64,000 nucleotides of DNA from the human T2T-CHM13v2.0 reference genome, Homo sapiens. The notes beneath the pieces are model-generated. The model was not told where the DNA came from, did not search any database, and saw nothing but the letters and a program-made list of their open reading frames with translations. The stretch lies in the NCBI RefSeq assembly GCF_009914755.1, contig NC_060936.1; one strand, written 5' to 3'. Shown piece by piece: positions 1-64,000 of this stretch (within the stretch, counting starts at the first letter, position 1; every line of letters begins with the position of its first letter). Position numbers and translations under genes: made by a program.

Positions 1-439
1 CTTGCAGAGCCTGGCAGAGGTGGGTCCAGGTCCCCCGCCTCACCATGTCTATCAGCAGCCTCCCATTAAAGCATTGGGCCATTGCATTTGCTTGCCTTAA
101 GCACAGCTGATCTCATGGATGGTTAGAATTGGCCATAAGGACTGTTGAATGTCCCAGACTCTCCATATGGCAACTTTATAACACACTACTCCAATTATGA
201 CGTTCCTCTGCCTATCGTCCTTCAAAGTCAAGGTCAAATTCAAACTCTTACATGGCATCCAGGGGCTCATTTCTTTCTGCCCTTGCCTAACACCTATCTG
301 ACTCCCAAGCTCGGCCAAACAGTCCCACACTTCCCCCAGATGTCCCACGTGTTCTTTTGTCTCTGAGTCTTTGCCTGAGCCTCTCCTCTGACCTGAAAAA
401 CCCTCCCCCATCCATCCTCCTTTTTCCCTAGCTAGCTCC

Positions 440-705
440 AACTTAACCAGTGCAGAGTCCCTTCCTCCATGAGGCCTTCCGTGATGCCCTGGTTGGGTGC
501 AATTCTATTCCATTGCCACTGGCACACCAGTCCATAGGTCTCCCCACACTGTAGTGTATTGTGAACCTGTTTCCATGTGTTCTCCATCCGACCCAGAATG
601 AATGGATGACAGAGACTTTTTCTTTTAACTTTGAATTCCCAGTACCTAGCATAGTGCCTAGTTGGTGCTCAAAAAAAGTCTGATGAATGAATGAGTGAGC
701 CAATG
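440..705 (+). mobile_element. L2 3' end fragment (approximate bounds)
   Basis: 'cagtacctagcatagtgcctagttggtgctcaaaaaaagtctgatgaatgaatga' resembles the L2 3' terminus. Confidence 0.55.
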
Positions 706-2279
706 AGCTGTCCATCTGTATTTTCTGTGACTCCCTCCCTTTGATACCTTAGCTGGGCCCCAGCCCACAGGCAGCTTTCCAGGGCTGGGATGGAGGGAGG
801 GATTAGCATGGAGGAACATTTTGTGTGCATGATGGGGGTGGATTCAGCTATACCCCAAAACCACTAGCCATGAATTTTAGGTCATCTACTAATTCGGGAT
901 TATTTCTGTCTTTGTTGTCATCTATTAAACAGTCACAGAGAGTACATCAGTTCTACTCAGAATGTGGCTCAAGGGGAAAACAAAACAGGGACCCTTCAGC
1001 ACTCTGGTGTACTGCTCTGTCTCTGTCACTGGGTGCTCCACCCCAGCATGGCCCAAGATTTAGGATTGTTCCTAAAGATGTCAAGTTATCCAGAAAGCAG
1101 AGAAGGCAGAAGGGCTTCTCTCTTCACTCCTTGTATTTTATCTTTGGTGCCAACCCTAAACAAGGGGCCTTCTCCTGCTTCTCCGCAAGGCTGTGTGAGC
1201 AGGATGCCTCCCCGTACACTGGTTCTGACACCAAGCAGCTTCATTCTGAGACAAACAGATGAACATCTTCCTGCCACTCCTCTGTCAAGCCACACAAAGC
1301 CCTTAGAGTAAATGCTTCTTTCCCAGAGTCACCTTCTGATTTTCTGCCTAAATGCAGTGGAATTTGAAGTCAGTCACCTAGATTCTGATCCAGCTGCGTC
1401 ACTTGTCAGCTATTGCCTTTGGTAAGTAGCTTGAACTCCCTGGGCCCTACGTTCTTTATCTTTAAAAAGGAATCATCAAAATAAGCAATAATAATACTGT
1501 TATGATTCTGGGCATTCCTGACCCTAGCTTGCAATACTAATGTGGAAGGCTTTGGGGACTGAAGAGTTGAGTTTGAACCTTTACCAAGAAGCCCTAGCCT
1601 ATGTCTCCTAGACCTTGAAAGCCTCTCTCCTCCACCACTGCAGGCTAGCAAGGAGGCAGGGAGAGGGATGAGATAAGATCTCCCAAGAGTGTGGATTCCC
1701 TTGAGAAAGAGCCTGATAAACAGCAAGGAACAATCAGGAAGTTGCCATCTTGATCTGAGAAACCAAATTATCTAAAGAATCACTTCCCACCCACTACCAT
1801 TAGGGGAGTTAAGATCTGAGGCCTCAAACTTCTGCTTTATCCTTGGAGTTAGACTTGAATGAAAAGGTAGAAATTACTTGATTCCAGATCACACTGAAGA
1901 GACCCCCTCATTTATGATAATTAGCGGGGGAGTTGAGATGCCAACTACTCATGTGGCTTCTCCCCTCCAGACAGAACTCTCTGCCTCCAGGGAGTGGTTT
2001 CTGACCTGCCCCACCTGGTCCTAGTTCCTCAGTCTGGACTCTGTTTACACCACATTCACCTGCACTCAGCTGAGTGCATCCTCCAGGGGTGCTGTTGATC
2101 TAAGTGGGTGCCAAGGACAGAGCTGTGTCTTCTCCTCCCCTTTGGCTTCCCCCAGTGCCCAGGAGAGTGCTGTGCTCCCAGCAAGCTATGGGCCACCACA
2201 GTGAGTCATGGGGCAGACAAGACAGAGTCTGGAGCAGAGGGCCCTGCATACTTCACTATGGGGAGTTTTGCGGCCTCAC

Positions 2280-2444
2280 CTTGGTCTGGTACAGGGCCTC
2301 GGCCTCGGCCTTGCTCTTCCGGGCGATCTCCTCATACTGGGCACGGACCTCAGCAATGATGCTGTCCAGGTCCAGGTTCCGGTTGTTGTCCATGGACAGG
2401 ATGATGGACGTGTCGCTGATGTGGGACTGGATCTGAGCAGTCTC
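2280..2444 (-). CDS. KRT73: KRT73 exon 5 (165 nt)
   Basis: ctgcag|[55 protein letters not shown]|gtgagg. Confidence 0.95.
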
Positions 2445-5400
2445 CTGCAGGGGAAACAAGGAAGCATGAAATGCCTTCTGTGACCAGAGAAAGGTCCCAA
2501 GGTGATGGCCCTGTCCCAGAGGGATGGCCCTAGACCATCCCACACAGATGGAAGCTGCACTTCCCAAAGCTTGTAAGAACAGAGCTCACAGCCCAGAGGT
2601 TCCAATACCACATCTGAAAACTGCTGAATGGGTTTGAAGCAGCCCAGGAAGAAAACAGCCCATATGTCTGTCCCCTGAGACAGGACAGGAGTGGGGAAGG
2701 TGGAAGACAACAGCCTGGCTGCCACACATGGGACACTAAGGGGCACAGGAGCCCAGAAATGCTTGGCCAATAGGTTGAGGCTTGAAACCAGATGTACATA
2801 GAGAAGGCAGAAGGGGTATGAGGACTTCCTACCTCTATCCCTGGGGATTCCTGCCCAAGACCCCAGGAAACATCCCCAGCCACAGAGAGAAGAGAAGCAG
2901 GAATGAGAATATGCTTGGCTGAAGTTCAGTGGGAACCCTTTAAGGACTCTGTTTTCCTGGAGGAAGTGAAAGCAGGACATCCTCAGGGCAGTCAGGGATG
3001 GATGGGGCACCAGGATAGATGGCCACTCCCACCTTTGATCTACAAATTTCTCAGCACCCCAATGCTGGAGGTGCCCTGGACTGCTTAAGTTACAGATAAG
3101 TAAGAAACTGTTCATCACATATCTGTCCTTCCAGAAGACAGAGCCAGAGGTGGGGCAGGGGGAGCCTTACCCCCTCGTACAGACACTTGAAGAACTTGAT
3201 TTCTCCATCCAGGGCATCCACCTTGGCCTGCAGCTCCACTTTGCTCGTGTAAGCTGCGTCCACGTCCTATGGAGAATCCAGATACCCCTGACCTCACCTT
3301 TCTTCAAGCCCAGACAGGCCTCTCCAGCGAACTGACACCTGCAGGCCCTGCCCTAGCTAGCTGCCCAGGACTTCAGATCCAAGGGGCAGGAACCGGCCTT
3401 CCAGCCACAACTTCACTGTCAGACTCACTGCGAAACCTGGGGCAAGTTTCTCATGCCTCTGGAACTCCTTCTGCCTCTATTTCTCAGAGAAGGGTGTGAG
3501 ACTCTATACCCCACTCAGCCAGTCATTCAGCCAACAGAGGGAGGCAAGGACAGCCACGGCGATTTGCCAGAAACTAGCAGAGTTGGAAGGCAAACCTGCA
3601 GCCCCTCCCAAAGCCTGTCCTGTTCCCCAGCCAGAGGGGACATGAGTTGGGACTGACTATCCACATCTAGGTTCCTGTCCACAGACAAAGTACTGTGTGC
3701 TAAACCAACACCAGGTGTCCCAAAATGTCCCAAGCAGCAAGCCCTTCATCTCCTCCTTCAGCACTTTGGCTCCAGGCCCTTCTGCGGGGGGCTCAGACCT
3801 CAGCTGCTCCTCTCTCTTAGCCCAGCACCCACTGCTGGGGGACTGAAGGGAACCCATGCACCCTCCTCACCTTCTTAAGCACCACAAATTCATTCTCAGC
3901 AGTTGTGCGCTTGTTTATTTCTTCTTCATACCTGCAGGGAAAGCATCACAGGAAGCAGAGTGTGTGTCTGTGTGTGTGTGTATACGTTCTCATAGTGAAA
4001 TGAGAAAAGAGATACCCATATTATATGCCTTTTAAGAGGTATTATTCTATACCTTTGCAAGTCCATCCCAACACACCAGGACTATTTGGCCAGAGTTGGA
4101 GGCCGGGTATGAAGTAACCTCCTCCTGAGCCTGGGTGGTTTGAGGTCTGATTTCCTCTGATGCCTGGGGAGTGAGTAGGTTCTTCCTCTTCCCACTCAGT
4201 ATCTGAATCACAGAAGCATGCCAGCTACCCCTTTCAGCCATGATTCTTGTGTCAATCCTGCTGCCTGACAACCTACCAACAACTCCCCTCCATCCCTAGG
4301 CAGGGGTCCCAAGGAAGCCAGAACTATCTCCCAGGGGAGAAAGAAGGCACATGGCCCGTGTCCAGGACCGAAAGGCAATGAGAGAGGAAGCCCAACAGGA
4401 ACTCCACCTCCTTCCCTGTGGCAGAGAGCAGCGGGTGGGTGGGGGGTGGTTCTTTGGAACTCAGGGGCACAGTGGTGAGCTTAGGAGCCAAGAGGCTGCG
4501 GCACACACAATACAGGCTCCCTTGAACAGGGAGCAGGAAGGAGCATGCCAAGGAGGGGATCACCTGCCAGGACAGCCCTGACGCTGCCCAAGAGGCTGGT
4601 TGTCCACTGTCTAGTCTGCCTCGTTGCCCATAGAAGGCTCTCATCTTGCTGGGACAGATGAACCCAATACCTCCAAGGCCAGAGGCAAACATCCCAGTGC
4701 CTGCTGGGAAAGCCTCACCCTGGGAGGCAGACCAGCCTGGAGTGGCGTCCTGCTCACCTCTTCTTGTAGTCCTCCACCACTTCGCGCACGCTCCTCAGCT
4801 CCGAGTCCAGCCTCACCCTGTCCCCAGACAGCGTCTCCAGCTGCTTCCGCAGGTTGCTGATGTAGCCCTCAAGGATGGGCTCCAGGTTATTCTTGCAGTT
4901 GTTCAGGTCCAGCTGCTGTAGCAGCTCCCACTTGGTCTCCAGCACCTGGTTCTGCTGCTCCAGGAACCGCACCTGGAACCCATGCCACACATACTTAAGC
5001 AATGTGGAGAGGGGATGTGAGAATTCCCTTCCTGGACAGGAACTGTGTTTTCTTATGCTACATTAGCTTTAAAAATGAGCCTCAGCCCTTAAAAACTGCC
5101 ACCCATGCCACTCACACCCCCACTCCTTACCTAGGGTCCTTTATCTGACTGAAGTTCTCACTCTGAGGCAGCCCTTAAGGTTGGGAGGGGCACCAATGTC
5201 TTCATTTCCCTCTCAAACTATCAAGATCTAGATCTCCTGTCTCCTCTGCACTTATCCAAACCTGCCTGGACCGATGTCCATGTTCAGTCCAGGCCACCTC
5301 TCCAAGGCAGCCCCTTAGACACAAGCTGGCCTGTGCTAGCCTTCACACTGTCAGGCCTTCTGCTCGGGGTCTGGTGGCCCGTGCTCTGCCTATTCTCTCC

Positions 5401-7116
5401 CTCCTTGTGCGTGGGCTCTCCCAGCCCAGCCAGAGGCAGATGTTCAGCTTATCTGGGGTCTCCGGCCCTCCTAAGTTGCTTTCATGTCTGAATCTCTACT
5501 ATCTCAATCACAGCATTGTCCCAGCAGCAGAACAAGCATTCTCAAGTTGCAACCTACAAATATATCATTCCCTTGCTTAAAACCCTCAGGTGGTTCCACA
5601 TCACCCTCAGGGTCAAGTCCATATTCCTTATCACACTCTTCATAATGTGCCCAGCCCTCCTGGCTTCCTTCTTTACTCATACAGTGATGTCGTAAACCGA
5701 AGGTCTCCCATTCCCCAGACAAGTTCTACCATGCTGCACGTGCTGTCTCCCTAGATTGCCTTTTCCCCACCTCCATCTGAAAACTCCTACTCATGCCTCA
5801 CCACCCTACCTCACTGTCGCTCCGGGTGAGCTTCCCCTGCTCCTCTAAGCTTAGGAAGTCTCTGCTTCCCAATACCTTCCTACCACTTTGTTCCTCAGTG
5901 ATTCTCAAACCTGAGTGTACATCAGCATCACCTGGAGAGCTTGTTAAAATGCAGGGTGCTGGGCCCTGCTGCAGAGTCTCTGATTCAGTTGCTCTGGGGT
6001 GGAGCCTGAGAGTGTGCATTCTAACAAGCGTCCAGGTGACGTTGCTGCTGCTGGTTCCAGGGCCACCTTTGAGAACCACTGCTCTAGGGCACCGTGACCT
6101 CCAGCTGCCTTGCCTCATAGGCTGTGTGTGTTACGGACTGAGTCTGAGCTTTCAGGGGACACAGGAGGAACAGCTGGGTCGCATGGCAGTCTAGATGCCC
6201 CAGGCTGTCAAGGGCATCTCCTTCGCCTAGCTTCTAAGTCTCACAGGCTGTCACTCTGCTACTTCTCAACTCAGAGACCGCTCTCATTGCTTCCTGGACA
6301 CCTTCCTGGGCTAGGCTGCTGGCTCCTCTCACCCCTCCAACCCTGGTCCCTTGCCTCTGATGTCCAGGCTTTGTCCAGTTCCTCCCTGGGCTATGTCTGC
6401 ATCCTGGGGAGGTGTCCTGCCTTCGTCTGCTTCAGACAGGGAGCACCCCAAGGACAATGAAGGCGGGGGAAGGAAGGGGCTCTACGGCATGAGCAAGCCT
6501 TATGGGCCCAGCACCTGGGGAGCTTTCAAGTTGTTTACCTGGTGTCTGATTTTGCTGGGAGAAAATGATTTCTTGCTCTCAGGCAAATTGAACCACAAAT
6601 TAGGGCAGTGGCTCCCTCCTGAGTCCTTAAAAGGGGAGCCCAAGATCAGCTTTCTCCAGAAAGACCCACCTTGTCAATGAAGGAGGCGAACTTGTTGTTC
6701 AGCACCTTGATCTGCTCCCGCTCCTGGGCACGCACTTTCTGGATTTCAGGGTCCAGCTCCACATTCAGGGGTGCCAGGAGGCTCTTGTTGATGGTGACCT
6801 GATGGATACCCCCGGGCGGGCACAACGACGGACACACGGACCCCAAGGCCACACTGCCAAACATGCTGCCAGCAAAGCCACTGGCCCGGCCCCGGCCAAA
6901 TCCATAGCCTCCTGCCCACCCACTGCCACTGGCCACATTGAAAGAGATGCTCCGGGCACCCCCCAGGCTGTAAAGGCTCCGACTGCTGAAGCCTCCACTG
7001 AGCCCTTTGCCCCCTGCTCGGTAGGAGGATGAGCTGCCCCCTGAGAGCACAGCGGAGCAGCCGCTGAAGCCCCCCTTGGCAGCAGCTCCCGACTTGTAGG
7101 TGAATTGGCGGCTCAT
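2280..7116 (-). CDS. KRT73: Keratin 73 (type II, inner root sheath K71-74 group), exons 1-5; complement(join(2280..2444,3171..3266,3871..3931,4758..4972,6670..7116)); gene continues left of the window
   Basis: Head [27 protein letters not shown], helix-initiation motif [11 protein letters not shown]|[15 protein letters not shown]; exon sizes 447/215/61/96/165 are canonical for type II keratins; all four internal introns are GT-AG. Confidence 0.95.
3171..3266 (-). CDS. KRT73: KRT73 exon 4 (96 nt)
   Basis: catag|[32 protein letters not shown]|gtaagg. Confidence 0.95.
3871..3931 (-). CDS. KRT73: KRT73 exon 3 (61 nt)
   Basis: ctgcag|G TAT GAA... [20 protein letters not shown] |gtgagg. Confidence 0.95.
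3959..3981 (+). repeat. (TG)n microsatellite in KRT73 intron 2
   Basis: gtgtgtgtctgtgtgtgtgtgt, ~25 bp from the exon 3 acceptor. Confidence 0.8.
4758..4972 (-). CDS. KRT73: KRT73 exon 2 (215 nt)
   Basis: ttccag|GTGCGG...[20 protein letters not shown]...VVEDYKKR, ends AAGAG|gtgagc. Confidence 0.95.
5896..6081. mobile_element. MER5A-like hAT-Charlie MITE
   Basis: Terminal inverted repeats CAGTGATTCTCAAA...TTTGAGAACCACTG, ~186 bp, internal 'catcacctggagagcttgttaaaatgcag' typical of MER5A. Confidence 0.85.
6488..6648 (+). repeat. Inverted duplicate of the KRT73 proximal promoter (partner arm 7182-7344) in intron 1
   Basis: Hand alignment to the reverse complement of 7182-7344 gives ~139/163 identities; 6534-6577 is the exact reverse complement of 7255-7298 (44 bp). 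Confidence 0.93.
6670..7116 (-). CDS. KRT73: KRT73 exon 1 coding part (head + start of coil 1A)
   Basis: ATG at 7116 in accATGa context; ends ...FASFIDK followed by donor GTGGGT (GT at 6669-6668). Confidence 0.95.
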
Positions 7117-7181
7117 GGTGGGGAGGCCAGAAAGTGGGGATAAGATGCTGACCCTTAGCTGAGATGCAGTTCACCAGCCTG

Positions 7182-7344
7182 TGATCCTGGGCTCCCACTT
7201 TATAGGACTCAAGAGGGAGCCATGGGCCTAATTTGTGGGTTCAGTTTGCCTGGAAGCAAGAAATCATTTTCTCCCAGCAAAATCAGACACCAGGTAAATG
7301 ACTTGAAAACTCCCAAAGTGCTAGTCTTGCAAGTCTTGCTCATG
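7182..7344 (-). promoter_or_regulatory. KRT73: KRT73 proximal promoter (second arm of the inverted repeat flanking exon 1)
   Basis: Contains the TATA box; reverse-complement homologue at 6488-6648. Confidence 0.8.
7198..7204 (-). promoter_or_regulatory. KRT73: KRT73 TATA box (TATAAAG)
   Basis: Plus-strand ctttata = TATAAAG, ~85 bp upstream of the ATG, the typical keratin spacing. Confidence 0.8.
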
Positions 7345-8701
7345 TAATTTGAGTTTTATCTAATGAACATGTGTAATTAGCATGGGCACATTATCCATAG
7401 AAAGATCTTAGGTGGGAGGTTTGTCGCAGTCTCAATTGCTGTTCCCCAGGGAGTGGTGGGGCCTGGGATTGTAGGGGTACAGAGGGGAGACCTTTAATTG
7501 ACAGTGTCATCTGTTAGAAATCTCACAACCATGCCAGCATCAGATGGGCTGCTTCAGGGACCCTGGCTGAGCTGCTTTTATGTGGTTAAGAAGAGGCTGC
7601 TGCTGCCTGGCTTCCCAGAGTTCCTGGAGACAGGTTTGATGGCTGGCCAGGGCCATAGGAGAGGAGCACACTGGGAATCCAGGACCAGCCTCTGGCTGCC
7701 AGCCCCCTGCTGTGCCCTCCCAGGCAGCTCTCCTGCTCCTCTGTGCCAGCCGGGCTGCCCTGCTCACCTTCCTTTGCACACACTGACTTCTTTTTCCCTT
7801 TACCATCCCACTACCCTGACTCTTGACCTTGAAATTATGGTCATTGCACCATTCACGATGGCTGACACTGGTGCAGCACTTTACAGTGTAACAGAGCTCC
7901 TCACACAAGAAGCTCATTTAATCCACTTAGTCTGCATGGAGGGGAATGGTGATGATCCACATTACACAAATGGGGAAACCAAGGTTCAGATAATTGAGGA
8001 TGTCATTCCTTTAGCAAACATTTAGTGAGTCCTTTCTTTGTGTGAATCCCAGAGAATGAAAATGCCCCCAAAAAGCACAGGCCCCAGCCTTGAGGACTCC
8101 CTTGGCTGGTCTTCTGACTCCACATTCAGAGCTATGCCCGCCTTATTCATTCGTCCATCTATCCGTCCAACCAGCCAGCCAGCCATCTACTTGTTCATTC
8201 ATTTATCCATTCGTTTAACAGACTTCTCTTGAGGGCTGACTCTCTCCCAGGTACTGTGCTAGGCTCTTGGGTCCCGAATTATGAAGACCAAACCTAGCTC
8301 ACAATTTTGGAGATGGGGAGGTAGGGGCAGACATTTGAATTTCATGGATCCTTGACATTGCCAAAGTATGTGACCCAAGAGTTTCCCAAATCCCAAATCC
8401 CAAATATATCCATAGTATAGAATTTCCTCCATAAAAACACAAGTATTTCACTAGCTGGAGTACTTGAATGAACAGTTGGCCCATCCTTCTTTTCTATTTC
8501 TGTATAGAGGTTATGATATGCCTCTAAAATTGTTGTACTAAGCAATTGCCAAATTCAACCTCCCCTCTGTTTTATACAATATGGTTGTTTTCTAGTTAAG
8601 AATAATCATTTTCTTTGATGTCTTCAATTTCACTAAAGGCAATGCCACTTGGAAGTCCTTTAATCTTTTTTAGCTAACACGAAGTTCTATTCCTTTTTTT
8701 C

Positions 8702-8995
<294 letters not shown>

Positions 8996-10911
8996 CAAAG
9001 TTTCTATTCCTTTGTAAGTTTCTTTGTAAGGCACAAAGAAGACCAACAAAACTGCATTGTGATGAGAATGCTTAGTATTCCAGCCAGAATCACTCCCTAA
9101 TTGGCTCATTTCAGCACACCAGCACTGGGGTGGAGGTGATTCAGGCCTGCATCTCAGCAAAACTACAAATTGCTGCATGTCACAGGCCCTGAGATAACCC
9201 CCAATGGCATTTATGCTGTGAATGCCAACTCTGCAGTATGGCGTGGATGTGCTTACGAGCAAACAGCCCCTCTCCTTATGGTTTTCACTTCCCCTCCCCT
9301 CCCTGGCCTTCTCATCTTGTGAACCTGCCACAGAGGCACTTCCGGAAACCTTCTCTGATCACTTTCCTAATCCAATCACACCTCTCTTCCCAGCCTCCCA
9401 CATGTTGTTTGTTGTCCAAACAACAGCATCTATTATGTCAATTGTCTCTTCTAATTTGATGTCTCTACCTGTGTTCAGGAGGTATGTCAATCTTTCCTAA
9501 CGGCCAGAAATTTTCCTGAGGACAAGATCCAGGTCCTATCCTCCCTTTGGTCCTCTCTACTCACTTCCCAGAACTCCAGTGGCAAAGGACTCTCAGGCAG
9601 TCATGGACTAGGCTAAAAAACTCTTAGGTGCCCTTTGAAATCATTCTCCCTAAGAACAGTATCCCTAGCACCTGTCATTGAAATGCCTCTAAGTGGGTTT
9701 TCACACAGTGAGCTCCTTATATTTCACATCCCTTATATTGCCCTCACCAGGGGAAACTCAATGCCAGATGAACCCAATTACCAAGTCAGCCCCACTTCCC
9801 ACAGTGGGGCTGTCCTGCCATTAGCCTCTGCCCAGACACTAGGGCAAGAGTTTCTGATGGTTTCAGAAAAGAGAGAAAGAAAGAGGGGGGGGGGGAGAGA
9901 GAAAGAGAGAGAGAGACAGGCAGGAAATCAACTTTCTGTCACCCCCAGGGGCAATCAAATAAATATTGTGAAATCAGTATTCCCTATGTGGATATTCCAC
10001 AACTAGAAAGATGAAGTAGACATACTTTTCCCTTCTTCACAAACATAAGAAGACTCTGAAGCGTAGAGAAGAAGGCACACCAACAGGGACCTCAGGACCC
10101 AGTGAAAGACATGATGATTATTTCTCTAGGTTTTCTATTTGTCTCCTATATTCCAGACTTGGGGCAGAAGAAGGCAGGTATCTGGAAAGGCTCAGATTTT
10201 TAAAGATTAAACAAAAGCTTGATCTCTGTAGCCACATCATCAGGAAAGGGGCAGCCTAGCAAGATGGAAAACTTACAGAGAATAATCGCTCTATTCCATC
10301 TCAACACACAGAAAATACTATGGTTTCACCTACACCCACATCAGCAAAAGCTGAGTGTGAGGCCTAGACCTTCACACTCACCAGGCTATAATGAGGTGCC
10401 CCAACTGCCCCCTCCCCCAGCAGTTAGATGGAATCAGGGAAGTCCAAGAAAGAAGCCGGGATTCCATCCCCACCAGGAGGTAACAAGTGCCTGACCCACT
10501 TGGTACCAGTGGAGACCATGTGGGGAGCCCAGACTTCCACCCTCACCTGGCAATAACAAGGTAGCATCCACACCCTTTCCCCTGCAAGGACAATGTCAGA
10601 AGAAGGCAGCCAAAACAGAAGATTTAAACAATATCCAGAATCTCATAATAGTACCAAAATGTCCAAATGTTTATTTAAAAAATCACTCATTGTGCCAAGA
10701 ACAAGGAAGTCCTCAAATTGAATGAAAAAAAAAGACGATTGATAGATGCCAATACTTAGATGACAAAGTTGTTAAAATTATCTGACAAAGATTTCAAAGC
10801 AGCCACAATAAACATGCTTAAATGAACAACTAAGAACATGCTAAATAGATGACAAATTAGACAGTTTCAACAAAGAAATTAAAAAACCAGAAGAACTAAA
10901 TGAAAGTTTTA

Positions 10912-11381
10912 TTTATTTTTTATTTTTTTATAAACATCCCCAACTTGCTTGTTTTATTGGAGAAGAGGACATGGAATAAACATCTGGGATGTGAGTCTGG
11001 GAAGAACCCCCTCTCCTCCCCATACATGCCTACTGCCCCAAACTAAAAATAACCAACTCTGGGAGAGCAGCTGAGACAGCAACTGGGGGCAGAAGAAGGA
11101 GACACGGAACTGGAGGGCAGTGGTGAAGAGACCACACGTGTGCTGGGAGGGCCCAGAGGCAGTGACAGCATGAACAGTGCAAGTACAAGTCTCTGTGCCT
11201 TCCCTGGGGTTGTGTATAAATATATAGAAATGAGGCCTTCTATCCCATTTCTCTCCCTTCCGCTCCTTGCTGCCTGCCACAGTCCCAGCTCCTCTTTCCA
11301 CACGAGGGCGAAGGGAAGTGGAGGATGAACAAGTCATCACTGAATTGCGATCAGACCCACATCCATCAGCTTCTGGATCTT
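10912..11381 (-). pseudogene. 5'-truncated processed pseudogene (retrocopy) of STIP1/HOP: last 14 codons + 3' UTR + poly(A)
   Basis: Minus strand 11381-11337 reads KIQKLMDVGLIAIQ*, matching the recalled STIP1 C-terminus KIQKLMDVGLIAIR*; AATAAA at 10958-10953; A-rich tail 10912-10930; 15-bp TSD taaatgaaagtttta (10897-10911) / taaatggaagtttta (11382-11396). Confidence 0.88.
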
Positions 11382-13299
11382 TAAATGGAAGTTTTAGAAC
11401 TAAGAAATATAATAATCAAAATAAAAAACTCAATGGATACACGTAACAGGAGAATAAAAGGCCAGAGGAAAGAATCAGTGAACTGGAAGAGAGGACAATA
11501 AAAATTACCCAATCTGAATAATAAAGAGAACTGAACAATAGACTGAAGAAGAATAAAATGAACCAAGTCTCAGGATCAGGGAGACTCTAACAAAAGATCT
11601 AACAGTCAAGTCACTGGGGTTCAGAAGGAAAGGAAAAGAAGTATTGCTGAAAAATAACTCAAAGAAATAAGGAATAAAAATTCCCCAAATTTGGCAAAAG
11701 ACGTAAACCCACAGATTCAGGAAGCTGAGCAAACCCTAAACAGAATAAACCCAAAGAAATTCATACCTAGACATATTATAGTCAGAATTCTGAAAACTAC
11801 AAATAAAAACCTGAAAGCAGCTAAAGAGAAACAATGCTTTACCTTTAGGGAAAAAACAATTTGAAGGACAGAAGATTTCTCATCATAAACTATGGAGGCT
11901 AGCAGGGAGTGGCATAGTTTTCAAGTGCTGAAAGCAAAGAACTGTTGATGCAGAATTCAGTGCCCAGTAAAAATATCCTTCAGGAATGAAGACAAAATGA
12001 AAACATTCTCAGATGAAGAAAAACTAAGAATGTGTTTCCAGCAGGCCTACCCTAAAAGAATGGCTAAAGTAAGTTCTCTAAACAGAAAGAAAATGATAAA
12101 AGAAGACAACTTGAAACATTAGGAAGGAGGAAAAAACATGATAATTTTTAAAAAATAAGTTAATACAATAGACTTTCCTTCTCTTGAATTTCCTATAAAT
12201 TATGTTCAATGGTTGAGGCAAAAATTCTAACACTGTCTGATGTGATTCTAAATGTATTTAGATGAAATATTTAAGAAATTATATTATAAATGAGAGACGG
12301 TAAAGGAATATAAAGAGGTAAGGATTCTTCAACTGATAAAATAATGATAGCAATAGACTGTGATAAGTTATGTATATATAATAAAATACTCAGCAGCACT
12401 AAAAATGCTATACAAAAACGTTTACTAAAAGACACAATACATAAATCAAAATGGATTCTTAAAAATGTTCAAGTAACCAACAGGACAGTAGGAGAAAAAC
12501 ATAAATAGAAAAAAGAGAACAATTAGAAAACAAAAATTTAAATGGCAGCTTAAGCCCTAATATATCAATAATTATGTTAAATATAAATGGCCTAAATGTA
12601 CCAATTAAAAGACAGAGATTGGCGGAGTATATTTTAAAACATGAACCAACTATATGCTATCTCCAAAAACTTATCTCAACTATAAGTGTCTAGATTAACA
12701 TCAGATAAAGTATACTTCAAAGCAAAAAAATTATGAGACAGAGAGAGACAGTGTATAATTTAAAAAGACCAATTCACCAAGAAGAAATAGTGATTTAGTA
12801 AGAAGACATTCCTAATGTTTATACACCAAACAAAAGAGTTGCAAAATATGTGAATGAAAGACTGATGGAACTAAAATATTAGATAGACAAATCCACAATT
12901 ATAGTTAAGGACTCCAATATTCCTTTCTCACAGTCAATAGAACAATTAGCAAGAATATTATCAAGGATATAAAAGAACTTAACAGTACCATCAACCAACA
13001 GGATCTAATTGATATTTATAAACATTCTACCTAACAAAAGCAGAATAAATATTCTATTCAAGTGCCCACAGGACATATACCAAGATAGGCCATACTCTGG
13101 GATATAAAATAAACCTCAACAAGTTGTAAATAACTTAAACCATACAGAGTATGTTCTCTAGCCAAAATAAATAAACTGAATGTAAACAAAGGAAAGATAA
13201 CAGGATCTATCCAAACACTTATTAACTAAACAATATACATCTAAATAACTCATGGGTTGAAGAGGAAGTCTCAAAAGAAAATTTTTAAAGCACATTATT

Positions 13300-13381
13300 T
13301 GCAAATACATTCACATTTGGAGGTAATGGGAGTTAGGACTTTAACATATCTTTTTTGGAGAATGCAATTCAACCCATAACA
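13300..13381 (-). mobile_element. MLT1 (MaLR) LTR 5' fragment inside the L1
   Basis: Reverse complement starts tgttatgggttgaattgcattctccaaaaaagatatgttaaagtcctaactccc, the typical MLT1 LTR start. Confidence 0.65.
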
Positions 13382-14724
13382 GAAACAAAAAGCACAAGCG
13401 ACAACAAAACAAAAAAAAAAATAGATAAATTGGACCTCAACTAGTTTCTGACAGAGTCAAAAATAATTCAGTGGAAGAAAGTTAGCCTTTTCAACAAATG
13501 ATGCTGAAGTAATTATATACAAATAGGCAAAACAAAAAATCTTGATTTAAGTTTCATATTTTGCACAAAAATTAACTCAAAATAGATCACAGACTTAATT
13601 GACTATAAAATGTAAAACTATAGAACTTTTAGAAAAACAAGAGGGGAAATCCTCAAGATAAAGGGTAGGTAAAGAGGTGTTAGATTTGACATCAAAAGCA
13701 TAATCCATATAAGGAAAAATCTACTGGACTTCATCAAAATTAAAAACTTTGTACTGCAAAAGACCTTGTTAAGGAGGATGAGAAGACAAGCAATGGACTA
13801 GGAAAAATTATTTGCAGACCACATATTCAGCATAGGACTAGGATCTAGAATACATAATGAACTCTCAGAACTCAACAACAAAAGAACAAGCAATTGCATT
13901 AGAAAATGGGCAAAAACATCACAAGACTTTCACTGAATAGTTCATACCGATGGCAAATAAGCACACAAAATGAAATTCAACATTAGAGAAATACAAATTT
14001 AAGCCACAATGAGATATTACTCAACACCTATCAGAATGGCTTAAATAAGACTTAGTGGCAACACTACATGCTGGCAAGGACCCAGAGAAACTAGAGCACT
14101 CATATATTGCTAATGAGAATGTAAAATGGCACAGCCACTCTGGAAAACAGTTTAGCAGTTTTTAAAGAACCAAACAAGCAACTCTCATACATCCCAGCAA
14201 TTACAAACCTGATCATTTATCCCAGAGAAATGAAATCTATGTTCACACAAAAACCTGTATGCAAACATTTATAGCAGCTTTATTTGTAATAGCCAAAAAA
14301 TGCAAACAATCCAGGTGCCCTTCAATGGGTGGCAAACCGTGGTACATTCATGTCATAGAGTACTACTCAGCAATGAAAAGAAATAAACTATCACTACATG
14401 CAATGACCCATGTGAATCTCTAAAGAATTATACTGAGTAAAAAAAAAAATCCTCAGGGATTGTATGATTTGTATATTGTATGATTCCATTTATGTAATAC
14501 TCTCAAAAAGATTCCATTTATATAACATTCTTGAAATACAGAAATGGGGAACAGATTAGTAATTGCTTGGGGGTTAAACAGAGTGTCACAGGAGAGAAGT
14601 GGGTGTGTCCAAATGAGGACAACATGAGGGAAATTTGTGATGATGGTAATGTTCTGTATCTTAATTGTATAAATGTCAATATCCTGGTTGTGATATGCGA
14701 TAGTACATCTTGCAATGTTTACTG

Positions 14725-14940
14725 AGCACATTAATAAATTAAGCATGTATATGACAGGTACTGTTCTGAGCACACTAATCTTCAAAATAACCCCATCAAG
14801 AAGGTTCAGTTAACACACAGTTTATGGATAAGAAAACTGAAGCACAGAAGGTTAAGTTACTTGCACAAGGTCACATAGCTAGAACCAGGACTGGAAGCCA
14901 GGCAGCCCACTGCAGAGTCCATCCTTTTAACCACTACTGC
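14725..14940 (-). mobile_element. MIR
   Basis: 'gaaaactgaagcacagaaggttaagttacttgcacaaggtcacatagctag' MIR core. Confidence 0.7.
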
Positions 14941-15387
14941 CTGAAATCTTTCTAAAATCCCTACTTTCCCTGACCCTGAGATTCTTATTGAAAAGGTCTG
15001 GGTCAGGTCTTGAGCTTGGAGAGTTTCTTAAACTTCCTCATATTGTTTTCATCAGAGCCTGAACCCACTCTCAGGAGTTGTGCCTTTTAACAGCACAATC
15101 AGGAGCAAGATACCACAACTCGTATCCCTCTGACCAGAGCTTAGTTTCATGGCCATAGTTATTTTCAAGGGAGGCTGGGAAATGTCATCTTTGGGTGGCT
15201 GGCCATGTGCTCATCTAAATTTCTACTTCTGTGAAAGGAGAAAGGATAAGGGGCGGGGTGGGGAGGCACCCAGCAGGCTCAGCTATGCTCTGCCTGCTAG
15301 GTAAGCAAGCATTCTTGCCATTGTGTCTAATAGTCCACTGCTCAAAGCTGCAGCATGGAGTCCAAATCTGGGAAGGCAACGCAGCCA

Positions 15388-15500
15388 TAGGATGACCAAC
15401 ATTTTCCATTTGCCTGGGCTTATTGGGTTCTCAGGATGTAGGACTTTCAGTTTTAAAACTAGGAAAGTTCCAGGCAAACAGGAACAAGGTGGCCACTCTA
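15388..15500. mobile_element. MER81-like hAT-Blackjack MITE
   Basis: TIRs taggatgaccaac...ggtggccactcta, 113 bp, internal ggactttcagttttaaaactaggaaagttccaggcaaac. Confidence 0.7.
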
Positions 15501-16483
15501 CCCGGAAGGGCTCTCTTGTCCTGATCTTGCCCCACCCACCTGTCCTGCCACATCTCTCTGCAAGCTCCACCAGACTGCAGTTTCTTATGCTCTTGTCAAT
15601 CTCCTTTTCTTTCATTTGACCATTTCAACCATTTATGGTGCACCTACTTATGTGCCCAGCACTGCTCTGTTCACAGTAGATACAGCACCTCTACTTAAAC
15701 ACTCCCTTCCCCTTGGCTAACTCTTCATCTTTCAGGTTTCAGGTTTCAGCTTTGAGAAATCTTCATCAAGGAAGTCTCCCTTATCCTCCTAATCTGGGTC
15801 TCTTGTTCCTGAGATGCTCTTCCCAAGATAGCATCTGTCTCACTATACTGTGCACCTTCACTTACCTGCTTCCCAGTAGCCAGAAGTCTTGATCACCCTT
15901 TTGTATTAGTGTTGAGAACAATCTGGCACATAAATGGTTGTTGAATGAATGCATGCTGCCTCTTCAGAAGTGTAGGAGTGGCTCAAAGGCAGGACCTGTG
16001 CACCATTATCCCTGGCTATCTTCCTCCCCTTGCTGCTCAAAACAGAGCTCACAGCAGGGAACTTTTGACAAGACCTGCCTTCCAATACAACACCTCTGGA
16101 CTCCAAGTGCAGTGCTGGACTGGAAACTGCCTTCTGAGCAAAGCAGGAGACGAAACAGGAGAGTTGCCCTTGTGACCCAAGCCCCCAGGCTGCTTTTCCC
16201 ACTCCACACCCTCTGGCCATTTAGTTACCTGATAATAGTCCTCCTAGCAATAATGATAGCAACACTATTACCCTGCAATTAGCCAATAATAACACCAGCT
16301 TGGCCACCAAACAAGGCTCAAGGCCTGAAGTTATTGCTGTAAAAACGGAAGCTGAGTTTTCCTAATAGAGAGAGGAAACAAGGGTCCTTTGTGCCAACCT
16401 TCCAAAGCCAAACAGGAATAGCACCCCTTCCAGTGTTCCCTCCTGTCAGCACAGACAGCCAAGCAAGGATAGAACAGAATGAA

Positions 16484-16521
16484 CATGTGTGTGTGTGTGT
16501 GTGCACATGTGCACATGTGTG
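16484..16521 (+). repeat. (TG)n/(TGCACA) alternating purine-pyrimidine repeat
   Basis: catgtgtgtgtgtgtgtgtgcacatgtgcacatgtgtg. Confidence 0.8.
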
Positions 16522-19500
16522 CCTTGCAGGATGGCAATCTGGGGGTAGTGAACAATACTCAGGGAAGATCTTATTAGTGAATATTTTTAAAGTTTCCAAA
16601 CAGAATAAATTCCCCATGAAGTTTATTGGAGAGGTGTGGGAGAGAGGGTAAGGTGGGAGTGGGCAACCCTTTAAAACAAAACACAGGATGCAAGATCTCC
16701 TTCATAAACTGGAGGGCTCCAGGGCTCTAGTCACACCCCTCATAGCCCAGCAGGTCACATTGGACATCATTTCAAACTAGACTCTGCCTGAAGTATGGCC
16801 CTTGTGATGGATTTGCTTCTGCTATGTTTTTATACTCATTCCGGCAGAAGGGGAGACACCTGAACCCAGCCCACCCTCAGGTTGCTCTCCAGGTGGATAA
16901 TCCACCTGGCTTTCTCAGGGAATGGGGTGGGGCCGGGCTGGCACACTTTCACCCTCCCAGTCCCCATAGATCTTCCTCTCTCCTCCCTTTTGTGGCCACC
17001 CAGGGTCTACGAATCCGTGGAAGGCAGAGAGTCCCTCTGCCTTAGAATAGGTCATAGGAGGCCTTGTAAAATGAAACAAAAACAACTTCTTGCTAAACAT
17101 GGTTGCAGATAATCAGTACCATGGCTGACATCCACTAAGGTGGATAACTGAGAATTGATAGTAATCATGTTTCAAAAGGTGTTTATGCATGCCCTTACTT
17201 CAGTACCAGAGATAGGAGAAGAGCTCTTGCTTCTGCATCACAGAAGGAGACAGTGTGGGCTAAGAGCACTACGAGCCTGCAGGGAGAGACAAGGGAGAAG
17301 GTGACTGACACCAAAGGCCCACTGAGAGGGGCTTTCTTCTGGGGCCTGGCATTTGGATGCATGAGGGAGAAAAGAAAAAGAATTTGTTTTGACCCAAAAG
17401 CCCATCTCCACATTGCCACAGAAGACAAAAAGGTGGGGGTAGAGCCAGAGCAGGTATGCGTGCTCAGGCAGACAGATACCAGGAGAGAGCAGGGCCAGAA
17501 GATTGGCCTTTGCCTCTGGGAGGGAGACCCACAGGTTTCTGTGCCCTGAGTTGGAGACCTGGACTCTCATTAAACTTGACTCCTCATCTCCCAAGTCAGG
17601 ACCAGCATGTGCAGGATTCCTAGCTTGAGGTCTGGACCCTCCAGCTGGCCCCCAAGGACCTGGCAGCCCTGGACACGAACCTGGATGCTGCACCAGATCC
17701 TCAGGGGATGGTGCCCCCTCTCAGGAAGTCTCTGTTCCCTGAGCAAAAGCCAGACATAGTGGCCTGAGAGCTGAAACAGTGCTTGACACCACAGCTGTGG
17801 GGAGACAGCTCTGTGCACCCCCACACCCCTTCTACATCCCTGAATATCCATCTCACACAGCATGGAGGGGCACCTTCTTGAAGTGTCCCATGAAGGAACA
17901 GTGGCCAGGGCTCCCACACCACCCACTGTCTGGGCCATGTGTCCACCACAGGCAGCAAGGGCCCTGAAGGCAGGGTCTCCCCTTCCCCCACGTGGATGCA
18001 GCGTGAGTTTCTACACGGAAGAGGAACCCTGCAGCTCCTATACTGTGGAGGAGGAACCTCCACAGGGCCACGGACAAATAGTGACCTGCCCAAGGCCACA
18101 CAGCCAATGCCTACAGAGCAAGTTCAGGGCCCCAGGGCCCCAGCTGCCTGGCCAAAGGCTCCTTCCTTTTACTCTCAGGAAAAGGGAAGGTTGGATCCTG
18201 ACCGCACAGCAAATCCACCCCCACCTATGTAGAGCAGCTCATGTTGTTGGTGACTTCTCTAGATTGCCTGTTCGCATGAAAACAGAATAATCAGTAGATC
18301 CTCTCACGGGGCTCAGAGGAGAACAACGTCAGAGGAAAGGATACCTCAAGTCTGCTTCATAATTCATAATTCAATCTCAGCTGGGAATCGCATCAACTCC
18401 TGTATAGAGTAACAAGAGCAGCCCTTCTCAATCTGTTCCCCTTGCTCACCCTCCCAACCCACAGTCGCCTCATGGCCACTGTTCCTAGACTTGCACAAAC
18501 ACTCACACTCTCCCAGGCCCCTCAACCTGTATGCCTTCCACCCTTTCCAAGCCCGGGATCAATACAGCCGTGCCTGGACCAGGTGAAACCAAGGAAAACT
18601 ATAACTTGTCTCCCAGCCTTTCTCAACAGCAGGGAAATCCCCACCCTTTTCCCTCTTGTTCAAGTGAGGGAAAGTCTAGAGGGTAAAGCAGTGCAGCATA
18701 CAGGGCCAGGATCAGTGCTCATCACGTGCACCCTGGTCAAAGGCCCTGACTGGACAGCACTGCTGAACGAAGCCTGAGGCACATTTCAGGAATGAATGAG
18801 TTAATCAATTGCCTATCATACAGATGGGAAGGTTGACAGAGTGCCTGCCACGACGGAGTGCAGTGAGGACCCTTGCCTATCCTGTCTCCTCTGGGTCACC
18901 CACCTGCACGCCTGGCCCTCCAGGGCCACCTTGATGCTCATCAGCTCCTGGTACTCACAGAGCAGCTGGTCCAGCCTCCACCTCAGCCAGCTTGTCCTGG
19001 GCATCTCCGATGGCTACCTTGCCCTTCTGCTCTGCCTCCAGGATGGTGTCTTGCAGGGCAGCACTGTGCCGAGGGCCAACAGTAGGCAGTGAGTGGATCA
19101 CGAGAGACCAGGTACCTTCCTGCACCCACCTATGCTTGTCTCTTCTCCACCCTCTTTCCCACCCTTATTGTGGGAAATGTGAGAATATAGAAAAATTGGA
19201 AAAAAAATCTATCTTAACCCCACTCTCCCCCCTCCAAAGGCTACCACTGCTGAGTTGGGGTCCCATCTGTTTCCTGAGGTTGGTGATTTCTGCCTGAAGT
19301 CTCTGGGTGGCTCAGTTCAGCTCATCGACCTCCATCTAAATGGCTTTGAGGTCCTCACCCTTCCTCCTGTCAGTGACCTGGAGCTTCTGGTACAGGAAGT
19401 GGGGGAAGGCAAGAGTGAAAAGATAGCACAGAGAGAGTGAAAGCAGGGCTCCTAACCCCAGATCTCTAAGCCTCGGTCAACCAAGACTTTTATGTCCTGG

Positions 19501-20141
19501 CCAGGCTGGTCACTGTGGCCAAAACCAACACACAGAGGAGACATATTCCTGTCTGCTAGGAATGTATAGTCCAGCTGAGAAAACAAAACAGTCCTATGTA
19601 ACATACTTACGTAACTATCAAAGATCACCTAGCCAGTTCCTAGACAATAATATGGAATGCTCTGTCCCAGTCAGATCTTGATGAAAGAGATAGTAACATA
19701 GACAATCCATAGTGGGAGGAAGATATCCACTATTTTATGTGTGGACCTAGAAGCGTTATTTCTACCAAAGAACCACCTTAAATCATTTTCCACCCAGATG
19801 AGTATTAGGAACGTCAGGCTTCCCAGAGATGGGCTTCCATGCACTGTGGAGGTGGGAAGGCATTGGGGAGCCAGTGGAGGCAGAAGGAAGCCAGCCTGAG
19901 TTGAAATATTGGCCAGCACAATGTGTGGAATGAGGAGCTGACTGCACTGGTGTGAAGGCTGCTTGGTGTTTCTCAATGCACCTGAGTCTGCAGAGTTGAG
20001 ACGGCTCCCCTGACCCAGGACCAGCAAGACCCCAGGAAGCCAGAGCCCCAGTAACTTCCAGTGGCCTAGCCGAAGCCTTTCACCAGATGTATGAGGTTAG
20101 GCAACCCTTCCAGCCACAGGGCAAATGGAGCAGGTCAACCC

Positions 20142-20597
20142 TGCATGCAGGATACTTCTCTGGGTGACCTTGGACCGACCCAGTCCTCCCTGCTCTCTCA
20201 CTTGTAGTTCTCAAGAATAACTGCAGGATGTTCTGGGAATGCAGCATGCTGAGATAAAGGGGTCAGAGCAGCTGGGGTGCTGTTCTGGTTTCCCCTAGAA
20301 ACACAGTGTCCTTCAATGCTTTAGCCCAGCACATCACATTCCCTTGGGGTATAAGACTCTGGGCAGGCTGCTTTTCAGGGTTCCTTAGCTGTAGTGTAAG
20401 TGGGATACATGACTCCATCCACTCTGGGCAGCTTTTCTAGGCTTTGGGGACCCACTCAACATGAATCCTGGGCTTCTGTTGTTCTTTGCTGTCTGGAAGC
20501 AATAAATATTTTTCCTGTAACTTGTTGCATGTGAGTGTGGTCTGCCTCGCTGGACTCAGACAAGTTAGTAACCTCTGGACAGTGAGCCTGCTTCACA
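20142..20597 (+). mobile_element. Solo LTR, MER54-like (ERVL class), in pseudogene intron 5
   Basis: TG...CA ends, 5-bp TSD AACCC (20137-20141 / 20598-20602), TATAA at 20350-20354, AATAAA at 20501-20506; sequence resembles the recalled MER54 consensus. Confidence 0.75.
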
Positions 20598-21534
20598 AAC
20601 CCCTGTTGGTGGAGGGAGGGGATCCTTCAACTTCCCTGGGCACAACCCAATGCAGAACACTTCTCTGGGTCCTCACCTTGGTCTGGTACAGGGCCTCGGC
20701 CTCAGCCTCAACCTTGCACCTTCAAATAATCTCCTTTCACTGCACCTTGACCTCAGAGAGGATGCGGACAGGTCCAGGTGCTTGTTGCTGTCCATGGAGG
20801 GCCCCACGCTAGTGTCACTGATGGTCTGCTGCACCTGGGCCAGCTCCTATGCAGCAGGGCAAGGGTTACTCCTCAGGAAACAGTCTCTCACCTTTTGGGG
20901 CTCTCAGAGCCACATCAAGCTTTCTCCTTCTTCAGTTCTCCAAGCATCCCAGGCCCCCAGGGAGCTTGGACCCCAGACTTACGGCAGCATAGAAGGCTTG
21001 GAAGAATTAAACCTCCTGCTTCAGACATCCGCCTTAGCACTGGGGTCAACCTGGACCAAGCAGGTGCTGTCGACATCCTGAAAGAAAGGAGGCAATGGGC
21101 CCCTTCAGGTTGGTCTGGGAGACTTCTACATGCACTGTCAGGATGCCAGAGGGAGAGTAGCATGGACAGGGCAAGCACAGAGGGAAGGTCAGTTCCCGTC
21201 TCAAAACCAGCAGAGTGGGTTTGCAGCCTGAACAGTGATAGCCTTAAGAAAACAGGACTTTAAGCCAGAATAAAAGGAGAGGCCTTCATTCTCATTGTTT
21301 CTCACAGGCTTGCACTTAGCCGCTGCTGACTTGGAGGTTAACTGGGCTCAGGGATTATTTATAGCTGAGGAAACCAAGCCCAGTGCAGAGCAGAGTGAAT
21401 TAAGATGCTAGGATTAAGAACAGGAGTGTGGTAAATCCAGCTGCCTCTCAGCACCACAAAGTCATTTTCAGCATTTGTCCAGTTGTTGATTTCTGCTTCA
21501 TATCTGGTGGGATTTAGTAGACAAGAAGACTGTT

Positions 21535-21871
<337 letters not shown>

Positions 21872-22185
21872 TTACACCCCTGAATGCACATCCACAAGAA
21901 ATAGATTCACAAAAAGAAAACAAACAGAAAGATATCCCAAGGATTCCTGGCTGGAGAGGCTAATTCTCTGCCATTGCACTTCTTTCAGACCGAGATCTGG
22001 GACCGAATACCAGCTGTCCTACCAACCTCAGGCTCACTCACTTCCTCTTGTATTTCTCCATCGAGTCCTGAGTGTTCTTGAGCTCTACTTCCTGCCTGGT
22101 TTTCTCTGCCATGACCTGGGCCACCTGCTTCCTGAGGTTGCTGATGTAGCCCTCGAAGATGAGCTCTGGGCTAGTGGTGCAGCAG

Positions 22186-22227
22186 TAGCTGCCATCTAGC
22201 TGCCATCCAGCTGCCATCCAGCTGCCA
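22186..22227 (+). repeat. 11-bp tandem repeat (YAGCTGCCATC x3.8) inside pseudogene exon 2
   Basis: tagctgccatc tagctgccatc cagctgccatc cagctgcca. Confidence 0.9.
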
Positions 22228-23257
22228 CAGCAGCTCCCAGTTGGTTTGCAACACCTGGTTCTGCTGCTCCAGGAACTGTACCTGGAAATAGGAACTTGAA
22301 AGGCTCAGCCCCAGAGGACAGCCATAGAGGACTTCAGAAGTCCCTGCTGGCCTGGCAAGAGTGACAAGTGATTCCAGTGTGGCATTAATTCCCACAGGCT
22401 GTGACAGAAGTAGTTTAACCCTATTATTTGCTGAGGCTCAGACACAGTCTCCTGGGGGAGGCTTGGAGAACATGAAAAACAAAGTGTGCGCCTTTCACCA
22501 GGGCCAGTTTCTAGAGATAGGGACTAAAGTGGTTGGCCTCAGATAATCTGGACCTGCACTGTCCAATACCGTAGCCACAGGCTACATTTCCATCACGGCA
22601 AACAGGCCTTTTCCGAACGTCCCTCAAGTTATCCAGCTCCGGCTTTCTAACCTCCAAGCATGGGCACTCACTTTGTCAATGAAGAAGGAAAACTTGTTGA
22701 GTTTCTTGATCTGCTCCTGCTCCTACTACTTTACCTCCTAGACCTCAGTGTCAATCATCACATCCAGAGACTCCAACAAGCTTTGGTTTATCACAACTTC
22801 CTGGATGCCTCCAGGGCAGACCAGAGAACCTACAGACCCATGCTCCCCAAAACCACTGTCAAGACCAAAGCCCTCCTTGCTAGGCTTCCCACCCCAAACT
22901 GTCCACCTCCATAGCTCCTTTGTCTGCCTCCATGGTCCCGGCCTCCAGCCATGATGATGGAGATGCTCTTTCTCCCCCCAGGGCTAACGAGACTCCAGCT
23001 GCTATAACCGCCTGGCTCAGCATAGCCTTGGCTTCGTGCCCCTCTGTGCTGTTCCACAAGAGTGGCAGCCTCTGCCAAGGCTGTGCTGCTCGTCTCTGGC
23101 ACCCTCCCAGCAGCATGACCCAGCCACTACCAAAGCCTGTGCTCTGGCACCTCAAGCATACACCTGCCTGCTCACAGTGACTCCAAGGCAGTGAGTGACA
23201 TAGAGAGGTGGGAAGAAGGTGTCTCCATGTTTCCCTGCCAGAATGCTGAGGTGTCAC

Positions 23258-23263
23258 CTTATA
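23258..23263 (-). promoter_or_regulatory. Residual TATA box (TATAAG) of the keratin pseudogene
   Basis: Plus-strand cttata, ~85 bp upstream of the mutated start, same spacing as in KRT73. Confidence 0.6.
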
Positions 23264-24169
23264 CCTCTCCTGGAGCTGGCAGTGGGCCAAAGACAAATTC
23301 ATGGGTTTGGCTACCCTGACACTAAAAGTGACAAAAAAATAAATACAGCCTTCTACTTGGGAACAGTCAGTCTAGTAACTATTGCTTAGTTAGCAGGGTT
23401 TTCTTATTATGGTCTACCTGTCAACTATCTGCTGACCTAGGCAATATGAGGTGTGTATGATTATGCCCAAAAAGCTATCAGGTCGGGTATTTTCTGAGAT
23501 TGTTGCTATTTCAGCACTTTTAGTTTCTACCAGAGTGATATTAAAACCAGAGATACATCTTCCTAAAGCTTTAGGACAGAGACACTGATGAATTAGAAAC
23601 TGATATCTGTAAAGGAAAGTGATTTAGAGACACATACTAAATGGAATTTTCTACAGTTGGTGAGAGTTACTTCCACCTCCCTACCAAAAATATACACAGT
23701 ATCCTGTATATATTTTCCCAAAACAAGTGTCCAAAAAAGGGATTAGGAGTTAACTGTGTCCACCAATGAAATATTACATAACTAATAAAAATTACTGGGC
23801 TTATGCAAACCAAAAAATTCTGTTTTAATGTTAAGTGGGAAAAGGAAAAATCAAAATTGAATAATCAATATGACCACTAAATCCTAGGCACAGAAAAGAA
23901 GGCCTAGGATAAGACTGGAGGTATAGGATGAGCAGAGAAATATTGTTTAACTGACTAAAGCTAAATACTTTAGAAAAGCATGTTCAAAAAGAAAATACAT
24001 CAAAGTGTTAACAGTAGTTGTTTTGTGTAGTGGTGAATTTTTTAAATTTTCTATATTTCTATTTTTCCAAGATTAAAATAATAAGCAGGTATAATTTTTA
24101 CAACAGAAGCAATCAAGCCCCATAAGGCTTCAAACTCCTCTATGGGGAGGTGAAGCAGGTCTTCTTTTA

Positions 24170-24557
24170 GAAACTGTGATATATATATATATATATTGGA
24201 ATACTACTCAGCCACAAAAAGGAATGAATTGACAACATTTGCAGGATGGGACTGGAGACTACTATTCTAAGTGAAGTAACTCAGGAATGGAAAACCAAAC
24301 ATTGTATGTTCTCACTCAGAAGTGGGAGCTAAGCTGTGAGGATGCAAAGGCATAAGAATGACACACAGAATTTGGGGACCCAGGGGGAAAGGGTGTGAAG
24401 GGGGTGAGGGATAAAGGACTACAAATCAGGTTCAGTGTATACTGCTTGGGTGATGGGTGCACCAATATCTCACAAATAACCACTAAAGAACTTATTCGTG
24501 TAAGCAAATACCACCTGTTCCTCAAAAACCTATGGAAATAAAATTTTTTTTTTTTTT
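24170..24557 (+). mobile_element. L1PB-like 3' end fragment with (TA)n
   Basis: ggaatactactcagccacaaaaaggaatgaa...ctaagtgaagtaactcaggaatggaaaaccaaacattgtatgttctcact...aacctatggaaataaaa. Confidence 0.85.
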
Positions 24558-26409
24558 AACATTCAAGCAGGCCAAGAACATTGGGTCCTTCTTTCGGTCA
24601 CTCCATAACTATTTGGCCAGCTGCCTGAGAGAATATTCTGGGCTCAGGATTCTCTTTGTATATGTTTTATCCAGGTCAGAGAAGTGCAGACTTACTCTTG
24701 TCTTGGGCCCCTCCTTCTCTTCTTTCCCCTGAGTCCGCATACCTGTAAAGTCACCTGTGAGATGACACGCGTGCCTGGCAGGGCCCAACAGCCCCTCTCA
24801 GCTAGTCTCCTTCTCTGGATCCAGGTGAGAAGCAGAGGTGTCTTCCCCATGCTATGATCCTGTACCCTTCCTGCTTAGCCAGGCCCTACCCTGCGGTCCC
24901 ACCCACTGTCTGAGTGCCCCTAACCCGGCCACTGGGGAGAGAGTCAGGCAAAGGAAGAACACGTGGTAGGATATGTGGTGGAAATGATGTGAAATGCAAG
25001 AGCCATAGCCGTGGTTTCCAATGCCAGCTCTACCACTTCCTAGTTTTGTGATTGTGGACTTTTCAGCCTTAGCTTTGCTATCTGTCAAATGTGGTGATAA
25101 TGACACCTGTCCTTGCTACATAACCAAGGTGTTATACAAACTGTTCGGGGTTGGCGGGGGTGGGGGGGCAGTGGAAATAAATGTTAGTTTTTACCACTGA
25201 AATTTTACAAAGATAAATGTTTAAGTCCACATCTTTTCCCAGCAGCAGCAACAGCAACAGCAACAGCACGGGTATCATGTATTGCCCGATTATTGTGTTT
25301 CACAACTGTAAGTGCTTTACAAAGATAATCTCCTTTAATCCCCACAACAGTACTATGAGGCAGCCACTGTTATTATCTTCATTTTTTTAGTAGTGAAAAC
25401 TGAGGTTTAAAAGATGAAGCACTTTGCCCAAATGACGCAACTAGTTAAGAATTAGAAACAGGATTTGAACCAAGGCCAACTGATTCAAGAGCTCAATACA
25501 GAAATATTGAGTTGGGCCCATAAATGCTGAGGAGACATGAATTGGGACCCCTGCTTGGAGGTAGTGCACTTTGAGCAGGTTTCAGGGGAAGAGAGGAAGC
25601 AGGGAGAGGGCAGTCTTATCAGGGATGAGGTAGGAGCCTCACTAGCCCCACTAAAGAGAGTTGAGAAAGAGGTCTTAGCAGGGGTCACAGAAAACCAGAA
25701 GGGGGAGAGTGAGACCAAGGTGACAGGACAGGCCAAGGCTAACGAGATTAACTATGACAAAAGTGACAGGAGGAGGGTGGGTGCCCAGGCCGAGACAGAA
25801 TATAATTGTACAGTCTCCACTATTTCTTTTCTCCTCCTTTTCAGGCAATTCTGGGATTCTAGTGAAAGTCATCACCTTCTTAAAAATTTCTGATAATTTT
25901 TCTTGAGTACTCTGCATATTTGACCCCAGATAAACTTCTGTCAAGGTCATGAACTTGAGAAAGTGTTCTTCTATCTCTTAGGAAATTTCCAGTCTAAATA
26001 GGCAAAGCAAAAGTCTGCTATAAGGAGTCCCCAAGCCCTCTCTCTGCTCCCAGCCTCCCCGTGCGTCCTGGAACCCTCTCCTGTGCACACTCCGGCCCCA
26101 GCTGTTTCAGCAGGCTGCTGGCTTCATTTTCCTTAAGACCCTGAACAGAAACCTGTGGTTGCTTCTAATGCTCTGCCACGATGGCTACTTGAAAAAAATA
26201 AATCTTTTTAGTTTTTGTAAAAGAAATACATGCTTTGTACAAAAACTCAAACAATAGAACACAGTATAAGAGCACAGTGTAAAAGTTCATTCTTTTCACA
26301 CTTTGTCACTCTGTCTCGTCTCAGGGCTACTGCTAGCCTATAGAGTGCATTCGTGACTATTAGACAAAGATGTTCCTTCCTCCAGACAGATAAAAAAATA
26401 TTTAATGAA

Positions 26410-28660
<2,251 letters not shown>

Positions 28661-28889
28661 TGCACATTCGAATGTGATCTGTAGTAAATTTTAATTTACT
28701 GGAGTTCAACAATGCATTAGATTAACTCAGCGTTCTGCACTTTGAACTACAGCTTCCCCTGCCATCTATCTTTCAATGGAAAGTAATCAGAAATTTCAAG
28801 TCTAATTAGTTACAAATATCATTACCATTTACACCCATCTATCTGTATAAATCAAGATTTTCTCAATACAGAAATATGTTGACTAATAA

Positions 28890-29600
28890 GATACCTTTGG
28901 ATTTTCTACATATGCAATCACATCATATATTAATAAATCAGTTTTATTTCTTTCTTCCTATCTGTAGGATTTTATTTATTTTTCTTGCATTATTGCACTA
29001 TTTAGGAATCCCAGTACGATGCTGAATAGGAGTAGTGACAGCAAATACGCTTGCTTGTTCCCAAGAAATGCTTGTGGGAAAAGCATTGACTTTCACCATT
29101 AAGTATGTTAGCCATGGGTTTTTACAGATGCCCTTTATCAGGCTAACGAAGTTCCCTTCTACTCCTAGTTTAAGAATCTGTTGTTGTTGTTGTTGTTTTT
29201 GTTTGTTTGTTTGTTTTTACCATGGAGGGTGTTGAATTTTGTCAAATGTTTTGTATCTATTGATACAGTCTTATGTTTTTTTCTTCTATGTCAATATGGT
29301 GAATACATTAATTCTTTGAATGTTGAGCAAGCTTTTTATTTCTGGGATACATTTTAAACATATACCTCACTATTTTTAAACAATATTTTTAAACACATGG
29401 TCATGATGTATTATCCTTTTTATATCTTTCTAGATTGAATTTGCTCATATCTTGCTGATAATTTTTGAATATATATATATATATATCCATGAGGGATTTG
29501 TTCTTTAGTTTCTTCCATTAATGCTGGCCTTATAAAACAAGATGGAAGGTGTTTCTTCTTCCATCTTCTGAAACAGTTCGTGCAGAATTGTTATTACTCT
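28890..29600 (-). mobile_element. Old L1 ORF2 fragment, antisense
   Basis: T-rich; 'gatgccctttatcaggctaacgaagttcccttctactcctagttt' L1M ORF2 antisense signature. Bounds approximate. Confidence 0.7.
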
Positions 29601-29980
29601 TTAATTAATCCCACCTATCTGCCAGTGCCTGGATATAAAGTTATCTCATCCATGAGGTCTTCTCCGGTCCCAAAATACTGCCTGTAACTTACAATAATAA
29701 TAATAATGTAACCTACAGTACTGCATGCTTATGATGGCACAGGTCCTACAGAATAAACATTTATCATTGATTTCAGTGTGTAAACCTCCAGCAATCCTCT
29801 GAGGAAGCTGTTGTTGCTACCTGTTTACAAATGAGTAAAGAAAGGCTCAGAGTTGTTAAATAACTTGCCCAGGGTCACACATTCTTTTATCTGATCATCA
29901 ACTTTTCATTTAGTGCCTACTAAATTCCAAGGTGCCAGCAACTGAGCCCACCCCAGAGCCCGCTCCCTTAGCATGTCCAT

Positions 29981-30160
29981 CAGTGCTTTCCAAACCATGG
30001 CCCTTGTGTCACCAGCATCAGAATCACCTAGGAGGTTGTTAAAAATGCAGATTTCTAGACTCCTCTGTAGTGGAAACTCAGGGAGAAGGAGGGGATGCTG
30101 GAACAAAGAATATGTATTTTTAGTAAGGGCCGCTTAATGAAATTAATGCACACTACTACA
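29981..30160. mobile_element. MER5-family MITE
   Basis: cagtgctttccaaac...cagcatcagaatcacctaggaggttgttaaaaatgcagatt. Confidence 0.65.
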
Positions 30161-31307
30161 TTCTGCCTTATGTTAATAGCTGTTTGCAAATTTCTCATTC
30201 TTCCCCTACTAGACCATAAATCCCTGACAGGATGCACTGTCTTATAAGTCTTGATACGCCCACGTAGCCACATGCACAACCTTGCCCACAGTCATTGTCC
30301 AACAGGCATTTACTGAACTAGAATGAAAACCACTTTGAGCTTCACATGCTCACACCTATTCACAAAGGGTCTCTCTGGATATCCTGACAGTGTCCCAAAT
30401 CCCCTGTTGGGCTGAAAGGCTTTAGGAGTAAGCACTGGCTGACCCAGTAGCACAGACAGGGTTCTTTTCATCAGAGCTGGAAGGATCTGTAGAAACAATC
30501 TTGGCCACTGAAAGTCCTTAAAGTGAGGCAGAAATTGAGCCAAGAGAGGAGAAAGGACTTGCCCAGTGTCACGCAACAGTTCCCACAAAGATGAGGATCA
30601 GCATTGAAGTCTCCTCACTCCCAGGGCACTCCTTCCCCACTTCACAGCAAGAAAAGGAGGCAGGAGTGTTCCATTTAGGTGGGCTTCCTGGAGGAGGTGA
30701 GCTGTCCTGAAGGAGGTGAAATGTCCAAAGGAATTTCCTTTCAAATGACAGGAAAGAAAGAATTTGGTGAGGAAGAGAAAAAGGGTTTATTTGAATTCAT
30801 ACTAAAACTCACAGGCAGAGAAAGGGAGGGAACCACAAGAGGGAGGATGTCCCAAATATTCTACAACATCATCAGAACGGAAATGTTTAACCCAGTTCCC
30901 TATGGAAATCGAGCTCGTAAAACCCTTCTGCCTGTGCCTGTCTCCTTTTTGAAGCCCAGGACCTGACAAGTCAATTACCAAATTTGGTGGAGGAGCAGCA
31001 GAGGGCCCTGGTGGGAGGGTGTGGCCCAGATTCTGGGCTACTCTACACTTCGGAGGGAAAGGAGGGTCCCTCTCCAGAGGTAGCCCCTCTCTCCAATACC
31101 TGCTTAGAGCTTGATTTCTGTCACGCCTCAGGCCTGGGTCCCTCTGAGTTAATGTACAAGGCTAATTTTACTACTGGAGTCCAGCAAGAAAGTAGCATAT
31201 ATATGATCTGGAAACCAGAAGGGCTGTGTCTCAGGTGGGGAAGGGATGGGGAACTGGAAACGATAGAAGGAGCTAGAGGTTCAGACCACTGAAAGTCTCA
31301 AGAATTA

Positions 31308-31610
<303 letters not shown>

Positions 31611-33132
31611 TTAAGGCTCCCCTGGGAATAAATCTGCCACCTTACCTGCCTCACCTCTTTTCCCCTCAGAAAGTTATTAGAATGGATTGCTATTCCCAAA
31701 GCCTTTTAAAAAATGAATAAATTGGGAGTGGGAGACCTGGTTTCTGTGTCCACCCTGGGCCTTACCTTTTTCCTCACCTAAGTGAAAAGTTCAAATACAC
31801 TGATTACCAAAGCTCCTGTCCAGCCTCAAATGTCTGGGACCAAGTCCCTGTTAAAGGTTGTGTTCATGTCTACACTATGTACATACCCGAAAACAGCCAG
31901 CTCCTCACACCACTTCTTCCCAACCTGCACCCTCTCCCCACAGACCTCTCCCCACGACTGAGGCCTGGGTGGTTCTCAGGGACCTTCTCTGATCAGCGGA
32001 TCACTTTAGAATGCTCAGCCTGGAGTCTTGCCACCTTGCCACCTGCAGCCTTCAGAGCTGTTCCTGCAGCACCCTCATACCTGGGTCCTGGCTGGTCTGG
32101 AGGCAAGTGAATGCATCTGTTCTCTATTAGAGCCGTCCCTGCAACCTCTGGGAACAGGAAGACGATCACAGACTCAACTAAGGACTCTCCAAGGTTTTAA
32201 AGCTGGGGTGGAGTGGGAGAAAAAAGGACCCTCCAGGAGTGGTTCTGAGTGGCTTTAAGCCACAGCTACTATAACCAAACGCCACATACAGAAAGCTAAG
32301 CTGACCTAGCCTGAGCCACCAACTCCCATTTGGGCAACTCTGGCCTGTCTAACACCAACCCCAAGCATGCCCAATCCCACCTGCCCAACCATTCCTGAAC
32401 TCCCTGGAAGCCCTGCTCAGGTGACATGGCCTTCCTGAGGAAGGGGCTGAAGGCATCTTCACACCCACAGGAGAAGGCCAACCTGATGGCAACATCCATG
32501 CGACAGGCCCCGGGGGCTGCGGTGAGAGAGGAGAGAAGGGCTTGTTTGCTGAGTGTGGTGGGACTCCGCTGACAGGAGGGGTGTCCTGTGAAAATAGAAG
32601 TGGCTGTTTTGGAGGCCACTTTAGAGTCCTCCAGACTCTTCCCAGGTATCCTCCTCCAGGCTTGCTCAGAGCCCCCGCAGAGACAGAGGCCAGGACCTAC
32701 ATCAGGCTGAGGAAGGTCTGCCTTGGAAGCTCGGAGCTTGGAAACTCACCACGATGGTGCCAGGGGCTCAGCGGTTTTGCCCTGAGGAGAAGTGATCCCG
32801 GGCCAAAGCCTTTGTGGAAAAGGGAGAGGGCAGTCTGTGGGAAATGCTCAGGAAGAATGGGTTTTTCTAGAAAAGAGACTCTTCCACAAATCTACCTGTC
32901 CACCTCCCGGCAATGCCATGGCCCTCAAGTCTGGTAAATACTTTCTGAGAACCACACACCCATCCCCAGGCTCCCATTCATCCAGAGGCTGGCGCCTGGG
33001 CTTCCCTCAGGGAGGCACGCTCCTCACCCAGGAGCCCCTCCTTAATGCCCAAACCTCCCTTGTCCATGGCTGCCCACTTCCACCAAGGTTTGACATCACG
33101 CAGACAGCACATGATATGAATTGCAAATGAGG

Positions 33133-33138
33133 TTTATT
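33133..33138 (-). terminator. KRT2: KRT2 polyadenylation signal AATAAA
   Basis: Plus-strand tttatt ~440 nt downstream of the stop codon. Confidence 0.8.
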
Positions 33139-33577
33139 ATGAAGACCCCCAGACCACAGCACTTCCGAAAGCAGAGTGGACAAGAGGAGCTATATACACA
33201 GAAACACATTTCCCCCCAGCACTGCCAGGCTTAGAGATGAAATCCCTGGATGGGCCTGGGTCCTCAACAGAATACACATCTGGAAAATGGGCAATGCAAA
33301 GAGGCATGGTGGGGGCGGGAATGGGCATGGCTAGAAGCACAAACCTAGACAGCACAGATTCCGCCCCAGAACACAGAGGCGTCACTGGCTCTAACTAACT
33401 GGTTTGGAGAGAAGATCTTTCAAAAACTGTATGTGGACATTCTTTTCCCTCAAAGTGCCATCAGAGATAAATGACAAAAATTTAACTTGCTGCCAGTTAG
33501 AGGTACAGAGACAGGCTTCTACATTCTGGAGTGGGAGAGTCTGGGTTGGGAGAGTCGGTGGTGGTGGGGGCTCATCT

Positions 33578-40725
<7,148 letters not shown>

Positions 40726-40792
40726 TCACAGGCTCTTGAGAAGAGTCAAGGCTGGAGACTCAACTGTGCTGCTGGGAGGCTTTCAGGGTCCC

Positions 40793-40800
40793 CTTATATA
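40793..40800 (-). promoter_or_regulatory. KRT2: KRT2 TATA box (TATATAAG)
   Basis: Plus-strand cttatata ~95 bp upstream of the ATG. Confidence 0.85.
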
Positions 40801-43800
40801 CCTGCCAACTAGGTGTTGTGTACATGGGTGTGGATCCACTTATACGTGGGTTTGGTCTGCCTGGGAGCTATTCCTGGTGCGTGATTATCAAGCTAATAGC
40901 CATTAAAAATCTACTAATCAGCTCCATCCCAGAACTTGCTTTGATTGCAAACTTCTGTTTATCTGGGCATCTGTCATGCAATTTGATTTTTGTAAAATCA
41001 TCAAAAGAGGAGATCAGGGTTTGGGTTTCTCAATCTGGAAAAGGACCTTCTGCAGAATGCTGCTCCCTGTTCTGGACCTGCCCAAGGGAAGTCAGCTACC
41101 ACCCATGCTTGTGCAGGCTCACCACCCCAGTTCAACAATGAAAGGGATGGTGGGTTTAGAGACTGCAAGAGCCCCTCAATGCCAGCCTTGTAGTTCTCTT
41201 GTAGTTTCCCTCTTTCCCAGAAAGAGCCCCAACTAGTGCAGGGGAGACTGCAAAGGTCTTAAATGACCTTAAATGCTAATTGGAAATCGACCTCCTCTTA
41301 CAGAAAGTAATTGGCCTCGGATACTGCAAAAGAGGTGTCGATTTTCAAAATATCTTGGCTCTTTTCTTCCCATGCCACACCAAAAATACACAATAACTAG
41401 GCACCGAATAGAGATTTTTTATAACCATGATGGTTTGTATAACCATCAACTGTCCCTTGTCTACATGAACACCCAGAGGTTGAGAGGTATGAGAAAAGTT
41501 TCGCTGTTTCTGGACCTGTGTGATGCGGGACACCAAGTGAAAGTTTGCAAACCAAGATCCAAGTGTATATTGATTCAGTCAGTCAGTAATCACGTATTGC
41601 CTGGTGATCCTGGGAAGTGATTAGGAAGTCAGGCTCTTCAATGACATCCACAGATGCTTGAGGATAAGAAGACCATCCAGCCTGCACAGAGCACTCACAC
41701 TTAAACTCAACCACTTCCTCTGTCCATGTGGCCAACTATGTGGGAGAGGTTCTTGGAGTAATAAAACTGAATTTAGTCAGAAATTCTGGGTTTGAGTCCC
41801 AGTTTTGCTATTTATTGGCTGTGAGGCCTTGAATGAAACCCTGAGGCTCTGTGGTCCCAGCTATAAAATGGGAAATTCGTATGAAGTGTTTTGAAAACCA
41901 CCGTGCACAATAAAATGTCAGTATCATTATTGTTTGGGGTGAGACAAAGATAATTCCTTTTCCTTTCCCCCTTGCCATGTTACTGTCTTCTGGCTACTAT
42001 GAACATGCACTCTCCACAGGCATCATAAATTACAGAACCAGGTGGTTCAGATCCTAGTACCAAGTTATCACAAAATAATGTAAAAAACATAAGTTTGAGG
42101 TCAAATCCCAATTTTCTTGTATCTTAGTTAAATGACCTCAGATAATCCATAATCCTCTTCAAGCCTCAGTTTCCTCATCTATAAAAAGTGAACAAGAATA
42201 ATAAGAATATGGCTACTGTGAAAACAGAACAATACACACATGTGCTAAACACAGTTCCTAGTTCATAGCAGAAACTCAATAAATGCTATTCACCCTTCTG
42301 CATCTTCCCCGCCAAGTTTCCAATCCTGTCTTAACTACTATTCAAGGTATTTAATTTGCAGTAAAAGAATGCTGAAGGAAACAAAGCTACATGTCTCCTC
42401 AATTATTTTTTCCAATCTGGTTTGCATAATTATAATCATGCAAACAAATCATGAAGCTAACAGCTTTGGAGACAGTCTCAATCCAAAGCAAAATGTGTCA
42501 TTATCTACAGATATCTGAGCAATGCCCTAGTCGTCCCTTACTCCACCATGACTGTGCTCACACTATGGCAGCTTCAGGGGGGTCTTAATGCCTCTATGAA
42601 GGAAATTGAGCCAGATTTGTGCTAGGCACCCAATCTGCATGTTTTACTGCATTTTAATTCTGCCCTCACACCCTGGTCTCCCTCCCCACTCTCTCCACTG
42701 AACATCTTCTCCTTCTAGACCCATTCACCAATTTTTGAAAGTCAAGTTGAAAGAGTCCTCCTACTCTTTTGAAATGTGGAGACTAGAATTAATGCAATTT
42801 GAATATTATGTAACATTTTATTTCTATATTTTTAAATTTTCAACTTTTACATAATCTCAATGTGCTTTCCTAGATAATATGCTTTGCATTCTTTAAGAGA
42901 GTGAAATGGAAGTTAAGAATCTTGGTCTGGTTGTGATTTTGCCTCTACGCAACTGGTATCCTCAATTTCTTCATCTATAAAATAGGAATATTTATCCTGA
43001 ATCCCTACTGTCCCACAAGGACATCGAGCTATTGCTGCAAAGAGTGTTAAGCTTCACTGTCTCTGAGAAGAGAACAGGAATCCTATAGAACAAAATCCTT
43101 CTTCCTGTTCCCCACTTTTTCTTTCAACAAACTGCCAGCAAGTCCAAGATCCTAAATGCTTCTCCTCATAGTGTTTCAAAAGCTCGTCTATTGGCCAGTG
43201 GGGCAGAAAAAATGAGCCCCCAGTATTAAGCAGAGAAGGGGTTAACTGTCTAGCCAACAGGAAATAAATGCTCAACCTAGTGTGGATGCTAACACCAGAG
43301 TCTCCAGGTAAGAATTCATTTCCCTCTCTTCTGTTCTCCTTTAGCAGTGGCGTATCTACCTGCCTTACAGCCTCATCATCACAGTCCTCCCTGTGTGACA
43401 ATGAACCATGTCCCAGGACTTCTGTAGGGTAGAGGCAAGGTCATATTTATCTTTAACCCAAACCTTTATCCCCTCAGCACAGAGAATCACTTGAAGAATA
43501 AGCCTGTATTCCAAAAAAATCATTTCTCTGGTTTTTGGTTTGGAATTGCAGGTGTTTCCAGATGTGTGCATGTGATGCTGGCAATGCTTGAAGTCTTCGC
43601 AGCCTTTCATGGACCTGTTGCCTAAAGGTCCCACTTGGAGTTGTCTCAGGTTTCTGTCTCAGCCCTGATCAGGGTTCTCTCCTCCAGCCAGTGAGTTTAG
43701 TCTCTCCTTCCCAAAGACTCAGTGCATCAGCTGGAGACGGCTGCTGAGCCCTCGGGGCATCTGGCTCCTACCACCTTGGAATGGAAACCAAGAGTTTGGG

Positions 43801-46800
43801 TTTAAGAAAACCGAACCAAAACAAAAAAAAAAAAAAACCCTCCTCTTCCAGCCCCTGCTGCTGGGCTCAGGCTGCTCAAGAGGACCAAAATCCTTAGAGA
43901 GTCCAATAACGTCATGAAAGAAGTTAGGAAGACAGAGAGGCGAGTCAGCAGGAGGCTGGAACAAGCTGAGCAGCAGGTCAGCTGGAAGCAGAAGCCTCCA
44001 TGGGCAGCGGCTGCCTGGCCTCTGCATGGGCTGCTGGCTCCGGGTACCTTCCATCAGAGCGCCCAGGTGCTGCTCCAAGGAGCTCTGCAGCTCCCATGGC
44101 TCCCAGAAAAGAAGGGACAGGAGGCTGACAGACACCCAGCAGGAGAGACTTGCTCAACACCTCCCTCCAGGGCATTCCTTCATAAATGATCATTTTAAAA
44201 CTGCCTACTCAGTCTCTCTTCCCAGCCCCTGACCCAGTTCTCCATTTTGGCCCAGGCTCCCCTCCTTTCTTACCTAACATCTCCTTTTCAGTTTTTTTTT
44301 TTTTTTCGATCGGCCCCTTTTCTTACAGCGAGACAGGTAGCTGTTTGATTTTCAGGTGCTCTGGCCAAACTGGTTATGACTGAGGAGCCAGGCTGGCAGG
44401 CAGCCACGTCCACCCTGAGCATGAAGCACCAAACATTCCCACTGTACAGAGCCCATTCTGGAACGAGGAGATTCCAGGACACACACGGCAGGCTTATCAG
44501 GAAAGCAGGATGTGTCCTCTGCTCAGAAACAATGCTGGCCCCAGAAGCAGAAGAGGAGAGAGGGCAGGGACACTGCCCAGTGCACAGCAGGGACCCTACA
44601 CATGTTGGTTGAACAAGACAGCTGTCTAGCAAGAGGATATGAGCCATCAGCGCCTAGCACAGAGCGAGTCACCTCCTTTCCCATAGCCAAGGCCATGTCA
44701 TGTATAGGTCTAATTTTCCAAATGGACCCCAGAATATCTGACCCAGAAAATGGCAAGTGACACAGTTCAGCTTTATTCTCAGTGGGATCAGTCTCCAGTT
44801 GAATTAGCTCTGCTGTATGCCATAGGCTACTGCAACTCCCGGGGGCCTGGGCCTTGTTTGCTAAACTGTGGTCTAGTTAATGATACTAGTGTGACATGTG
44901 GCTGTGTGTTCCCAACTACAGCAAGTCTTCATTCACACAGAGAAAGCCTCAAAGGGTCGTCTGTGAAAAGCTCTTGCCCTTCCCAGGTGCAGTCCTCACT
45001 CCAGCCGAACTGTTTCCCCGGACCACGTTCTCCTTCTGCTCTTGCACTGATATTCATATTTTGTCCATGATCTGTGTAGCCACACAAATGTGGAAGGACA
45101 AGACAGCTGTGAAATACTCCATCCCATCCTGGTCATGATTTCAGAAAAATGGAGTCGCTGTAATCATACCACTCACGCCACCCTCACAGTGCAGACTTCT
45201 CCAGGTTTCACCAGATTTAATGCTGCCCCCTTCTTACCCAACTTCTCCATCTAGAGGAGCCTTCCAACTAATGCTATATTGTGCTGCTGCCACTGACAGC
45301 TGGAATTCACTTTGGATGCCTCCACCTGGGCATTCGCCAGTTCTTCAGCAGCAGCCTGTGCCATGCACCACAGGAAGCTCTAAGAGACATCCCAGCCCTC
45401 ACCTGCTCTCCCACACCAGCCCCACCTCTCTGTCCCATCACTGAGAGCTGCCGCCACCCCCTTGTGAGCTCTTTCAAGGCTTCCTGCATTTGTTCGGATA
45501 GAGATCATTGCAGAAGAAGGCAGGTGGGAAAACATCCCCCCACCAAAAAATCAGAGAGAGAGTAAGCATGAAAGTTAATTGAATTTTATAAGACCAAATT
45601 CAAGAGACTCCTGCTCCTCTTTCTAGCAACAAAGGTTTTAGACACACCGTCAGACTGTGGGTGCTGGGATGCCTCACGTTGGAAGCAAAGGCCAAAGGCT
45701 TGATTCTGAATGACCTGATTGCTCCAGGGATTTTTATGAAGCAAAGAAAAAAAGGAAAATAAAACTGCTCAAAATTCTCTGGACGGCTTTTTTTTTCCAC
45801 CACAGGCTCTTCTTTAAAAGCCTTTCAATTCTAAAAAAGCAGGTGGAATCATTGCTAATTAAGCAATTAATGTTTAACAGAGCTAGTATAGTCATTCATG
45901 TGAGATTATTAAATTTACGACCTGAATTATATTTTTATGAGCCATAGGCACAATTCATAGTCCATTGGGTATTCAAAGAAGTATATTAGTCTCTATTTAG
46001 AAGTACATTTATAAGGGAAGCCATGTGATAAACTGGGAGGAATGTGTTTAGGAGTGAAGGTTGGGTTCCTCTGCCAGAAGCCAGCCCTGTCACCTTGGCA
46101 TGTCACCTCCCTTGCTGGGTCCCCCTTTCCTCCCCTGTGGACTGAGGGATTTGAAAACCAACAGGAACAGGGTGACTCCTAGATAAGGAGGTAGAGGACA
46201 TGCATTCCTGTGGCCAACTGCCTCCAGAACCTAAGGAACCTCAGCTTTTCTGAGCCTTGATTTTCTCATCTGTAAAGTGGAGGCGCCGGGCTACACCGAT
46301 TCCTTCCATTTCAGACATCAGTTTGTGCTTTAAATGGACACAATAGCTAAAGCCCTGAGAGCAGATGCAAACTCTGGGAAAGCGTAGAGACAAAATGTGC
46401 AGACACAGACCCTGCTTTCGGTTATTTTCTCACCAAGAGATGAAGGAAGAAATGGCAGCAGTAAAGTAGACAAAGGGAAGCCAGAGAGGAGAGAGAAGGG
46501 CAAACAGGTACGCTGCAGCTGAATAGGAGGGTTTGCCATCAGGCAGGAGCTGCCATCAGTCAGGGCCCAAAAGGCACGAGTTCATTATATCTTGATTCCC
46601 CAACTGTAAGCTCCTTAGGGGCTTATATCTCTTGTTTTTCTCAAGGATACCAAGAAGTAGAGTAGATCCATAAATAACTGTCTCTTTGAAATAACCTCTC
46701 ACCATTTCCAAAAGCTAAACAAAGTTTCTCAGATCCTGGTCCGTTGCTTCTCCTTTAATTCTTTCTCTTCCCTTGGGCTCGGCATACCCGGGGCAGGCAG

Positions 46801-49108
46801 AACCTTACCTCCTCTTCTGGAGCTCCATGTCAAGCACTAGGGAAAGTTTTGTGGAAAGTTTGCCTGGGTTTGGAGGGGGCTCTGGGTGTGTAAAATCTCC
46901 AGGTTCTCTCCCCTCCCTTGGGTGGGCATTGCTTTGCTGCTCCTGGCTCATGCCTAGACACCCTGCCTCGTTTGGGTTTGCATGCTTCAGGCTGTGTCTC
47001 TCCCACTCAGATCAAGACCAAAGATGCCAATCTCATTGGCTCTCCAATAAGACCCTTTGGAAGTCTGTATGGTTCTGCATGGACCCGCCTTCCCCACCAG
47101 GCCTCCACATGGGCACTCAGCTGGCACTTACACACTACAGCCTATATGCTGGGGGCTTCCCAGGACCCCTCTTTCAGGAGAGGCTCCAGACACCCACTCC
47201 TTCTGGTCAGGAGTCCTCTGGAGGCCCATTAATATATCCATGAACTCAGCTCGCTGTCCATATATTGGAAGACCAGATGTTGCCTGCACTTCTCTCTGTA
47301 CAGGGATTAACTCCATGCCATTCATACTATTAGGGAGAAATAAGGTTTTTCTGGTAAGGAAAAGAGAGGTGATAGTGACAGAATTTTAGAATGGGGACAT
47401 GATGGCAGGCTTGTCTGGGCAAATCCATGAAACCAGATTACTGCCAACATTTTCCACTGCCTGGTCCTGTGCAGACACTAATCATCAAGACACACGCAGA
47501 GGCCTTTGCAGTGTCTGATGTTCTGGGTTTCTGCTCAGGCCCAAAGGGGTAGAGACGTGAGTGGGCAAGCACAAAAGAGGGGAGGGCTGCTGTGGGGGTG
47601 GCGGTGGGCCAAGGAGGAGTTGGCAGGGGCAGTATAGTAGACTATCATACTGAATGTGAGGAAAAGGGGATCCTCCCTCCTCCCATGTCCCAGGGAGTTC
47701 ATGTCACCCACTAGAAAGGCCAGGGAACGTGAGGATCCTTCCCCACCACTCGGAGTGTGAATACAATGGGCAGCCTCTTCGGTGTGGCATTGCCAAGACA
47801 GCAGAGAACTATCTGGGGCCTTGTTAATACCCAGTTTCAGAGGCCCTCATCCTGCTCTCTCTGGGGACAGAGGCATGGACACAGACTGCCATGTGTGGTA
47901 CTGAGCCCAGATACAGCCAGAGCAGGAAGGTTGGGCAGGGGGCCCTTGCCCTGCCTATACCCAGGATCCCTGCACTCAGGCAGTGGGCAGTGAAGGGTAA
48001 ATGGAGGAGGTGGGCTGAGGACTTGCCATCCGCATAGTACAGGAGTCCCCAGCCTCCCTGGGGACGAGATCTTGGCAGTGTGGGAAGGCTGGGGGACAGA
48101 GAGCTTGGCCTCCTGGGGGCTGTTTAAGGGAAGACACCTGGCGGGAGCCACCAAGAGAGTGAATCTGCCTGGAAGGAAGGAGGGGAGCCAGTAAGGAAGC
48201 ACAAAATGCGAGCACCCGTCCTGCTGCCAGTCTCTAATGCTGCTGGAAGGCATGGCAGGGCGCCTGCACAGCGTTTTACAGCTCCACACCCTTGGGATTT
48301 GATCTCTTATTCACCAGCCACCCTCCTCTAGTTTCCACCTCTGCTTCTCTTCTTCCCTAGACCAGCAGCCAGGAGATCAAGCTCAGCTGGGTCCCAGGAG
48401 CCCTCCGCATCTTCCGAACCCTTGCTCTTGCAGGAGCTTTCTAGACTCCCTCACCCACCTAACAGCCTTGTTGCCTGGCATCCTGGCCCTTCTTGGGGAC
48501 ACCTGCTTTCCAAACAGCAAAACAAGGAGCATCATACTAGAGCAGGTTGGCTGTTTACATTACCTTGGGAAAGCAGACTTTGCCTTTGTCCTAAAACCCA
48601 AACGATCGTCTGTCAAGGGGTGAGCAGGCTCCCCCTGGTTCCTCTGAGAGCTAGAGGAAAGAGCACTGCCAGGCAAGGGAGGGGCAGGACTGGGGTGAGA
48701 CCTGATGATGAGGTTGGGAGACGCCAGTTTATGTTTCCTCACTGGTGTTTCAGCAGCAGCGCATGGCACTCAGCTCTTTGCCTGGCATTGATGGGGAGCA
48801 GCAGGCCCTGCCAGAGATGACCAGGGTCCCTTCAAAGGACCAGGGGGCACAGCTCCTCATCACTCTCCCCAGGCTGATGGAAGGAAAGAGGACTGAGAAG
48901 GAAGCTTCTGAGGCCAGGTTCAAGGCAGACCTGCCCTGCTCTACCCTGGTGGAAAACCCAGGCTTTCCAACACTGGGCTGTTGGGCCCTCTGCCTGTCCC
49001 CTGAGTCTTTTCTTTGCCTTCTGTCCTCATATAAAAAGTGACTACAGTATCCCAAGAGAAAACATTGAGAGGGATCTTCTGTTTAGGAAGAAAAGCTGAG
49101 TAATGTAA

Positions 49109-49155
49109 TTAAAAGTAATAGCCAAAACCACAATAATTTTTGCACCAACCTAATA
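49109..49155. mobile_element. MADE1 (mariner MITE) half element
   Basis: aaaagtaatagccaaaaccacaataatttttgcaccaacctaata matches the MADE1/Hsmar1 TIR. Confidence 0.75.
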
Positions 49156-49347
49156 TCACAATTAATTATCCTTGCATGGTGCCTTGTAACAAGCAAAGGC
49201 CGCCTGTGTACTGGTTAAGGACATGGATTTGTCCAACACACCTGGGTTGAATCCCAGCCCCACCACTTATTGGCCTCTTGGCCTTGGAAATGTTACCTAC
49301 CCTTTTGTGGCCTCCATTTCCTCATCTGTAAAGTGGTGGTAACAGTA

Positions 49348-50401
49348 GAGTTGACCTTTTAACAACCGAATGGTTAGGGGGCATGACCCCTCTTGCAGTT
49401 GAAAATTCAATATAACTTTTGACTACCTAAAAACTTGACTACTATTAGCCTACTGCTCACCAGAGGCCTTATTGATAACATAAGCAGTCAACATATATTT
49501 TGTTTGTTTTATATATATGTTATTGCTGTATTCTCACAATAAAGTAAGCTAGAGAAAAGAAAATGTTGTTAAGAAAATCATAAGGAGAGAAAACACGTTT
49601 ACAGTACTGTACTGTATCTATCAATACCATAAGCTTACATCATGTGTTTGCAAGATGAATTATCTATCATGTCAGAAATGGCAGGCAACTGCAGCTGCAG
49701 ACCTCAATCTACGGTACATATCAAGCAATTCAGCTTTTTTTTTTGTAATGTCATGGTTTTTCTCTGCTTCTTGGGAGCACTTCCAGCATCACTAGTGCCA
49801 CTCTGCATGGGTCCCATGGTGTTATTCAAGGTTTACTGTAAAGCACTAAACATGATGAAAAATATGCGAGAACCTCCAGAGATCACTTTTTACTGCTATA
49901 AGCAATTTACTGGGGGAGCTAATTGCTCTTGTGGAGATGACTAGCATCACACAGTGTTTTAATGGCAATACCTGAGATCACTGAAGTAGCAACAGGAGGT
50001 GGCTACAAAATGATTACAGTAGCACATATGTATCACAGTTAATTTTAAGCAGTTATGATTTAATAATGCACCTTTACAGTTGCTTACATTTCTCTTGACT
50101 TTGGCACTATGTAGAGTCCGTGTGTGCACACATTTTGATAAATTTTAACTTTTCATAACAGATTTGTGTATATTTTATGGGAGTAAGTGATAAAATAGAC
50201 TAGTATCTACATATATTTTATGCATTTATGACATGCCTAACTTTTTTTTAATTTTTTTATGTTTCTAGGATACAAGTTCATCTTCAAGTTTTTTCAAATT
50301 GTCACAAATCTCCAAAAATTTTTCCAACATATTTACTGAAAAAGAATTCACATATAAGTGGAGTGGTGCAGTTCAAATCTGGGTTGTTCACAGGTCAACA
50401 G
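49348..50401. mobile_element. Tigger2-family DNA transposon (Tigger2b-like, ~1.05 kb) inserted into a MIR
   Basis: TA-flanked TIRs gagttgacctttt..aacaac / gttgttcacaggtcaacag; MIR sequence on both sides (~49200-49345 and ~50402-50460). Confidence 0.8.
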
Positions 50402-53400
50402 TAGTACTTCAGAGTTGCTGTGAAATAAGTGATTTATGTGACACAGCACAATTTCTAGCACAAAGCAAATATTTCTCCTTTCGCATTATCTGTAGAAGTT
50501 ATAGTAAGTGTCTAGAACTTCCAACATTACGTCGATTTTATGTTATTGCCACAATCTCCTAGCCTGCATCTTGCCACCTGATCATGCACCTCTTTCCTTA
50601 GCTTACAAGCCCACCCTAACCCTATGCCCTGGAGCTCCCCCGCTGTCTCCGGTCCTGCTCCCAACTGGTGGTCCGCTGCTCCCTGCTCAGGCACTAAGTG
50701 GCCATTCATTACAAGGCCAGTGGCCATGGATTTAGGATATAAGCCCTCCCTTCATGAATGGGTATTTCTTTTAAAAGAATGAAGCATAGGACCCCACTTT
50801 GGCCCCCAAGGAAGCAGTCCTTCCTGCGTACCCAGGCTGCACCGCTGCTCGTTGGCCCCATCCCACTCCCACCCTTGGGTGCCTTCTCAAGGAAGAGCAG
50901 CAGTGCTGATGATCGCTCCCTTCATGTATTACTTCAGGTCCCTGTTGCATGTGTCATTTCACTTTGACACTCTCCCTCTGAAGTAATTAGGGCAAATGTT
51001 ATCTCATTTCACACATGACCAAACTGAGCCTCTGAGAGAGTGAAGAGACCTGCCTGAGATCACAAGACGAGTGGTGATAAGGCTTGGCCCAACGTACTCA
51101 GAAACCACATCCTTCTGGGAGCCCCACTTCTGCCCTCCCCACCCTCATTCACCTAATTCCCTGTTCCCAATGCAAAGATTGAGTGAGAGTGCTCTGCCCT
51201 CCTACAGGTTCTCCACCCTACTCTGGTATCTGTGCTAACAGCTCAAAGACATGGTAGAAACCATTGTGGCTGACATCTTCATTTCTAAGATGAAGACACT
51301 GAGTTCAGAGCTTGTCAAGGCCTCATGAATAAAGGGTAACAGAGCAGGAGCCCAGCCCCGCAGCTCCTCCACCTCGCCACACCAGCCTGACAGCACTGAA
51401 TTTCAGAGCCAGAAAAGGCCTCAGGTAGACCAAAGTCAGGGGCTTAATAAATACTGCAGTCAACGCTCAATTACCCATAATAATGGAAAATAGGAAGCAA
51501 ATAGGAGTTGTGTCCTTTACAACTTCTAAATCTGTCATTGCCACACTTCCCCCAGGGCTGTTAAGGCATCAGACCAACTGCTCCTCCTATTCACATCCCT
51601 GCAGATGGCCAGGAAAGGAGCTAATAGGGTGGTTACAGGGGCAAGATGGTCCAATCCTTGTTTTATCAGACTCCTAGTAACCACAGCTTGATGACTGTCC
51701 TGCTATAGGACAGACTGCATTTGCCCAGGTCCTGCCAGCTGTGCACCCCTCCATGGTGCCACATGGCAGGTCAGAAGTGCCAATGAGGTGGCATGAGGCT
51801 CCTGCCACACCACCTTTCCTCAAAGCCTTATGTCTTCATCATGGAAACCTTGTTTATCCATTACCAAGCCAAGAGAGAGGATTACTGAGAAGAAGGCAGC
51901 CAAAAACAGGGCACTCCCTTTGGAACCCAGCGGGGTTTCTCCGATCCCAAGCACACCTTAGTAGTTAGCACAGTGTGAATGAAGACAACCAAATGTTCAT
52001 CTGTGAATGCTAATAATGAATGGTTACAACTACAGGATCAGCTTGTTCTTCCTTCAGGGACATGGAGGCAGATATCATGTTCTCCATTTGCCTAAAATGC
52101 TCTTCCAGCTCCACCAGGTGTAGAACAGAAGGAAATCAACTGTGCTGGCATTAGCAGAAACTTAAGACTGATAACAAGAGGGACTAACCAACTACTCCAT
52201 TGCATACAGAGTAGGAATGTGGAGGGTAGGAATGTCTGGGTTGTTGGGTCTGGAAAGCTAAGCTAAGAACCTGCCTTGCCACACACTTTCCCACTGTCCA
52301 TATAATTGAGGTTAATTAAGGACCTAGAGCTAGGGAAGGGGCAAGATGGCCTCACCTCAGACCTTGTCTCATGCACACCTCTGCATGCAGACAGGTGACT
52401 ACAAGCCAAGATGGAGCTTGCCTCACAGGATCTTCTTCCCAAACAAGAGTTCCCTTGCATTGGAACTGGTAACATCCCCAGGGATCCCACCTACTTCACC
52501 CAAATTACCATCAACCCACCCTCCAAGACCCAACTCAACTCAGATGTTCTCTCCCCTTGACTGATGACCCTGGTGTGATGTGGCCCCCTCCTTCCTGTAT
52601 TCCTCCAGTGCTTACTCTGTCCAGTTCATTGACCAACAAAAACTCACTAATCACTGCAGTAGAATACACATTCTGCTGCATCCTCAGGATGAAAAGGTAA
52701 AGAAGACACAGTCCTTGTCCTCAAGAAATTCATTATTCCATAGGCACTCATTTCTGTGGAGTAAATATACCTACCATGGTTGATCTCAAGCAATCAACAC
52801 GGTGTTACTGAACATGGAGTTAGGAACAAAAGCAGGCAATTGGCTTTCATAAGCTGGTGCGGGAGGGTTCCAGGACACCGCTGGACATCATATGCCAGAA
52901 GCAAGGAAACATAAATGGAAAAGTGAGGCAGGAGTCAAGGAAGGAGGAACTATGAACTGGCTTTTAAAGGATGAATTCGAGTCTACACACAGAAAAGGGA
53001 GAAAGGAACTCCAGGAAAATGGAGAGACATTTGCAAAGACCTAACAGCATAAACATGTGTAAAAGTTTGGTGTATTTGGAGAATGACAGTACCCTCTCCC
53101 CTAAGCCTGACCCAGATGAGAAACTGGTTGACACTCAACCTCTAACAGATGCCCATGACAGGTGTCCTGTGCACGTTCTCAGCCGGGACTCTGATGGCCC
53201 TGCCACCTGCCTCCAGCCTGCCTCCATCCAGCTCACCCCAACAGGGCCCGGCCTCTGTCCCATGCAACCTCAGGAGAATCTTCTCTATGGCTGTAGGTGT
53301 CTGGGCAAAGGACAGCTGTCTTGAGGAGAAATCATACCAAACAAGGTTTTAAACTAAGGTCAGATGTCCTCATGCATGTTTAATCATCCTGTTCTATATT

Positions 53401-54667
53401 TGGTGACCTTAAGGACAGGTCTTAAAGAGATGACACCCAGTCTTCTATCCCAAAGGCCACTCGTCCCAAGGGCATAGCTGGCAGCACCTGTCTATGGCTG
53501 TGGCTGAATTTCGACGGCCCTTTGCTCATCTCCCTAGTAAAAAGTAAGGCACTTGCTGAAGTCAAGAATCCCAGGGCATCCCTAGAAAGACCTCAGAGGC
53601 GAGGCCATCCTGACTTAGCTTTCCCTGTCCAGTTCTCCTAGGACCTACTGTTGTGACATCCACTTTCGCCCCATCAGAAATTCTCCACTGGTGAAGCATG
53701 TGATAGACTATATTCCCACCCCACCCAGGGACCCCACTTAGGAGAATTGCTACCCCCTGAGGTCTTTCCTAAGAGATTGGGCCCTAAATCCTCCCAGTCC
53801 CTATCCGCTCACCTTGCTAGTTACTTGTCTCGCTAGGTAGGTATGGTCACCAAGGGCCCTCCCTGGCCCAGGATTGGTCAGACATAGCTACTCCTGATGG
53901 CCAGTTGAACTCAGCCTGCCAGAGACAGCTCCATTATAACCCCTTTACCGAAGGAAATATGGTCTAGGCAGGTGAAAAGACACCCAGTAGAGCCAATAAA
54001 TGCACATTTCAGACCTTTGAATGTGCTTTTCTAGGACAACATTCCTCACCCAAGGGGCCCAAAATGAAGGACCCCATGTGTTGTTTTGTTGCGGGATTCT
54101 TAACCCATTTTGTCGGAAATAATCAGAAATAAATAAGGCATGCCCCCCACCCACTCACCCATTTAGGACAACACAAATCATTGGAACAGACATACTTGCA
54201 GCTACCTATATTATGTTATTAATGCCAGGACACAGGCAGGCAAAATGGGATGGGAACACAAAAGAATGTTTTTTTCCCCACGGGAGAGAGAAGGAGTCAC
54301 AGAAGTTCTGGCATTTAGCTGGACCTTGAAGAAAATGTTAATGATCAATATTAAAATACATGCTAATAATTATACTTACTTTCTGGTTACAGCTGCATTC
54401 ATTCATCTTTACGTAGGAAGAGGGTCTAGAATGGAAAGGGAAACTTAATAGTTCTTAGTTGAGGTGAATTTTCTGTTCATTTTAATTTTCTTTCATATGG
54501 TTACTATGCTGTTTGTGCAATTTTTCAGTAAGGATAAAAAATACATCCTAGTAATTTCATTTGGACTATTTCCCACCCCTCCCCTTTAAACATCCTTATG
54601 AGGTGGCTGAAGACATAGCTCCTTCAAAGCTGGAAAATTTCTAAAGCTATAAGGAACTGCATGGCAA

Positions 54668-54735
54668 CCGGGCATGATGGCACATGCCTGTAGTCCCAGC
54701 TACTCGGGAGGCTGAGGCAGGTGGGCTGCATGTGC
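54668..54735 (+). mobile_element. Short Alu-monomer/7SL-derived fragment
   Basis: ccgggcatgatggcacatgcctgtagtcccagctactcgggaggctgaggcagg, then homology stops; no poly-A tail. Confidence 0.7.
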
Positions 54736-55329
54736 AGCCTCAGGCTGGCCTCTCCTTCATGACAGACCCCCGCCTGTCAACACCCCCACAGGGTGTACAC
54801 AACAGGAAATTGACCAGGATTGAACCAAATCCACCATAAACAACCCCTGCTCAAGAACTGAACTCCAATATTTTTTAACTGAACAAACATAAATGTTCAC
54901 CAAAACACCTATAAGATCAGCTCAAACCAGAACCAAACCTTTATGCTTTTTAAAATAACTGCTCAAAATATTCTGGGAGTTGAGTCTGGGAATCTTGGGA
55001 AGGAAAAAAAAAAGAGAAAGAAGAATCTGGAGGACTTGTAAGGAGAATGGGGAAAGAAGGCAGCCTTGGGATCTCCAGGTTGGAAGTGGTCCAATTTCCG
55101 AACCAGGGCTGGACTCTCTGCTCAAGTGCCCTTGCCTTGGGAAAGACCCTTCTACTTGTTTCTCCAAGTCAGCTTAACTCCTCTCACAAGACAGCTCCTG
55201 CACTGTGGGGCAACTGGGCCGGGGTGAAAGTTCTTCTTTAGAGTGACTCCTGTAACTTCCAAGCAAGAAGAGGCTGACTCTCTTCCCTACAAACTATGGT
55301 GTGGTTTATCTTCATTGAAAGTGACCATT

Positions 55330-55631
55330 GGCCAGGTACAGTAGTTCACGCCTGTAATCCTAGCACTTTGGGAGGCCAAGGCTGGTAGATCACTTGAGCT
55401 CAGAAGTTCATGATAAGCCCATCTCTAAAAAACATGGAAAACCCCATCTCTAAAAAAGAACAAAAATTGGCTAGGTGTGGTGGCGTGTGCCTGTAGTCTC
55501 AGCTACTTGGAATGCTGAGGTGGGAGGATCGCCTGCACCCAGGGAGGTTGAGGCTGCAGTGAGCTGAGATTGTGCCACCGCACTCCAGCCTGAGCAACAG
55601 AACAGCACCCTGTCTCAAAAAAAAAAAAAAA
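55330..55631 (+). mobile_element. Alu (AluJ-like)
   Basis: Dimer with gggaggatcgc...cccagggaggttgaggctgcagtgagc (J-type right arm); tail expands into a purine STR. Confidence 0.9.
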
Positions 55632-55638
55632 GAGGAAA

Positions 55639-55712
<74 letters not shown>

Positions 55713-55844
55713 AAAAGGAGGGAAGGGGAGGAGAGGGAAGGGGAGGGGAGGGGAGGGAAGGGAAGGGAAGGGAAGGGAAGGGAAGGGGGGAGGAAGGAAG
55801 GAAGGAAACAAAGAAGGAAGGAAGGAAGGAAAGAAAGAAAGAAA
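55617..55844 (+). repeat. Compound polypurine STR: A-run, (GAAA)n, (GGGAA/GGGGA)n, (GGAA)n
   Basis: 228 nt containing a single pyrimidine (C at 55809). Confidence 0.95.
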
Positions 55845-57062
55845 TCATCACACCCCACCCTCAGCCGTCTTCCTTGATCTTTTTTCCAGTCCTTTCTCTG
55901 CTCTAGTTTTTGCCTCTGTGCTCACATTAGCTTTTCAATGGGTCACTTTAACTTCCAAGATGCTCAGGACTGAGCTCAACACCCAGAGAAAAGAGCTTTC
56001 TCCCACGATCAAAGATTCTCTGTATCAGGAAGGATTTAGCTGCTTCCTTATGTCTTTGCAACTTGTGAACAGAATCAAGAGAAGTCTTTTTGTTTCTATT
56101 TTTCCCAGTAAGCTTTCTGAAATATCCAAAGGATGTAATCTTCATCCTCACCCTCCCTGGGAGCCGCTGCGTTGTGGTGACCATCACAGGTACCATCATT
56201 GCATGTAGAGAAGCCTTTGTACCAGCAGAGGACACTCCATACTGCCTAGAGAGAATACGCAGGGCCTATTGACAGATTGGAAATCGGGCGTGGGCCCCTG
56301 GGAGGGGTGGGGATAAACCCGCATGAACTTGGGAAGGTCGCAAGTTGACTAAGACTGCGCCATATTTCTGATAATGGATTGGCAGGGAGTGTCAGGTTCC
56401 CTCCAGCAGATATGGGAGTGGCAAACACGGTGACACAGAGCATCCCAGGGCATTCTGAGGATCCAACCTTTCAACAAACAAATAAATTTGCTGGCACCGC
56501 CCAGACATCTCGTGGGCATCTTCACTCTCCCTTTCACCCAGCACAAGGCTCCAGCCCACTGCGGCTCCAAGAGGCAACTTTAGAGACCACGTTTCTGGCC
56601 TCTAACTGTAGTCAGACTATTATCCATGCCCCCTTCACCAGGGAAGGGGCCTATAGTGCCACTTCCTCCCCGCCACCTACCCAAATCTGGACCCTATTTC
56701 TAGACTCGTCTCAACTTGCAGCTCCTCCACGACTCACATTGACTTCTCCTCCTAGCTGCTGATGGAAATGGGCTGGCCTCTTGGTTTCCAAGACAACATG
56801 CTCCCTCACTTCTCTCATCCTCAATGATGGCTCCTTTGGACTCAACTGATTGCCCTTTCATTGTCTAATCTTTAGGCATAATGGTCCCTGGGTTCTGTTA
56901 TTGATGACCTCCTCTCTTTAAAAAAAAAAAAAAGGAGAGAGAGAATAAGTTACTTTAATGGCAAATAAAACTGAAATTAATGGAGAATTAGTTACACAAT
57001 TCAGGGGTCCATATAATCTACTCTCAGGTGGAAATATATGCTTTCCACAACGCTTCCCCACA

Positions 57063-57097
57063 ACACACACACACACGCACACACACACACAAACACA
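57063..57097 (+). repeat. (AC)n microsatellite
   Basis: acacacacacacacgcacacacacacacaaacaca. Confidence 0.85.
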
Positions 57098-58664
57098 TAT
57101 ACAAACAAGTACAGTTGAAAATAGGTGCCTATTCTCCCTGGATGCTCTAAAAATGTCCCCAGCCACAAAAATGTCCTAAAGCAGCAATATTGTCTAGAGA
57201 TCTTTTAGAAATCTGTGGATGCATTTTTTTTGCTTGTCACTGTGACATGGGGAGCTGTTACTGGCATGTAATTACCAGAATCCAAATTATGCTAGGCCTC
57301 CTGCCCAGCTTTCGAGTGCGCCATAACGTATAATGGTTGAACCCAGAACCCAACTGTGTATCACATAGAGATGCAGAGTTTCAGCACAGTTTTCAGATAC
57401 ACTGAGTGGTTGAAAAATACAACTACTGTATAAATAGAGAGAAGATCATATTTCTTTTCATCAGAAGCTTATAAGAGTTTTTGTTTGTTTTTTGTTTTTT
57501 TGTTTTGTTTTGTTTTTTACCTTTTTGGGAAATTGTGTCATCATTAGCAAAACTACCAGAGTTTTAAAGTTGCCCATAGACGTCCTACATCCACTTGCAT
57601 TTGTAACTGGTTTAATGCATGGTGATTTTACCTATAGGCACAAATATCTGACTGCTTCATTATGTCTTCCATTGCAGTTCCACCTAAGATCTTACAGGTT
57701 GAAATATAGTATGATATTATACCTTTTTTTTCCTTTTCTGTCTCCTTTATACTACAGTGGGGATTTTTTAAAATTCTGTGTTATCACAATATAACTATGC
57801 CTTTCTTTCTCTTCCTAACAGTAAAGGGTGTTACTTTAATTTTTGCTATAAGACAAGAGACATGAGACTGATACCTTTAGAACTGCAATTTAAATAAAGA
57901 ATATTCTTTTCAAAAGAAAGTTTTATCAATATCCATAAAGTCCCTGTTAAAATTTTCACACCAGTTTTTGATAGAACTGGGCAGTTGTGTGAGACTTCCT
58001 CATGGTCCCTCCAAGGGACAAACAGAAGGTCCCCATTCCAATGAAGTCTTTCCTGGACTTCCTAAAATTCCAAGAATGCTACAGGCTCCAGCTCAAGACC
58101 ATCATTTGGAATTCTCTCTCCCAAAGTGCTAGAGAACAGAACAGCCCCTGAGGCCAGTGAAGACTACCCATGGGGAGGAGTTGGGATAGCAGAGTTGAGC
58201 TGAGCTAGGATTAGGATCTGAGAGGCAAGGGGTCCAGGGAGAATTGCTGGATTCCGCTGTTCTCCACAGACCTTCAGTGGTTGTCTTAGGCCTGGAGTTG
58301 TTGGAGAGAAGGCAGTTAGTGTGTGGGAATGGGAAAAGGTGGGAAGTCTGTTCTTCTCTAGAATTAGATGAATCCCCAAGCTGTGTTAGAGATGTGGCTG
58401 TGTAAGAGCCACACAGTTATTGAAAAAAGAAAAAAAAAAATTGATCAGTTGTGGAAGGAAGACTGGCTGGCCACTGAATTGATGGCTGCAATGTTGTGGC
58501 CATTCAACAAAGAAGCATGGTGCAGAGGGAGCCCCATTGACCAACCTGCTGAAGGTGACATTCTGTCCTTCTAACTGTGCTGCTATGGGGGAGGCACATG
58601 GATCTAGACCCAGGGAGAAGAGGTGCCTGCAGGTATCTTAAAGTAAGGACAAAATGCGGGAATT

Positions 58665-58965
58665 GGTAGGGTGTGGTGGCTCACCCCTGTAATCCTAGCA
58701 CTTTGAAAGGCTGAGGTGGGTGGATCACCTGAGGTCAGGAGTTCATGACTAGCCTAGCCAACATGGTGAAACCCTGCCTCTACTAAAAATACAAAAATTA
58801 GCCAGGCATTGTGGCGGGTGCCTGTAGTCCCAGCTACTTGGAAGGCTCAGGCAGGAGAATCACTTGAACCCAGGAGGCGGAGGTTGCAGTGAGCTGAGAT
58901 CGCGCCATTGCACTCCAGCCTGGGTGACGAGAGCGAGACTTTGTCTCCAAAAAAAAAAAAAAAGA
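58665..58965 (+). mobile_element. Alu (AluSx/Sz-like)
   Basis: Full dimer with poly-A; TSD aaaat(g/c)c(g/a)ggaatt. Confidence 0.95.
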
Positions 58966-60986
58966 AAAATCCAGGAATTGGGTCATAGGTTGTAATGTAT
59001 GGACAGAAGCCACAGTCAGATTCCAAAAGGCCTATCTGCTGAAGAATATGCAATTCAAATCCCATCTGGGTGAAGATGATCAAGTCGACTGCAGTGGGAA
59101 GGCCAGAGTAGCAAGACATCTGGAAAAGAGAATTAACATATATGTATATTTTTGCCTGAATGTTCATACATACCTTTTGAAGGACACCCAAGAAACTGAG
59201 GGGAGTGGTTGCCACAGAGAAAGGGAACTCATGGCAGGGGACAGGAGAACTTTAACCCCACGTTCGCCCTTGTAGATTGCCCTCCTGCTGAGTATTGTTA
59301 CCAGGATAAGCACCAAGCATCAAACACACACTAGACCACCTAGGGATGGAAGAGTACAATCTAAGGTTCGGGGAGGTCACCAGTAGATCTGGGGATCTCA
59401 GTAGCTTTGGTGGATGGCCTCTGAGGAATTCTGACCAGCTTCATGTCTGTTAAACTTTGTCCACTTGAGCAAGTTTCTCCCATTTACTTCCGGTTTTCCT
59501 TCCAGGGAGTATCAGTAATTCTTCTGCTCCTTCTTCCTGAGTTATCTGATGATTTATTCTACCCTCCAAATGCTGATGACTCTTTGGTTTACACCTTTAG
59601 CCCCATTCATTACAAGGATAAAGCAGATGCACTTGCTACGTAACTCAGCATCTTTCCCCACAAGCCCTCTTGCTAGATTCTTTGTTACTACCCAGACCAG
59701 GAATGTGGACTCTCCTCTTTGCCTCACCCAACCGCATCCTCATCCAATCTATCACCAAGTCCTAATGATATAGCAACTAACTATCTCTGTAATGCATATT
59801 CTCATTTCTGACCTTCTACTACTTCTAAGGGCTGGAATTAAAGTGCAAGTCCCTATCGTCTTTTGTCTTCACCTTTGCAATAGTCTCTTAAGTCTTCCTG
59901 CCTCCAATATGGACCTCTCCAATCTGCCCTGGCTGACTTTTCCAAAACACCAATCTGACCATGACACTCTCCTATTAAGTACTTTTACCAGTTCCTCCTC
60001 ACCTATGACAGCTGTTTCCGACATAAAATTCCTGAGGGAAAAAGACATTTCCATAAATAGATCTCCCATCAGCAGACCAGATTTCTTAGGGAATACTTGG
60101 AAACAAGACAAGCTGTGGTCCATACCCAATTCCTACTCCACTAGCAGTAAGACAACCCCTTTCCCTTCCACTGGACCAGTACATAGTAGGTCTAATAATA
60201 GATATGAAAACCCCATCTGAGAACTTGTGACCCAGAAGCCAAAGTCCAGACTCCATAGAATGCCAACAAGGCCCTTCTTGATTGGATCTGGATATCTTTT
60301 CCGCATCATTTCTTGTCACTAATTCCATGCTTCTTCAGATGCTTAACTACTTCATGAAATTTCACTCTTCTATGTCCTTATCTATATGATTCCCTCTGCC
60401 TTGAAGATCCTCGTCTGCCTGAAAAACTCTGATTCATTCTTTAAAGCCCTGCCAAGCATCACTTTCAATCATCTGTGTTCCTGTATATCTATTTCTGTGT
60501 CTTGGATGTATCTCTACCATTGCTACCACCCAGGTCTCTAGGCTCTCTGAAAGCAAGAACCATGTCTCACTCATCATCATCTCCCCAACGCCCAGTTCCT
60601 CATACATAGTATTTGTGCAGAAAATGTTTTTTGAACAGAACTGAATCCAGAGTCTTCCTTTATCGTCTTTCTAATGCGGATGCATTTTGGCGTTTGGTCT
60701 AACTCAATTTACTTCTTCACTATATACTGACTTACACAGGGTTTTCATTTAATCCTTGTAACCTTACAAGCCTTGGTAAGTTTCCCTGCAAATTGTATTT
60801 TTCTCTGTTTCATGACCTTCCCATAAAAACTCGAGTCCAAAGAAGATAAACAGGAGTATCCCCAGTACTGAAATGTGACTAAATAAAGTTGTAACCTAAG
60901 AAAGTATGTAGAAAATCTGGGCCAGAGTATAAGAACACATCACTGTTCATTCAGTAGCGTCCCTGGGAAAGAGGTGCTATATCTGT

Positions 60987-61027
60987 TGACCCCAGAGGTC
61001 AGCTCTTCTGTGAAGGAGAGTGAATCA
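60987..61027. promoter_or_regulatory. KRT1: Composite nuclear-receptor/AP-1 element downstream of KRT1 (candidate KRT1 3' calcium-response element)
   Basis: TGACCC-cag-AGGTCA (60987-61001; two half-sites, 3-nt spacer) and TGAATCA (61021-61027), ~2.3 kb beyond the KRT1 poly(A) signal; fits the recalled description of the KRT1 3' AP-1/hormone-receptor element. Confidence 0.6.
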
Positions 61028-62445
61028 TCTCCCTCAAGGCCACCTAACTCTCATTGTTCTAAATCCACAGATCAAGCCAGCTCTTGTCAGTACTTTAGTT
61101 TCCCAGATCTCTTGATAACAGGATGGTATTTCAGTCACTGGAAGTATGTGTTTCCCCACAAGCTAATGCTGGACATTCTGGTTGACACATCCTTCATCTC
61201 TTGTGTGTTTGGTTCCCATAAATCAGTACTCAGGAGCAGATTCAACTTTGGGTGCACTAACAAATCAATTTCCTGTCCCTGCAGAGCTGTCACTGAGCCA
61301 CAGTGACCATATCAAGGTACTTCCCTCCATGGAGGCCCTGAGCAGCCAGCTGCCTTTTACTTTTTTGTCACTCCCTTTTTAATTCTTTTAGCTACTCTGT
61401 ATAACACATTCACAATTCACAAAGGTTTTCACGTTATATTTCTTTTCCTCTTGATGTCTAGAGGAAAATATTCTCATTCCCATTTCTCCTACAAGACAAC
61501 TTAGGCTCAGGATGGCCAAGTCACATCCAAAGATCCACACATCTTATAAGCTATAGATGCCTTTTCTTTGCCTGCCCTTTAAATAGTACAGTTCCTTGTT
61601 CTTTCTACTCTACCATAGTGCCTTTCAAATTCTGACATTAGTCTGAATGGAAATGGACATGGTGGTGTTTCATCCAGCTAAACCCACTGCTGGACTCACT
61701 CTGACAGTGACAGCAGGGGAATTTCCATAGGGAAGTGCCCGGAACCATCCCAAAATGGAGCCAGGTGGGATTCCAAAAAACAAAGCACTAAACACCAGGG
61801 TGATCAGTGTGCAGTATTTAAAAGGAGGACTAAAGGTTCAGAGTGAAGTGCAGCATTCTCACGGTGGACAGGGACATGAGGGATGTTCTAGCTGGGTATG
61901 TCTGCAGTTAAGGAGTCAGGTTATGGAATTTCATAGACGAGTTTAAGGAATTTGGCTCAGGGCGAAGGCTAGTTTCTGTGTGTTTAACAAAAGGGCTATT
62001 TCCCAGTGTTTCCCAGCAACAACTAAACAGCTTTGTCAGTGCCTGAGAATGTCCGAGACCCAGCTTTGCTTCAAGCCTGCAAAGGAAAGCATGCAGCTGG
62101 CCAAGTGATGGAGTAGACAAGGCACACTGTGTTTCCCGGTCAGGACACAGAAAGACAGCAGGGGACACTGGGGTCCCTACAGAAGGGATAACTGAGAAGG
62201 AAGAATAGAGCTCACCTGAGTTGTGTTTGCATAATACATGTGTGATCTATCCTCTCCTTATTCCATTAGCCCTGTGGGACTCTGGAGCTAAGAAGACTTT
62301 TCCTAATTGGAAACTAAGGAAATTGATCCTCAGAGAAGTTGACTGCTTTTTTCACGTTCATAGAACCATTACAAAAATTTTGGTAACTTGCTTCTTTGAG
62401 CAAGCATCTACTGAGCTGTATGGAGTCCCACAAGCAATGTTACGT

Positions 62446-62471
62446 CATCATCATCATCATCATCATCATCA
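62446..62471 (+). repeat. (CAT)n microsatellite followed by a MIR (~62480-62720)
   Basis: catcatcatcatcatcatcatcatca; MIR core aaaactgaggtgcagagatg...aacttgc downstream. Confidence 0.8.
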
Positions 62472-63295
62472 CCGTTATCATTAAAACTGGCACTTATTTA
62501 GTGCTTGCTGTGTGCTCAGCCATGTGTATTCATCTTATTCAATCCTCACACTATTCCCACAAGGAAGGCATTATCATCCCCAATTTAGACATACTAAAAC
62601 TGAGGTGCAGAGATGTCTGTAACTTGCACTGTATTACAGAACTAGTAAATGGTGATGGTAAGATTCAAACCCAAGCATATCTGAGTTCAACTGTCCATGC
62701 TTCTGGCCACTATGCTATCCTGTTGTACAACTTCACAAGTATGAGCTATGTGTCAACAAGGGAACTTCTTAGATTATGCAGAGCTTTGGGTGGTGGCACA
62801 AAAAGAGAAGGGAAATGGAATATCCAACTCTCTATTACCACTCTTAGTTCTTGAACTCCCCAGGCCAAAGTCTGTATTCTGGCTCCAGTAACTGCTGACC
62901 CTATATTACTCATGCCCCTCCTTACTGGCTGTTCCACGTGAAGAATTACTTTTTCATGCAATACTTTCCCTTCTTCTCAATGCCACACCTCTTCCTCCCA
63001 ACCTGCTTGCTCACTGCCCTTTTCAAGAAAGCCTTCTCAAATGAACAAAACCTGTCACCCGGTCTCTCCATTTCTCCATGACATCCCCACCATCTGGGAA
63101 AGTGCTTGCTCTCTCTGTGATTCCAGTCTGGTGAAATGTTGCCTGGTTGGCCTCTGCATTTTTCTCATGTTTGTGTGCATGACTTTCCCATATGCCATGT
63201 GGCTCTAGTGTCTTCTTTTACCTCACAAAACACCCATCCAGGTTAGACAGTGCCGTAAACAAGGGCGATCGAGACATGGAGAATTTCAAATGCAG

Positions 63296-63301
63296 TTTAT
63301 T
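63296..63301 (-). terminator. KRT1: KRT1 polyadenylation signal AATAAA
   Basis: Plus-strand tttatt ~437 nt downstream of the stop codon. Confidence 0.8.
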
Positions 63302-63737
63302 GCAGCAAAACAAGGAAATGGGGAGTTTAAGACCTCTCCACAAAAGAAAAACAACTTGCTTACACCTTATGTACAAAACCAAAACAGCACAGAAATAAGA
63401 TGCTAAGGAGCTGTCCACACCCTGGGTCTAACTGGTCCTACTCTGGCTGGCTTAAGGAGGTGCTTTGAAATGTCATGTGGGTGGTGGTCACTGCTGAACT
63501 GTTTCTCAGGGAAAGAACAAAGCAGGGTCATAGCCAGGGGACTGAGATTGCCACTGATCTGAAAACTTCATTGGGAAACAGCAGAAAAGAAAGAGCTGGG
63601 GGAATAGGATGAGCTAGTGTAACTAACCATAGCTCTTTTCTCCGGTAAGGCTGGGACAAATCGACCTCGGTCTTGCCAAGCATATTTGTTAGTGATGCTG
63701 GGGGAGAACTAGAGCTAATGAAACAGAGGGCATCTCT

Positions 63738-64000
<263 letters not shown>

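What the first reader, a model, noticed from the sequence alone, without database searches (positions are those of the whole stretch)
6488..7344. KRT73 exon 1 is bracketed by an inverted copy of its own core promoter (convergent mirror promoter)
Seen: 6488-6648 (intron 1, ending ~20 bp from the exon 1 donor) is the reverse complement of the proximal promoter 7182-7344. Hand alignment gives ~139/163 identities with a 44-bp perfect core (6534-6577 vs 7255-7298: tttacctggtgtctgattttgctgggagaaaatgatttcttgct). The copy includes the TATA region (gagtccTATAAAGtggg becomes gagtccTTAAAAGggg at 6627-6633) and a TAATT homeodomain-type site. It is not a recognisable transposon, and homology stops just short of the presumed TSS. 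Inference: the copy faces + strand, so its TSS-equivalent (~6655) would launch an antisense RNA across the exon 1 donor and exon 1. It would use the same factors as KRT73 itself, which could give co-regulated self-attenuation by polymerase collision or antisense RNA. Alternatively it is a duplicated intronic enhancer. I am not aware of a description of this structure.
Basis: partly seen in the sequence, partly recalled or inferred. Interest (0 to 1): 0.88.

Follow-up and report, generated by a model that had tools for sequence, protein, structure and literature searches.

The report
Inverted KRT73 promoter copy in intron 1
A 161-base stretch just inside the first intron of the hair-follicle keratin gene KRT73 is a real, one-off, back-to-front copy of the gene's own proximal promoter, most likely an old copying accident that is slowly decaying rather than a working mirror promoter.

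Summary
Window 6488-6648 (KRT73 intron 1, 21 nt from the exon 1 donor) is the reverse complement of 7182-7344 (the proximal promoter). 139 of 163 aligned columns are identical, with a 44-bp perfect core.

The human reference holds only these two copies. None of 19 other type II keratin genes has such a repeat, and none of 60 random chr12 genes has an unmasked one of this size.

The promoter arm is the original. It lines up with the KRT71 promoter, and that homology continues upstream past the arm's boundary. The intron arm is therefore a derived, KRT73-specific inverted duplication and not a transposon.

The copy lacks the upstream homeobox/GATA-like module, has a damaged TATA box and no copied start site. 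It carries more derived changes than the promoter arm (11-13 against 3-5, depending on the alignment). RefSeq lists no + strand transcript or regulatory element there.

My best reading is a decaying relic of a templated inverted insertion, with one patch possibly kept identical by gene conversion. Enhancer or antisense-promoter activity is not excluded. I had no non-human genomes and no expression or chromatin data.

The parts
6488..6648 (+). Intron-1 arm: the derived, inverted copy of the KRT73 proximal promoter. Its + strand reads like the promoter's sense strand. It lies at intron positions +22 to +182 after the exon 1 donor.
   Evidence: 139/163 columns identical to 7182-7344 reverse-complemented; one of only two copies in the genome
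7182..7344 (-). Promoter arm: the native KRT73 proximal promoter, -31 to -193 relative to the RefSeq 5' end at 7151. This is the ancestral copy.
   Evidence: 71% over 178 columns to the KRT71 promoter, E 2e-21; the KRT71 homology runs on upstream of 7344; TSS 7151
6534..6577 (+). 44-bp perfect core, intron arm.
   Evidence: longest identical run is 44; P = 0.006 if the 24 differences are placed at random
7255..7298 (-). 44-bp perfect core, promoter arm. Only its 3' part (the GAGAAAATGA.TTCTTGCT block) is shared with KRT71.
   Evidence: core against KRT71 is 30/44, no better than the arm as a whole (100/151)
7199..7204 (-). TATAAA box of the native promoter. Its first T (7204) is 53 nt upstream of the RefSeq 5' end.
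6627..6633 (+). Degraded TATA equivalent (TTAAAAG) in the intron arm.
   Evidence: a one-base deletion plus two adjacent substitutions relative to the promoter arm
6593..6604 (+). CCACAAATTAGG homeodomain-type site kept in the intron arm.
   Evidence: the same motif lies at 7227-7238 (- strand); KRT71 and KRT72 carry a close variant in the same alignment columns
7227..7238 (-). CCACAAATTAGG site in the native promoter.
7345..7382 (-). Upstream promoter module (TAATTA ... CATTAGATAAAAC ... CAAATTA) conserved with KRT71 and KRT74. It lies just outside the duplicated segment, so the intron copy lacks it.
   Evidence: alignment columns 57-88; (the distal flank of the intron arm is 13/60 identical, i.e. 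random)
6670..7151 (-). KRT73 exon 1 (CDS 6670-7116), the 533-bp spacer region bracketed by the arms. The donor GT is at 6669-6668.
   Evidence: NM_175068.3
6502..6505 (+). Four adjacent substitutions in the intron arm (ATGG where the promoter arm and KRT71 both have GCAA). They destroy the CTTGCAAG block that KRT71 and KRT73 share.

Best explanation
A single old mutational event copied about 163 bp of the KRT73 proximal promoter, from just upstream of the start site back to about -190. It inserted the copy in inverted orientation 21 nt inside intron 1, roughly 530 bp away. This is a templated inverted insertion of the kind produced by replication or repair template switching. The upstream arm remains the working, selectively constrained promoter. 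The intron arm is a by-product with no promoter role, and it drifts. It has lost the TATA box and the CTTGCAAG block, and it never received the start site or the upstream homeobox/GATA-like module. The 44-bp stretch of perfect identity is best explained by an arm-to-arm gene-conversion patch or by local constraint. What is shown: the structure, its uniqueness, which arm is the original, its KRT73 specificity among human paralogues, and the lesions. What is inferred: the template-switch mechanism, the age, the gene conversion and the lack of function. From 22 substitutions in 161 aligned bases (JC distance about 0.15, my arithmetic on the counts) and recalled mammalian neutral rates, the age is tens of millions of years, roughly 35-120 Myr.
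For: Only two copies exist in the genome (2 candidates, 2 scored). The same tool returned 396 candidates for a real dispersed hairpin repeat 450 bp away. The boundaries are sharp (13/60 and 14/60 identity in the flanks). The promoter arm is collinear with the KRT71 promoter, and that homology extends beyond the arm, so the intron arm is the copy. Among 20 type II keratin genes (exon 1 +-2 kb) only KRT73 has an exon-1-bracketing inverted repeat. With KRT71 as outgroup, derived changes in the intron arm against the promoter arm are 13:3 (binomial p = 0.021), or 12:5, 11:5 and 12:5 in three other alignments. Differences between the arms are as frequent at positions conserved between the KRT73 and KRT71 promoters (13/100) as at variable ones (7/51) (my division of the and 13 counts), so the copy does not spare promoter-critical positions. 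The TATA box is degraded and a four-base cluster has destroyed a conserved block. RefSeq has no + strand transcript, CAGE cluster, promoter or enhancer at the arm. Neither arm contains a CpG, so the divergence is not inflated by CpG decay. Template switching as a source of local inverted copies is described in PMC7954356 (abstract read).
Against: A 44-bp perfect run among 24 differences is unlikely under uniform decay (P = 0.006), and its 5' half is not deeply conserved (the whole core is 30/44 identical to KRT71). Something beyond drift acts there, either gene conversion or selection on both copies. Three promoter blocks shared with KRT71 survive in the copy: TTTCA.GT, GAGAAAATGA.TTCTTGCT.(C/T)CAGGCAA and CCAC.AATTA. 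The rate asymmetry depends on the alignment (12:5 gives p of about 0.14). RefSeq functional elements are sparse and contain no hair-follicle inner-root-sheath data, so their silence is weak evidence. No orthologous sequence was available, so neutrality was not measured. No junction microhomology or target-site duplication was seen that would prove the mechanism (read from the sequences).
Confidence: 0.6

Rival explanations
1. The intron arm is a working, orientation-independent regulatory module: a 'shadow' copy of the proximal promoter acting as an intronic enhancer or a transcription-factor sink. It would bind the same inner-root-sheath factors through the retained homeodomain-type site and the GAGAAAATGATTTCTTGCT..CAGGCAA block.
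For: The blocks shared by the KRT73 and KRT71 promoters are largely intact in the copy. The 44-bp perfect core exceeds chance (P = 0.006). Homeodomain factor Dlx3 binds and controls other inner-root-sheath keratin promoters in mouse (Krt25/Krt28; PMC9833667, abstract and passages read).
Against: Derived changes in the copy hit positions conserved between KRT71 and KRT73 as often as variable ones (13/100 against 7/51). The CTTGCAAG block is destroyed and the upstream module is absent. None of the 3 other inner-root-sheath paralogues (KRT71, 72, 74) has or needs such an element. No RefSeq enhancer is listed.
Confidence: 0.2
2. One reading: the copy is a convergent 'mirror' promoter that fires on the + strand at about 6655. 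It would send an antisense RNA through the exon 1 donor and exon 1 and attenuate KRT73 by polymerase collision or antisense pairing, under the same factors as KRT73.
For: The orientation and position are right. About 85% of the -31 to -193 promoter region is retained. Antisense promoters in first introns are a known phenomenon (PMC1865042 and PMC4499130, search listing and abstract starts only).
Against: The TATA box is altered. The start-site sequence itself was not copied, since homology ends at 6648. The conserved upstream module is missing. No + strand RefSeq transcript or CAGE cluster begins there, and KRT73-AS1 spans -1553 to 3897 and ends before the arm. The copy carries more derived changes than the promoter.
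Confidence: 0.07
3. The effect is at the RNA level. In transcripts that start upstream of 7344, both arms are transcribed. They pair into a roughly 160-bp imperfect duplex that loops out exon 1 and its donor, affecting splicing or creating an A-to-I editing or dsRNA-sensor substrate.
For: Folding 6470-7360 (- strand) pairs the two arms end to end: MFE -481.6 kcal/mol, z = -17.5 against 20 shuffles. The Gnomon model XM_054371913.1 has an exon 6670-18399 that contains the promoter arm. KRT73 and KRT73-AS1 signals are reported in blood transcriptome studies (passages; listings), so non-follicular transcription exists.
Against: In the curated transcript the promoter arm lies upstream of the start site and is not transcribed. 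The upstream-starting model is a prediction only, with an implausible 11.7-kb exon. I saw no data on where the blood transcripts start.
Confidence: 0.05
4. Both arms derive from a transposable element, for example the terminal inverted repeats of a DNA transposon, and the promoter resemblance is secondary.
For: None found. The only support is the general fact that most exon-bracketing inverted repeats are interspersed repeats. In 60 random genes, 13 have such repeats and nearly all of them are masked.
Against: Only 2 genomic copies exist, against 396 candidates for a true repeat nearby. The arms are not in the masked-repeat list. The upstream arm is orthologous in position to the KRT71 promoter. 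The 'internal' sequence is a keratin coding exon.
Confidence: 0.01

Closest known systems
Template-switch (templated inverted insertion) mutations in primate genomes (Walker et al. 2021, PMC7954356, abstract read; templated inverted insertions at breaks, PMC11724301, abstract start in the listing)
   Same: An inverted copy of nearby unique sequence, produced in one event, with sharp ends and no transposon involved.
   Different: This copy is 161 bp long and lies about 530 bp from its source, on the far side of an exon. As I recall, the described short-range events are mostly much smaller. This event is old, so junction signatures cannot be read, and no microhomology was seen.
Natural antisense promoters in first introns (the LEF1 antisense transcript, PMC4499130; antisense hotspots, PMC1865042; both known to me only from the listing)
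   Same: The element sits in intron 1 and faces back towards exon 1 and the sense promoter.
   Different: In those cases the antisense RNA is observed and the promoter is not a copy of the sense promoter. Here no antisense RNA is annotated and the core elements are damaged.
Exon-flanking inverted repeats, mostly Alu pairs, that loop out exons in pre-mRNA (back-splicing, A-to-I editing); recalled, not read here
   Same: Complementary arms bracket an exon. The predicted duplex is very stable.
   Different: The upstream arm lies in the untranscribed promoter of the curated transcript. Exon 1 has no upstream acceptor. The arms are unique sequence, not Alu.
Arm-to-arm gene conversion in genomic palindromes such as those of the Y chromosome; recalled, not read here
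   Same: Inverted arms with a tract of perfect identity inside otherwise diverged sequence.
   Different: The scale is 161 bp rather than kilobases to megabases. Conversion is inferred here from one 44-bp run only.
Competing opposed promoters acting as probabilistic switches in Ly49/KIR genes; recalled (a KIR promoter paper appears in the listing, not read)
   Same: The concept of a sense and an opposing promoter using shared factors.
   Different: Those elements overlap and are experimentally active. They are not duplicates bracketing a coding exon.

Membership tests
Interspersed repeat / DNA transposon with terminal inverted repeats | Many dispersed copies in the genome | tested here: not met
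   2 candidates, both scored, namely the two arms. Positive control: a hairpin repeat at 5915-6052 gave 396 candidates, 40 of which were scored.
Interspersed repeat / DNA transposon with terminal inverted repeats | Annotated or masked as a repeat | tested here: not met
   the nearest masked stretch of 100 bp or more is 8683-8998. This is weak evidence on its own, because the true repeat at 5915-6052 is also missing from that list.
Interspersed repeat / DNA transposon with terminal inverted repeats | Target-site duplication flanking the element | tested here: not met
   The flanks printed show no direct repeat at 6487/6649 or outside the pair. After this much divergence, the absence is not decisive.
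Local inverted duplication by template switching / templated insertion | Inverted copy of nearby unique sequence with sharp boundaries | tested here: met
   (flanks 13/60 and 14/60 identical)
Local inverted duplication by template switching / templated insertion | One arm identifiable as the ancestral source | tested here: met
   the promoter arm is collinear with the KRT71 promoter, and the homology extends upstream of 7344.
Local inverted duplication by template switching / templated insertion | Derived state: absent from relatives that predate the event | tested here: inconclusive
   Absent from the 19 other human type II keratin genes examined. Orthologues in other species could not be examined, because no non-human vertebrate genomes were on hand.
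Local inverted duplication by template switching / templated insertion | Microhomology at the switch points | tested here: inconclusive
   None is evident in the junction sequences, but erosion is expected at about 15% divergence.
Intragenic antisense (convergent) promoter | Transcription start sites on the opposite strand at the element | tested here: not met
   RefSeq has no + strand transcript or CAGE cluster starting near 6650. This tests the annotation only; raw CAGE, PRO-seq or RNA-seq data were not available.
Intragenic antisense (convergent) promoter | Intact core promoter elements (TATA, initiator) | tested here: not met
   TATAAAG has become T-TAAAAG, and the initiator region was not copied.
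Intragenic antisense (convergent) promoter | Open chromatin, TBP, Pol II or H3K4me3 at the element | not testable with these tools
Intronic enhancer | Retained transcription-factor motifs of the source promoter | tested here: met
   The CCACAAATTAGG site and the GAGAAAATGATTTCTTGCT..CAGGCAA block are retained. The CTTGCAAG block and the upstream module are lost or absent.
Intronic enhancer | Purifying selection on the element | tested here: inconclusive
   For: the 44-bp perfect run (P = 0.006). Against: derived changes of 11-13 against 3-5, and no sparing of positions conserved with KRT71 (13/100 against 7/51).
Intronic enhancer | Enhancer activity | not testable with these tools
   No reporter or MPRA element is listed here in RefSeq.
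Exon-looping inverted repeats in pre-mRNA | Arms able to form a stable duplex | tested here: met
   the arms pair; z = -17.5.
Exon-looping inverted repeats in pre-mRNA | Both arms present in one transcript | tested here: not met
   In the curated NM_175068.3 (5' end 7151) the upstream arm is not transcribed. Only the Gnomon prediction XM_054371913.1 would contain it.

The most novel reading that the evidence does not exclude
The two arms are kept alike on purpose. The 44-bp perfect core would mark a regulatory element needed in both positions, and the intron copy would be an active mirror module (an antisense start site or a promoter-proximal enhancer) that arose by self-duplication of a tissue-specific promoter and now tunes KRT73 output in the inner root sheath. 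That would be a natural example of a gene acquiring a convergent, co-regulated copy of its own promoter.
Probability: 0.1. Interest if true: 0.65.

Novelty: new member of a known kind. Interest (0 to 1): 0.3.

Why it matters
If the copy is inert, it is a clean, datable example of a medium-sized templated inverted insertion of unique sequence. It also serves as a natural experiment showing which parts of a keratin proximal promoter are dispensable once released from promoter duty. If it is active, it would show that a tissue-specific promoter can seed its own antisense or enhancer partner by local duplication, and it would be relevant to how KRT73 dosage is set in the hair follicle. In either case, an inverted pair bracketing the first coding exon is a potential site for rare exon-1 inversion or gene-conversion variants. 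Variant callers also need to know about it, because reads from one arm can align to the other.

Tried and rejected
Transposon origin: rejected.

Shared feature of the inner-root-sheath keratin paralogues: rejected. KRT71, KRT72 and KRT74 have no inverted repeat around exon 1. The intron arm matches KRT73's own promoter (85%) much better than any paralogue's; the best other match is the KRT71 promoter at 64% over 130 columns.

Known RNA family at the arms: none. An Rfam E-value scan of 5500-8500 returned only sub-threshold mir-544 and mir-3174 matches at 5922-6045.

Homology extending beyond the arms: none.

Further weak copies in the window: only chance-level matches, at 20454-20514 (E 0.009) and 40839-40868 (E 0.18).

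Rate asymmetry as proof of neutrality: the first count of 13:3 weakened to 11-12:5 with other alignments, so I treat it as suggestive only.

Background frequency: I planned 100 random chr12 genes but only 60 could be fetched. Of these 60, 13 have some exon-1-bracketing inverted repeat, 1 (XPOT, masked repeats) reaches 100 bp and 80% identity, and 0 are unmasked at that size. Keratin genes and single-exon genes were excluded before sampling.

Literature: 'KRT73' with 'inverted repeat' found 0 papers. 'KRT73' with 'promoter' and 'inner root sheath' found 8 papers; I opened only PMC9833667 and saw nothing about this structure in it or in the other listings. 'KRT73-AS1' found 8 papers, all transcriptome lists judging by their listings. 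These searches cover only the held library. The original gene-description papers may lie outside it.

Supplementary files were not requested. Those of PMC9833667 (Dlx3/Lef1 peak tables for the mouse type II keratin locus) could bear on which factors bind the Krt73 promoter.

The sigma-70 promoter and terminator scan was not used, because it is not applicable to human DNA.

Cruciform extrusion and frequent inversion by recombination between the arms were considered and set aside on general knowledge. The 533-bp spacer is long, and only 44 bp are perfectly identical. This was not tested.
Full report
**What is there.** Three contiguous pieces (6488-6594/7238-7344, 6593-6636/7195-7238, 6628-6648/7182-7202) join into one gapped alignment of 163 columns at 85.3% identity. 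A column count gives 139 identical and 24 different, made up of 22 substitutions and two one-base gaps. The longest perfect run is 44 bp, at 6534-6577 and 7255-7298. RefSeq places KRT73 exon 1 at 6670-7151 on the - strand, with CDS 6670-7116 in NM_175068.3. One arm therefore occupies intron 1 positions +22 to +182. The other occupies -31 to -193 of the promoter relative to the RefSeq 5' end. The arms bracket exon 1 with 533 bp between them. The 60 nt beyond each end of the arms are 13/60 and 14/60 identical, which is the random level, so the boundaries are sharp.

**More than chance, and not a dispersed repeat.** Searching the whole T2T genome with the intron arm gave exactly two candidates, itself and the promoter arm (E = 6.5e-43). 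As a control on the same tool, a 138-bp hairpin at 5915-6052 in the same intron gave 396 candidates. All 40 that were scored matched at 74-82% identity, as expected for a transposon-derived palindrome. The arms are absent from the masked-repeat list, but so is that hairpin, so the copy-number result carries the weight. A sensitive blastn of the promoter arm against the 64-kb window found nothing else above chance. An Rfam scan found no RNA family at the arms.

**Which arm is the original.** The KRT73 promoter aligns with the KRT71 proximal promoter at 71% over 178 columns (E = 2e-21). In the five-sequence alignment this homology continues upstream of the arm boundary at 7344. It runs through a module (TAATTA ... 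ATTAGATAA ... CAAATTA) that KRT71, KRT73 and, more loosely, KRT74 share. The intron arm matches the KRT71 promoter less well (64% over 130 columns, E = 5e-7) and has no homology to that upstream module. The upstream arm is therefore the ancestral promoter in its ancestral place, and the intron arm is the derived copy. Self-comparison of exon 1 +-2 kb in 20 type II keratin genes found an exon-1-bracketing inverted repeat only in KRT73 (1 of 20). The event is thus specific to KRT73 and postdates its split from its paralogues.

**How unusual is it.** I sampled 60 random multi-exon, non-keratin chr12 genes (exon 1 +-1.5 kb). Of the 60, 13 have some inverted repeat bracketing exon 1, almost all inside masked interspersed repeats. 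One (XPOT, masked) reaches 100 bp at 80% identity. None is an unmasked repeat of that size. A unique-sequence pair like KRT73's is uncommon, although a sample of 60 only bounds its frequency at a few per cent.

**State of the copy.** Using KRT71 to polarise the 22 substitutions gives 13 derived in the intron arm, 3 derived in the promoter arm, 4 ambiguous and 2 opposite an outgroup gap (binomial p = 0.021). Three other alignment settings give 12:5, 11:5 and 12:5. The excess of change in the copy is therefore consistent in direction but not robustly significant. The arms differ at 13 of the 100 positions where the KRT73 and KRT71 promoters agree, and at 7 of the 51 where they disagree. The copy does not spare the positions that the promoter has kept.

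Specific lesions in the copy are:
- TATAAAG has become T-TAAAAG at 6627-6633.
- Four adjacent changes at 6502-6505 abolish the CTTGCAAG block shared with KRT71.
- One base is deleted just before the CCACAAATTAGG site.

Retained blocks are the CCACAAATTAGG site, GAGAAAATGATTTCTTGCT..CAGGCAA and TTTCAAGT. Neither arm has a CpG.

**The perfect core.** With 24 differences placed at random in 163 columns, a run of 44 or more occurs in 0.6% of 200,000 trials. The core is only 30/44 identical to KRT71, no better than the whole arm (100/151). Its 5' half is poorly conserved with KRT71, so deep promoter constraint alone does not explain it. A gene-conversion patch between the arms, or KRT73-specific constraint acting on both copies, would explain it. 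I cannot separate the two without other species.

**Transcripts.** No RefSeq transcript starts on the + strand near the arm. KRT73-AS1 (+ strand) runs from -1553 to 3897 and ends about 2.6 kb before it. RefSeq lists no enhancer, promoter, CAGE cluster or other functional element anywhere in window 1-63444. That catalogue is sparse and holds no inner-root-sheath data, so this is weak negative evidence.

The curated transcript does not include the promoter arm. Only the Gnomon model XM_054371913.1, with an 11.7-kb exon 6670-18399, would. If such RNA exists, the arms pair into a long duplex around exon 1 (MFE -481.6 kcal/mol, z = -17.5). Blood transcriptome papers list KRT73 and KRT73-AS1 (passages; listings), but I saw nothing on where those transcripts start.

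**Mechanism and age.** I commit to a single templated inverted insertion. A stretch of the promoter would have been copied from the opposite strand during replication or repair and laid down about 530 bp away in intron 1. This is the class of event described at shorter range in great-ape genomes (PMC7954356, abstract). The mechanism is inferred, because no junction microhomology or target-site duplication is visible, as might be expected after this much divergence. From 22/161 substitutions (JC distance about 0.15, my arithmetic) and recalled neutral rates of about 1-2.2e-9 per site per year, the event is tens of millions of years old, roughly 35-120 Myr depending on whether one or both arms drift. 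Conversion would make it look younger. This is an estimate from memory-based rates, not a measurement.

**Function.** The most likely state is a promoter fossil without a role of its own (about 0.6). Residual enhancer or factor-binding activity is the main rival (about 0.2). An RNA hairpin in upstream-initiated transcripts (about 0.05) and a transposon origin (about 0.01) follow.

**Literature.** 'KRT73' with 'inverted repeat' returned 0 papers. 'KRT73' with 'promoter' and 'inner root sheath' returned 8 papers; I opened one of them, PMC9833667, and saw nothing about this structure in it or in the listings of the other seven. I therefore found no description of it in the held library. Older subscription-journal papers on the gene were not searchable.

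**Limits.** No non-human vertebrate genome, no expression or chromatin data and no population variation were available. The functional verdict therefore rests on sequence anatomy and annotation only.

Noticed in passing
window 5915-6052 (KRT73 intron 1): A 138-nt near-perfect hairpin (RNA MFE -60.8 and -71.4 kcal/mol on the two strands, z about -6.8 to -6.9). It gives sub-threshold Rfam mir-544 matches on both strands (38.1 and 33.1 bits; gathering score 66.5). It belongs to a dispersed family: 396 genomic candidates, 40 scored, 74-82% identity. It looks like a palindromic transposon-derived element, yet it is absent from the masked-repeat list.
   Followed up: partly
window 7345-7382, with L003 (KRT71) and L004 (KRT74) promoters: KRT71, KRT73 and KRT74 share a promoter module with two TAATTA/AAATTA-type motifs around an AGATAA motif, about 200 bp upstream of the start site. 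From memory, these look like homeodomain and GATA sites that would fit inner-root-sheath regulators. KRT72 does not align there.
   Followed up: partly
window 7151-7204: The RefSeq 5' end of NM_175068.3 (7151) lies 53 nt downstream of the first T of the TATAAA box (7204), further than the usual roughly 30 nt. The true start site may be about 20 nt upstream of the RefSeq end, which would put the end of the duplicated segment (7182) within about 10 nt of it.
   Followed up: no
window 6670-20120: The Gnomon model XM_054371913.1 gives KRT73 an upstream start at 20120 and an 11.7-kb exon 6670-18399. It looks like a read-through artefact or a non-follicular transcript.
   Followed up: no
window about 39553-39607 (KRT2 intron 1): A short, almost perfect hairpin with 16-nt arms (CCTATTTCAAGGCAGA / TCTGCCTTGAAATAGG) around an approximately 20-nt loop.
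   Followed up: no
window 40839-40868 (KRT2 promoter, about -69 to -98) and 20454-20514: Weak similarity to the KRT73 promoter arm: 77% over 30 nt (E 0.18) and 68% over 65 nt (E 0.009). The KRT2 match lies at a similar distance from its start site and covers the AATTA/CAGGCAAA part, so it may be a motif shared by type II keratin promoters or just chance.
   Followed up: no
window 6502-6505: Four adjacent substitutions in the intron arm (ATGG where the promoter arm and KRT71 both have GCAA). They look like one multi-nucleotide event rather than four independent changes.
   Followed up: no
L066 232-320 and 2725-2812 (SRSF9 exon 1 region); L045 86-139 and 2131-2207 (PRMT8): Among the 60 random genes, these are the only unmasked inverted matches bracketing exon 1. 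SRSF9 has an 89-column match at 74%. PRMT8 has a short match repeated in many registers, which looks like a simple repeat.
   Followed up: no
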